Positions 1 to 64,000 of a DNA stretch of 64,000 bases are shown in pieces. Position 1 is the first letter of the stretch. Each line of letters opens with the position of its first letter. The notes under the pieces were generated by a model. The model saw nothing but the letters and a program-made list of their open reading frames with translations. It made no database searches and had not been told where the DNA came from. A program made the translations under genes and the position numbers. The stretch spans positions 30,070,001 to 30,134,000 of the forward strand of contig NC_043020.1 of the NCBI RefSeq assembly GCF_006345805.1, read 5' to 3'. This stretch comes from Octopus sinensis. Lineage: Eukaryota.

Positions 1-79
1 ATCACCCAGTTGCAGCCTCGAAATCTCACGTCTCATCACACTGGCTTCATGTACAGAGACCTTGAAAATATTCTCCAAT

Positions 80-1373
80 AATAATAATTCTGTCTACAAA
101 AGGCACAAAGCCCGAAAAAAAATGTTGGGGTGGGTTAAGTCGATTACATCGACCTCAGTACTTGACTGGTACTCAATTTACCAAACCTGAAAGGATGAAA
201 GGCAAAATCGACCTTGGCGGAATTTGCACTCAGAACTCAGACGGACGAAATGCCGCTAAGGATTTTGCCCGGCGTGCTAACGGTTCTGTCAGCAGGTAAA
301 TCGGTTACATCGACCCCAGTTCTTAACTGGTACTTATTTTATTGACATCGAAAGGAGAAAAGGCAAAGTCGGCCTCCGCGGAATTTGAACTCAGAACACA
401 AAGCCAGGTGAAATGCCGTTAAGCGCTTTGTCCGTTGCACCAACGATTCTCTCAGCTCGCCGCTTTCATTAGTTTCAAATGTTACCAAAAAGCTAAAAAT
501 TTCAGGGATGGAGGTAAATCGATTACATCTACCCTAGTACGCAACTGGACTCCGGAAGGATGAAAAACAAAGTCGACCTCAGCGGCATTTGAACTCAGAA
601 CGTAAAAACGTGTTACAAAACCCAATCTGTTGTTTTGTCCCATTCTTTGTGTAGCCCCCTGTGGGTAATAAAGAAATTGGTATTTCGTCTGTCTTTACGT
701 TCTGAGTTCAAATTCCGCCGAGGTCGGCTTTGCTTTTCATCCTTCGGGGCCGATAAATTAAGTACCAGTTGCATACTGGAGTCGTTGTAATCGCCGAACA
801 CCCTCCCACCCAAATTTAAGTCTTGTGCCTAAAATATCATTCAGCGAAATTAATAACGGGCGATTCTACATGAAAAAAGCCGTTGAGGCCCAGAATCCAC
901 CAAACTGCAACGAGGACTCGACCTTGCGGAGGAAACCCTAGCATCAATTGGATTATATTTCTTTATTGCCCACAAGGGGCTAAGCATAGAGGGGATATAC
1001 AAGGACAGACAAAGGGATTAAGTCAATTACATCAACCCTAGTGCGAAACTGGTACTTTATTTAATCGACCCCGAAAGGATGAAAGGCAAAGTCGACCTCG
1101 GCGGAATTTGAACTCAGAACGTAGCGGCAGACGAAATACCTATTTCTTTACTACCCGCAAAGGACTACACACAGAGGGGACAAACAAGGACAGACAAAGG
1201 GATTAAGTCGATTACATCGACCCCAGTGCATAACTGGTACTTATTTAATCGACCCCGAAAGGATGAAAGGCAAAGTCGACCTCGGCGGAATTTGAACTCA
1301 GAACGTAGTGGCAGACGAAATACCGCTAAGCATTTCGCCCGGCGCGCTAACGATTCTGCCAGCTCGCCGCCTT
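80..1373. mobile_element. Cluster of about 6 stacked copies or fragments of a tRNA-derived SINE (here called SINE-A), mostly on the minus strand
   Basis: Repeated body GGCGAGCTGGCAGAATCGTTAGC..GCCGGGCGAAATGC..GTTCTGAGTTCAAATTCCGCCGAGGTCGACTTTGCCTTTCATCCTTTCGGGGTCGAT..AAGTACCAG with A-box (TGGCAGAATCG) and B-box (GTTCAAATTC). Copies at about 115-293(-), 294-465(-), 500-610(-), 615-830(+), 950-1140(-) and 1141-1373(-). Confidence 0.9.
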
Positions 1374-1394
1374 ATATTAATCCCACTTGGATTA

Positions 1395-1770
1395 ATTAGC
1401 AAAAAGGCATTTCATCGTATTCTGCATTCTTGGATATTTCGGTGGCACAGCACCGTCTGGAGAGCCTCCGCATAAATAAATCAAACTTCATTATTAACCG
1501 AGTGCATAAAGAGTTCAATGCTATGAAGGAAGTCATCGATATCTTTCTAAAGCAAAGAGAGATGAGGAATAAAACCAACTCCGTGTTTATGAGAAGATGA
1601 ATCTTGGAAGGAGATTCGTTGCTTCTCTCGACTCTTCTGCTTAATTCTGACCCCGTTCACAAATCTGTGGATTAAAAGCCATTAGTGGCTATAAGCATCT
1701 CGGATTATTTATAAGCCATCTCCTATCTATGGACAATTGTAAAATATTTACAAGAGACAACAGCCTGTCG
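1395..1770 (+). pseudogene. Degraded R4/Dong-clade non-LTR RT fragment
   Basis: Manual translation gives KKAFHRILHSWI (like KKAFDSVPHSWI), an EGDS motif (like QGDS) and ISHLLSMDNCKIF (like ISHLLYMDDLKLF). It matches the better-preserved copy at 58110-59700. Confidence 0.65.
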
Positions 1771-1789
1771 GAAAATCGACAGAAAATTG

Positions 1790-2562
1790 TTAGCGCGGCT
1801 GTGTGGTAAAAAAATTTGTTTTCCAACCACATAGTTCCGGGTTCAATTCCTCTGTGAGTCACCTTGGGCAAGTGTGACCTATTTTAGTCTCGGGTCGACC
1901 AAAGTCAAGCGAGTAAATTTGGTAGACGAAACCTGAAAGACGCTCGTCGTTTATGTATGTATGTATGTATGTATGTATGTATGCATGTATGTATGTATGC
2001 ATGTATGTATGTGTGTACGTATGTATGTATGTATGTATGTATGTATGTATGTATGTATGTATGTATGTGTGTATGTATGTATGTGTGTATGTATATATGT
2101 ATGTATGTATGCATGTATGCATGTATGTATGTATGTGTGTAGGTATGTATGTATGTATGTATGTGTGTATGTATGTATGTATTATGTATGTATGTATGTA
2201 TTATGTATGTGTGTATGTATGTATGTATGTACGTACGTACGTACGTATGTATGTATGTATGTATGTATGTATGTATGTATGTGTGTATGTATGTATGTAT
2301 TATGTATGTGTGTATGTATGTATGTATTATGTATGTATGTATGTCTTTGTGCTTGTATTTATCTCTACCACCTCTCGACAACTGGTATTGGTTTGTTTAC
2401 GTTCACGTAACTAAGTGGTTCGTCATAAGACTAATATAATATAAATACCAGGCTTTAAAAGATTAGTACAGGGAACGATTCATTCGATTAAAAACCCTTC
2501 AAGGCGCTGCTCCAGTATGGCCGCAATCCAATGAGCGAAAAAGAGCGAAAGGTAAAAGGTAA
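1790..2562 (+). mobile_element. SINE-B (tRNA head, CORE-like central domain) with about 390 bp of internal (TATG)n
   Basis: Head GGCTGTGTGGT..GGGTTCAATTCC, core CACCTTGGGCAAGTG, (TATG)n at 1953-2343, tail GCTGCTCCAGTATGGCCGCA..GAAAGGTAAAAG. Confidence 0.85.
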
Positions 2563-2589
2563 ATCTAACTTAGGAATGCAAGTAATTAT

Positions 2590-2975
2590 GGGACAAGAAA
2601 ACTGTGCCAAAGACTGTGAGAGGCAGAGGTGTATAAAGTGGGACGATTAAATCAGATGCTGATAGTGAAATCGGAGAATTAGACTCAACTCCACATTTGT
2701 GGATGACAAAAGTGATAAGATACAACAGACGGAAATTAAAAAGAAACTTATGAACGAAGAACTGTTGAAGGACCAGACGAATACCGAAAGCCTGAGCTCA
2801 ACGCTGGAAATCAGATAAGAGATATAAATAGACTGATTAACCGTTCCAGTTGTAAACCGTTGCTCTAAAGAAATTAGACATCTTTCTGAAAGCACAGCCA
2901 CAGAAGTGATGTAGATGGAATATAACTGCTCTGCACAGAAGAGGAGGGGCCCTGATACAAAACGAGGAAAGTGGG
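2590..2975 (+). pseudogene. R4/Dong post-RT fragment, probably the continuation of 1395-1770 split by the SINE-B insertion
   Basis: Translates to PELNAGNQIRDIN and HRSDVDGI, resembling SELNARNKVLAIN and HPKSDVDRLY of R4/Dong ORFs. Confidence 0.55.
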
Positions 2976-3044
2976 ACAATGTCTAAAGAGGTACGGAGGT
3001 AAAAATGTGTTTCTCTCTGCATAATAAATTTTATGATTTTCTTT

Positions 3045-3246
3045 TTACTTGTTTCAGCCATTTGGATTGCGGCCACTCTGGGGCACCCCCTTGAAGAATT
3101 TTTAGTGGAACTAATCAAGTGCAGTACTTTTTTTTAACGCCTAGTACTAGTTCTATCGTGTCTTTTGCCGAACTGCTAAGTTGCGGGTTGTCAGTAGGTG
3201 AAGGGGACGCACACATAAACACACACACACGCACACACACACACAC

Positions 3247-3282
<36 letters not shown>

Positions 3283-3500
3283 CACACACACGCACACACA
3301 CAAACACACACACGCACACACACACACACACTTGTATGTATATGTGTTTATACGACGGGCTTCTTTTTGTTTCTGTCTACCGAATCAACTGACAAGGTTT
3401 TGCTCAGCCTAAGGCTATGCTTGAGGACACTTGCCCAAGGTACCATGCAGTGGAATTGAATCAGGGGCCATGTAGTCGGGAAATAAACTTTTGACCCCAC
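3045..3500 (-). mobile_element. SINE-B with internal (CA)n
   Basis: Reverse-complement tail CTTGTTTCAGCCATTTG, (CA)n at 3225-3330, core ACACTTGCCCAAGGTACC. Confidence 0.85.
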
Positions 3501-4199
3501 ATCAATGCAAGGAAACCACGAAGTAGAAACTTTAAACGAACAACTTCAAAGAAAGACATGATAAACGATTTTAAAAAATACTAAAAAAAAGAAAAAAAAC
3601 AACGAAAGATTAAATCAAAACGAGGAAATAGAATGAAGAACTTGCAATAATGGTAAACTGGGTTAGAACTCACCCCGACCCCGACCCAGTTCTACATTCT
3701 CAACAGACAATGTTGCACGTCAGGAATACGGAGATGCACTTGGTGGTGTTAAAGGAAATCGCATGAAACTGGTTGGGGAAAAATAACAACTAGTGAGTGA
3801 ATTTGGTCGAGAGACTGTGCGGAAGCCTGCTTTATGTATGTATATATGTACGTATGTATGTATGTTCTCTTCTGTTTTTAATTATTTAAATTCTTACTCT
3901 GGGGAAGGAACTGGTTTCTAACAAAGATACAAAGCTCCATCTTTGGAATGTAGATAACAAAAACTGTTTACATTTTAAACCTGAGAAAAGTCTTGCATAT
4001 TTTCACTGTTCCGCTTAGAAATTGTATTAATTATGTGAAAGTTAGATTAATGACTTATTTTTCTGAAAACTTTAGCTTATCCAGATTATTATCAAATATG
4101 ATTGTGACTAGAGAAATTTAATAAAAGTATTATAAGAAATGGTAGATTAATTTAAAGTAATAACAAGGAATTAGATACAAACTATACGAAAACCAAAGA

Positions 4200-4470
4200 A
4201 TTTGTTCAGAACCACAATTTAAAAGTTATGAGTAGATGAGAATGAAGAGGCATGAAGGAGAAAGAAATGAAGGAGAAATTTAGGAAGAAATACCCGAGAA
4301 GAATGAGACTAATATTAAAGTTGAAGTCAATGCTAGAAATAAGATGATAAATATTAATGCCTAAGCTGTCTCTCGTGTAAGCTACAGCTTTAACGCAAGA
4401 AACTGGAAGTGAAATCAATAAAGGAGCTTAGAGAGAAAAATCCAGGCAACTACTAACAGCGTTCCGAAGC
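4200..4470 (+). pseudogene. R4/Dong fragment
   Basis: Reads EMKEKFRKKYPRRMRLILK followed by VNARNKMININA*AVSRVSYSF, homologous to MKEKIRKKCYRKVRAVLKSELNARNKVLAINSLAVTAVIYSF at 58640-58963. Confidence 0.65.
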
Positions 4471-5239
4471 TGTTAGAAGTTTCCCGGTTAAAAGTACAAT
4501 ATTCTTCTCCACATTCGGAAACTGAAATAGTTGCATACAAGAAGCCTCCACGTTGACATTGGCCAAGAAATAGCAGTCGAATTCCCCATGTATAATGTCG
4601 TCTTGGAAAGGGAATGGATCCACAGGGTGATGTAGCCTTGCGTATGTCTAAAACAATGGGAGTATCACGGTTAGAGTCATTTTAATTATACGTGTGTTCA
4701 ATTAGAGAAACTAATTAATGTAATATGAGAGGGTAAATAAAACCCGGTTTACCTGGCAACAAAATACAAACAAAAATAAAAATGGTAACATTAAAATCTT
4801 TAATATCTGTGTAAAAAGTAAGCAACGTTTTGAACCATGAAGAATTTGTACCGGTTTTTGCAGATTTTTGCAATTTTTTAAACATTTTTTTGCAATTGTC
4901 TGATAATACAGACATAGACTTGCTCAAATGCATCAATAAATTAACATTAATATTTTTTTTTCACAGTAGTTACGATCATCTGTTTTTCTGGATATTGAAT
5001 AACGTTTAGAGACCTGGAGGTGAGTTTAAATAATTGTTGCCTGTTGCAGGATTCCTTGTTGTTGTTTTATTGTTGTAACCGTTGAGTTGTTAATTAACGG
5101 CTTGTAATATTGTTGTTGTAATATTGTTGTTGTTATCCTTCCCCCACGGGGGAAGGATAACAACAACAATATTTGTTTACCTCCTTGTGGAGGATTGATT
5201 GAAAAGTATGTATGTGTGTGAATATTTGTGCCACATATC

Positions 5240-5585
5240 TGTGTGCTGGGTCGAGGCTTAGTAGTTGGGTTTTTGGGCTCACAGTCGCAGGGTCGCGAGT
5301 TCAGTTCCCGGCGACGCGTTGTGTCCTTGAGCAAGACTCTTTATTTCGCGTTACTCCGTTCCACTCAGCTGGCAGGGGTGAGTGATACCTGTACTTCAGC
5401 GGGTCAGCTTTGTCACACTCTGTGACACGCTGGGTCTCCCTGAGATCTACGTTAAGGGTACATGTGTCTGTGGAGTGCTCACCTTCTTGCACGTTAATTT
5501 ACAATTAATTTCAGCGGATTGCATATTAATTTCCTCTCGATCCGATCAAGTGGAACTCTCATTGTCATAACAGATGGCGTATCAG
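5240..5585 (+). mobile_element. SINE-C (tRNA-derived), diverged copy
   Basis: tRNA-like head GGGTCGCGAGTTCAGTTCCCGG. The tail CTACGTTAAGGGTACATGTGTCTGTGGAGTGCTC is shared with 18154-18538. Confidence 0.75.
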
Positions 5586-5739
5586 CTAGTTCTATGCATT
5601 CTTTCCCTTTTCTCTTCATCCTTCACTTACTTCTCCATTCTAACATAAATTCCTGGTCCTGAATTTGCGATTATATTCTTGCTCTGATCAAAAAAGTATC
5701 GGTACCGATGCTATAAAACGAAAATTACAACACATCTCA

Positions 5740-6050
5740 ATTCAGCGTTGAACCTCTCTTGAAGTGGTCCCCTTCTTGAAGTGACACACTTTATCCAACC
5801 TCGTTTCCATTGCTGGAAGCATTCCTATAATTCCTTTTTGGGGGACAGCGACCAGCTGCCTTGTCGCATTTTCTTGGATTTCCTCGGTGTCTTGAAATCT
5901 TTTTTCCTTTCAAGCCTTCATTTGCGTATCACAGCCACACCTGTAATGATTGTTTTCAAAACATTTACGTCTTCCTTGACTCAATCAAGGAAATTCTGGA
6001 CGGTTGAAACCTGATCTTCATCTTGTGAGGTCCATACTCAACCACTCAGT
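5740..6050 (-). pseudogene. Internally deleted mariner transposase remnant
   Basis: Minus strand reads VKEDVNVLKTIITG, then LKGKRFQDTEEIQENATRQLVAVP and CFQQWKRGWIKCV, typical mariner catalytic and C-terminal motifs. Confidence 0.7.
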
Positions 6051-6095
6051 GCAGACGTTCCGCAATACATACAAAAAGCAATGTTAGAAATTATT

Positions 6096-6520
6096 AAGTA
6101 GGTGAACTGGCAGAAACGTTAGCGCCCCGGGCGAAATGCGTAGCCGTATTTCGTCTGTCGTTACGTTGTGAGTTCAAATTCCACCGAGGTCAACTTTGCC
6201 TTTCATCCTTTCGGGCTCGATTAAATAAGTACCAGTTACGCACTGGGGTCGATATAATCGACTTAATCCGTTTGTCTGTCCTTGTTTGTCCTCTCTGTGT
6301 TTAGCCCCCTGTGGGCAATAAAGAAATAAGAAACGTTAGGATGCCGGGCGAAATGCTTAGCGATATTTCGTCTGTCTTTACTTTCTGAGCTCAAATTCTG
6401 CCGAGGTCGACTTTGCCTTTCATCCTTTCGAGGTCGATAAATTAAGTACCAGTTGCGTACGGAGGTCGATCTAATCGACTGCTCCCCTCCCCCTCGGGCC
6501 TTGTGCCTAGGGTAGAAAAG
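6096..6520 (+). mobile_element. SINE-A dimer (first body with tail type i, second with tail type ii) flanked by a 16-bp direct repeat
   Basis: AATGTTAGAAATTATT at 6080-6095 and 6521-6536. One head is followed by two bodies joined at AATAAAGAAATA|AGAAACGTTAG (6328/6329). Confidence 0.85.
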
Positions 6521-7597
6521 AATGTTAGAAATTATTGTGAGAAATAAGGAAAAGAAATCTAGAAAAGAAAAGAAAAGTAATTATTATTAGAATTCATAGG
6601 AGAGAAGGAAAGGGGGAAACGAAGCGAAAGAAAGAAAATAAAAAAGACAAGAATAAAGCGAACAGAGAATGCAGTCAATCGGACGCGTCCACACCTGTTG
6701 GGGGAAACATGGTAAAGGTGGTTTCGCCCAGTTTCTACTTCTCATAATGACTATAATTCCCAAAATCTTTCATCTCTTGTATAAATGATATCATAATCAT
6801 ATTAATTTCTGAGGATGAAACTTTCTTCTGCAGTACAAAAGCTTACTCTATATCCATTTTTATAATCTTTTTTCCTGTGGATTATTTGAAGCTTTTCTTT
6901 TGCTGTCCAAATACAGTCGGTTAAATTTGTTGTTTTTGCCATTCTGTCTAAAAGAGGAAGTTTGGTTGTACAACCTTCGGAATACAGAATTTTCTCTTTT
7001 TGTAACCTTTGCTCAATAAATGACAAGTTCTGCGTTGCAGGACATTTAGCAAACTGGCGTTGGTATTTCTAAATGAGCAAATGACTTCAGTTTTTGTGCC
7101 ATGTGCGTGAGATTATGTTCCTCATGCTTGTGGCGCAGCTGTAACGTCGTTTAAAGACTATCTTAATATATTTGTGATCGGTGGGAATTGCTTGTCCATT
7201 AAGGTTATATAACGGTTTGAGTTATTAAACATTAAGTGAAAAGATGTGTATGAACCATAGAATTTGTAGCAGATTTTCTTTGTTGCATCACATGAAGACA
7301 ATATTATCCTTGAATCCGCCACCTAGTAATGTCTAAAATACATACCTAGTGGGTTCATTTGATAAGTATTATAGATGTCTAAGTTCTCCAGCGAAAGTGC
7401 AGTATTTCAATGATGCTTAGTTTTAAAGATATTAAAAGAATTAACGGTGGGGAGTGGGGTCGCCAAAATAATTTTGTTAAAAAATGTGTCATGTAGGCAT
7501 GAAATCATGGTTAAGACATTTCCTTTCAGATACACGGCAACTGTCCGGAAACCTTTCATGTTTTTATGCATATATGATGTATGCATGTATAAATGTC

Positions 7598-7660
<63 letters not shown>

Positions 7661-8049
7661 AGTATGTGTGTGTATGTATGTATGTATATAATTTTGCAAG
7701 GAAAAGTTTGACAGCGGCTTCAGAGTTTCAGGTTTAGTAAGCCGAACCTTCGAAATCACTATTGAATGATCCTTCAATGTAATATTGAATTTTTCTAAAT
7801 ATGACTTCGTATTTAAAAAAAAAACCCTGTCTTTAAGTGTTCTCATGGAAACAAACAATTACAACTTCTGGTATGACGACAATGGAAGCTTTTGATTGGC
7901 TACAATTACATAGTTTTAAGAATTTCTACTTTTGGATTATTAATTTTAAGAGAAAATGAATGGGTTTTCGCCATTAGTATGCAAATCAACAGCAATGATT
8001 TAAAAAAAAATTCTGACATTTGGAAGCAATTTAAAAGGGTCCGTGAGGT

Positions 8050-8260
8050 TTCTTCGGACTCTACTTTGCATTTCATTCTTTCAAGGTCGATAGAATAGGT
8101 TCCAGTTGCGTACTGGGGTCGATGTAATCAACAAGCCCCCTCACCCAAAATGTCAGATCTAGATACATGCCTAGAGTCGAAAGAATTATTACTAAGGTGG
8201 CTGAATCGTTAGAGCGTCGGACAAAATGTCTTGTGATACTTGTTCCGCGACCCACTTCCC
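8050..8260 (+). mobile_element. Diverged SINE-A fragments
   Basis: ACTTTGCATTTCATTCTTTCAAGGTCGATAG..CCAGTTGCGTACTGGGGTCGATGTAATC with tail type ii, followed by a second head. Confidence 0.7.
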
Positions 8261-8461
8261 CTTTTGTCCCTAGTCAAGTTCTAGGTTCGACTGTATCGAC
8301 CAATCCTAACCTTTCCCTTGAGCCTAATCAGAAACCGTCCTTACTCGGTCGGTGGCCACTCTTCCGCACTCTTTGTATCTTAAAAACTACTTCAGTCTGT
8401 ACCAAGTAACTCGATACAAAGAGTTTTTCTTTAGCAGAAACACTTCTTGTTGAACCAAAAT

Positions 8462-8534
8462 AATTCTTTTGTTTGTATCTAAATAACCCTTTTCTTATTG
8501 CTAGAAAAGGGTTATTTAGATATGGCAAAGAATT
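8462..8534. repeat. Hairpin with a perfect 20-bp stem
   Basis: TATCTAAATAACCCTTTTCT (8476-8495) is the exact reverse complement of 8503-8522, with a 7-nt loop and imperfect outer pairing AATTCTTT/AAAGAATT. Confidence 0.9.
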
Positions 8535-8807
8535 TCTATTGTCCAAATCCACACACACACACACACACACCAATGTGTTTATATACCACATTAAAAAGTA
8601 ACTATATTGAATATTTATATGTTTTAATAACGTTTTGACCGAGCTCCATATGACTTCAAGCTTGAAGAGCTCGTAGGACGAACCCATCTCATCAGATATT
8701 TGGAGAGGATTTGTGGTGAGTGAGGTTCCTTCTTACGAGCAGACGAAGTCATGCGGAGTTGAGTCAGACTGTTATTAAATAACATACATATATGTGTATA
8801 TATATAT

Positions 8808-8923
8808 ATCGAAATCTGCGATGAGGGATCAGTTTCTGACTGAAGAATGAAGGCTTTGAATGACCCGTTTGTTTTTTTGTTCGTCCCTTCGTGTATTTCA
8901 CGTTATTTATTTATGTAAAGGTT

Positions 8924-8930
<7 letters not shown>
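8808..8930 (+). mobile_element. Short dispersed repeat between (TA)n runs, homologous to 56040-56360(-); possibly a PLE terminus
   Basis: Shared motif TGACTGAAGA.T.AAGGCTT.GAATGACCCGT. The PLE assignment is inferred only from the (TA)n context. Confidence 0.45.
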
Positions 8931-8976
<46 letters not shown>

Positions 8977-8978
8977 AT

Positions 8979-9015
<37 letters not shown>

Positions 9016-9650
9016 ATATATAAATGTATTGAGTGCTACTCTCTTTCGTTTGCGCACTCACTCGAATGTGTGTATGCGTGTTTATATTCATATATATATA
9101 TTGGAACTGGATCTCGAAGCACATAGAAAGCTTTAAATAATAACACATGTATTGTGTGTGTGTGTGCGCGTGCGTGTTTAATAAGACATACAGTTTCTTG
9201 ATAATGTCGATTCTCATTTTTTTTTTTGTCTGTTAACCGAAAACCCGATTCTTCGGTAATGGATCTTCACAATGCATCTTGAAGGAAACCGTCCAAGAGT
9301 TGCCATTATTGATTTCCTTGTCGTTTCCACACAATGCTCACAGATTCTCAACAGACTCTCCATTGTGGTGAGGCCAGGATAGTATCGGGCTTGTTGTTGT
9401 CGTTGTTGTTGTTGTTGTTCAATACTAGGTCGTCCCTGATTGAACGAAGATATAATTACAAACGGCACTCCAGCCGTGATTATCACCACTTCTGTTTTCT
9501 GAACCATCCAGAGCTTCATCATCTCAGGTGTTCTGGGTTGTTTGTTTTTTTTTTTGTTTTTTTGTTGTCTTCTCTTTTGCTTTTTGTTTTATTTTTCTTT
9601 GAAGACCACGTCTGATCTGAAGTTATGCAACAGCAGTAACATCATCTTCA

Positions 9651-9653
<3 letters not shown>

Positions 9654-9695
<42 letters not shown>

Positions 9696-9702
9696 CACCA
9701 CC

Positions 9703-9752
<50 letters not shown>

Positions 9753-9777
9753 CACAGCTGCTGCTGCTGCTACTGCT
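9654..9777. repeat. Compound (CTA)n/(CCA)n/(CTG)n microsatellite
   Basis: Direct inspection. Confidence 0.95.
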
Positions 9778-9959
9778 ATTATGAGGTCGGTGATGAACCA
9801 ACCAGAGAACGTGCTGTATGGAAACAACCAAATATCTTTAAAAAGACTCGACACTTCCATCAATGCTGTTCGGGATATCATGAAATAATTAGGTTCTTTG
9901 AATATATACACTGACAGCTAAAATAAAATCTGTAGGTATTTCTATAATATCTACATCTA

Positions 9960-9994
<35 letters not shown>

Positions 9995-11125
9995 GTCGAA
10001 ACACAATGGGTGGTCTCTGCCATCTGCTTTGAAATGTCAGAGACAATGTCAGAGACAAACATCCTGGAAATCGCGGTTCTAGGAGAGAAAGACTATGTGG
10101 GCAAATCAATCGAATTCCTGCTTCAATTGGATGAAGCAGCAAGAGAGAAGATACCCACCGCTATAGAACTGCCAGGAGGCTACAAACTCTATATAGTGGT
10201 AGAGGGCAGGCGACCACGCTGCTATTTGTGTGGAAGCGAAACACACTTGAAAAAGACGTGCCAACCACTGCACACCAAGAGCAACAACAACAACCACTAC
10301 CACAACCAAAGCACTCCGGAAAAAAAGCTCTACTACCACACCACCATCAACACAGAAGACGACAAGAGAAGCACACCAAGCTAATCCGTCATCAACCAAA
10401 AACCACTCGACACCTGGAAAAATACCAACACTACCATCAACAGCAAAACCCAAAGGAACAGAAAAACAAAGAAAACACACACAACTGATCCCCCATCCCT
10501 TATACCGCACTCAACACACACAAACACTCAACAACCAACAACAACGAAAACAACAACACAACCACTTACACAGACATACATAGAAACCCACAACATACCC
10601 CTACCCCCTTCTGATTCCTCAGAAATTTCGTCGGAAGACGAAACCAGTGAGGAATGGCAAATAGCTACAAAAAGAAGGAAAATAAAGAGCAGAAACACAA
10701 CCAAACCAAATGCAAACACGAACAAAGCAGGGGGAAATACATCTCCCGAAGACATTTCAAAACCCAACGCAAACAACAGCCACACCAACACCACAAAAAC
10801 ATATACAGCAAACATGCTCACAGCCATAGACACCAAAAACACAAATTTGATGGAATACATCCAATCAAAAACAAACATAACAGAAGATGACATAAAAACA
10901 AACAACCACCCATACACAACACCACCAGACCACATCAAAATAATACACATCTCCAAAAGTCTGCACCACACACTCAAAGGCATTTTCCCCAGTGCGGTTG
11001 GTAAATGCAAAAATATCTCACAAAGAAACTGTACTGGGATCTTCTCGAGGACAAACCAACGGAGGAGAAAGCAAAAACTTTCGAGCATAAGTAACCCTCT
11101 GTATTCTAATTCATTAGAACTATGA
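9995..11125 (+). pseudogene. Tx1 ORF1 remnant (gag-like, zinc knuckle), frameshifted
   Basis: EGRRPRCYLCGSETHLKKTC is C-X2-C-X4-H-X4-C. It is followed by a long A/C-rich low-complexity region. The last ORF piece ends at TGA 11123-11125. Confidence 0.8.
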
Positions 11126-14100
11126 TCAAGATTGGTTGTGTAAATGCGCGTGGCTTGGGGTCCCCTTGGAAACAAGGGTACCTCTTAAATGACATAAAGT
11201 CACATAAGTTAGAAATCATAGCCATAAGCGAGACCAGACTCCACAATCCGCGGGCCCTAAAGACCATGTTTGGCGGACAGTTCAACATTTATTTTTCCCC
11301 CTGTCTGCCGAGAATGGGCGGTAGTGGCACCGCGGTACTTCTTCACAAGAGTCTGGATCTCAATGTAAGGACAATATTCGTAGACCGGAGGGTGAGGTAG
11401 ACTGGTCGTCCTGGATGTCGACGGCAGCAATGGGTGCGCTTTTCGGCTCGTATCAGTTTACGCACCGCCCTTAACAGGTCGGGCGGATTTCTTTCAACGT
11501 CTAGAAGTTTTCTTGGGAACGTCTCGTCCTTTACTCTTAGTGGGGGATTGGAATGCTACCTTGGACACGCATGTAGACTACGTGGGTAGAGATAGGAATA
11601 GACGGGGATGCAAATGCCTCAGAGACCTGCTCAGACGCTTTCAACTGTCTGACAGGTTTCGACTAGACCACCCGAATGCGCCAACGTGGACATGGAGCAA
11701 CCGCAGGGTCGTCGAGATCGTATCTAGATAGGATACTGTGTAGGACAGTAGATAGAGATAGCATAGGATGTCCACAATTCCACATAGTCAGCTACACGGA
11801 TCACAAACTTGTGACATGTACGCTAGACTTAGGTAAGACACTTAGGCAGGGTCCCGGATACTGGAAACTAAACGCGTCTTTCCCATCGAGACAAGTTTTC
11901 AGAGACCGGATTAGCACACTAGTAAAGAGGGCTTTGACGGGAGCCATCATCAACAACAAATGGTGGTTTGCCCTCAAGAGAGCAGTAAAAGCAGAAGCGA
12001 TTAGGTACAGCAAAGCACTAGCCATAGATAGAAATAGAGTAGAGGGTGAGCTAGTTAAGAAGCTAGAAGAGGCAATTAGAAGCGGACATCGCATCCGACG
12101 TTTTGGCGGCGAGGTTGGCCCTCGACCAACACTTCAACGCCAAACACGAAGGATGTGCTGTCAGAGCTAGGATGCGTGCTCTAAGGAACGAAGGTGTTGG
12201 AGCCGCGAGAGAGGCCCGGGTGGCAGAGGCGCAACAGGGCAACAAAGCCACCATTCGGTCACTGGTAGATGAACAGGGGCGCGAATTGCTCGAGCCAAGT
12301 AAAATGTGTGAGGCCTTTCAGCAGCATTTTGCCCGACTGTTCGGAACGAGTGGAGGGCAAGAACGTAGGGTGGACTTCAGTGCCTACCTACATAGCCTAC
12401 CACGACTCTCGACAAGAAAGGCAGGGTGCTGCGAAGGTGCCATCACGGCGGCGGAAGTGCGGGAAGCGATGGCAGAATGCTCGAGGGACAAATCACCGGG
12501 TTTGGATGGTCTACCCTACGAGCTTTACAATTGTATGCCAGACTTGTTTGGAGATCTCTTGGCGGCGGTGTACTGCAACTGCAGCAAAACGGGAGCATTC
12601 CGGTTTTGTGAGCCGAGGAGCCGTAACACTGCTGAAGAAAGATCTAAACAAGGGAAATGTAATAGATAACTTTAGGCCCATCACTCTGCTTAATGCAGAC
12701 TTGAAAATTTTGGCCAAGGTGCTAGCCAAGAGGTTGGCGCTTGTCATCGAGAAACTGGTCGACAAGGCGCAAACATGCGCCGTGCCAGGCCGGACCATCC
12801 ATGACAACCTCCATCTGATGCGCTACATCATAGACAGGGTAGTTAACGAACCTGGCATGGGTGGGGCCCTGATCAACTTGGATCAATCAAAAGCCTTTGA
12901 TAGGGTAGACCATCGATACTTGGAGGCAGTCCTGAGAGCGGCTGGTTTCGGTCCCGTCTTCCGCGGCTGGATAGCTGCCTTGTACAGAGGCATCCGTTCG
13001 GTAATTCGCGTAAATGGACATCTATCGAGACCTTTCGACATTGCACGTTCGGTCCGTCAGGGATGCCCCCTCTCGGCGCTTCTATACGTATTGACTCTTG
13101 AGCCACTACTGCGGAAGCTGGCGACTCTAAGGGGCATCCCGCGAGAATTGGGATGCGGGACGAGCGTGTCTGCATACGCGGACGACGTCACCGTCATAGT
13201 GTCTAGCCACGAGCACATCGAGCTGGTCGGCGAGACACTGAAAAACTACGAAGCGGTGACAGGAGCGAAAATCAACCGGGAAAAGTCAGTGGGCTTGCGA
13301 CTAGGCACCTGGAGAAGCAAGCCCATGCCGTCCACCAGCGCCTCCGTCGTGGGACGCTGGACCGACGGCCCGGTTGAGTTGCTCGGGGTCTGGTTTGGTC
13401 CGGACCTCCAAGTGGAGAAGAACTGGAACGAGATAACGAGTAGGGTGGTCACTCTCGCCCGGCAATGGGCCGAGAGGAAACTGTCCCTAAAAGGTCGAGC
13501 GGAGGTGGCGAACACGTACATCGCGTCCGTCATCTACTACCGCCTGACCGTCGTACCTTGTCCCGACCCTACCATCACCAAACTACAACGCATCCTCTTT
13601 CGCTTCTTGTGGAAAGGATGCGTCCCGATGGTCAGGCGATCCATTTGCTGTCAACACCCGTTAAAAGGAGGGCTGGGCATGCCGTGGTTGATGATGCGCA
13701 GACACGCGCTGAGACTGCGACATCTCTGGCTATGTAGACGACGGTGAACAGGTGAGGCACGCTTTCCCGCAGCTCGTCTCCATGACCGAACTGCAGTCGT
13801 GGATCAAAAAGAGGCCGAGGAAGGGCGAATGGCACCGCGAGTGTCGCGTTGCTCTCAAGCAACTCTGCCGTCCTGGGTCGACCTTAAGTGACTTCAACAC
13901 AACCAAAGCATTCTATAGGGGTTTAGTGGAGGGGAGGTACGACGACGAGCTCGGGGCGAACCTGGACGTCGACGAGGAGTACCTGACCCGCCTGTTCGGG
14001 ACGACTTTCGGGCCAGGGCCCATGGACAACTTCCAGAGATCCCTGGCCTGGCAGTGCTACCGAGAAGCGCTACCCGTTCGGGATAAGCTCTACAGACACG

Positions 14101-14543
14101 GCTCGAGAAACACGGGGCCGACCTGCCCGAGATGCGGTCAGAGCGACGAAACCGTTCTGCACGCACTCGTTCAGTGTCCAACAATTTCCGACCTGTGGGC
14201 TTATGTCGAACAACTGCTGTCACGTGTGGGACGAGTCGGTTTATCAGCTGAGTCTATCGTCAATATTGTCACGCCTCCTTCCTTCAAACGGGAAGGAAGA
14301 GCTATTTTCATCATCCTTGTGGCTATGGCGAAAGAATGTATCTGGTGGACGCGTCTGAAAGGATTGGAGACAAACACTTTCCTCTCTGGTCAATCTCTCA
14401 TCAACTTCTTCAAGTACCACTTGAAAAGGAAAGTGAGAGTAGAGAGGCAAGTTTTGTCTAGCGAATGTTTTAAAAAAAGATGGGTGAATGTAGCAAGAAT
14501 GGCACGTATGAATGACGAAGCCACCTTGAGCATAGTCCTATGA
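11122..14543 (+). pseudogene. Tx1 ORF2 (AP endonuclease, reverse transcriptase, zf-RVT), broken by several frameshifts
   Basis: APE: MIKIGCVNARGL, ISETRL, GDWNA, SYLDRI, TDHK. RT: FRPITLLNADLKILAK, NLDQSKAFDRVDH, VRQGCPLS, AYADDVTV. C-terminal CPRCGQSDETVLHALVQCP. Confidence 0.95.
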
Positions 14544-14930
14544 ACCCAGAAATCGAAAACAGAGAGTTGCTTATTTGCAAAAAAAAAAAAAAAAAAAAAG
14601 AAATATAAAATGTGACTTCATTGACCGAGGTTACCGTGGTCTTTTCCGCAGGCTTTTCTTTCCACGGGTAAACCTCCTGTCCTCCCCTTTACACTTCATA
14701 TTGACATTTCTGTGATAACGATCCCTATTGATCATTTTTTTTCCTCTCCCCCCCCCTTTTTTTTTTTTTTAACCCCCTTATTTTTGTCCTCTTTCTCTCC
14801 TTTTACGATCCCTTTTGATCGAACTCCCCCTTCCTTTTTTTTTTTTTTTTTTTAATACCTTCAAAAGAAAAGCTCTACCTTGTAATTTGTTCTATCTGTG
14901 TGCAGCCCTGTGTGGCTAATAAAGAAACAT

Positions 14931-14995
14931 ATCTATCTATCTATCTATCTATCTGTCTATCTACCTGTCTATCTATCTATCTATCTATCTACCTG

Positions 14996-15051
<56 letters not shown>

Positions 15052-15055
15052 CCTG

Positions 15056-15121
<66 letters not shown>

Positions 15122-15160
15122 CGTCTATCTGTCTATCTATCTATCTATCTACCTACCTAC

Positions 15161-15221
<61 letters not shown>

Positions 15222-15222
15222 G

Positions 15223-15268
<46 letters not shown>
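14931..15268. repeat. (ATCT)n microsatellite, 3' flank of the Tx1 element
   Basis: Direct inspection. Confidence 0.97.
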
Positions 15269-15269
<1 letters not shown>

Positions 15270-15659
15270 GTGTCTGTGTATGAAATACTTTAACGTAATG
15301 GATGCATTTATTTATTATGCAATCGTGTGAAATATATGTATTAAGTGATTTCAATATAGTATTATTTGATTTGACTTTATTATTATACCCGTGTATGTAT
15401 GTATGTATGTATGCATGCATGCATGCATGCATGCATGTATGTATGTATGTATGCATGTATGTATGAATGTATGAATGTATGTATGAATGTATGTATGTAT
15501 GTGTGTATGTATGTATGTATGTATGCATGTATGTTTGCATGTATGTATGTATGTATGTATGTATGTATGTATGTATGTATGTATGCATGTATGTATCTAT
15601 GCGTGTATGTATGTTAGTGTATGTGTCTGCATGTATATATATATGTGTGTGTGTATAGG

Positions 15660-15850
15660 GGGAGAATTCACAAAAGAAACAACAAAAGACGAAGGCAGGT
15701 TGTTTAGATAACAAACAAATGTATTAGTATAACGCTCGGGAAGTGAAAAAGTCTTTAACGTTTCGAGCCTACGCTCTTCCACAGCGAGGAACACAGAAAG
15801 AAACAAGGAGAGAAAACAAAGAATGTGTAGTGGCTAGCGATCTATCAGGG
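15660..15850 (-). mobile_element. PLE pLTR-like remnant with a degenerate hammerhead motif
   Basis: Minus strand CTGTGGA-A-GAGC-GTAG-GCTC-GAAACGTTAAAG..TTCCCGAGCGT, homologous to 32337-32470. Confidence 0.55.
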
Positions 15851-16800
15851 CGAATGCCGGACAGAAGGGTCACACAGGAGAGCTAGGGAGAAGGGGAGAT
15901 AATAAAGTAGTGGTGATCCCAAAACGAAGGTGCGCGTGCGTGTGTATAAGAGAGTTTGTTTGTGTGTGTGGAAGAGGACTGATGATCTTGATGTGTGTGT
16001 GTGTGTGTAGGTGGGAAAATGTGGGACTGAGAAGTGGTCAGTGCTGATGTGTACATGGTGGTGTGTTGTGATGTGATGTGTTGTCTGGTATGGTAGTGTA
16101 AAGTGTAGTGGTGTGTTGTGGTGTGGTGGTGTTGGGGGGGCGAGAATGGGGAAAATAAGGGTGGGGTGTGGGTTAGGCTGAGGGTGGGGGTAGAAGTGGG
16201 GTATGTCGGTAAGCGGAGGGTGGGTGTAGAGGTGGGGTATGTTGGAATGGGTGTAAGGGATGGGGTGGGGTGGGATAGGAAGGATAGGAAGGATAGGAAG
16301 GATAGGGAAGGTGTGTGGAATGTGTAGGGGTGGGGTGGGCTTACGAGGGAGGGGTGACGATGAAGGAGGGAAAGAGAAGGTGGGTAGGAGTGAAGAGAAG
16401 AGAGAAGGAGAGGAGGGAAGAGAAGTAGGAGTCGGAGTAAGAGAGGAGAGGTAGGTGGGAGGAAGTAGGTGTGAAGGATAGAAAGGCAAGGGGAGGGGGT
16501 TAGATGAAGAGGGGAGGAGAGTTGAGTCCATGTGGCGCAAATGAGCGAAGAGAGAAGATTAATCTCTTTATTAATCCCTACGTTAAGATTAATATATATA
16601 TATACATGCATACATACATACATGTGTGTGTTTGTGTGTCCTTAATGACAGTAATTATGCTTGATTAAATAAATATTAGACAGGTACGTCCTATTCATAT
16701 AGATCTTCTCTAGGTTCATAGATTACATCATCACATATATTTTTTCAGCCTCTACCTTTACACCTATTTCGATTGTAATCCCTATTTAATACATAGATAT

Positions 16801-16849
<49 letters not shown>

Positions 16850-16899
16850 CATATCTGGTCACGATGATGAAGCTGACATAATCCAACAAGACATACTTT

Positions 16900-17700
16900 G
16901 TCAAACAGATTTGGCCCACGAAAATGCTTGTTTCCCCCAGCTAAAACCTGAATTTAACAAACTTTTAAATAAGGTAAGAAAAATTTCAAAACTTTTCCGT
17001 AAATCTCCTACAAAAAATGAAATTTTGCAAGATTTTGTACGAGCGAACTTTGATAACAGAGAATATAAACTTCTACTGGATTGCAGAACTCGGTGGAATG
17101 GCACACATTCCATATAATTGAGAGATTTTTGAAATTGAAAAGCTGCTTTCCAAATGCTTTACGAGCAGAACTTTCCACAGATGCCGTCGCTGACGAAGAA
17201 TGGAAATCTCTCGATTTACTATATGAAATTCTGCATTCAGTAGAAATTATTTTGAAGGCTATTTGCGCTGATACGGGTTTACTGAAAGCGGAATATTCGA
17301 TAGAGTTTTTAGTGAATAAACTTAATATAGTCGGCAACCCTTTGGCTCTAAATCTTCGTGAAAGACTTATGCATAGATATAATAAGAGAAGAAATGTCGA
17401 AACCTCGACTCTCTTGAGGTATTTACATAACCCAAGGAAATTTAAAGGGGAGTCAATTTCTGGACCTTTTCTATTTTTTAACGAAACAACATTTAAGGAA
17501 GTATGCTGACCAAACATATAGGAGATTATTTCCTGAACATGACCCTGGGAACACAACAGAATTATACAAAGAAAATGAAATAGGAGGGAACCTAAAACCA
17601 AGTGTTACTGTTGTCCCATCTACTTATGAAGGTAATGGACTCATTCGTGAATACACAAGCGCAATGAAGAAAATGAACGAAGGGCCCAAGATGGAAACGG
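16900..17700 (+). pseudogene. hAT (hobo/Hermes-like) transposase fragment
   Basis: KVRKISKLFRKSP, LLLDCRTRWN, IERFLKLK, EEWKSL, YLHNP. Frameshifted; no TIRs seen. Confidence 0.85.
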
Positions 17701-17745
17701 ATGGATTTGAAATCTCTAAAGAATTCGGGTACTATCTAAGAAGAG

Positions 17746-17937
17746 TGGTCCCGGTGCGCGCACTCGCGCATCCGCGCTAGCTAGTCGTGACTAGTCGATC
17801 CTACAACGACTACCTAGCAAAGTAAATAAAACACAAAATAAATAATTTTTTTACACAAAGTAAATAATTTTTGTTAAACAAAGAAACACAAAGTACGACT
17901 AGCTAGCGCGGATGCGCGAGTGCGCGCACCGGGACCA
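17746..17937. mobile_element. GC-rich 192-bp element with perfect 43-bp terminal inverted repeats (MITE-like)
   Basis: TGGTCCCGGTGCGCGCACTCGCGCATCCGCGCTAGCTAGTCGT (17746-17788) is the exact reverse complement of 17895-17937. The spacer is AT-rich and no TSD was found. Confidence 0.75.
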
Positions 17938-18040
17938 ACAGAATATGCTTCAACACACGAACTCACATAAAGAATCTTGCAAACCAAATCCAAAAACGAA
18001 ATATGTATATGTGTGTGTGTGTGTGTGTGTATAAGCAAAG

Positions 18041-18080
18041 ACTGTCCGACGAACGGGAACGAGAAACTCAGAGTAACAGG
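18041..18080 (+). ncRNA. Minimal type I hammerhead ribozyme candidate (CCGACGA core)
   Basis: Stem I CTGT/ACAG; core CCGACGA; stem II CG-GGAA-CG; GAAA; palindromic stem III ACTC-A-GAGT; triplet GUA. It lies between (TG)n and (TA)n. Confidence 0.6.
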
Positions 18081-18094
18081 TTTTATATATATAT

Positions 18095-18148
<54 letters not shown>

Positions 18149-18153
18149 TGGGA

Positions 18154-18538
18154 TGGAAGCACTCCGTCGGTTACGACGACGAGGGTTCCGGTTGATCCGA
18201 CCAACGGTACAGCATGCTCGTGAAATTAACGTGTAAGTGGCTGAGCACTCCACAGACACGTGTACCCTTAACGTAGTTCTCGGGGATATTCAGCGTGACA
18301 CAGAGAGTGACAAGGCCGGCCCTTTGAAATACAGGTACAACAGAAACAGGAAGTAAGAGTGAGAGAGAGTTGTGGTGAAAGAGTACAGCAGGGATCACCA
18401 CCATCCCGTGCTGGAGCCTCGTGGAGCTTTAGGTGTTTTCGCTCAATAAACACTCACAGCGCCCGGTCTGGGAATCGAAACCGCGATCCTACGACCGCGA
18501 GTCCGCTGCCCTAACCACTGGGCCATTGCGCCTCCACT
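18154..18538 (-). mobile_element. SINE-C, near full length, in (TA)n
   Basis: Head GGAGGCGCAATGGCCCAGTGGTTAGG (A box) and GGTTTCGATTCCC (B box). The tail is shared with 5240-5585 and 42222-42320. Confidence 0.9.
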
Positions 18539-18859
18539 ATATATATAGTACAACAACCACAGATAACATTCTCAATTTTTTATCATTAGATAAAGTTTGA
18601 TTCTGTAATTTAAATGAGTGGCCAGAATACTCTTTACTTCCTTAGTATTATCAGCTTGTGGTTGCTATAGAAAGGGCTTTGTCATGAAGTTATTATAAAT
18701 AAAGAGCTCCTCCTAATCTGTGTGCTTGTGTGTGTATAAATGTAAGAGACAGAAAATATCCAGACGATGAATATTCATGTGTAAATATAAAGATATTTAT
18801 ATATAAAGAGAGAAAACTTAGACAGATAACAATGGCACAGAAAATTAGAGGGAGACTGT

Positions 18860-19550
18860 ATAGTGTCACAGGCCCGACAACTGTTTCTAGGGACTTGGAA
18901 TCACACCACAGTTTTCGTGGATGTTGTTCACAAAAAAATCAAGAATATAGAAGCAGTAATGGAAGCATATAAACAACAGGTTGATCTGGTTTCTACCTCC
19001 AGAATGGGGATTTAGGTAGCTAACCTAGTTAAAAGCATTTAATGCTCATCCAAAAATAGTTGCATATCAACGTGGGGAATTTGGGCTGCTATTTTTAGTA
19101 AGTCAAATGAATGTTTAAAGCCTTCTTTGTTTGCACAAACATTGTATGCATATATATTAACCACCGCCCTAACAATCACCTTGAGCACCTTTTTGAATTC
19201 CATGACTCTAACATACACGGGCAGGTCTACAAAGCCAGAAAACAGCACAGCTCCCATGACTTTCGGAAACAATTTTTCGCACATGGAATTGCTGAAGCAT
19301 GGAGCAATCTACCTGCATCAGTTGTTAGTTGCCGAGACATTGCATCTTTTAAAACCACCGTGCTCCCTGAAATTCACCAACACTACACCTGATATCCCCT
19401 GCTCCATATGCATGCACACATGTGTATCACGACACAGTTCACTTTCCTGATATTTGTACATAATTCTATGCACTATACATGCATCTCTGATAAGTTGTAG
19501 TGCACCTGAGCACTATACACAATCATTTCATGATCATTATTATCATTATT
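18860..19550 (+). mobile_element. CR1-clade LINE 3' fragment
   Basis: HDFRKQFFAHGIAEAWSNLPASVVSCRDIASFK resembles the CR1 C-terminal RxxFFSxRVVxxWNxLPxxVV..FK. The 3' UTR ends in ATT-type repeats. Confidence 0.8.
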
Positions 19551-19790
19551 CTTCTGCAAGCTTCACTACGGGAAGGAGAGAGAGATGGGGGAGGAGGAGG
19601 AGGACAGAGTGATTTTAAATTTCAGCCATTATGGTATGTATTAGATTACTGTCTGCAGATTGGTGTCATTAGTGGACAGGCCTGTCAGACATGAAAATAA
19701 TGAATCGGAAATGCGGACATCATTGCAACTTTCGAAGAAATGAGTACAGGTAGACAGTGAAATCAATATGGAGAGCCACGTAGTAGATAA

Positions 19791-19851
<61 letters not shown>

Positions 19852-19923
19852 GTATGAAGGACCTATAATCCTTTAAGGACGTCTGCATGTCAATTTCTCC
19901 ATTTTCTTTTTTGTACGTTCATA

Positions 19924-19997
<74 letters not shown>

Positions 19998-21042
19998 GAA
20001 CAAAGAGATAGATATTGTAAATATGTTTGTGTATTGAGTCATTTAAGCGTATTGTGGACCCAGTTGTCGTAATGAGACACACATATATCTATAATATTGC
20101 ATTGTGTTATATTATATAATACTGAGACAAACAGTATGGAGAATAGATATTTTTTTGTAGACGAGACCATTATCATTTGAATAGTTAGCTCTGAGAAAGA
20201 AAGGAAAAAACAAAACTTGGCTGTCAGAGACTGAGAACAACGAACGTGAATTCATTGTGGAAGAGAGAAGTGAAAGATTATTAGCTGGGTATAAAAATAG
20301 GCGGAGCTGTTCGTTTTAGTTCGTTCTGAAAAGGTCGTTCTCTTGGAAACGAAGACCCGAGTTAAGATATGGAAGAAAAGAAGGAAGGAAAGAAGGCAGG
20401 AAGGTTGGATGGCAGAGGTCGATTAAATGCTGAGAAACGTGTGAAAAGAGAAGCAAGCAATGGCGAAAAACATTTTCAGACGAGTCCAAATCTATATCGG
20501 GAGTTGCTTAAATAAACGACACGTCAAAATGCTATGAAAGACACAGCGAAACAGCTATTTGAAAAGGACGAGTCCATTTTATTCTTTCTCAATTTCATTC
20601 TCGTCAGGAGGGAAATGAAATGAGTGAAGCGTACAGCAATAATTTGCTCTTTGTTTCACAGCAGCAATGGCTGCTCTAGTTACTCCGCCTGACCTTTTAA
20701 CTCGCTGTTCCAATCCTCTCTCTCTCTCTTCCTCCCCTTCCTCCTCCTCCTCCTCTCCCTCCTACTGCCACCACCGTCGCTACCACTACCGCATTCATGC
20801 CATCCTCTCAAATATTCATACTATGTAGCACACACACGACGCCACCTGACGTTCGGTGCGCGAGATGATTCATCGTCTGCCAGCGGCAAACAGCCAATAT
20901 TTACTCACTGCCTCAATGTCTGACTGTCTGTGCGCCTGTCTGACTGTTGTCCGTCCGACTGACTGTTGTTGTTGTTGTTAGTCTAACTGGCTTCCATTTT
21001 AGCTGCCGTTACTCTGCCTCCTACTCCCTCCTCTTTTCTCCT

Positions 21043-22227
21043 CCCCCTCCCTCTCTCTCTCTCATTCTGTTTCTCTTTTCCTTTGACTTCATTTGATTCG
21101 GGTTTTTCGCATTTAATCTACATAGACTCAGTGTATTACCTTCCCCTTTCCTCTTCTCCCTCCTCCTCCTCCTCTGTCACTTCCTCCTACTCCTCCAGTT
21201 TTCTCCTCTTGCAACTACCATTAATCCTCCTCCCACCAACACTAGTCTTATCAACTACCATCCTTTCACCATAAACATTTACATATTACCTTCCCACTAC
21301 CACCACCGCCATTAATACCTTTCCTCGCTGCTGCCAACCATTAAAATGAATACTTTTCTCATCACCATTCCCTAAATACCATCCTTTCACAAGCATACCA
21401 CCACCATCACCACCACCACCACCATCACCACCTCCGCCACCGCCTCTGCCGCCATCACCGCTACAGCTTGCCATTCTACTTCGTTGCCGTTTATCTAAAC
21501 ATTTCATCTTGTACAGACTTAACATTCTTCACTGTAATATCACACACACGCACACACATACACATACACATACACACTCGCGCTCACACACACAGTCTTT
21601 TTTCTCTACTCATTTTCCTCAGTTTTTCCCCTCCCTCTCTCTCTCTCATTCTGTTTCTCTTTTCCTTTGACTTCATTTGATTCGGGTTTTTCGCATTTAA
21701 TCTACATAGACTCAGTGTATTACCTTCCCCTTTCCTCTTCTCCCTCCTCCTCCTCCTCTGTCACTTCCTCCTACTCCTCCAGTTTTCTCCTCTTGCAACT
21801 ACCATTAATCCTCCTCCCACCAACACTAGTCTTATCAACTACCATCCTTTCACCATAAACATTTACATATTACCTTCCCACTACCACCACCGCCATTAAT
21901 ACCTTTCCTCGCTGCTGCCAACCATTAAAATGAATACTTTTCTCATCACCATTCCCTAAATACCATCCTTTCACAAGCATACCACCACCATCACCACCAC
22001 CACCACCATCACCACCGCCGCCACCGCCTCTGCCGCCATCACCGCTACAGCTTGCCATTCTACTTCGTTGCCGTTTATCTAAACATTTCATCTTGTACAG
22101 ACTTAACATTCTTCACTGTAATATCACACACACGCACACACATACACATACACATACACACTCGCGCTCACACACACAGTCTTTTTATCTCTACTCATTT
22201 TCCTCAGTTTTTCCCCTCCCTCTCTCT
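21043..22227. repeat. Near-identical 584-bp tandem duplication
   Basis: Identical ORFs at 21083/21667, 21286/21870 and 21468/22052 (offset 584). Only a couple of differences were seen. Confidence 0.95.
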
Positions 22228-24158
22228 TTCACTCTCTTGTGTTCTGTCTCCCATTTCCACTTGAAGAAGAAAAAGAAAAAAAATGAAAAACAACGTCCTT
22301 TGAATATTTCCTCCGCCATCTTTAATCTGCTTGCCAACATAAATAGACGTTCATAATGCTTCGCTGCCTTTCATAAAGGTTCTCAAAGCTATTTTTTTCC
22401 CTCCTTCACCACCGACCACCTCTCCACAATCAATCCACTTTCATCTTCTGTTTCTATTTGCAGTTCTATTGCTCACTCTCACCACCACACATCCATATAC
22501 TATTTCTAATCTCTCTACATCCTCCACATCCACCACATCCACCGCTTTCGTTTAATGTCTCCCTCGTGCTCTACACTTAAACATAACGAACGCACAACAA
22601 CACTACAACTTGAAATCATCAAACACGACTGTCTAACTGAACCTCCCCACCCCAAACCCACTATCAGTTTACATAGCACCATCTCCCGCCACTACTCTAT
22701 ATCTATATCTATGTCTATACCTATATATATATACACACGCACACATACGAAAGTAGCTCTCAGCTCATATATCTAGCATTGTATTTATTAATTCGAGCAA
22801 TAGGTTGACTCATGTTACTTCCTTGTCCACGAAACTTTAAGTAATGCGAGCAACCATGTCAACCTGTTACTCAATATATATATATGTAATTTAAAACAGT
22901 TTGGTTCGGTTCCGTGTTACTTCAAGTTTCGCAGGCCCCTAACGGGATCCCGACTCTTTCGGGCTCCTGCCGAGGATCTACGTATGTTTTCGTGTGTGTA
23001 TGTCTCGTCTCTGCAGGATGCTCTCATCCGCAATACGGTATTATTTCAATATATTAATAATGTCGGTAACCAGATAGCGTAATGTTCTGCTGGTCGGTGA
23101 ACTGGAATGCTATTCGTAGAAATAGACGGAGATCCATTTACCTAGCTGTGTATAAGCAGCAGCAGCAGCAGATTAGGCAGACGCGAAAACAAAACTAACA
23201 AAAAGCAAAAAGCAAAAAACAAAAACAAAAAAAAAATCGGAAATGTAAGACATGACTCATGGTTTATAAATCCGATACTATTACACGCCATACTGTACTA
23301 TGCCTACTACGCTGTATTATAATACACGGCTTGCTAGTCAGCTTGTACTCCTCCTGCCACACACTCACACACTCTCTCTCTCTCCGTTTTCCCCTTCCCT
23401 CGTCCTATTTCCTCTCTCACTCACATACAATCCCGCTCTTTCTCTCTCCCCCCCTCCCCCTCTCTATCTCTCATATTCCTGTCTTCTTCTCAGCCTCTAA
23501 ATTAAAACCTTACAACGAACAATGTACGTCGACATTTCTCTCCCCCCCCCACCGCCTTCCATAATCCCACTCCGCTGCCGATATCTTGAATTTATCACCA
23601 CTGTCCAATTAGATTAAAAATCGTTTCTTGTTACATACACACAGTTACATACAAACTATGTAATCACATACACCAACACACACACTCCAGCAGTCTGATC
23701 TCTCCACCCCTCCCGCCTCACATTACATCAAACATTCTTCTGACATTTATAAGCTTTTATTATGCTATCGCCATACTACTATACACATCAGACATACTCT
23801 TCCTCCACATCCACTACAACCATATATAACAGACGGCTTTCTATTAAAAGTCTATTAAAAGCTATCGACTTTCTCTCTCCCCCTCTCGCTTCCTTTATAC
23901 TCTATCGTTTTATGTTCTCTTTCTCTGTATATATCTCTCTCTGTTTATCTATATATTTCTCTATCTCCATTCGTTTTACTCGGCTTCGTTTTCCATTGTC
24001 TAATTCGTCTTGCCATTTAGTCTGACTTGACTATATAAGCTAATCTAATGTCATTTATAGCCAGACGATACCATTGTCGCTCTAATACAAAAATTGTTCA
24101 CAGCTGACACACAACAAGCCTGATATTCTCGAACCACTACACAACGCTTCGTCACTTG

Positions 24159-24209
<51 letters not shown>

Positions 24210-24295
24210 TGAGATAGATAGACAGATAGGCAAACAGACAGACAGACAGACAAACAGATAAATAGACAGACAGGCAGGCAGACAAACAGATAGAC

Positions 24296-24335
<40 letters not shown>

Positions 24336-25784
24336 GATAGATAGATAGATAGATGCGTATCTCCTTTCTATATAACATTTTCTCCACTGAATCGTCTGTT
24401 TTCATCGAATTTTGCTTTCATCTGTCTCCTTCGCCAACTCCACTTTGCATAATTATTAGCTCAGTAATTTTCTTTCTCTTTCTCCCATCTTACTCTTCTT
24501 TCTCCATCTCGCTCTCGTCTTTCTCTCTCTCTCTTCTCTCTCTCTCTCTCCCTCGTTTTCTCCTCACAAATTTTTCTTTATCTGTTTAACATATCTTTGT
24601 TTTCTAATACACTTAATCTCTTCATCTCTTCTATACCAGCCTTCTGTTTTATCTTTTTCTTTTCCTTCTCTTACCCTATCAACCATCATTTTCATTCCCC
24701 TCTCCTACTCTCTCTTCCTCTCTTCTTCTTCTCTCCCCCGCTCTCTCTCTCTTCATCTCACTTTCTCTGCCTATTCACACTTCAACGCACACACACGCCA
24801 TACTTCTGAAATTAAAATATCACCGACTGGCTGACTGGCTGACTGGCTGGTCGGCGTTTCATTCCACATTTGAATTTATAAGGCAACTGTCTACTTTCGT
24901 TGCAGCAAAGCAGACATCACTAGGCAAGCAGACATTGGGCGAGCCGATGACGTGAAGAACGTAGGGGAGACAGGAGTGAAAGCGAAGCGGTTGAGTGGAA
25001 TGAAGGGATAATTAATAAAACATCATAGCAATGATAATAAAGATAAAAGGAACGAGTGAATGGGGAAGGGGGTAGGAGGAGTGAGACGGGTTAAGAGAAT
25101 AGTCATCTGATGATGTTTGCGATTCAAAGAGAATAATATTTAAAGGGAAGATGAGTCGTTGGAGATCAAAACGACTTGTTTTATGTTGTTTGGTCTATGT
25201 CTGTCTGAATAAATTCAGAATGCTTTTGATGGATCATCCGTCGGTTTCGACGATGAGCATTTCGTTGATTAATCAATCACCTGGACTACTTACTCGCTAA
25301 ATAAACATATTAAGAAGCGGACGGAGTATTCACAGACACATCTACCCTTGAAGTACTTTGTTGTTGTTGTTAAGCAACAAGGCGGGTGAGGGTGATTAGG
25401 TGATGGTTTAGGGCTTAGGGGCGGGAGTCCCCAGACCTTGGGGAAAAAAAAAACTTTCGTCGTCTTGTTGTAGTCGAGGGCTCTTCGTTGACGCCCGACT
25501 CCACTGGGAAGTGGCCCTCGAAGTCGCTGGAAATGGAGATCTCCAGGTCCAAATTCTTGAACCGCCCATTAAAGTAAAAGTACTGTATATGTTGGTGTAT
25601 GACACGTGTTCCCGCATGAGATGCACAATATTTTACGGGCGTATTTTGTTGTGGAACAATGTATTGTTCTGTGCGTGTAATTACAATCTCGTGACTGTAC
25701 ACTGGAATATAGTATCAGAAATAAGCTACATTATAGAAGAACCACATTTCGACATTATCGTCTTTCACATCATTTATTTTTTAT

Positions 25785-26105
25785 TTGTTCCAGTCATTTG
25801 ACTGCGGCCATGCAGGAGCACTGCATTTAGTCGAGCAAGTCGACCCCAGGACTTATTTTTTTGTAAGCCTAGTACTTATTCTACCAGTCTCTTTTGCCGA
25901 ACTGCTAAGTGACGGGGATGTGAACACACCAGTATCGGTTGTCAAGCGATGTTGTCACACGCATACACACACACACACACGATGAGCTTCTTTCAGTTTC
26001 CGTCTACTAAATCCACTCACAAGGCTTTGGTTGGCCCAAGGCTATAATAGAAGACACTTGCCCAATGTACCATGTAGTGGGACTGAACCCGGAACCAGTC
26101 AAGAG
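25785..26105 (-). mobile_element. SINE-B with internal (CA)n
   Basis: Tail GTTCCAGTCATTTGACTGCGGCCATGC, core GACACTTGCCCAA, head GGGACTGAACCCGG (read on the plus strand). Confidence 0.9.
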
Positions 26106-26289
26106 AATAGCCATACAGGATGTAAAGCTCGTATTTCTGGCTGTGATTTTTGGGGTAACCACAACTGGTCACCAGGGTGGCGCACCTCAGCTCTATCGCT
26201 TTGTTGTCGTCACAAGTAAAGAAGTTTCATTTAAATAGTTAAAAACAAAGTTTTTTCAAGCAACACGGTCATTAAATGACGTAAGACAT

Positions 26290-26960
26290 GTATCAGGTTT
26301 AGATCATGTACTTGTGAAAGGAAGTACTTTGTGATGATGCAACCTCACCACGTGACAGCAAATATTCAATATCCAGGGCTTCATCATTCCTGAAGAAGGA
26401 ACCCTTCCTTGGACTCCTTCCACCGCTGTCTGTCCGGCCAGTCGTGGCCATGTAGGCTCCAGGTAACGGGTGAAATATTCTCAACATCTTGTCTTTGGTC
26501 GGCCTCAATCACTCTGATTGTCTACCTGTTGTCCATCAGTCGCACGATGTTCCCAGCCCATCTATATGTGTCTTCCTTGGTGGTTCTTATGATGTTCTTG
26601 ACTCTTGAATGCTGTTGAATCCAGACGTTGGTTTTCTTGTCCTGCAATGTGATGCTGAGCATGATTCGTTCCATTTTCCGTTGGTCTATAATGAGTGTCT
26701 TCATGGTGGAAGTGTTGAGAGTTCATGTTTCACTGCCGTAAATCATCACTGGCAAGATGTACTCGTTAAAGGACTTTCTTTCAATTTTCATGGAAGCCTT
26801 CGACTTCTCATGAAGTTTCCCACCTTCCCAAACGCTGCTGTACAACCAAGCACTATTCGTCTCTTGATTTCCGGGAGGAGATTCCTGTCTTTCGCCACCA
26901 TGTTTGTGCAAATACACTTGTCATAATCTGACTTGTTTCCAATACCTAGAAGACTTATGC
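26290..26960 (-). pseudogene. RTE-clade LINE C-terminal fragment
   Basis: EIKRRI, AAFGK, FNEYILPVMIYGSET, QRKMERIMLSITLQDKKTN, RWAGNIVRLMDNR. Confidence 0.85.
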
Positions 26961-27448
26961 TTCTCTCGTTCCCTCGTCCACAACACTCCATCCCCCATTT
27001 GTAATATGGCCGCATCAGATGCAGGGCAAGATTTCTGATACATTTAAAAATAAAACGCATTGTGTACCCCAGCATATACAGTAAATCTCGGGCCGAATGA
27101 GCGTGACACAACGTGACCAGGCTGGAATAGTGAATGTTTGGTAAAAACCCATCGACTGGGATTCCATAAAGTTTCCATCATCTAAATTTCAGTTCAAAGA
27201 CTTTTGGTGGTCGACACGAGACAATGAGATTAATAGACACTTTACTAAGATGCTGCGAGCAGGAATCGAACTCACTTCTGAAAACACTCGGCCATTTCCA
27301 GCACTCGCATACACACACATACACATACATGCTACACAGACTTATAATTTGGTGTGTGAGGTGTGTATAATTTGGTGAGTGTTTGTATGTATGTCTGTGT
27401 AATTTGGTGAGTGTGACTGTGCACGCGCACGTGCGTATATATATGCGC

Positions 27449-27548
<100 letters not shown>

Positions 27549-27569
27549 TGTGTGTGCATACATAGTTCC

Positions 27570-27960
27570 ACAATGCCCCTCACGGATGTTTTTTGGATAT
27601 ATCATCAGTGATGCTTCTATGGTTTCTGGGTCTTCCAGGACTCTCATCATCCGATTCCCTTCACACAGTTGACCCAGCTGCGGTTCATCAGATCCCAGCT
27701 TGCAAACCACAAGTCGACCCCTCTTTATCCAACGTCCTCCTACTCCCTTTCTCTGCAGCTTCGGTGATGGAATGCATGGCTTTCCTCTTTGGGACATCAT
27801 TGACTCCAAACCCACCCCGGGGCTTAGCAGAATGAATGTCCCACAAACCATTGCCTGTCTGATGATCTTCTATGAAAACAACCCCTTACCAAACAAGTAG
27901 AACTCAATACAGTAGCAACGAAAAATCTTCCAAGGTACACCCTGCCGTTTTTTTATAAAC
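27570..27960 (-). pseudogene. HERO/R2-like restriction-endonuclease LINE 3' remnant
   Basis: Reads RKAMHSITEAAEK followed by a degraded WIKR-like motif. The 3' UTR motif GAAGCATCACTGATGAT is recalled as HERO-like and is unverified. Confidence 0.5.
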
Positions 27961-28197
27961 GGATGGATTCTTTGAATAATGTTGTCCTTGATACACTGTG
28001 GCAGAAAGAGCAGAGAAATCTCCCTCAAATCATACACTGCTGTCATAAAGAGGGCGAGAAAGACGCGGCGGATAATGAAGTTCAAGACACGCAAAGAAAC
28101 ATTTGCATCTTCGCCTCCATTTCTTCTCTTCCCCAATCCTCGTTTTTATCTCCATCACCAACTTTATCGCATTCAAGATCACCGATTCAACATTCCT

Positions 28198-28242
<45 letters not shown>

Positions 28243-28442
28243 ACCCTCTTTCTTTCTCTCTTTGCCTTCCTTCCTTCCTTTTGCAATGTCTTACGCCCCA
28301 CCTTAACTCAGTAAACTTACCAGCAGATAATACTTGTTAATCCTTATTACTGCCACCACCATCCGCATCTTCTTTACCACCAGCACTGCCACCTCATATA
28401 CCCACCCAGCACCATTGCGACTACTACTATACCACCACCACC

Positions 28443-28474
<32 letters not shown>

Positions 28475-28590
28475 CAACAACAACACCAACACCACAAACA
28501 GCTTTGATATCAAAAGCAACGTCTGTAAGTCTTCATCTCTCCTCATCCTTCTCCCCTTTCTACACTTTCTGTGGTGGTGCCAAGCTACGG

Positions 28591-28624
28591 TGACCTTTTG
28601 ACCTGTTGTCGGTGATGTAGGTCA
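28591..28624 (-). promoter_or_regulatory. Perfect DR2 nuclear-receptor element plus a third half-site
   Basis: TGACCT-TT-TGACCT at 28591-28604 (AGGTCA-AA-AGGTCA on minus) and AGGTCA at 28619-28624. Motif match only. Confidence 0.3.
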
Positions 28625-29094
28625 TCCGAAAGAAACATGTTTGAAAAGGATGACGTCTTCACAACCAGCGCCGGCTGCGTTCATTGCTGCTGCTGCTGCT
28701 GCTGCCCCTTTAAGTCTCAACTTGATAAGTGAAATGTGGTGGAGGATGGGGGGGGTGACTTTGAAGAAGCATCCGTTGAATGCAATAAGAGAGCATTACT
28801 ACGGGGAGGGCTGTACCAGTTCAAAGCGAACAAACGTAGCAGCAGCAGCAGCAGTAGTAGTAATAGTAATAGTAGTAGGAGGAGGAGTTCATACGTGGTG
28901 GATTGACTTGCTAGCAATATCAGCTAAGTTTTCTTCAAATCACACTGTCCTCTCTCTTATCTAAATGAATAAATATATATATCCAATCCGACGATGCACT
29001 GACCGAAACTTCGAGGTCACTCTCTATAATATTCTTGTTTAAGAATAATATATTTTATATGCGTGCGTGTGTGTGTGTGTGTGTGTAAATGTAT

Positions 29095-29515
29095 ACTCTT
29101 TTACTCTTTTACTTGTTTCAGTCATTTGACTGCAGCCATGCTGGAGCACCGCATTTAGTCGAGCAAATCGACCCCGGGACTTATTCTTTGTAAGCCCAGT
29201 ACTTATTCTATCGGTCTCTTTTGCCGAACCGCTAAGTTACAGGGACGTAAACAGACCAGCATCGGTTGTCAAGCAATGCTAGGGGGACAAACACAGACAC
29301 ACAAACACACACACACACATACATATACATATATACATACATATATACGACAGGCTTCTTTATCAATTTCCATCTACCAAATCTACTCACAAGGCTTTGG
29401 TCGGCCCGAGGCTATAGCAGAAGACACTTGCCCAAGATGCCACGCAGTGGGACTGAACCCGGAACCGTGTGGCTGGTTAGCAAGCTACTTACCACACAGC
29501 CACTCCTGCGCGTAT
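29095..29515 (-). mobile_element. SINE-B, well-preserved full-length copy
   Basis: Head (minus) GCAGGAGTGGCTGTGTGGTAAG..GGGTTCAGTCCC, core GGCATCTTGGGCAAGTG, internal (CA)/(TA) repeat, tail GACTGAAACAAGTAAAAGAG. Confidence 0.92.
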
Positions 29516-30124
29516 ATAAAAGTTTGTTTATAAAAAACAACACTATGAAATAATAGTTCTTAAATCTGAGGGAAAGAAACTGCTAGGTGTATTTTAGTGT
29601 AGTGATAGAACACTTGTCACGAATACATAGAGATGTGGGTCCGAATCCCATGCGTACAGCAAACTCCCCTTTTTTCCGTCGAGGGCTTATATGCCCCAAT
29701 ATCAGACTATTTACCTTAGTCAATGCATGGTGACCGCTTATAAGCTTTAAGCTTATAAAATATTAAAATACATTATATTATATTATAATATAATAAAATA
29801 CACCCATTTTATTATATTATAAACATACATGTGTACATATGTGTGCTTATTAATTAATTTTTCTCTCCTTAAAGCTGCATACTTTGCATTTTTGTAAAGC
29901 GAATTTCATGTGCGTCACTCTACTGAACCCGTGTATTGTCTGTGGCAGTGTTTCTAGTTATTTATCATCTGAAAAGTATAGCTGCAGACTGTACCTATGC
30001 AAAAGACGGCTGATTGTTTACTAAGACCCAGGTGGACTTAGTACAAACATTAGTTAGATGTGCCAATGCCAGGCAGAAAATAAGTGAGTGGAATGAGTGG
30101 AGGCGAGTATTCTTGTATATTCCT

Positions 30125-30267
30125 GCTGGTATAGGTGTAGGCATAGGTGTATGATTAAGAAGCTTGTTTTGCAGTCGTTTGGTCCTGGGTTCAACCCCAC
30201 TGTGCGGCACCTTGGGTGTCTTACACAAATTCCGGGCCTTTGTTGACGGAAACTGTGTAGAGGCCCA

Positions 30268-30315
<48 letters not shown>

Positions 30316-30410
30316 CCACCACCACTTCACAACCGGCTTGTTTACACGTCCGTAATCTAACAGTTCGGCAAAAGCAATTGATAGAACGCGCACCAAACTA
30401 ATCTTGCAAC
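30125..30410 (+). mobile_element. SINE-B with internal (TG)n
   Basis: GGGTTCAACCCCACTGTGCGGCACCTTGGG, (TG)n at 30270-30312, then CAGTTCGGCAAAAG. Confidence 0.8.
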
Positions 30411-30489
30411 TATGAGATGTATTGTTATTGTCAGGATTTTACTGTAATCAACAACAAACACATTTCGTCGATATAAAAGTCTTTATTAA

Positions 30490-30640
30490 AGAGGCAAGAT
30501 GGTAGAACCGAGCGAAATGCTCAGCGGTATTTCATCTGTCGTTATGTTTTGAGTTCAAATTCCGCCGAGGTCGACTTTGCCTTTCATCCATTCGAGTCAA
30601 TTAAATAAGTACCAGTTACGCACTGGGGTCGATATGACCG
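30490..30640 (+). mobile_element. SINE-A, 3'-truncated and fused to a SINE-B tail
   Basis: GAGTTCAAATTCCGCCGAGGTCGACTTTGCCTTTCATCC..AAGTACCAGTTACGCACTGGGGTCGAT. Confidence 0.85.
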
Positions 30641-30859
30641 ATAGAATGAATACCAAACTTTAAAAAAATCCTAAGTCCTGGGTTTTTGTTTGGTTCGAAA
30701 GCGGTGCTGCAGCATGGCCGCATTCTGATTATTGAAACAAGTAAAAGCAAAATATATAAGACCACCAAACCATATTCTTCAATTTCTCTCAATGTCTTCT
30801 TGCCTTGATTTCTGTTTCTTTCTTTCTTTCTTTCTTGTTTTTCTTCTTTTTTTTTTACC

Positions 30860-31009
30860 AATTTCTTAAAATTGTTTTTGGTTGCGGTCGAACTGTTTGT
30901 TTTATTTTAAAAACCGTTTTCTGTTTTCTTTGCGATCTTTGATATCGAATAACTTTCGATTAAGTTATATTTCTTCAGTGTATATATATATATATATATC
31001 TATATATAT

Positions 31010-31075
<66 letters not shown>

Positions 31076-31600
31076 ATATATATATATCTATATATATATA
31101 TATATATATAGATATATATATATATATTATATATATATATAGATATATATATATATATATATATGGTATTTGTCTTTTGATTTTCGTTTCTTTTTTGTTA
31201 ATTTTTTCCCCGTGACTTATCGTTTTGGTTTCGTTAAGGATACAGAGATCTTTTTTTTAATACTTGACCACGTTATTTTCTTTCTCAGAAGTTCTTTTTT
31301 AAAAAGTCCTCACGGTCGATTGTGGCTACTATAGCAGCTCCGTAGATTATTTCGTTTATTCTGGTGACATTGATGTTCGTATCTGCTTTCAATATTTCTT
31401 CCATGTCCAGGATTTTGTGTCTTTCTTTTATTACTGTTAATATTTCATCGTCAAGTTTTATCTTAGAAATACTGGTGATAGGTTTCGTTTATCTATCGAT
31501 TTTAAGTTTTAATAATCTTCACCTTTAAATTATTGTTATATTAAAAATGTCGGGTTTGGATTATTCGATTTAAAAAATTCTCATTTACATTTAATCAGAT
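30860..31600 (-). pseudogene. R4/Dong N-terminal fragment interrupted by (TA)n at 30981-31163
   Basis: Minus strand reads RINEIIYGAAIVAT and NKQFDRNQKQF, motifs typical of the R4/Dong pre-RT region. Confidence 0.6.
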
Positions 31601-31785
31601 TTTCGTTCGTGAAGTTCTTGTTAAACTTCTGTTGATCCTTATTTCATAGCTATAATCCCACTGAGGCCAATTTTGCTTTTGATCCATGCGAGGTCGATGT
31701 AATAAAGTACTAGTCAAGCCCTGGGGTTGCCTTCTCCCCTGATTTTAAGGTTATCGTGAAATGCCTGGTTGGAGGCCCTACCGTT

Positions 31786-31884
31786 CGAGGTCTATACCGC
31801 AGGCTACTCTTCAAGCCAAGGATATCTTCAAGCCGAGAATCAAGATATCTTTGGCCGCAAGAGTAGCCAGCGATATACACCTCG
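31786..31884. other. 99-nt imperfect hairpin (about 43-bp stem, 13-nt loop)
   Basis: 31786-31828 pairs with 31842-31884, with three single mismatches, one G-U pair and one 3x3 internal loop. Confidence 0.85.
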
Positions 31885-31926
31885 CTCGGATATTTACTTC
31901 TTTTGAGGTTCCACTCGCCATGAAAC

Positions 31927-32042
31927 ATATGTAGCCCGGATCTTGTCTACTCCATTCCTTAACTCTTGTATTCTTATTTATAAGAATAGATTGGAGGTTA
32001 AATAGATTGGAGGTTAAATATTTTTCTCAACGGGCTACATAT
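31927..32042. mobile_element. Miniature TIR element (12-bp inverted ends, internal 16-bp tandem duplication)
   Basis: Ends ATATGTAGCCCG / CGGGCTACATAT; AATAGATTGGAGGTTA occurs twice at 31985-32016. Confidence 0.5.
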
Positions 32043-32087
32043 ATACATACAAACATTCACTACATACACTTATGATATATATATATA

Positions 32088-32470
32088 TATATTATATAGA
32101 GGGCATTATTACACATAAATGCCGTAATAATGCCCTCTATATAATATAAATAAATATTTTGAAGTGGAAAAAATTTACAGATTTTTTCTTTTATGAGGTT
32201 TTTCACGCTAACTACTTGATAATTTCTTATTAAAATTTCTTATTAAGATTTTATCCTATTTTAAAAATTATCTCGTGAGTACCGTTGGCGATTTTTTTCC
32301 TCTGTCTTCCCTTCTCAGGATCTTTCCCTCTCCTGTGTTTCCGACGAAGAGCTCCGCTCGAAACGTTAAACCCTCCTTCTTCCCTTCTTTCCTGAGCGTC
32401 CAATAATACTTTATTTGTTCCACATCCTCGCGTTGTTTTCTTTTTGTGCTTTCTTGTTTGGATTAACTAT
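32088..32470 (+). mobile_element. PLE pLTR-like remnant with a terminal 24-bp inverted repeat and a hammerhead
   Basis: Inverted repeat 32088-32111 / 32125-32148; hammerhead at 32337-32371; ends GTTTGGATTAA then (TA)n, like 43975-44065. Confidence 0.6.
32337..32371 (+). ncRNA. Minimal type I hammerhead ribozyme candidate (CCGACGA core)
   Basis: Stem I GTTT/AAAC; CCGACGA-A; stem II GAGC-TCC-GCTC; GAAA; loopless palindromic stem III AC/GT; triplet GUU. Confidence 0.7.
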
Positions 32471-32481
32471 ATATATATATC

Positions 32482-32522
<41 letters not shown>

Positions 32523-32899
32523 CATATTCAGATGAATATGGTACTTTAGTTGAGGCAAGTAAAAGAAGAATAGACAGCAAATGTAAAATGTAAAAATTCA
32601 GACGCAACACACGACTACCTCGGGATGGGTGGTGGGGTGTGGGTGGATGAAACCTTTTCAAATTATCAAACCTTTGGCAGCATTTATGGAATGAATGGGA
32701 AACCTAACAGAGAACAAAGTTCACGTCGGTTCTTCCCAAAATCGGTGCAGACAAACAGTTCTTCATTCTGCATCTCTTACGTTTTCATTTCTTCTTATCT
32801 GATGGAATCTGCCGGCAATTTTCATTCACAATGCATTTTTCGCATCGCTTTTGAATGTGATACGATGGAAACTGGGAATTCAGATAATAGCTTCAAATG

Positions 32900-33105
32900 T
32901 TGATACAAGGCCTACGGTTTCGGGGGAGCGGGGTATGTTGGTTATATCCGCCCCAGTACGGAACTGGGGTTTTAAAGACCTTCAAAAGGACGAAAGGACG
33001 AAAGGCAATGTCGACCTCACTGGAATTTGTTCTCAGACCGTTACGATGGACAAAATGCCGCTAAGTATTTTGCCCGGAGCGCAAACGATTCTACCTGCTC
33101 GTCAC
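32900..33105 (-). mobile_element. Diverged SINE-A
   Basis: Plus strand GAAAGGCAATGTCGACCTC..GAATTTGTTCTCAGA..GCTAAGTATTTTGCCCGG..AACGATTCT. Confidence 0.75.
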
Positions 33106-33585
33106 ACTCGAAGATTCAGATATTAAGAATAAGATATAAAATAGCGATTCATTGTTTTTTTTAATATAATTCTTAAGAACTGAGAAAATGTCATTTCCGT
33201 TATCTTCTGATCGACCGAAATGATCAAGATTTCCTGAAATGAACTCTTGTGTCCCTTAACAGCAAATCGTCCCCAGAGCGGTTGTCTCCTGTTTCGTAGT
33301 TGTCTATTCAACTGCCAATAGACAATCTCTTAACGACTGTCCATTAATCTAATTACAGAACTACTGTCTATCGATTGGTATTTTATTTATCGACCTGGGA
33401 TAATAAGAACAAAGTTGTCCTCGATTCGCAGAACAGGGAGCCAGAATAATTGCACCAAACATTCTATTCGACGCTCTATCGATTCTGCTAAATCACTGCC
33501 TTTCATTCTCAACACTTTGGCTGCCGCCATTTTCTTGTTATTTCGCTTCAATCTATTTCCTATAATTTCTCTCTTTCTCTTGTGT

Positions 33586-33618
<33 letters not shown>

Positions 33619-33679
33619 GTTTAGTAAGCGAATTCTATTGATAAACGTTACTTCATTCATGGTAGTTATTATTATTGAG

Positions 33680-34560
33680 TTGTCAGAGAAATTCGTTCGT
33701 TCTTCCCAATGTTATTTCAATTAACACCAAAACAATTTTTATTGCACTGTTTTATGGCTTCTTTACAGCTCTATTCTTTCTCTGCGACTTTTGTTCATTG
33801 TTTTTGAAATTTGAATATATTTTTACCTCTTTTCAGTCCTACGATAATGGAGTGCCAAGCAGAAAGACAAACAAACATTTTCGACACTCGCTTCTCTTCC
33901 TTTTCAATCATGATTCCAAAGCTGCTCCAGACATTTCTACAGAGAGAGCGCAGTTACTGAAGGACCTGCACATAAAGGGCTTTCGCTTTTCGTTGAGGAG
34001 AAATTCGACCTCACAGAATCTCCGCGTTCCGGCCGACCTTTTCAGTTCAATGAGGATGGATTGAATGAGCTCATCTACGAAGAACCGCGCCATTCTACAG
34101 GAGAATTGGCCCAGCAGAGAGGATGTTCTCATGATACCACCACTCGTCACCTTCACTCGATGGCTAAAGAGCAAATGACCCGACCGGTGATACGGCCATT
34201 TCTTCAACACAAAAACATTCGGCTCCATATCTCTAATTTGATCAAAAATGTTTATTCAAGAACTCTTTTAGTTAAGTTCTTCCGATATATCACCCTCAGA
34301 TTATCACCTTTTTCGGTGGCGTTTCGTTCAACAACAATGAGGAACCGAAAAACGTGACTCGACCAATTCTGCGAATTAAAACCCGGTGATTTCTACCGTC
34401 AAGACATTGACAATCGAGTGGAACGGTGGCGAGAAGTCGTGAACAATGAAGAAAAATATATATTATTGATTGATTTGTTAAAATTGTTCACAAAAAAATT
34501 ATTAAAATGAATTGAAAAGAAAAACCCAACGAATTTAACTGAAAACCGAACGGTTGTTTT
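33680..34560 (+). pseudogene. Internally deleted mariner element
   Basis: HTH-like LIYEEPRHSTGELAQQRGCSHDTTTRHLHSM and C-terminal FYRQDIDNRVERWREVVNNEEKYII. Confidence 0.7.
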
Positions 34561-37019
34561 TTTAACGCTTGGCAAGTCTTTAATCAAAGGCATTCCGGTC
34601 GTGACCATTCCTTCGTTTATTCAATTTCAGATGAAGAAATGTGACCAAAGTTTTGTTTTTAAACGATATCTTGATGCATTTCTCTCTAACACATCGAATC
34701 AGCCGACCCCAAAAGGTTTACAAACTTGAGAAGACTCTACCGATTCGCTGAACGACAAATGGAATATACTGATAACGCTACAGAAAAATAATTGACTTTT
34801 GGATATACACCGAAACAGCACAAAAGACGTAGAACATTTATCTCCGAAGGCAGTGCTCCAGCGTGGCTGTGACCGCGATGGATAAAACAAATTAAATAAC
34901 CAAAGAACAAAAGAACAAAAATACAAGATCTTTACGTTAATCCATGCACAGAGAACAACCATTCGTCTGAAAGGAAATGTATTTCTAAAAGAACTGAAGC
35001 GGTCGCAGAAAGGATTCAAAGGCTGTAAATATTATCTTCACATTGTTAGGCAACAGTTCGAAGAATATGAAGAAGAATTCAGATGAAACTGAAGAATGCA
35101 GAATAACGATTCTGAACTTAGTACAGATTTCCCCCTTTGTTAAAACCTGGAAACATCAGCTACGATTAATGAAACGAAAAACAGAGAATTAGATCCGGAA
35201 GAAACAACTTCGCTTCAAAGCAATGAATCGAACAAAACTCAGTTATATAACAAATGTATAACGATACTAATATAACGACTGTTATATGATGGGAGTTATA
35301 TAACGGCTATATAACACTTCGTATTCTGTTGATAATAGGACACGGGTGAGAGTAAAACCACGAAGATAACAGGTATTACAAGAATGGGAAAATGAATATT
35401 TTGACAGAGTCAAAGAACTTTAAGGTCTCATCCATATACCAGGTATAAGATATAACTCTGCGGAAATGGAATAGAGTGTAACATGTCTAAATTCTTTAGA
35501 CTTTACTACGAGAAAGCTATGAAAATGTAAAAAAAAAAAGAACCCCACCTCATCCTATACAATAAACTTGACGCCCAACGACTGTACATTCGTAGAAAGG
35601 AAGATGGTAGACGTTTGCTGAGCATCAAGGAGCAATAATATATGAAAGCAATCGTTGATGTTACCCATCACCTTTCCAACTCACAAAATGGTTTGCTATG
35701 TGTTTACGATGATGAAAAACGAGTAGCAATGTAGCAAATCGATATCAGCAGCAACAAATTTCTCATAAGAAATTGGGTTAATCTTTGAACAATTCTTGTC
35801 TGAATCTAAAGCAGCAGCGAAAACAGACATATTGAAATAATGACATATAAGTCGGCCGTGATAAGTATGGTCAATATTTTCGCGAACTGGATGCTCTCGA
35901 AATAAATTGAACAACTATCTGTGCCCCAGGCTCACAAGTCCAACCTGAAAAGAAGCAGAAGAAGAAACAACCTTCGTGATCCAGGAACAAGACATTACCA
36001 CTCGATATTACAAAAGAAATAAACACAATCCTTACAATATGGATGGCAAATGTCGCCGGTTTTGAGCTTCTCCTGGGACGATGCACGGCTAGGCATCAGG
36101 ATATCCTAACTAATTCCGGCAAAATATATTTGGAGCCGATGTAATGTAGCAAAGCTAATTTTGATGCGTCTAAACCCAAATTTCAGCTGATTCAAGAAAA
36201 GAAAAAGTTCCCCGATATTTATATGAATGTTTACCTGACTTAGGAAACGATAACGGGAATTTTAGTACAGAAGCATAGAAGAAGACGGCTAGTTAACACA
36301 CACCGTATTTACCGGTGTATAAGACGCATGCTTTTTTTGTATTTTTGAATATAGCAAAAATTGTCCTGCGTCTAATGTGAGTTTAGGGAGCCGAATGGAC
36401 AGACTTCTGCCAGATACGAAAATTGTGACCAATAATAAAATTTTGGAAGCAAACTAAATTAGGACGAAAATTTGCTTATGGTACGTCAGCAAGTATGTGG
36501 GGAAGTCACATCACCTCACAGTACCTTCTTCTCCAGTATACATAACCCTCGAATGATATATGTCTTACATTCATCGACGCCAAAACGTCTCTGTCCGTAC
36601 GGCAACCAACATGGCCGTAACATTTCTTGATTGTTTACTTCTTATCAACGGTCTTTTGTACCGGAAATAAAGAAAAGTTATTCAACTTATTTCCTCTTTT
36701 GTATTTGTAAGAAGCTCTCCGTCTTCACTATTGTTTTTACTTTTTGCTTTTGTTTCTCCATCACAATACTTGAAGCCAGTTGCAATGATCTTCCTACATT
36801 GTTTGATGATTGTGGTACAGTTATCGTTAATTTTCTGAATGAAAAATGCTGCCAGAAAGATTAAAGGAATGCTAACAAACTTTCATCTTCTTGTCTGGAA
36901 GTTGCAAGAAAACCGTAGCGATGTAGCGTCACCCTGGTAACGGGTCGCGGTAACACAAACCATCACAACCAGAAATACGAGTTTCAGACACTGTGTGGTT
37001 TTGTCTCTTGACCAAAATA

Positions 37020-37230
37020 TTAGTTTCAAGATTTGGCACACGGCTAGGGACTTCAGGGGAGAGGTAAACGATTGCACCAACCTCAGTGTTTAACTGGTAC
37101 TTGCTTTATCGACCCCAAAAGGATGACAGACAAAGTCGACATTGGCTGAATCTGAACTCAGAATGTAAAGACGTGTGAAATGTCGCTAATCATTTTGCCC
37201 AGCGCTCTAACGATTCTGCCAGCTCAGCAA
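37020..37230 (-). mobile_element. SINE-A (tail type ii)
   Basis: Plus strand ACTGGTACTTGCTTTATCGACCCCAAAAGGATGACAGACAAAGTCGAC..GAACTCAGAATG..CTAACGATTCTGCCAGCTC. Confidence 0.85.
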
Positions 37231-37984
37231 CTATACAAATGATCTGGTTGGCGGGGGGGGGAGAGGTGGAAGAAAAAGATAAAGCTGAGATTTGCCACTT
37301 CCATAACGTATCAATATATTTATGATAAATTTTCCCAAAGTTCAAACTCCTGATTGAAAAAAACATAAAAAGGAAATTGCTATGACATGAAATTGAAGAT
37401 GTCTGGGATAGCACACACCAAGATAATCTCAATGAAACAGGAATTTATTTTGTATAGTATTTAATATACCTTTATTCATCATCACACGCGCGCGCGCGTG
37501 CACAAACACACACATACACAAACTCACGCATATACACACTCACACACACATACATGCACACGCACTCCTCATACACATACACTCTCTCTCACACACACAC
37601 ACACGTACACATACACACATACTCACGCACACTCACACGTACATTGTGTTTGGGCTAAATTTGACAGTTTGCCAAAAAGGAACAGAAAACACAAAATCTC
37701 AGCCAAAAATAAAAGTATTTTTAAAAATTCCAAAAATATCAAAAATTATGGCTGGGAGAAAACAGTTTACCCAAAATGGAGACCCACCTCAGCTCCCATC
37801 GTGGCCTCAGGATTTTTTTTTTTTTGAAACGAACTCAACTGAAAGCATCACTATGTTCCAATTTTTTTTTTCAGAAAGGTTTTTTTTTTTAAATCTGCCT
37901 CTCAGACTCTTATATTTCTTCACATCCTGAAGATTAGGCTGAGATAACCGGAAAACGTTGATAATGAATTTGTGGACTTCGCTG

Positions 37985-38230
37985 AGGGTTCAGTCCCACT
38001 GCGTGGCACCTTGGGCAAGTGTCTTCTACAAGAGCCTTAGGCCGACCAAAACTTTGAGGATGAATTTGGTACCCGGAAACTGAAAGAATCCCATCGAATG
38101 TGTGTGTGTGCTTTCCACCACTGCTTGACCACCGATGTTAGTATTTACGTGACCGTAGCTTAGCGGTTCGGCAAAAGACTGATAGATTAAATACGGTGCG
38201 TAAAAACAAACGTACTGGGGACAATTCATT
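37985..38230 (+). mobile_element. SINE-B
   Basis: GGGTTCAGTCCCACTGCGTGGCACCTTGGGCAAGTGTCTTCT..TTAGCGGTTCGGCAAAAG. Confidence 0.88.
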
Positions 38231-38794
38231 CGCCATAATGTTTGGCAGGAAGCTGAATGTTATTTCCATCAAGTTTGAAGGGAAGAAATATTGGATAATA
38301 CAATATATAAGCTGAAGCATTTGTCTTTGCCCATTTTTCAGTCAGTCAGACGATGTCCCAAGCGTCTGGCTTTTACCTGCAAAATGAACGTCTGCCATAA
38401 ATGGTTGCTTACGTGACTGTCGTGATTGTGTAATAATAATGTTAAGAGGAGAATACGCTAAAACTGTATTGCTATGGTGGTGAAGACATTAGTAACGATT
38501 TATTCTGCTGGAACGAAGACAGTGAAATAGTAACGACTCCATACACTGCAGACGGAGTAACAATACTAAGCCCCACTCTGTCTTTCTTTGTCTCGCTTTC
38601 TCTCTTTCTCCTCTCTTTCGCTCTGACTGTCTGTGTGTCTGCACTGTTTCATGCCTGTCTAAATTTCAGCTTCTATTGGTGTCTCTGTGTCTCTCCATTC
38701 TCCCTCTGTGTGTGTGTACAGACACAGACACACATATACCTGCACCATTGTAGAAGGAGGAAGAGAAATAAGAAAAAGCGATATATATATATAG

Positions 38795-38882
<88 letters not shown>

Positions 38883-39643
38883 TGATAGACAGATACTTTG
38901 CACTCCTTCCAAATGTTGCCTTACAGTTTTCCATTAATCAACTCTTAACAGCCTATACATTCACAAAGCTTTTAATCACCACCCAGATTCTTCTTCTTCT
39001 TCTTCTTCTTCTTCTTCTTCTTCTTCTTCTTCTCCTCCTCCTCCTCCTCCTCCTCCTCCTCCTCCTCCTTCTTCCCTTCGTTAGTTACTATCGCCTATTA
39101 TCGTTTTCTTCGTGAGGCAATTCGGCAATTCTCTATATAAATCAAAGTTGTGAATAGACATGGACGCCATCTTTGCATAACACCCACCGATAACCGACTA
39201 AAAAAAATATCTAAAACATAGTTTTACAAAGTAGTTAACCTCCCTTTATCACTATTTCTCTACTTGAAGTTTTTTTTTGTGAGTTTCCACTCATTCCTTT
39301 TTCTTGTTGCCCGATTATGGCACAGATATTTTCTTCTCTTACACCTGATTATTTTATCCCCCCCTCTCTCTCTGTCTGACTTCAATGGCGAACTTAAGTA
39401 TTCAGAATGGTGCTTAAAGCGAGACAAAAAGTTCTCTTTATCTTTGGGTTTGAGTGACCTTAGGTTTTGTGCCCTTCTTCTGTGTAAGATATTTTCCACT
39501 TCACAGAAGCCAGTGAAATTGAATATTAACTATTAGATGATTAACGCTACACACATACACCTGTCTGTCTGTCTGCCTGTCTGTCTGCCTGTCTGTCTGC
39601 CTGTCTGCCTGTCTGTCTCTACATACGTGCAAATACATACATA

Positions 39644-39692
<49 letters not shown>

Positions 39693-40239
39693 GCATTAAA
39701 GTTTATACAGACATGCGCGCACGTGTATAGAAGGATCTCCATTTAAAATTTGACGACTTCAACCTTAAATTCGACATTGTTAAATTCAGAATCGCTACCG
39801 TCAATCTCGACTACGATTTCATCAACTTTAATTTCGTCATCGTCAGCTTAACGTCACTGTAGGACGGAGCGAATTTCGTTTTATGAACAGTGACGCTAGT
39901 GAAAACTTGTCGCAGAATTTTAAAAGAATCTAAACATTAAAATGTTTTGTAAGGAGCTGTTAGCTTTGTAATAAAAACTCGAATTTATCGTAAATCTATG
40001 TACATACATTAAGGACACTGGATGTAGAACAAAATTACATACTGTACCATATATACAACATGACAAAGACAAACATAAGCACCATTAGTTTATTTTTTTA
40101 TTCATTATTCTCATTTGTTGAGGAGACTTGGGGGAGAAATACTCATGATACCAGTGAGAAGTTATGCGTTAGTACACATCCCACAAACTAGAGAATACCG
40201 ACAACATTGACAGAAACGGGAGCCTTTTTCGGACGGGCG

Positions 40240-41520
40240 AAAAATGAATCCAGGTAAGAAAAAGTTACAGGTAAAAAGGTTACAGAAAAAAAAAAAGGGG
40301 GACAACGTTAGCACTGTTTCTGCGTCTTTCTTTAATAAAAAGGTTAACTGTCGAATTCTCCCTTTTTAAAGGTTAATATGCCAATCAGTGTCTGTAAAGT
40401 AATATGCAGAACTGATGATAAATTAATGAGTTATGAACTCTACGCAACCAACGGCCTACTCTTCCTGTACCACGTTTGCTAAAAGATCTAGGTGAACTTC
40501 CTACTGAGTATTCTATGACAGTTAGCCTAATCCCGAGGAGTTTTTACTCTATGATAAGGGACCAAAGGCAAACAACCGCGCTCTAGTGTTTGGTACCAGT
40601 GATGACCTCAGACTCCTTTCTGGTGCTGATACTCCATATATGGATGGCAACTTTGCTATGGCACCAAATATTTTCAAACAGAACTGTGTCATCCGTGTCC
40701 CTTTCAGTGATACAGCTGTTACTTCAGTGTACGTTCTTCTTCCAAACAAGACTCGTGTCGCCTTCGAAGAACTCTTTCAGGCCATAGTTGATGAGTGTGA
40801 AGACCTAAGCTATTCTATTAATGTGCAAACCGTGGTGACTGACTTTGAAGATGGTGCACTGAGAGCTGTTCTTGCAAGGTTTGGCTGCGACGTAGAGAGC
40901 AAAGGTTGTTTCTATTATCTTACGCAGTCCACTTGGCGTAAAAGCCAGGAACTGAGTTTGGGAACATTGTATAATACCAATGCTCAGTTTCGTCTGTTTT
41001 GTGGAATGATTGATGCTCTAGCTTTTCTGCCCTTAGAAGACGTTAATGAAGGTATGAGATACTTCAGAACTGACATTCCACAAGATCCACCTGAAGCCGA
41101 GGAACTGCTCCATTGTACTTCGATTGTACTTATGTTGGTGGCTCCTTTTGACTGATTCAACAGCCAGTTGCCATGTCCAGTGACGTCCTGATCCCTCTGA
41201 AAATGCGTCACATTCCACCTATGTTTGCCCCTCACCTATGGAATGTGCATGGCATTCGTACGAAGGGTGGAATAATAAATTCTTCAACCTCGTTGGTCAC
41301 TACCATCCTTTATTCTGACGTGTCAATGAATGGTTTCAACGTGAAGAAGCGACAGTGATCACCATTATCCGGCAGGATGCTGTGTTGGCAACCCAGCTCA
41401 CCACCTCAAAGAAGAATGCCTTCTCAACTTGTGTACTGTTCAACGGGACGACCACCAGACTGTGGCAGAGTTTCTTCGTGGCTTCGGTTTGAATATTTGT
41501 CTTAATCACCAGCTTTAAAA
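40240..41520 (+). pseudogene. Mutator/MULE transposase fragment
   Basis: YMDGNFAMAP, VYVLLPNKT, VVTDFE, GCFYYLTQS (like GCFFHLTQS), ALAFLP, and a WNVH motif. AAAAAGTTACAG subterminal-like repeats lie at 40258-40285. Confidence 0.88.
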
Positions 41521-41674
41521 AACATGGAATATACATGCAATGCCACGATATTATGTAAGCCATTTTCAATCTGTACATGTCCTGTACTGTCAATAAATGA
41601 CTTAAATATTTCTGCTTGATTACCTTACTGTGCTTAAGATATGAACAAAACGTGATTTTTTTTTCATATACATG

Positions 41675-41893
41675 TCACTCTCAATATTTTTAACAAAGGG
41701 ACGCATTTTAAATAGGTTTACGGAACAATTACCCAAATGCCTACATACAGCTAAACACACATTCACATATTTCAATCTTAACCATACATAACTAATGTAG
41801 TAAACCTAACACCCATAACTCAGAGTAATCCACTTGAGTTAAAAAGAACAGTATCGGAATAACATATTTTTAGACATGTAACTTTACATTCTA

Positions 41894-41958
<65 letters not shown>

Positions 41959-43496
41959 AGTTAAACGCAGGCGTTATTCAAATTCTTTTACTTCCGACAC
42001 ATATAAAAATATGATGGTATTCTGAATTTTTCCTGTGACTTTATTAAAGGCCGCCGCGAAGAATACATCGCATCTCATCTGCGAGGCTATACTTTTGCTT
42101 TCCAGGAACAGGAGAGAATAGGAGAGAACTGCTAAATGCTTGATGAACAAAAGTAACAAGGATGCCTCTAGACATCCACATCAAAATATGTCGATTGTGC
42201 TACACCAGCGCTGAAGATAACTGGTCCTCCGTCGGTTTCGAGGATGATTGTTCCAGTTGGTCCGATCAACAGAACAGCCTACTTGTGAAATCAACGTGCA
42301 AGTGGCTGAGTACTCCACTTGCATAAGAACCAATTATAAGTTAGAGAAAACTAGTGACAGACAACAAATTAAACTCTTAACGCCACAAATTCCTAATGCC
42401 AGTCCAAACACCCAAACAAACAGACCTAACAGAAAATATAAAAATATGATGTCCTTTGGTATAACCCAATCTGGGACTCGAACATCTCATCCAAAATCGC
42501 GAAACCATTTTTTGCCACACTTGATCGCTGCTTCCCTAAAAATACAATGTACAGCAAAATATTGAACCGCCACACTATAAAACTGTCCTATGCAAATTCA
42601 TCAAATATAGAGCAGCACACTCATAGGATTAACAATTGTAAACTGAGAAAGCGAAATGACTGCACTCAAAAATAAGCCCTTAAAAATTGACCGCGACTTA
42701 TATTACCAACCGAGAGACAATGCTAATACCAAGCAATTAATGTAGTAAAGTGATAACTCGAACTATAATACCAACAAACCGAGAAAAAACAACTATAATA
42801 TCGACTATAACCATCCAACGAATCATACCAGCATCAATTCAAACAACACCGACACACCCAGAAATAGTAATAATAAAAGGATAACAATGACTACAAATAT
42901 ATACTGAACAGAACCTAGTGTTCGCTGCACATAAGCACACAAAAAAACTAACCGGTTATGCTCATGCAGAGACAGAACCAAATGTCTTTTGGACAATCAA
43001 TGTATGACTAAGAATGTGGTATACAAGTGCACACTAAACACCAGGGGAGGCCTCTACGTATAAATCGGAGCATCAGTCGATATTTTCAAAAATCTATATC
43101 GTAACCACATTGCCAGCTTTCGAAAAATCCTTAAACCGCATGTAACATTACTGGCTGATTTTATCTAGAGGCTCAAGGTAGAGAAGGCAAAATATGACCT
43201 GACCTGGTCCATAATTAGACATGCAAGTCCTTACAACATATTATCTCGGAAATGCCAGCTATGTTCCGAAGAGTCACTCTCAATATTTTTAACAAAGGGG
43301 CGCATTTTAAATAGGTTTACGGAACAATTACCCAAATGCCTACATGAAGCTAAACACACATTCACATATTTCAATCTTAACCATACATAACTAATGTAGT
43401 AAACCTAACACCCATAACTCAGATTAATCCACTTGAGTTAAAAAGAACAGTATCGAAATAACATGTATTTAGACATGTAACTTTACATTCTAGATG

Positions 43497-43552
<56 letters not shown>

Positions 43553-43596
43553 AGTTAAACGCAGGCGTTATTCACATTCTTTTACTTCCGACACAT
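41675..43596 (+). mobile_element. Penelope-like element remnant with two direct copies of its about 325-bp 3' region
   Basis: Linker WYNPIWDSNISSKI..LDRCFPKN..KILNRHTIKLSY (42450-42620). GIY-YIG CSCRDRTKCLLDNQC..VVYKC..IGA..KCQLCSEE..LNRFTEQLPKCLH (42950-43360). Direct repeat 41675-42002 / 43275-43596, each copy containing (TA)n. Confidence 0.85.
42222..42320 (-). mobile_element. SINE-C tail fragment inserted in the PLE
   Basis: CTCCGTCGGTT..CCAGTTGGTCCGATCAAC..AACGTGCAAGTGGCTGAGTACTCCAC matches 18160-18255. Confidence 0.8.
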
Positions 43597-43670
43597 GTTT
43601 CGAAGATATCATTGGTATTATTCCAAAGGAATAAAATGGTGTAAATCAATGTAATCTTCTCTTCGGGGAA
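43586..43670 (-). ncRNA. Type I hammerhead ribozyme candidate (CCGAAGA core, long stem II)
   Basis: Minus strand: TTCC | CCGAAGA | GAAGAT-TA-CATTG...CAATG-AT-ATCTTC | GAAA | CATGTGT C | GGAA. Stem I TTCC/GGAA; triplet GUC. Confidence 0.75.
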
Positions 43671-43742
43671 ATGAAGAAATAAAAGTCGTCAATAAGACAT
43701 TGTAACAGAAAATGATGGATATGCATAGTGATGAACTGAACG

Positions 43743-43975
<233 letters not shown>

Positions 43976-44059
43976 CCCTGCTTCCTTTTCCTGAGCGCCT
44001 ATTAATAATAATACTGTAATTGTTCCATTGTTGTTGTTTTTTTGTTTCCCGTTTGGATT

Positions 44060-44109
<50 letters not shown>

Positions 44110-44175
44110 ATATGTATGTGTGTATGAGTATATGTATGTATATGTATAAATGTATTATATATATATATATGTACG

Positions 44176-44248
<73 letters not shown>

Positions 44249-44335
44249 CATATGTGTGTATGTGTGTATATGGGTCTTCGTACGTATCTATACGCATATT
44301 ATATATGTGTATGTGTGTACACATATATATATGTG

Positions 44336-44367
<32 letters not shown>

Positions 44368-44667
44368 TGTATGTATGTATGTATGTATGTATTATGTGTG
44401 AGTGTATATGCAGGTACACGAAACTACTTGTCTAAGTATTAATCTTCTTTTCTCCTTCTCCTTTCGTTTCCCTCTAAGCCGTTGCGACAGCAAAAGCTGA
44501 TTATGTCATTTTACCTAAACTGGAACGAATGATTTCCGCGTTCATATTTTAATTTTTTACGTTTCTATCATATTTTTTGCTTTTATTCATTCTCGAACTG
44601 GATTGGCATATAACAACAACCCAACCAACACACACAAAAAAAGTCTCTAGTGAGACTTCTTTATGAA

Positions 44668-44713
44668 TATACCTGAAGAGACCCAGAGCGATGGGCCGAA
44701 ACATATGTTGTAC
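44668..44713 (+). ncRNA. Minimal type I hammerhead ribozyme candidate with a canonical core
   Basis: TAC | CTGAAGA | GACCCA-GAGCGA-TGGGCC (one mismatch) | GAAA | C-ATAT-G T T | GTA, followed by AATAAA at about 44716. Confidence 0.7.
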
Positions 44714-46272
44714 CTAATAAAAGTCTAATACGAAATCCATCTCCTACTATTAATTTATTCTATTGCCCTAACTGCCACTGCGAAGTTCCTGACGAAAATC
44801 CAAGTGTACCACAACTACGGATGACAGCAGGAATCCTAAACTGTGACGGTGCTCTGCTCAACATTTAAACACACTAATTGAATTATACGTATTTGTCTAA
44901 ATGTTCTATATAATATATATATATATATATATATATTGAAACGAGCCGGCTACCAGATTCCCAATTAGTTTAAGGCTGGAACCAGACAATGCGGTGAGGA
45001 AGCTAACAGGCAGTTCTTTGGCAGACATTTCTATACTTTAACATATCACTTTAAAACACCGCACACATACCTAACCCCGCCAAGCCATCAACCATCAAGC
45101 ATCAAGCATCAAGCATTAAACGCTATCATCATTCATTCATATCTGTTCAAATTTCTATTCCGTTTGGCAGCACATACATACATTATTAATACAAGATTAC
45201 ATATTAACATTGTCCCTAGCTTCATATACAGTTACCAACCAATATATTCTACAATTTCACGCTTATTCCATTTCTTCCTCCTTCTTCTCTTCCTTCATGC
45301 TTCCCCTCCCCTCATGTTCGCTTTCCCTCTCCATTTACTCCTCCTCCTCCTCCTCTTAATAATGATATCTGGCAGCCAAGACAATTAATCCTAGTACACC
45401 ACGAACCGAAGCTCACATGCGCGCACACACACTCGTCACACACAACACCCAACGAAGCCATTTAACCAATTCATATTAATACAAACTAGTTTGGCGCCGA
45501 TGGTGTCGCTGCTGATGATCAGCAGACATTATTTTGCTCCCAATTTTTCTCTCTGTCTCTCTGCTCCCCTCTCCCTAAAGTCTCATCCTCTACCCACCCA
45601 CCCACCTACCCCTCGTCGTCTCTCCTTCCTCTGTTCTTCAGCTCACATATTTCTACATCCTATCACCTCTTATTCCCTTTCTTCGACTCTTCCTGTCACT
45701 GTTCGCATCAAACCACTCTAATTCTGACGTCAATACTCCCCTTTCCTAATCTTTTCCACCCCCTTCACACCTAAAACCCGCATCACACAGAGACACACAC
45801 ACATACACACATACCCTCATGCACGCACGTACACACACTTTTCACACCGTCCACCCGCTGCCGCATTACCATAACAGACCACACTCTGTTGCCCTCCTTT
45901 TCATAACGCCCGCCCAGCTGTTTATATTTAAATTTATCTTAACCCGCCTTCTTCCTCGTTCTTCTCTCTCTGTCCGCTACCACTTCCCCTCTCTCTCTCT
46001 CTTTCTCCCTCTCTCTCTCCTCTCACCATTACCCCAATTTTCGGTATTATTCTTTCTCTCTTATCATCTAATCTGATAAATCAACATGACTCTAGTCTGT
46101 TGCCATTGGTTGCTGATTATAATGGTTTCGAGTTCGTGTGTTAAGAGCATGAGAGTATATATATATGTGTCTGCATATATACACATATATAAACAGACAC
46201 TTATCACACACTGCTATTTTCCTATACATTTTCACCAGCCCAGCGCATTGTATGCTCACGCTTTCTACTTAC

Positions 46273-46316
46273 CCAAGCGCTCGCTTCAGTGTATCTATCT
46301 CATCAGCAGCCAGCAT
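46273..46316 (-). CDS. Candidate first coding exon, MLAADEIDTLKRALG (phase 2); product unknown
   Basis: ATG at 46316 with A at -3 and an in-frame TGA two codons upstream. The exon ends at a strong donor GG|GTAAGT in repeat-free sequence. No downstream exon was identified. Confidence 0.35.
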
Positions 46317-46503
46317 GATTCACACTGGCGCTCTTCTGACAAAGTGGAGCAGTCCAATTTGATTGAATAAACAAACTCGCTTCACAGCGTTATAAATTTG
46401 TTCAGCTTCAAAGAAGCTGATATCGCCCAACCCACTTCGCCGATTAATAATTGTCTCCTAGTTGCTGAAGCTTGCTTTAGCTTCTGACTTAAAACCCCTG
46501 TTC

Positions 46504-46517
46504 GTCTCTATGGCAAC
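46504..46517. promoter_or_regulatory. RFX X-box motif
   Basis: GTCTCTATGGCAAC fits GTHNYY-AT-RRNAAC and lies about 190 bp upstream of the candidate ATG at 46316(-). Confidence 0.35.
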
Positions 46518-47439
46518 TCTGAGTGGATTATTCCAACATTCTTTTCTGTCGTCTGTGTAGATTGGCAGCCATCTTAACTGCCTAATCTGCTAATTTAGTA
46601 CTAAAAATAAAGAGGAAATGAAAACAGACATAGAAAATAGCCTGAGATTATAGTAGATAAGATAAAGAGTTATAATAATCTTTTAATAAAGCTCAGTAAA
46701 ATAAACATCAGCACGCCATTTTTATGGCAAAATATCAAAATACAAAAAAAATCATTTTGATAATATATTAAAAAAGGAAAACGAAGCTTCTGCTGTTAGT
46801 TTAGTTTTCTCTACATGGGAGACGAAGAGGTTGCGTTAAGAATTCTATCAGCATAGTACTAACACAGACTACCTTAGAACTAGTTTAGAAGAATCAATCG
46901 GTGGCTGTACAATATTACCAAATATGGTAGTAAGTCAGGTCGCTATTGCGTCATCACATTGTCTTTGCCTTTCTCTCTCCCTCTCTGTCTCTCTCTGTCT
47001 CTGTCTCTTTCTCTCTTTCTTGCTTTCTTTCGATGGTTGATTATAGTTTCTCCTCCCTTTTTTGTTGCATAAGCCTTCAGGTGTGTAAAATGGTGAATAT
47101 TGCTGTCCTTATATGGTGCTTTCTTCTTATTTCTATTTTTATTTCGCTTGAGATTTTTCCTCCCATTCTACGAAACCAAACCTAGGTATATTTGTATACA
47201 TTTGTTATCCAGTTTATGTATATTTCTTATCTATATCATATATGTATGTGAGTGTGTGCGTAGTTAATATTATTTTTGTTATCTAATATTATGTAAGTGC
47301 GCGTAGATGTTCGTCTGTATTATGCAAGCGCGTGTATATGTATATATTACTATAATAACATTTTATTTATCTATATTAGCTGTATATGCGTGCTAGTATG
47401 TTGTATGCATACATCTTCATTATAGGTTTTCTGGAAGGC

Positions 47440-48224
47440 ATTGCATTGGTAGAATCGTTAGAGCATCAGAAAATGCTCTTTACGTTCTAAGTTCAAATCT
47501 CGCCGAGGTCAACTTTCCTTTTCATCCTCTCAAAATAAAGTTCCAATGGAGTACTGAGGTCAATGGTATCGATTGACCCCCATCCCCAGCCCTCAAAACT
47601 GTTGGCTTTGTTCCTAAATGAGAAGCGATGAAGAGGGCGATGGTTTGGAAAAAATCGTTAGAGTTTCGGAAAAAAGGCCAAGCGGTAATCGTTTGAGTCC
47701 TTTGTGATCTAAGTTCATTACCTGCCGAGGTCAAGTTTACCTTTCATTCTTTCAGGTCGATAAAATAAAGTACCAGTTAAGAACTGGGGTCGATGAGATT
47801 CACTTGCCCCTCCCCTCAAAACCACTAGACTTGTGTCCAAATTAGAAAGCATTATTTTTGTGCTATGTATTGTGTGTGTATATTTGTATTATTCTTATCT
47901 ATATTATGTATGCGTGTATACGTCAACATTACTATGTAATCTTCATTATGTATGGGTTTATATTATTATGCAAGCTGGCATGCCGGACAAAATGCTTTGC
48001 GGCATTTCTTCCGTCTTCGTGTTCTGAGTTCAAATTTCGCCAAGGTCGACTTTGCCATTCATCTTTCCGGACTCGATGTACCAGTTATGTATTAGGGTCG
48101 ATGTCATCCACTAGCCTTCCCCTTCCCCAAAATTTCATGCCTTGTAGCGAGAGTAGAAACAATTAATATTTACATAAGTCATTAAGAAGTATGTATACAC
48201 TTAGTTTTACATGTCATCTATCTA

Positions 48225-48287
<63 letters not shown>

Positions 48288-48302
48288 GTCTCTCTCTCTC
48301 TG

Positions 48303-48382
<80 letters not shown>

Positions 48383-48630
48383 TGTCTTTTATATTATAGG
48401 TTATCAAGAGGATGCTGGATTGTTAGACTCGCTAAAACGTCGGCAGGTAATGAACTTAGATCACAAAGGACTCAAACGATTACCGCTTGGCCTTTTTTCC
48501 GAAACTCTAGTTGTTCCGGCGTTCTGTGTTCGAATTCCGTCGAGTCATCTTTGCCATCGATCTTTTCGGTGTCCATTAAATAATGGCATCGACTGAAAAC
48601 CTTCCTCAAATTCCAGGCCTTGTGCTTCTC
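47440..48630 (+). mobile_element. Cluster of four diverged SINE-A copies (tail type ii)
   Basis: Copies at about 47440-47620, 47645-47850, 47960-48165 and 48410-48630. The last carries an inverted 70-bp insert. Confidence 0.85.
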
Positions 48631-48783
48631 GAATTAGTGGTTTAGTGGTTAAGGTGTTGCACTCACGATGGTTAAGATCGTGGTTTCGATTCCCGGACCG
48701 GTGTTGCAAAACCAGGTGGCTACTCCAAGGGGGGTAAATGGTATTTTTCAAAAAATTGTCTGGATTTGTTTTATTCTTGTCTG

Positions 48784-48833
<50 letters not shown>

Positions 48834-49056
48834 TGTGTGCGTGTGTATCTGAAAGAAGTGTCAATGGAAAAGAGAAGAAAAGAAAGAAGAAAAAATGTGT
48901 TTACATCTTTGCAGCTGGTCAGTTCTTTCAATAGAAAGTGATTCTTGTCCTTTAAAAATGGTAAGATCAGGCGGCTACTCCAAGTCTTGTTTTTCAAAAA
49001 TAATTTGTCTCGTTTTTCAAAAAAAAATTGTCTAGGTTTCTTTTTATCATTGTCTG

Positions 49057-49140
<84 letters not shown>

Positions 49141-50439
49141 TGTGTGTGTGTGTGTGTGTGTGCTAAAAAGAATCAGGAATTCTCTCACATCATTTTGTCT
49201 GCCAGAGTTAAATATATTTGGCGTTTCGATTACTCGGCAACAAACGACGTTCCAGGAAATGTGGGATTTTGGTAAAAACCTTAATAAGTTCTCATGAAAT
49301 GGAACCTTATTAAGTTTCATGTTTTAATTTGCACATCGGTAAACGAAAGCTTGATATTTGTGATAGCCACGTAATACCAATCCCTGTTTCACATAATAAA
49401 GAACTACATTTAGAAATACTGGCAAATACAAGTTAGAATCATCTTATGTTTAAACTTTCAGATTCCTTTCCGCTGTGACAAGGATAGTTAAGACATTTCT
49501 ATTGTTGAACAAAATTTGATTCGAAAACTTTGGCCATTTTTGTTAGTTTTACATTTTTTCATGATAGTCTACTGAATTCATAAAACCATGTACAGGGTCT
49601 CTTCTTCCACCCTTATGTCGAAAATAGACAAAAGTAAGTCGTTAGAAGGAGCATTACAGGTACCTTAACAGCCTGGGCACTATTTCCATCTCCTGGACCG
49701 AAGCTAGGTACAAAATTTACCAAATATTTAATCTCGGGTACAATGGACGTTGTTTTGTAAAATGGAAAATAGGCGCTCAGTCACTGATATTTTTTTTTCT
49801 CGCTTCGTAACATTTTCCCTCTTCTCTTTTCTCAATCAGATATTTTCTTCTTTCTACTGTTTTAATTCCATAACGTTCAGTGTCTAAAATGAAAATCTAT
49901 GATAACTTTTCTAGGCAATATTAACGACAGACCTAATATAACGTGTTCTCAATGAAACCAAAAGCAATCAAAACTTGTTTTAACAAAATATAATGAACGC
50001 TAGCCTAATACCAGACGATCGTAAATTCTATGAGAAATATTTTATGAGGTGACAGTGTTGTACCAGAACTTTATGACACAGTCATATATTTGTTTATACT
50101 ACAACAGACAGTATCGGCATGTGACAAGAATATATTATTATAATTTGATTTGGGGCTCTGATCTTTGGTTCAGTTTCGACAAATGAACGTTGTGAGTTCA
50201 TTTGTCTTTTATTACGTGAGATATTTCATTAGTTACAATATGCATAATCGTGTTATACATTCATTAATTTCACATTTCAGTAAAGGCGTCATTATGAATG
50301 TGTGAAAATTACATGGAGGCAGGTACGTGTGGTTAAGAAGGTCGTTTTCTAACCATGCGGTTTCGTGTTCAATCCTTCTACGTGGAACGTCGGGCAAACG
50401 TCTTCTGGCAAAGCATTGTAAGTGAACTTGGTGGACTTA

Positions 50440-51300
50440 GGTGTCATAATGGAGGCAGTTGAATGCAGATCAGTGATCAGGTCGTACACCAAATAAGAAT
50501 TTCGATAAAATGAAAGAAGTTTATGGTGACAATGCACAGCCATACGACGTAGTCAAGCTCGGGCATCGCCAGTTCGAATGTGGTCGGATTTCGGTAGAAA
50601 CTGTTTCTATTGCTAGAAGCTGCTCCTACTCCGCCATTGATGACAACGCCATCCATAAAGTAGAAACCGCCATTTTGGAGGATCGCCGCATAACTATTCG
50701 GGAACAAGCCCCAAAAAGTGATGGTAAGTGTAGGGTCCGTGGAAAAAATCATCCACGCCCTCTAGCACATGTAGAAGTTGTCTACACGATGGATTCCTCG
50801 GATACTCACACCTTTTCAGAAGCAGGAACAAATCCATTGCTCCCAGGCTCTTTTGGCAATGTGCCAAGAATACGAAGAGAACATTTCCGGCAGACTTATC
50901 ACACGGGATGAAACATGGGTCCAACACTATGATCCTGAGACTAAAGTCCAGTCGAAGCAATGGTGGCATGCTGACCAAAGGAGTCCGCCTCCTCCAAGAC
51001 AATGCCCCAGTTCACAATGCGCATGTTTCCCACATGAAAGCACACTCCTGCAGCTATGAAATCCTTCCTCATCCCCCCCTTACTCTCCCGACCTAGCTCC
51101 ATCTGACTTCCAACTCTTTCCAACCATAAAGTCTTGTTTGAAGGGGAAGCACTTTTCGGATGATGATGATGATGATGATGAACTTATTTCCGAGGTAAAG
51201 TCTTGGCGCCAGACGCAACCAACCGATTTCTGCATAAAGCGATGGGAGAATTGTATCACTCTTGGTGGTGGCTATGTAGAGAAGGACTAATAATTATGTC
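50440..51300 (+). pseudogene. Mariner (DD34D-type) transposase, frameshifted and internally deleted
   Basis: EDRRITIRE, STRWIPRILT (like WVPREL), LITRDETW..YDPETK.QSKQW, LLQDNAPVH, LPHPP followed by SPDLAPSDF, LKGKHF. Confidence 0.92.
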
Positions 51301-51901
51301 AAGTTTCGTATATCCCAGATCTTGGGAAGTGGGTGTGGAGAAATATTCAATAGAATACCCCTCTTATATATATTAGAAGGTTTGGAGATGATGTACAGGT
51401 ATTATATATTATAAGAAATAAAATACTCAGAAATCTGGATGGTTTTATATTTACAGATTTTTATTAATATGTCATATGTTTTTATAAATCATGTATTAGC
51501 GCTTGCATCCACTCTAGTGGTTTCGTCAGATTGAATTTTTTCAGGATATTTGTTTCTTTTTATAGTATTATTGTGTAGGGATAGAGAGAGAGATATAGGA
51601 TAGTAAAAGTGGATGAGGAATAGGGAGAAATTGAAAGAGAGAGAGAGAGAGAGAGAGAGTGTGTGTGTGTGTGTGTGTATGTGCCTTTGTATCTGAAAGA
51701 AGTGTCAATGGAAAAGAGAAGGAAAAGAAGAAGAAAGAGAGAAAGAAGAAAAAATTGCGTTTACTTCTATATAGCTGGTTAGTTCTTTCAATAGAAAGTT
51801 ATTCTTGGCCTTTAGAAATGGCAAAACCAGGTGGCTACTCCAAGGAGGGGGGGTAAATGTTATTTTTCAAAAAATTATCTAGATTTCTCTTTATCATTGT
51901 C

Positions 51902-51940
<39 letters not shown>

Positions 51941-51964
51941 TGTTTTTGTGTATGTGTGTGTGTA

Positions 51965-52045
<81 letters not shown>

Positions 52046-52882
52046 ATGATTGGAGTGTCAATGGAGAAGAGAAGAAAAGAAAGAAGGAAGAGAGGAATCT
52101 CCTACAGAGGAAGCCTTTAGAGCCAGAAATGCGGCTGTGGGTGGGGGTCCGCTAGCGGATGACACTGTACATGCAGTGTTTTTACACCGTTTCCATAAGC
52201 GAGAATTTTTCTCTACGGTAACTGTGGCGAATTTGCCTTGGATTTTTTCAGTCTTTTAGTTAGTTAAAATATCTCAAACATATTTCAACTAATCTAAAAT
52301 TCACCTGTGTGTGCTTGTGTGCGCATCCGTGTGCAGGCATATACACAAATATATACAATTGCATGCATAGATGTATTAAGCGTACCAAATTGAGTAAAGA
52401 AGTGCTTAAGTCTATGCATACGAAGCTAAATCTGTGGCGATGAGAGATTATTTACAAACGAACAGGCATCTAATCAAAAATCGTAAGGACATCATCGTAA
52501 GGGCTGATATCTCTGTAACCCAATAGCCTCGGCTACAAATATATTCTATTCAGAGACACAGTGTCTACTCAAACTCTATTTTTTGTTATCTTTTCGAGAA
52601 GACATTCTGCTCCAATGGCTGAATATAAAATCTAATGATTTGACCTAATTTAATACAATTGCTGTTGTAGTTTATCCGACAACGTTGTCGTCTACCAAGC
52701 ATAAGGACTTTTAATGATGTTAATTAATAAAGATTATTTGATGATTATTAATGTTACGCAATTTCTGAAGATTTGTCAATGCAATCGGATTATAAGATTT
52801 TTATAAACATAATAACTAATAACTATTCCTTTTTTATGAATCGCATGTAAGATGATGTAACTAGATATATAAGCAAACTCTA

Positions 52883-52943
<61 letters not shown>

Positions 52944-52987
52944 CATATACATACAAACATATATATATATATATATATCATACATAC

Positions 52988-53057
<70 letters not shown>

Positions 53058-53070
53058 TATATATATATAT

Positions 53071-53112
<42 letters not shown>

Positions 53113-53439
53113 ATATATATATATTGTCACACATGAAATGTCGTATTGTAAGGTAATAATAAAATGTTTCAGAAGTGTTAGAGAACTTATTTATTTAATC
53201 AAAGTATGATCCATATGCCCAAGGTGCCACGCAGTGGGACTGAATCCGGAACCATGTGGTTGGGAAGTAAGCTTCTTACCACACTGCCAATCCTGTAAAT
53301 TTTAACAGTGGCTCTCTTTTAGTAAAAGTTACAGATGTCCTACTAATTAATAAGCAGCTTTGTTCCTTATTGTATGTAAATGTTTTGTCAAAGCCAAAAA
53401 TATTTAGTATCCATCTATCTATCTATCTATCTATCTATC

Positions 53440-53486
<47 letters not shown>

Positions 53487-53488
<2 letters not shown>

Positions 53489-53646
53489 CTTTTTTTTCCT
53501 TTTCTTTTTTTCTTTTTTCTTTCCCTTTTACGATCCCCTTTGGTCGAAAACCTACGCCACTTTTTTTTTCTCGCCCCCAAAAAGAAAAGCTCTACTTTGT
53601 AATCTGTCCCGTCTGTGTGCAGCCCTGTGTGGCTAATAAAGAAACA

Positions 53647-53647
<1 letters not shown>
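53487..53647 (+). mobile_element. 5'-truncated 3' end of the Tx1 family, inserted in (ATCT)n
   Basis: The last 36 nt are identical to 14895-14930, with 5 substitutions in the preceding 17 nt. (ATCT)n lies at 53412-53486 and 53648-53716. Confidence 0.92.
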
Positions 53648-53716
<69 letters not shown>

Positions 53717-54297
53717 ACTAACTAATATACACGTATCCTACCTAATTTCGAACTTGCAACCTACCTAACCCATCCTGCTTATCTACCAACTTGTCTACTC
53801 ATGTCTTATTTATATCTTTATTATCTTCCTCCACGAGCCTTTATGTGTCTTCGAAGTGTCCTCCCCCTACCATTTGTTGTTACTGCTGTTGTTGATGATG
53901 ATGTTGTTTAAGGAAATTCAAACCGTCCGACGATCAAAAGTGCACCCCCCGCCATAATCGTATCTTTCTATCCAAGCATATATAACTTAGGCTTCACTTA
54001 CTCGATGTGTATTTCCTGGCTTAAGACAGCAAAATGGAATTTGAAGGAGATTTCGCAATGGCTTCTCTTCCTGGTTGTCCTGCAGCGATAATTGTAACTT
54101 GAGAGCTGACAATTCTTTTATTCAATCCAATTCATCCTTCACACCCCTCGACAGCTGAATACGAAAAATAATGGACTCTTCTCTCCATCGCCATCGTCTC
54201 CAGTTCATGCAGCCTAAGTGAAGAATTTCTTGCTGAATGAACAGAACTGTTTTGTTTTATATATATAATCTCCCCACCTACTTCCATTCAGTATATA

Positions 54298-55984
54298 TCT
54301 ATATATATAAAACTCTAGTTGTGTGAGTGTCTGTCCCCTTCGATTTAGATTCCTAACTACTCCCACATTTTGCGGTGCAGTTTAACCAAATTCGGGTATC
54401 TTATAGTCGTGATTCATATCGAGCCCGTCTGACTATTAGCGCGCGTCAACGATGAGTCTACGATTTTAAAAATAATTTAACATCATTTTTTATTCCATTT
54501 TAATGCATAAAATGCATCGTGTGTCGATGGCGGCGGAGTTGGCGTCCATGGTCACACCTGCACCTGTTTGCTTCTCCCCCTTCCCTCCCTCGTGAAGCTG
54601 TGGGGAAGGGAGTGTAAAGAAATCAACGTCGTAATGCGTTGTGAAGGAAACCAGCGTTCTTTTAGAACAACGACTTCATGGCTTGAAGACACCAAAACAA
54701 AAATGGCTAAGAAAGCCGAATTTATAAGGGAAGTAACTCTCTAAAAATGCTTATATAGTTATTTCCCTTACAAACCGATAAACGCCGGGCGATACTGCTA
54801 GTATATATATATAAAACTGTATGTGAGTGTTCTGTCCCCTTCGATTTAGATTCCTAACTACTCCCACATTTTGCGGTGCAGTTTAACAAATTCGGGTATC
54901 TTATATTCGTGATTCATATCGAGCCCGTCTGGCTATTAGCGCGCGTCTACGATGAGTCTACGATTTTAAAAATAATTTAACATCATTTTTTTATTCCATT
55001 TTAATGCATAATTTTTCGTGTGACGATGGCGGCGGAGTTGGCGTCCATGGTCACACCTGCACCTGTTTGCTCTCCCCCTTCTTCCCACCTCGTGAAGCTG
55101 TGGGGAAGGGAGTGTAAGGAAATCAACGCCGTTAAAGCGTTGTCAAGGAGACCAGCGTTCTTTTAGAACAACGACTTCATGGCTTGAAGACACCAAAACA
55201 GAAATGGCTAAGAAAGCCCGAATTGGCATCTATAAGGGAAGTAACTCTCTAAAAATGCTTATATAGTTATTTCCCTACAAACCCGAGCAACGCCGGGCGA
55301 TACTGCTAGTAATATCTATATATAAAACTGTAGTTGTGTGAGTGTCTGTCCCCTTCGATTTAGATTCCTAACTACTCCCACCATTTTGCGGTGCAGTTTA
55401 ACCCAAACCGGGTATCTTATAGTCGTGATTCATATCGAGCCCGTCTGAGTATTAGCGCGCGTCTACGATGAGTCTACGATTTTAAAAATAATTTAACATC
55501 ATTTTTTATTCCATTTTAATGCATAATTTTTCGTGTGTCGATGGCGGCGGAGTTGGCGTCCATGGTCACACCTGCACCTGTTTGCTTCTCCCCTTCTTCC
55601 CTCCCTCGTGAAGCTGTGGGGAAGGGAGTGTAAGGAAATCAATGTCGTAATGCGTTGTGAAGGAGACCAGCGTTCTTTTAGAACAACGACTTCATGGCTT
55701 GAAGACACCAAAACAGAAATGGCTAAGAAAGCGTCTACGATGAGTCTACGATTTAAAAAAAAAATTACCATCATTTTTTCCATTTTAATGCATTTTTTCG
55801 CTATTATATAAGGGAAGTACTCTCTAAAAATGTCTACGATGAGTCAACGATTTAAAAAAAAAATTACCATCATTTTTTATTCCATTTTAATGCATTTTTT
55901 GCTATTTTTTTTGCTATAACTCTCTAAAAATGCTTATATAGTTATTTCCCTTACAAACCCGAGCAACGCCGGGCGATATGCTAG
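54298..55984 (+). mobile_element. Three head-to-tail non-autonomous Helitrons
   Basis: Units 54298-54801, 54802-55309 and 55315-55984 start TCTATATATATAAAAC (TC lost in unit 2) and end in CTAG. A CCCG-AGCAACGC-CGGG hairpin lies just before CTAG in units 2 and 3 and is degraded in unit 1. Unit 3 has internal duplications at 55732-55915. Confidence 0.9.
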
Positions 55985-56040
<56 letters not shown>

Positions 56041-56439
56041 AAATGGGACAAGAACGCAAAACATCCAGAAGACGATACAAAAAACATGGACGGGTCATTC
56101 GAAGCCTTTAATCTTCAGTCAAGAACCGGATCATCCTCGTAATTTCGGCTGATTAATCTTCAGATTTCTCCAATCTGGCCAGCCCCAAGGAAAAACTAAG
56201 TTAAGAGCATTAGATTCCTTGGGAAAAAGCTTCGAATGTATACGAAACAAGGACGGGAAAACGGACGATGTTACACGAATATAAACACAAAAATAATACA
56301 AAAAAAATAAATAAAAATAATAACAGGACATCACAACAACGTCTTTCGACTGGAGACGATTTGAATTCAGCTTGTCTCTCCACTCCTTTCTATTCAGTGT
56401 GTGTGTATATATTATATATAATATAATATTATATATATA

Positions 56440-56486
<47 letters not shown>

Positions 56487-56859
56487 TGAATGGAAGGGAG
56501 TGGATAGAGACTCGCTGATATGGGAAAAGAAAGGGTGGAGAAAAAAGGGAAGGAGAAAGAATAAGAGAAAAACAAATAAATAAATAAACCTAAAAGGTTT
56601 TCAGAAACAAAGAAAATCAAGAAAGGAGAGCAGGAGTGAGAGATTATTTACAAACGAACAGGCATCTAATCAAAAATCGTAAGGGCATCATCGTAAGGGT
56701 AACATCGTAAGGGTAACTGCGGTAACTGTGGCGAATTTGCCTTGGATCTTTTCAATCCTTTTGTTAGTTAAAATATCTCAAACATATTTTAACTGGAGCA
56801 ATGGCTTGAAAAATTTTTTCGTCGAATGAATTGAACCCAGTGCCTTTATGTTTTAAAGC

Positions 56860-57130
56860 CAGGTATTTATTCTATGTTTTGCCGAACTGCTAAGTTACGG
56901 GGACGTAAACAAACCAACACCGGTTCTCAAACGATGGTAGGGAACAAACAAACAAATACTCACACACACATGTATATATACAGGGCTGGCTTCTTTCAGC
57001 TTCAGTCTACCAAATCCAGCCACAAGGCTGAGGCTATAATAGGAGGTACCCAAGATGCTTTGCAGTGGGACTGAATCCGGAACGAAGTGTTTGGGAAGCA
57101 AACTTCTAACCACACAGCCACGTCTGCGTA
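56860..57130 (-). mobile_element. SINE-B immediately downstream of the U6 copy
   Basis: Minus-strand head CGCAGACGTGGCTGTGTGGTTAG..GGATTCAGTCCCACTGC; plus-strand TTTTGCCGAACTGCTAAGTTACGGGGACG. Confidence 0.88.
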
Positions 57131-57143
57131 AAAACCCCAGAAC

Positions 57144-57246
57144 AAACATGAAACGCTTCACGAATTTGCGTCATCCTTGTTCAGGGGCCAGGCTAATCTT
57201 GTCTGTAGCGCTCCAGTTTTAGTATTTGCACTGCTGAAACTAGTGC
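57144..57246 (-). pseudogene. U6: Full-length divergent U6 snRNA copy
   Basis: Minus strand GCACTAGTTTCAGCAGTGCAAATACTAAAACTGGAGCGCTACAGACAAGATTAGCCTGGCCCCTGAACAAGGATGACGCAAATTCGTGAAGCGTTTCATGTTT. Roughly 80% identical to the vertebrate U6 I recall, with ACAGAGA changed to ACAGACA. Confidence 0.93.
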
Positions 57247-57451
57247 AATATGAAAAAGGAAGTAGCTAAGATTTTGAGTAATTATTTCTTTAGCGCTTCC
57301 ATCTCCTTTGAGATTCGCCATGAATGATTTATTTACAGAGAATTCTCTAAGTTCGTTGTCTTTCTTTCTTTGTTTCTTTCTTTTTTCTTTTATCTTTCTA
57401 ACCAAGTCTCCAAAGATTCACCACACACACATACATGCACACGCATATACG

Positions 57452-57489
<38 letters not shown>

Positions 57490-57504
<15 letters not shown>

Positions 57505-58000
57505 ACCTATAAATTCACAATAGCAAAGAATATCCTCTTTCCAATTTAACTCCAGATTTTTTTTCAACTAACTCCCGCAGATATAAAAAAACATGAATTT
57601 TCTGTAAATAAATCATTCATCTTGAATCTCTCAAAAAGGATGAAAGCGCCAAATAAATAATCTAATTCCCTCTTTTTTCTTGATATATAAAACCTCTACA
57701 CTACTTCAAACAATCTATACACACACACACACCACACACACACACACACACATACACACCTATAAATTCACAATAGCAAAGAATATCCTCTTTCCAATTT
57801 AACTCCAGATTTTTTTTCAACTAACTCCCGCAGATATAAAAAAACATGAATTTTCTGTAAATAAATCATTCATCTTGAATCTCTCAAAAAGGATGAAAGC
57901 GCCAAATAAATAATCTAATTCCCTCTTTTTTCTTGATATATAAAACCTCTACACTACTTCAAACAATCTATACACACACACACAACCACACACACACACA
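57490..58000. repeat. 253-bp tandem duplication bounded by (CA)n
   Basis: CTATAAATTCACAATAGC at 57507 and 57760; the units look identical outside the CA runs. Confidence 0.93.
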
Positions 58001-58109
58001 CATATATCTATCTTCTGCTTGTTTCAGTCATTATACTGTGGTCATACAGGGGTACCGCCTTGAAGACTTTTTAGTCCATAGAAGCATAAAATCATACAGG
58101 AACAGATGA

Positions 58110-59700
58110 TTGAGTAAATGAGCCAATGAGTAAATGAACAGATTGTCAGTAAAACCGAATGGCTGTGCTAAAACCTTATACTCAGAGATTAGGTGGTCCA
58201 TTGTTTCAATCTCATCGTTGCAGTATCGGTACTTTGGGTCTACTCCAGTTTTCATCACATTGATTTGATAGTTCCGAGTTAGTAAGCTTTGATCTTGAGC
58301 AGCTAAGATGAAGCAAGCCTTCGTTCTCTGCCTTTAGCCCTGAGCTCCGAAGCCACTGATGGGTGTGCTTCTGGTCTACATCAGCTTCTTTGCTACGGGC
58401 CACGTATTTGCCATGCAGAGGTTTTGGTCCACACTTGTCAAACAATTGTTCAAAGGCATTTTCCCGTGCCATTGATTTCACCTTCTTCGCAACAACAGTT
58501 GCTGCACTTCCATCGTGCTGTTCAGCCTGGGTATTATGCATGAACTCAATAGCAAATTTTTGCTTTCCTTCGTGACAGAATCAATCTTTTTACGCCTCTC
58601 GTGATCTTCAACGATTTTAGCATCGAGTCGCTATAGATTTCAAGATATTTGGCCAGCCCACTTTTGGTAGGTTTTGTAAGAGATTTCAAATTGGATCAAG
58701 TCTCGACCTCTTTGGGCTCTGAGAAGGCAAAGGCGAAATGCATCTGCCTTTGGGTGGTTCATCTTGTTGCAAGTCAGCAGCTCACAGATTTTCCTGTCAA
58801 TCTTCCTTATTTCGCTGATATTCCAGTACAGCACATTGAAACTGTAAATAACAGCCGTAACTGCCAAGGAATTTATAGCTAACACCTTGTTACGTGCATT
58901 TAACTCTGATTTTAGGACTGCTCTAACTTTCCTGTAACATTTCTTCCTGATTTTCTCTTTCATGTTTGCATGCCGAATGCCAGAGCCTTCATTTATTCCG
59001 AGGTATTCGTAAGTTTGTTGCTGTTCAAGTTTTTTTTATAACTGTGTTACCATCTAACGTCACTAAATGTGAGGTCTTCAATTTCGCTTTCTGGAAAGTG
59101 GTCTTGGCACATTTATCAAAGCCAAACTCCATCTCGATGTCATCACTGAATGCTTTCACAGTAAATTAAAATCCTTCAAGCTCATTGTTGTCTTTGCCAA
59201 AGAGTTTTAAGTCATCCATATATAACAGATGGCTTATTTTCTTGTCGTCAATTTTATACCCGCACCCTGTTCTGTTAAGTTCACTTGTAAGGGGTATTAG
59301 GGCAACGCAAAAAATTAGAGGTGTAAATGAATCAGCTTAGAAAATGCCGCAGTTGATATTAATAGTGTTTGTGGTCAGCACTCCATTAGAGTGGCATAAT
59401 TGGAGATTCGTATTCCACGCTGACAGGTTGTGCTTCAGGAAGTTTGAAATCACAGGAGAAATTCTGAAAATGCCCAACGATTTCAACATCCAAGAATGCG
59501 GCACGATATCAAAGGCCATTTCATAATCAATCCACGTGGAACTGAGTTTTTTGCGTTTGTTATGACAGTTCTCAAGGATCATGCGATTGATTAAGAGTTG
59601 GTTTTCGCATCCGTATGAGCCTCGTGAACACCATTTTTATTCAGTGGGGAAAATACCGCTCTCTTCCATAAATTTGTATGTTTTCTCCGCGAGGATGGAA
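58110..59700 (-). pseudogene. R4/Dong-clade LINE, RT through C-terminal zinc finger, degraded
   Basis: RGSYGCENQL, WIDYEMAFDIVPHSW, ISHLLYMDDLKLF, YKYLG-like motif, KSELNARNK, HPKAD, KPLHGKY, WLRSSGLKAE, degraded CxxC..ET.DH. Confidence 0.9.
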
Positions 59701-59722
59701 ATTATTATTATTATTATTATTA

Positions 59723-59940
59723 AGATGGTGAACTGGCAAAATCATGTGCGCGCTGGACGAAATGTTTTGCGGTATTTCGCCCGTCGCTACATCCTGAGTT
59801 CAAATTCTACCAAGGCCGACTTTGCCTTTCATCCTTTCAGGGTCGATAAATTAACTACTAGTGAAACACTAGGGTCTATGTAATCCACTAATCTCTTCCC
59901 CAACAATTTCAGGCCTTGTGCCTTTAGTAGAAAGGTTTAT
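59723..59940 (+). mobile_element. SINE-A (tail type ii) flanked by (ATT)n
   Basis: Full head AAGATGGTGAACTGGCA.. through TTTCAGGCCTTGTGCCTTTAGTAGAAAGG. (ATT)n at 59701-59721 and (ATT)/(GTT)n at 59937-60186. Confidence 0.9.
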
Positions 59941-59946
59941 TATTGC

Positions 59947-59986
<40 letters not shown>

Positions 59987-60136
59987 GTTGTTGTTGTTGT
60001 TATTATTATTATTATTATTGTTTTGTTGTTGTTGTTGTTGTGTTATTATTATTATTATTATTATTGTTGTTGTGTTGTTGTTGTTGTTATTATTATTATT
60101 ATTATTATTATTGTTGTTGTTGTGTTGTTGTTATTA

Positions 60137-60186
<50 letters not shown>

Positions 60187-60329
60187 GAATAACCAGCGAG
60201 AAAAGAGGTGTTTTTGCAGCTTCTGGATTTAACGATTGTTTGAGATTTAAGTCGGTGGTGTTATGTCTGTTGTTACTTTTTGTTGTGAACCGTTTTAAGC
60301 GAGTGTTTATGTTTGATTTCATGTTTTCC

Positions 60330-60960
60330 GAGTAGCTCGGGGCGGAATAAATCATCGTTTTTGCTTCTGTTGACTTATTGAATTTTCTTGCTGGGATAAT
60401 CGTTTAAAAACAAAATCTGAACATGGCGTCTTTAGCAGTGGTAGTGAGAGGAGGCTCTCGCGATGGGGGTGGCAGCCTTTGCGTACAAAGAAGAGTGTAA
60501 ACAAAATATCCTTATCACCAGAGAGAATGGGAGAGAGGGAGACGGAGAGGGGAAGGAGAGAGGGGGAAAGGAGAGGGAGAGGGAGAGAGAGAGGTAGGTG
60601 AAAAATAGAGAGTGTTTGAGAAAGCGAATATTTCTTTCCTTTTTTTTTATTGAGAAACATCGAATGTGACAACAACACTGATTCTATGGTGGACAATAAC
60701 TTGAACATTTTCACTGCAAACATTATCAATAATATACACAACAGTCGTTGGACTGGCGGACATTGACGTCACAAACAGCAGCAGCAGCGGCGGCGACGGC
60801 ACAAATCTACGGAAAATAACACCCTTGGCCTTGCGTAGCTGTTGAGTGGGAGGAACTAGATATAACCAGAATTCTAAAGGGGAGGAACATTGGGAGAGGA
60901 GTATGAGACGTTCTGGCGCGGCTGTTTTGGCGCCCCTTATTTGTCGTCGGTGATTCGATG
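60330..60960. promoter_or_regulatory. Repeat-free, CpG-enriched patch with a GC box, a YY1-like motif and a perfect CRE
   Basis: GGGGCGG near 60339, AACATGGCG near 60420, TGACGTCA at 60764-60771. Motif matches only. Confidence 0.3.
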
Positions 60961-61007
60961 CTGACTTATTTGATATCGGACGTTTTAGTGTACATCAATG
61001 TGTGGTG

Positions 61008-61040
<33 letters not shown>

Positions 61041-61046
61041 CATACA

Positions 61047-61078
<32 letters not shown>

Positions 61079-61092
61079 CATATATATACATA

Positions 61093-61297
61093 CGCGCGCC
61101 GGGCGAAATGCTTAGCGGTATTTCGTCTGCCACTACGTTCTTAGTTCAAATTCCGCCGAGGTCGACTTTGCCTTTCATCCTTTCGGAGTCGATAAATTAA
61201 GTACCAGTTACACACTGGAGTCGATGTAATCGACTTAATCCCTTTGTCTGTCCTTGTTTGTCTCCTCTATGTTTAGCCCCTTGTGGGCAATAAAGAA

Positions 61298-61299
<2 letters not shown>
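61093..61299 (+). mobile_element. SINE-A (tail type i), head truncated
   Basis: CGCGCGCCGGGCGAAATGCTTAGCGG..TAGCCCCTTGTGGGCAATAAAGAAATA, then (TA)n. Confidence 0.92.
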
Positions 61300-61328
<29 letters not shown>

Positions 61329-61423
61329 TAAAACGGTAAGATAACAAAAGAAAGAAAGAGACCTCAATATTATGTAAATAGAGGAAATTTATCTATACAA
61401 TTATATGTTACATTACTCGATAG

Positions 61424-63003
61424 CCTTTATTACTATCAAAGATCACAAAGAAAACTTCCTTTCCAACCCTAAATGTAGGCTTATCAACCCAGCCAAGTCA
61501 GAACTTGGAATTATTAGTAAAGAAATTTTAGATAAAATAAATGCGAAAATTAGGCTAGTGCAATGGTCCAATAGTATAGAAGTCGTAGACTGGTTTAAAG
61601 CCATTAAGAATAAGAAAAAAGCGAGGTTTACACAATTCGATATTGTTGATTTTTATGCCTCTATCTCTAAAGAACTGCTAGATAAAGCCCTCGTCTTCGC
61701 TAGCGACTTCATAGAAATTAATACCAATGATAAGGACATAATCTTCCATGCTAGAAAGACATTACTTTTCAGTGAGAACGCAAAGTGGGTAAAAAACATC
61801 GACACAGATGTGAGCATGGGTTCATATGATGGGGCAGGCATCTGTGATCTAATTGGACTTTTTCTCCTAGATACCTTAGGTAAGACATTCCCTAACGTAC
61901 ATTTCGCCATCTACAAAGATGATGCCCTCGCCTTAACAGCTAATACAAATGGACCAGCACAAGATCGTTTTAGGAAGGATATTATCCAGTTAATGAAATA
62001 CTTCGGACTTAGTATAACTATAGATACTAACCTGACGGTTGTCAATTTCTTAGACGTTTCCTTAGATCTTAATAAGAATATTTATAAGCCTTATAGGAAG
62101 CCCAATGATAGACTAAGTTATATTAATGTAGGTTCATGCCATCCCCCTATAGTATTCAAAAATTTAGTTTAAAATATTAGTAAGAGGATTTCTAGCCTCT
62201 CATCTGATGAGGACATCTTCAATAGCGTTGCCCCAGTTTATAATAAGGCTTTAAAAGATAGTGGTTTTAGCGAAAAAATAAAATATACACCCATTACTAG
62301 CCCAGCAGTAAGGAAAAGGAATAATAGAAATAGGAAGGTCATCTGGTTTACGCCCCCTTACTCACCCGAGGTGGCCTTCAATATAGGTAAATATTTCCTA
62401 GCACTGATAGATAGACATTTTCCAGTTAACTATACTTATAGGAAACTCTTCAATAGACACAATTTAAAAATTAGTTTTAGTTCCACTACAAATTTTAAAA
62501 ACATAATCAAACATAACATACAAAAAACACAACAAGAAAACAGCTGTTCATGCAGGAATAAAGAATTGTGCCCGCTAAATGGAGCTTGCATGTCCAAGAC
62601 ATCATATATGAAGCTACCGTAAACTCTATAACCACTAAAGACAACCGTTTCGACGAAGAAATACGTGGGCCTGACAGAGGGTAATTTCAAGGCCAGGTTC
62701 AATAACCACACTTTGAGCTTGAGGCACTGGAACAAAAGAAAAGCGACACAATTATCTAATCATATTTGGTCTTTAAGAGATAAAGGTGTCGATTATAACA
62801 TACATTGGAAGATTTTGGCCAGATGTAAGCCCTATACCAACGGCAGCGGAAGGTGCGGTCTATGCGACATGGAGAGATGGCTTATCTGGAAAAGCAGCTT
62901 AGACCCTACTACATGTCTATACACAAAGACAGAACTTTTCGGATCATGCCCACATGTGACTAAATTTCTGTTACGTTTTTGGTCCCCTAAAGAAAACAGA
63001 TAG
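61424..63003 (+). pseudogene. PLE polyprotein (RT, linker, GIY-YIG); one premature TAA and two compensating frameshifts
   Basis: ITIKDHKENF..CRLINPAKS, FDIVDFY, MGSYDGA, YKDDAL, FLDVSLDL, WFTPPYS, CSCRNKELCPLNGAC, IYEATV..YVGLTEGNFKARFNNH, CGLC, SCPH. TAA at 62170-62172. Confidence 0.95.
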
Positions 63004-63200
63004 AACATGCTTTCTATGTTATGTCCCAAGGAGATTTTATATATTTTATATATTTTTTATATATTTTTTATGTATTTTTATATAATTTTTATGGCGAAAA
63101 ATGCGAGCGATGTATAAGTACGCAGGCAAGCAGAGTTATAACACAGTAATTTCCCTTTGTATAACGGTATTTTTTCATATTTTTTCATAGCGTTTTCAAA

Positions 63201-63270
63201 TAGCCAGATAACCGAAGAGATGTCGTGGATTCCCACTTCGGCATCTGAAACTCAGAGTTTTATCTGACTA
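63201..63270 (+). ncRNA. Type I hammerhead ribozyme candidate in the PLE pLTR (CCGAAGA core)
   Basis: Stem I TAGCCAGATAA/TTATCTGACTA (one mismatch); CCGAAGA; stem II GATGTCG..CGGCATC plus one extra T; GAAA; stem III ACTC-A-GAGT; triplet GUU, with the cut predicted after 63259. Confidence 0.7.
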
Positions 63271-63289
63271 TCGAGTAATGTAACATATA

Positions 63290-63320
<31 letters not shown>

Positions 63321-63473
63321 ATGTATATATATATATATATATTATATATATATATATATACAATTATATGTTACATTACTCGATAGTCAAGATAAAACTT
63401 ATACATATATAAGCAAAAATGCTAGTTTTAAAATCTCTCTCATTGATCAGCGCAGTAGTTGTACTAACAAGTA

Positions 63474-63918
63474 ATATTCGTAGCCACTTCAGCAGACTCT
63501 ACTGCGATTTATTAACCCCAAGAGGACATCTCCTTTAGCTGGTTAACGAGGCAGAGCTGCATCCGATAAACTACGAGCAGGGAAGCGAACCCCTGCCACC
63601 TTCTAGCGACGGGATTAGCAGATCCGTCCTGGTTTCGGGCTATTTCTGTCACTCTTCAGTACTGGATACATCGTCTACTAGAGATGTCAGTAGCTCGCTT
63701 CTGCACGCAATATATTTCAAGCGAACGAAATAGCCCGAAACCAGGACTGCTCTGCTGGTCCCGTTGCTAGGAGGTGGTAAGGGTTCGCTTCCTTGCTCGC
63801 AATTTATTGGATGCAGGTCTGCATCGTTAACCAGCCAGAGGAGATGTCCTCTTGGAGGTTAAAAAATCGCAGTAGAGTCCGTTCTAACGGACAGCCATGT
63901 TGAAGTGGCTACGGATAT
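63474..63918. mobile_element. Foldback/MITE-like element with about 175-bp imperfect inverted arms
   Basis: Arms 63474-63646 and 63727-63918. The 127-bp cores (63520-63646 vs 63727-63853) differ at 16 positions. ATAT lies at both ends. Confidence 0.85.
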
Positions 63919-64000
63919 CATATATCCAAAAGTGGGCCGAGTAGAAGCTGTCCCAGAAAAGACGGGCAGAGTTGGCGAATGCCTGAATCTGTTTCTGCTA

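What the first reader, a model, noticed from the sequence alone, without database searches (positions are those of the whole stretch)
14878..14930. SINE-A tail i matches the Tx1 3' end, including a small terminal stem-loop
Tx1 14891-14927 and SINE 6290-6326 match at 29 of 37 positions without gaps, and the similarity extends upstream (CCTTGT..TTGT). Both place a 4-bp hairpin directly before AATAAAGAAA: AGCC-ctgtgt-GGCT in the LINE and GCCC-cctgt-GGGC in the SINE. Established: shared 3' tails with RT-recognised stem-loops define stringent SINE/LINE pairs (L2, CR1, RTE), whereas mammalian L1 needs only poly(A). Inference: this is a stringent SINE partner of a Tx1/L1-clade element. SINE copies are not in (ATCT)n, so the true partner may be a sister family with a different target. 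The stem is short, so the structural claim is tentative.
Basis: partly seen in the sequence, partly recalled or inferred. Interest (0 to 1): 0.8.

Follow-up and report, generated by a model that had tools for sequence, protein, structure and literature searches.

The report
Octopod SINE shares LINE 3' tail
A short mobile element (SINE) in this octopod genome carries the same 3' end, including a small hairpin, as a family of L1/Tx1-type LINEs, which points to these LINEs as the machinery that copies the SINE.

Summary
Window 14891-14927 and 6290-6326 match at 29/37. No unrelated 37-mer in the window exceeds 23/37. Local alignment scores are z = 11-13 against dinucleotide shuffles.

The LINE (9995-14929) is a frameshifted L1-superfamily element (endonuclease, RT, zf-RVT). 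It lies inside a (TATC)n array, as does a second, 5'-truncated copy (53488-53646) with the same 3' end.

LINE relatives from other octopod-like DNA keep the same terminal module: TCTGTGT, a 4-bp stem, a CTTGT loop, then AATAAAGAAAT. This holds at 54-69% identity over the ORF2 C-terminal region.

In Argonauta hians, two SINE families carry tails about 92-95% identical to the 3' end of a LINE closely related to the window's element. That is a textbook SINE/LINE pair.

The stem varies in a compensatory way (AGCC/GGCU, GGCC/GGCC, AACC/GGUU, GCCC/GGGC). However, it is short and its folding energy is not significant.

The Octopus SINE copies are not in (TATC)n and are only 78-85% like this LINE's tail, so the working partner is probably a sister family.

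Tx1 membership rests on L1-type domains plus target specificity, not on a phylogeny. I rate this a new member of a known kind, the stringent SINE/LINE pair. I found no published description.

The parts
9995..14929 (+). Near full-length but defective L1/Tx1-type LINE, inserted in a (TATC)n array (9960-9994 upstream, 14930-15269 downstream)
   Evidence: TRF arrays. 5' junction ...ctatctat|gtcgaaacac. 3' junction ...aataaagaaaca|tatctatc. ORF pieces listed.
10010..10384 (+). ORF1 remnant with a CCHC zinc knuckle (CYLCGSETHLKKTC)
   Evidence: Translation. No Pfam hit.
11122..11731 (+). ORF2 apurinic-type endonuclease region, broken by a frameshift (pieces 11122-11400 and 11513-11731)
   Evidence: Weak Exo_endo_phos hit, E 0.0037, below the Pfam cut-off. 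Relatives P0067, P0080 and P0111 and the L002/L018 genes carry PF03372.
12269..13747 (+). ORF2 reverse transcriptase piece
   Evidence: RVT_1 E 2.3e-31. Best solved relative is human LINE-1 ORF2p, E 5e-32, against R2 at 1e-14. Cephalopod homologues.
13752..14543 (+). ORF2 C-terminal piece with the zf-RVT zinc-binding domain
   Evidence: PF13966 E 2.7e-8.
14878..14929 (+). LINE 3' terminal module shared with the SINE: CCTTGT..TTTGT, TCTGTGT, hairpin AGCC(14904-07)/GGCT(14914-17) with loop CTGTGT, then AATAAAGAAA(14918-27)CA
53488..53646 (+). Second, 5'-truncated copy of the same LINE (3' UTR only), also inside (TATC)n (53408-53487 and 53647-53724). Hairpin 53621-53634, AATAAAGAAA 53635-53644.
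   Evidence: Matches the SINE consensus at 34/40.
6100..6327 (+). SINE-A copy with tail i: head, CORE-like body, and a LINE-like tail from about 6268. Hairpin GCCC(6304-07)/GGGC(6313-16), AATAAAGAAAT 6317-6327.
61094..61300 (+). SINE-A tail-i copy, 5'-truncated, lying between (TACA)n and (AT)n
1141..1368 (-). SINE-A tail-i copy, the upstream unit of a head-to-tail dimer
956..1139 (-). SINE-A tail-i copy starting at body position ~47, the downstream unit of the dimer
634..677 (+). Isolated tail-i fragment (hairpin GCCC/GGGT), followed at once by another SINE-A body
59727..59935 (+). SINE-A copy with the second tail (tail ii: AGGC-CTTGT-GCCT, then TTAGTAGAAAGG), inserted in an (ATT)n array. Context for tail swapping; not part of the original finding.

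Best explanation
SINE-A 'tail i' is a LINE-derived 3' module of about 50 nt in Octopus and about 70 nt in Argonauta. It comes from one lineage of octopod L1-superfamily, Tx1-like LINEs. The window's (TATC)n-embedded element belongs to that lineage.

The module reads: TCTGTGT, a 4-bp G+C-rich stem closing a CUUGU-type loop, then AAUAAAGAAAU at the very 3' end. There is no poly(A).

The proposed mechanism is the stringent type. The LINE's ORF2 protein (endonuclease plus RT) recognises this terminal module on its own RNA to start target-primed reverse transcription. The SINE's RNA (the Pol III origin is assumed from the degenerate tRNA-like head, not shown) carries the same module and so borrows the protein in trans.

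What is shown:
- Homology of the tails at the extreme 3' ends.
- Conservation of the tail across diverged LINEs.
- Near-identity of SINE and LINE tails in a sister genus.
- Compensatory stem changes.
- Absence of A-tails.

What is inferred:
- That the RT reads the module.
- That the hairpin, rather than the conserved CCnTTGTGG sequence, is the determinant.
- That the working partner of the Octopus tail-i SINE is a sister family of the (TATC)n element rather than that element itself.
For: 1. The tail match is far beyond the window's own background and beyond shuffles.

2. Both LINE copies in the window end identically and lie in (TATC)n in the same phase. The tail therefore belongs to the LINE and is not a neighbouring SINE.

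3. LINE relatives keep the module although the rest of the 3' UTR differs. Their identity to the window's ORF2 is 69-77% over the RT piece (P0001, P0002) and 54-59% over the C-terminal region (P0126, P0124). They are:
- Argonauta L001, two ends.
- Argonauta L008.
- Metagenome contig L003.
- Logan contigs L009-L012.

4. Argonauta hians SINEs of two body types end in TTCTGTGT(T)CGGCCCTTGTGGCTAATAGAGAAATCTAT. The LINE ends in TTCTGTGTCGGCCCTTGTGGCTAATAAAGAAATCTAT. That is 36/39 and 46/53 identity, z = 20-23. The Argonauta SINE body and tail are homologous to the window's SINE-A.

5. The stem covaries:
- 87% of cells are paired.
- 3 of 4 pairs show changes on both sides.
- The covariation score is 0.455, against 0.133 when shuffled (0/500 reach it) and at most 0.098 when partners are slid.
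- RNAalifold predicts this hairpin as the only consensus structure.
- It is in the MFE fold of the Octopus LINE, the Argonauta LINE and L003; L008 keeps only a 3-bp version.

6. A second tail on the same SINE body (tail ii) resembles a 3' UTR motif of a second cephalopod LINE group. This fits tail swapping within one LINE radiation.

7. SINE and LINE ends have no A-tail.
Against: - The five Octopus tail-i copies are not in (TATC)n, although both LINE copies are. Target choice is therefore not shared with this LINE.
- The Octopus SINE tail is only 78-85% identical to this LINE's tail. It matches Argonauta L008 about as well (scores 40-47), so no sampled LINE is a clear partner.
- The window LINE forms its 4-bp stem in a register shifted by one base relative to the others.
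- The helix is 4 bp. Folding z-scores are -0.2 to -1.9. The alifold energy is -2.5 kcal/mol with a slightly unfavourable covariation term.
- The SINE-i consensus MFE uses an alternative pairing.
- The two inner C-G pairs and the loop never vary within group A. Sequence-specific recognition would explain them equally well.
- Part of the covariation (pair 14-22) is a single split between two LINE groups whose motif homology is itself inferred.
- Only about a dozen independent tails were available.
- Other octopus LINE clades (RTE, CR1, Dong-R4) could not be compared.
Confidence: 0.72

Rival explanations
1. The window's (TATC)n-specific LINE family itself, not a sister family, is or was the partner that mobilised the Octopus tail-i SINE. 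The differences would be later drift.
For: It is the only LINE in the window with this tail. The truncated copy matches the SINE consensus at 34/40. SINE copies are ~10% diverged and therefore old, so tails could have drifted apart. In Argonauta the LINE closest to this one (P0001, 69% identical over the RT piece) is the near-identical partner.
Against: None of 5 SINE ends lies in (TATC)n, while 2 of 2 LINE ends do. The SINE ends ...GAAAT(A) and lacks the CATATCTATC continuation. The stem differs on both arms (GCCC/GGGC against AGCC/GGCT). L008 from another species scores as well (47 against 40-45).
Confidence: 0.15
2. The direction is reversed or the module is independent. The LINEs acquired the terminal module from an abundant SINE, for example by template switching. 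The shared tail would then not mark an old LINE property.
For: Template switching and tail replacement are known for LINEs and SINEs (reviewed in PMC5786205 and PMC4824008). SINE copies vastly outnumber LINE copies. Head-to-tail SINE junctions in the window suggest frequent template jumps.
Against: The module is present in LINEs down to 54-59% identity over the ORF2 C-terminal region and in a related form in a cuttlefish LINE group, whereas SINEs are reported as octopus-specific expansions (PMC8967140). It is contiguous with LINE 3' UTR and no SINE body lies upstream. Even if this rival were true, a shared functional tail would still imply shared RT recognition.
Confidence: 0.08
3. The shared segment is a transcript-end signal, not an RT recognition element. 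AATAAA would act as a polyadenylation signal, as in mammalian T+ SINEs, and mobilisation would be of the relaxed, poly(A)-dependent L1 type.
For: AATAAA is the canonical signal. The LINE belongs to the L1 superfamily, whose mammalian members use poly(A) (PMC3472496).
Against: Neither SINE nor LINE copies carry an A-tail at their 3' ends in Octopus or Argonauta. Conservation extends 25-60 nt upstream of AATAAA and includes a covarying stem. In Argonauta SINEs the signal is AATAGA.
Confidence: 0.04
4. The similarity is a chance match between T/C-rich, low-complexity 3' regions.
For: The genome is rich in TGTC/TTTG-type sequence. Similar strings such as TGTGTTTGTCCCC occur in other SINEs.
Against: The window-wide background maximum is 23/37 against the observed 29/37. 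None of 2000 shuffles reaches the alignment score. The match recurs at the exact 3' ends of elements in several genomes.
Confidence: 0.01

Closest known systems
ZmSINE2/ZmSINE3 with LINE1-1_ZM and the monocot-1a L1 lineage (Ohshima 2012, PMC3472496; review PMC3747384)
   Same: An L1-clade LINE lineage keeps a conserved 3' end of ~45 nt with a hairpin and compensatory stem changes. tRNA-type SINEs share it. It is read as stringent recognition within the L1 clade.
   Different: These are plants. The sequence is unrelated (loop UCU, 3' flank CGAG). The elements end in (T)n and the LINE is not target-specific. In that 2013 survey the only L1-clade pairs listed were plant or algal.
SINEU with Tx1-Mar in crocodilians (Kojima 2015, PMC4494074)
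   Same: A SINE is proposed to depend on Tx1-clade, target-specific LINEs.
   Different: There the link rests on a shared insertion target (Mariner-N4_AMi) and shared snRNA-derived 5' ends, and no LINE with a matching 3' tail was found. Here the 3' tail is shared, but the target is not shared in Octopus.
UnaSINE1 with UnaL2 (eel) and the zebrafish ZfL2 system (Kajikawa and Okada 2002; PMC4176376)
   Same: The mechanism proposed here: RT recognition of a 3' terminal stem-loop shared by LINE and SINE, with a short 3' repeat and no poly(A).
   Different: Those are L2-clade elements with longer, experimentally proven stem-loops. Nothing here is experimentally tested.
Kibi, Koshi and crocodilian microsatellite-specific Tx1 families (Kojima and Fujiwara 2004; PMC4494074)
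   Same: L1/Tx1-type LINEs found inside microsatellites.
   Different: The reported targets are (TC)n, (TTC)n, (TTCC)n and (TTTC)n. Here the array is (TATC)n, and sister families end in (ATT)n. No partner SINE is mentioned for them in the passages I read.
Octopus OR1/OR2/OK tRNA-derived SINEs, with OR1/OR2 classed as CORE-SINEs (Ohshima and Okada 1994; cited in PMC4758252 and PMC4824008)
   Same: Probably the same SINE superfamily. The body here has a CORE-like segment (TTTCATCCTTTCGGGGTCGATAAATTAAGTACCAG), judged by eye.
   Different: I could not compare sequences because they are not in the library. No partner LINE for octopus SINEs appears in the papers searched.

Membership tests
Stringent-type SINE/LINE pair (shared 3' tail) | The SINE 3' end is homologous to the LINE 3' end, both at the extreme terminus of the element | tested here: met
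   29/37 and 34/40 in the window, z = 11-13. 36/39 and 46/53 in Argonauta, z = 20-23.
Stringent-type SINE/LINE pair (shared 3' tail) | The tail is conserved among diverged LINEs of the lineage while the rest of the 3' UTR is not | tested here: met
   The module is present in L001 (two ends), L003, L008 and L009 at 54-59% identity over the ORF2 C-terminal region and 69-77% over the RT piece. L007 has a divergent end.
Stringent-type SINE/LINE pair (shared 3' tail) | A stem-loop in the tail supported by compensatory changes | tested here: inconclusive
   Covariation is positive: 3 of 4 pairs with double changes, 0/500 shuffles reach the score, and slid controls are low. But the helix is 4 bp, folding z-scores are not significant, alifold gives -2.5 kcal/mol, and the window LINE uses a shifted register.
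Stringent-type SINE/LINE pair (shared 3' tail) | No poly(A) tail; the element ends in a defined sequence or short repeat | tested here: met
   Octopus SINE ends ...GAAAT(A). Argonauta SINEs and LINE end ...GAAATCTAT. The Octopus LINE ends ...GAAACA followed by (TATC)n.
Stringent-type SINE/LINE pair (shared 3' tail) | SINE and partner LINE share the insertion-site signature | tested here: not met
   Applies to Octopus tail-i against the (TATC)n LINE: 0 of 5 SINE ends are in (TATC)n, against 2 of 2 LINE ends. In Argonauta both element types end in ATCTAT.
Stringent-type SINE/LINE pair (shared 3' tail) | The LINE protein mobilises the SINE in trans in a tail-dependent manner | not testable with these tools
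   Needs a retrotransposition assay.
Tx1 clade of the L1 superfamily (non-LTR retrotransposons) | L1-type ORF2: apurinic-type endonuclease, RT, and a C-terminal zinc-binding domain | tested here: met
   RVT_1 and zf-RVT. Endonuclease remnants, weak in this decayed copy but clear in relatives. The best solved relative is human L1 ORF2p, E 5e-32, against R2 at 1e-14.
Tx1 clade of the L1 superfamily (non-LTR retrotransposons) | The RT domain clusters with reference Tx1 elements (Tx1L, Keno, Kibi, Koshi) in a phylogeny or RTclass1 | not tested
   No reference Tx1 sequences were available in the tools. Indirect support only: repeat annotations of octopus genomes list L1-Tx1 as the only L1-type LINE group (PMC13282606; PMC8967140).
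Tx1 clade of the L1 superfamily (non-LTR retrotransposons) | Target-specific insertion | tested here: met
   Both copies are flanked on both sides by (TATC)n with an identical 3' junction. (TATC)n-type arrays cover under 2% of the window. The sample is only two copies.
tRNA-derived CORE-type SINE | A tRNA-related head with A and B boxes, and a CORE domain | tested here: inconclusive
   B-box-like GAGTTCAAATTCC and a CORE-like segment are seen by eye. ARAGORN and Rfam call no tRNA. No CORE reference was compared.

The most novel reading that the evidence does not exclude
The octopus-specific SINE explosion, the largest TE class in these genomes, was driven by a radiation of L1/Tx1-type LINEs that kept an ancestral, stringent mode of template recognition. 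Under this reading, a terminal CUUGU-loop hairpin module is swapped among SINE families (tail i, tail ii, possibly the GCCTTGTG-bearing SINE-B). Each variant is matched to a LINE family with its own 3' repeat or target: (ATCT)n, (ATT)n, (TATG)n. These tails in turn seed many of the genome's microsatellites. This would be the first animal L1-superfamily system of stringent SINE/LINE pairs.
Probability: 0.3. Interest if true: 0.7.

Novelty: new member of a known kind. Interest (0 to 1): 0.55.

Why it matters
SINEs are the largest transposable-element class in octopus genomes: about 40% of TE content (PMC8967140) and 11.6% of the O. vulgaris genome (PMC13282606). In the papers I could search, no partner LINE is named for them.

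A shared, conserved 3' module points to L1/Tx1-type LINEs as the engine and gives a concrete RNA element to test.

It also bears on an evolutionary question raised by Ohshima (PMC3472496): whether the L1 clade was ancestrally stringent and relaxed independently in mammals and plants. An animal L1-superfamily lineage with a tail-sharing SINE would add a data point outside plants and algae.

It would also link SINE/LINE 3' ends to the origin of (TATC)n and (ATT)n microsatellites.

Tried and rejected
- Two scans of metagenome contigs found nothing: the ORF2 C-terminal profile and the tail pattern CCCTTGTGGNNAATAAAN{0,1}GAAAT. That collection seems to hold no cephalopod DNA.
- Several relatives' contigs stop before the LINE 3' end and gave no tail:
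  - L004 and L005.
  - L006, which ends ~25 nt short of the tail.
  - L013-L016.
- L007 has a different end (…CTCTTGTGGCCAATCAACACAC) with a broken stem.
- ARAGORN found no tRNA in the window, and Rfam matched only a U6 snRNA. The SINE head could therefore not be assigned to a tRNA.
- Folding energies of single tails are not better than shuffles. I do not use thermodynamics as support.
- I considered that (ATT)n after L003 and L008 and (TATC)n after the window LINE are the elements' own 3' repeats rather than targets. In the window both LINE copies also have the array on their 5' side, so insertion into arrays is favoured. The two readings are not exclusive.
- A formal Tx1 against L1 placement was not possible, because there are no reference Tx1 proteins and the homology searches returned no named Tx1 hits.
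- No other LINE is present in the window against which to test whether a non-Tx1 LINE fits better. The other long ORFs gave only a MULE remnant.

Full report
**The observation.** Window 14891-14927 (the 3' end of a LINE) and 6290-6326 (the 3' end of a SINE) match at 29 of 37 positions without gaps. Both carry a 4-bp inverted repeat flush against AATAAAGAAA. In the LINE it is AGCC 14904-07 / GGCT 14914-17. In the SINE it is GCCC 6304-07 / GGGC 6313-16.

Over all ~128,000 37-mers on both strands, the best unrelated match to the SINE tail is 23/37 (mean 9.3, sd 2.7). Only the other SINE tails and two LINE 3' ends (14891 and 53608, both 29/37) exceed that. Without the AATAAAGAAA 10-mer the match is 19/27, against a background maximum of 18.

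Local alignment of a SINE-tail consensus with the LINE tails scores 40 and 45, against 14 +/- 2.4 for 2000 dinucleotide shuffles. That is z = 11-13, and no shuffle reaches the observed score.

**The LINE.** The element runs from 9995 to 14929. It is flanked by (TATC)n on both sides: 9960-9994 and 14930-15269.

- It has an ORF1 remnant with a CCHC knuckle.
- ORF2 is split by frameshifts into endonuclease pieces (11122-11400, 11513-11731), an RT piece (12269-13747, RVT_1 E 2e-31) and a C-terminal piece (13752-14543, zf-RVT).
- Among solved structures it is closest to human LINE-1 ORF2p (E 5e-32), well ahead of R2 proteins at 1e-14.
- Its closest protein relatives are cephalopod: Argonauta hians at 69%, Acanthosepion, and unlabelled contigs at 77-81%. 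The window is therefore octopod DNA.

A second copy is 5'-truncated to the 3' UTR (53488-53646). It also lies inside (TATC)n and has the identical 3' junction GAAACA|TATC. Two of two copies sit in an array type that covers under 2% of the window, in the same phase. This argues for target-specific insertion, the hallmark of Tx1-type elements (PMC4494074).

I could not run an RT phylogeny against reference Tx1 elements. 'Tx1' therefore remains an inference from L1-type domains plus target specificity. It is also supported by published octopus repeat annotations, which list L1-Tx1 as the only L1-type group.

**The SINE.** Five ends with 'tail i' are present: 6100-6327, 61094-61300, 1141-1368(-), 956-1139(-), and a tail fragment at 634-677. 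Copies are about 10% diverged. The consensus tail is ...TTTGTCTGTCCTTGTTTGTCCCCTCTGTGTTTAGCCCCTTGTGGGCAATAAAGAAAT(A). There is no A-tail. None of the five lies in (TATC)n.

**Evidence from elsewhere.** I fetched DNA around relatives of ORF2.

| Source | 3' end |
|---|---|
| Argonauta hians L001, end b | ...TTCTGTGTCGGCCCTTGTGGCTAATAAAGAAATCTAT |
| Argonauta hians L001, end a (adjacent copy) | ...CTGTGTCAGCCAGGTGGCTAAGAAAGAAAT |
| Argonauta L008 (59% identity) | ...GTCCCCTCTATGTTTTTGCCCTTGTGGCTAATAAAAGAAAT + (ATT)n |
| Contig L003 (77% identity) | ...TTTCCGGGCCCTTGTGGCCAATAAAAGAAATC + (ATT)n |
| Logan contigs L009-L012 (54% identity) | ...CCCGTCTTTGTTTAACCCTTGTGGTTTGAATAAA |

The terminal module therefore survives across LINEs whose proteins and remaining 3' UTRs have diverged widely. 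That is what is expected of a functional 3' end.

The strongest result is in Argonauta. Its loci contain at least six SINE copies of two body types, one of them homologous to the window's SINE-A. Their tails read TTCTGTGT(T)CGGCCCTTGTGGCTAATAGAGAAATCTAT. These match the Argonauta LINE end at 36/39 and 46/53, z = 20-23, over up to ~70 nt. This is a textbook SINE/LINE pair, and its LINE is the closest relative of the window's element that I recovered from that genome.

**The hairpin.** With the loops aligned (CTTGT), the stems are as follows.

| Element | Stem |
|---|---|
| Argonauta LINE and SINEs | GGCC/GGCU |
| L003 | GGCC/GGCC |
| L009 | AACC/GGUU |
| Octopus SINE tail i | GCCC/GGGC |
| Argonauta end a | AGCC/GGCU |
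| Octopus LINE (shifted by one base, 6-nt loop) | AGCC/GGCU |
| Second cephalopod LINE group (L002, Acanthosepion L017, L018) | GGC/GCC |
| Octopus SINE tail ii | AGGC/GCCU |

On a 12-sequence alignment, 87% of cells pair and three of four pairs show changes on both sides. The covariation score is 0.455, against 0.133 for shuffles (0/500 reach it) and at most 0.098 for slid controls. RNAalifold on nine group-A tails predicts only this hairpin.

There are caveats.
- The helix is 4 bp.
- Single-sequence folding is no better than shuffles (z -0.2 to -1.9).
- The alifold energy is -2.5 kcal/mol.
- The two inner pairs and the loop never vary within group A.
- One of the covarying pairs is a single split between two LINE groups whose motif homology is itself inferred.

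In the Octopus and Argonauta LINEs the fold is extended by UCU.GUG pairing with AUA.AGA of AAUAAAGA. Those bases are almost invariant, so this extension is untested. I treat the structure as consistent and likely, not proven.

**The partner of the Octopus SINE.** The tail-i consensus scores about equally against the window LINE (40-45) and against Argonauta L008 (47). It reaches no more than 85% identity with any sampled LINE. Its stem differs on both arms from the window LINE's. It lacks the ...CATATCTATC continuation, and its copies are not in (TATC)n. The dimer 1368-956 has a candidate AATATAA target-site duplication, and copy 61094-61300 abuts (AT)n. The most likely partner is therefore a sister family of the same lineage with a different, AT-rich target, or one now extinct.

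**A second tail.** About nine SINE-A copies carry another tail...CCCCAAAATTTCAGGCCTTGTGCCTAGAGTAGAAAGA followed by ATTATT. One of them, 59727-59935, lies inside an (ATT)n array. The motif CGGCCTTGTGCCA recurs in the 3' UTRs of a second cephalopod LINE group, and (ATT)n follows the ends of L003 and L008. This suggests tail replacement among related LINE partners. It is a lead, not a result.

**Comparison with what is known.** SINE/LINE pairs with shared tails are long established. In the 2013 survey of 58 pairs, the only L1-clade pairs were maize ZmSINE2/3 with LINE1-1_ZM and Chlamydomonas SINEX-3_CR with L1-1_CR. No mollusc or Tx1 pair was listed. Kojima (2015) linked SINEU to Tx1-Mar through a shared target and did not find a shared tail. 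Microsatellite-specific Tx1 families are reported for (TC)n, (TTC)n, (TTCC)n and (TTTC)n. Papers on octopus repeats name no partner for the SINEs. I could not consult Repbase or Dfam, where such a pair might already be annotated.

**Verdict.** I rate it a new member of a known kind. Interest is moderate to good, because it names the likely engine of the octopus SINE expansion and adds an animal case of stringent-type tails in the L1 superfamily.

Noticed in passing
window 59727-59935; also 6329-6530, 132-292(-), 680-830, 8060-8170, 37069-37226(-), 47725-47830, 47983-48120: The same SINE body carries a second tail (tail ii: ...AGGCCTTGTGCCTAGAGTAGAAAGA, then ATTATT...). Copy 59727-59935 sits inside an (ATT)n array. 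The stem-loop AGGC-CTTGT-GCCT resembles the tail-i hairpin with a different stem. The motif CGGCCTTGTGCCA occurs in the 3' UTRs of a second cephalopod LINE group (L002 ~6905, L017 ~6580, L018 ~6392 and ~6808).
   Followed up: partly
window 1139/1141, 677/680, 6327/6335: Three of five tail-i ends are followed at once by another SINE-A. The downstream unit starts at body position ~47 twice (GGTATTTCGTCTG) and ~13 once, giving head-to-tail dimers. The dimer 1368-956(-) has a candidate target-site duplication AATATAA. This may reflect template switching or a preferred insertion site within the SINE.
   Followed up: partly
window 25900-26200(-), 29270-29570(-), 56950-57130(-): A third SINE family (SINE-B) has an internal GCCTTGTGAGTGGATTTGGTAGA and ends in (TATG/TGTA)n-type repeats. 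The GCCTTGTG core recalls the LINE tail motif. Many tetranucleotide arrays in the window may be SINE or LINE 3' repeats.
   Followed up: no
window 57142-57246 (-): A degenerate U6 snRNA sequence (Rfam RF00026, 76 bits) is directly followed by a SINE-B copy. It may be a retropseudogene or chimera of the kind L1-type machinery makes.
   Followed up: no
L003 2017-2105; L008 5191-5206: Sister LINE families end in AATAAAAGAAAT followed by (ATT)n. Either their target or their own 3' repeat differs from the (TATC)n of the window's family.
   Followed up: partly
L001 8014-8663: In Argonauta a full LINE 3' end (~8290) is followed ~110 bp later by a second, 5'-truncated copy of the same 3' UTR (8400-8663). 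This tandem insertion is typical of target-specific LINEs.
   Followed up: no
L002 348-12180: Two full LINE units of the second cephalopod LINE group lie in tandem with a period of 7547 bp, on an ENA contig of unknown organism.
   Followed up: no
window 40586-41155 (+): An ORF with a weak MULE transposase domain hit (E 2e-4, below the Pfam cut-off), probably a DNA transposon remnant.
   Followed up: no
window 57465-58002: A 253-bp unit is duplicated in tandem at 99% identity (TRF), next to (CA)n.
   Followed up: no
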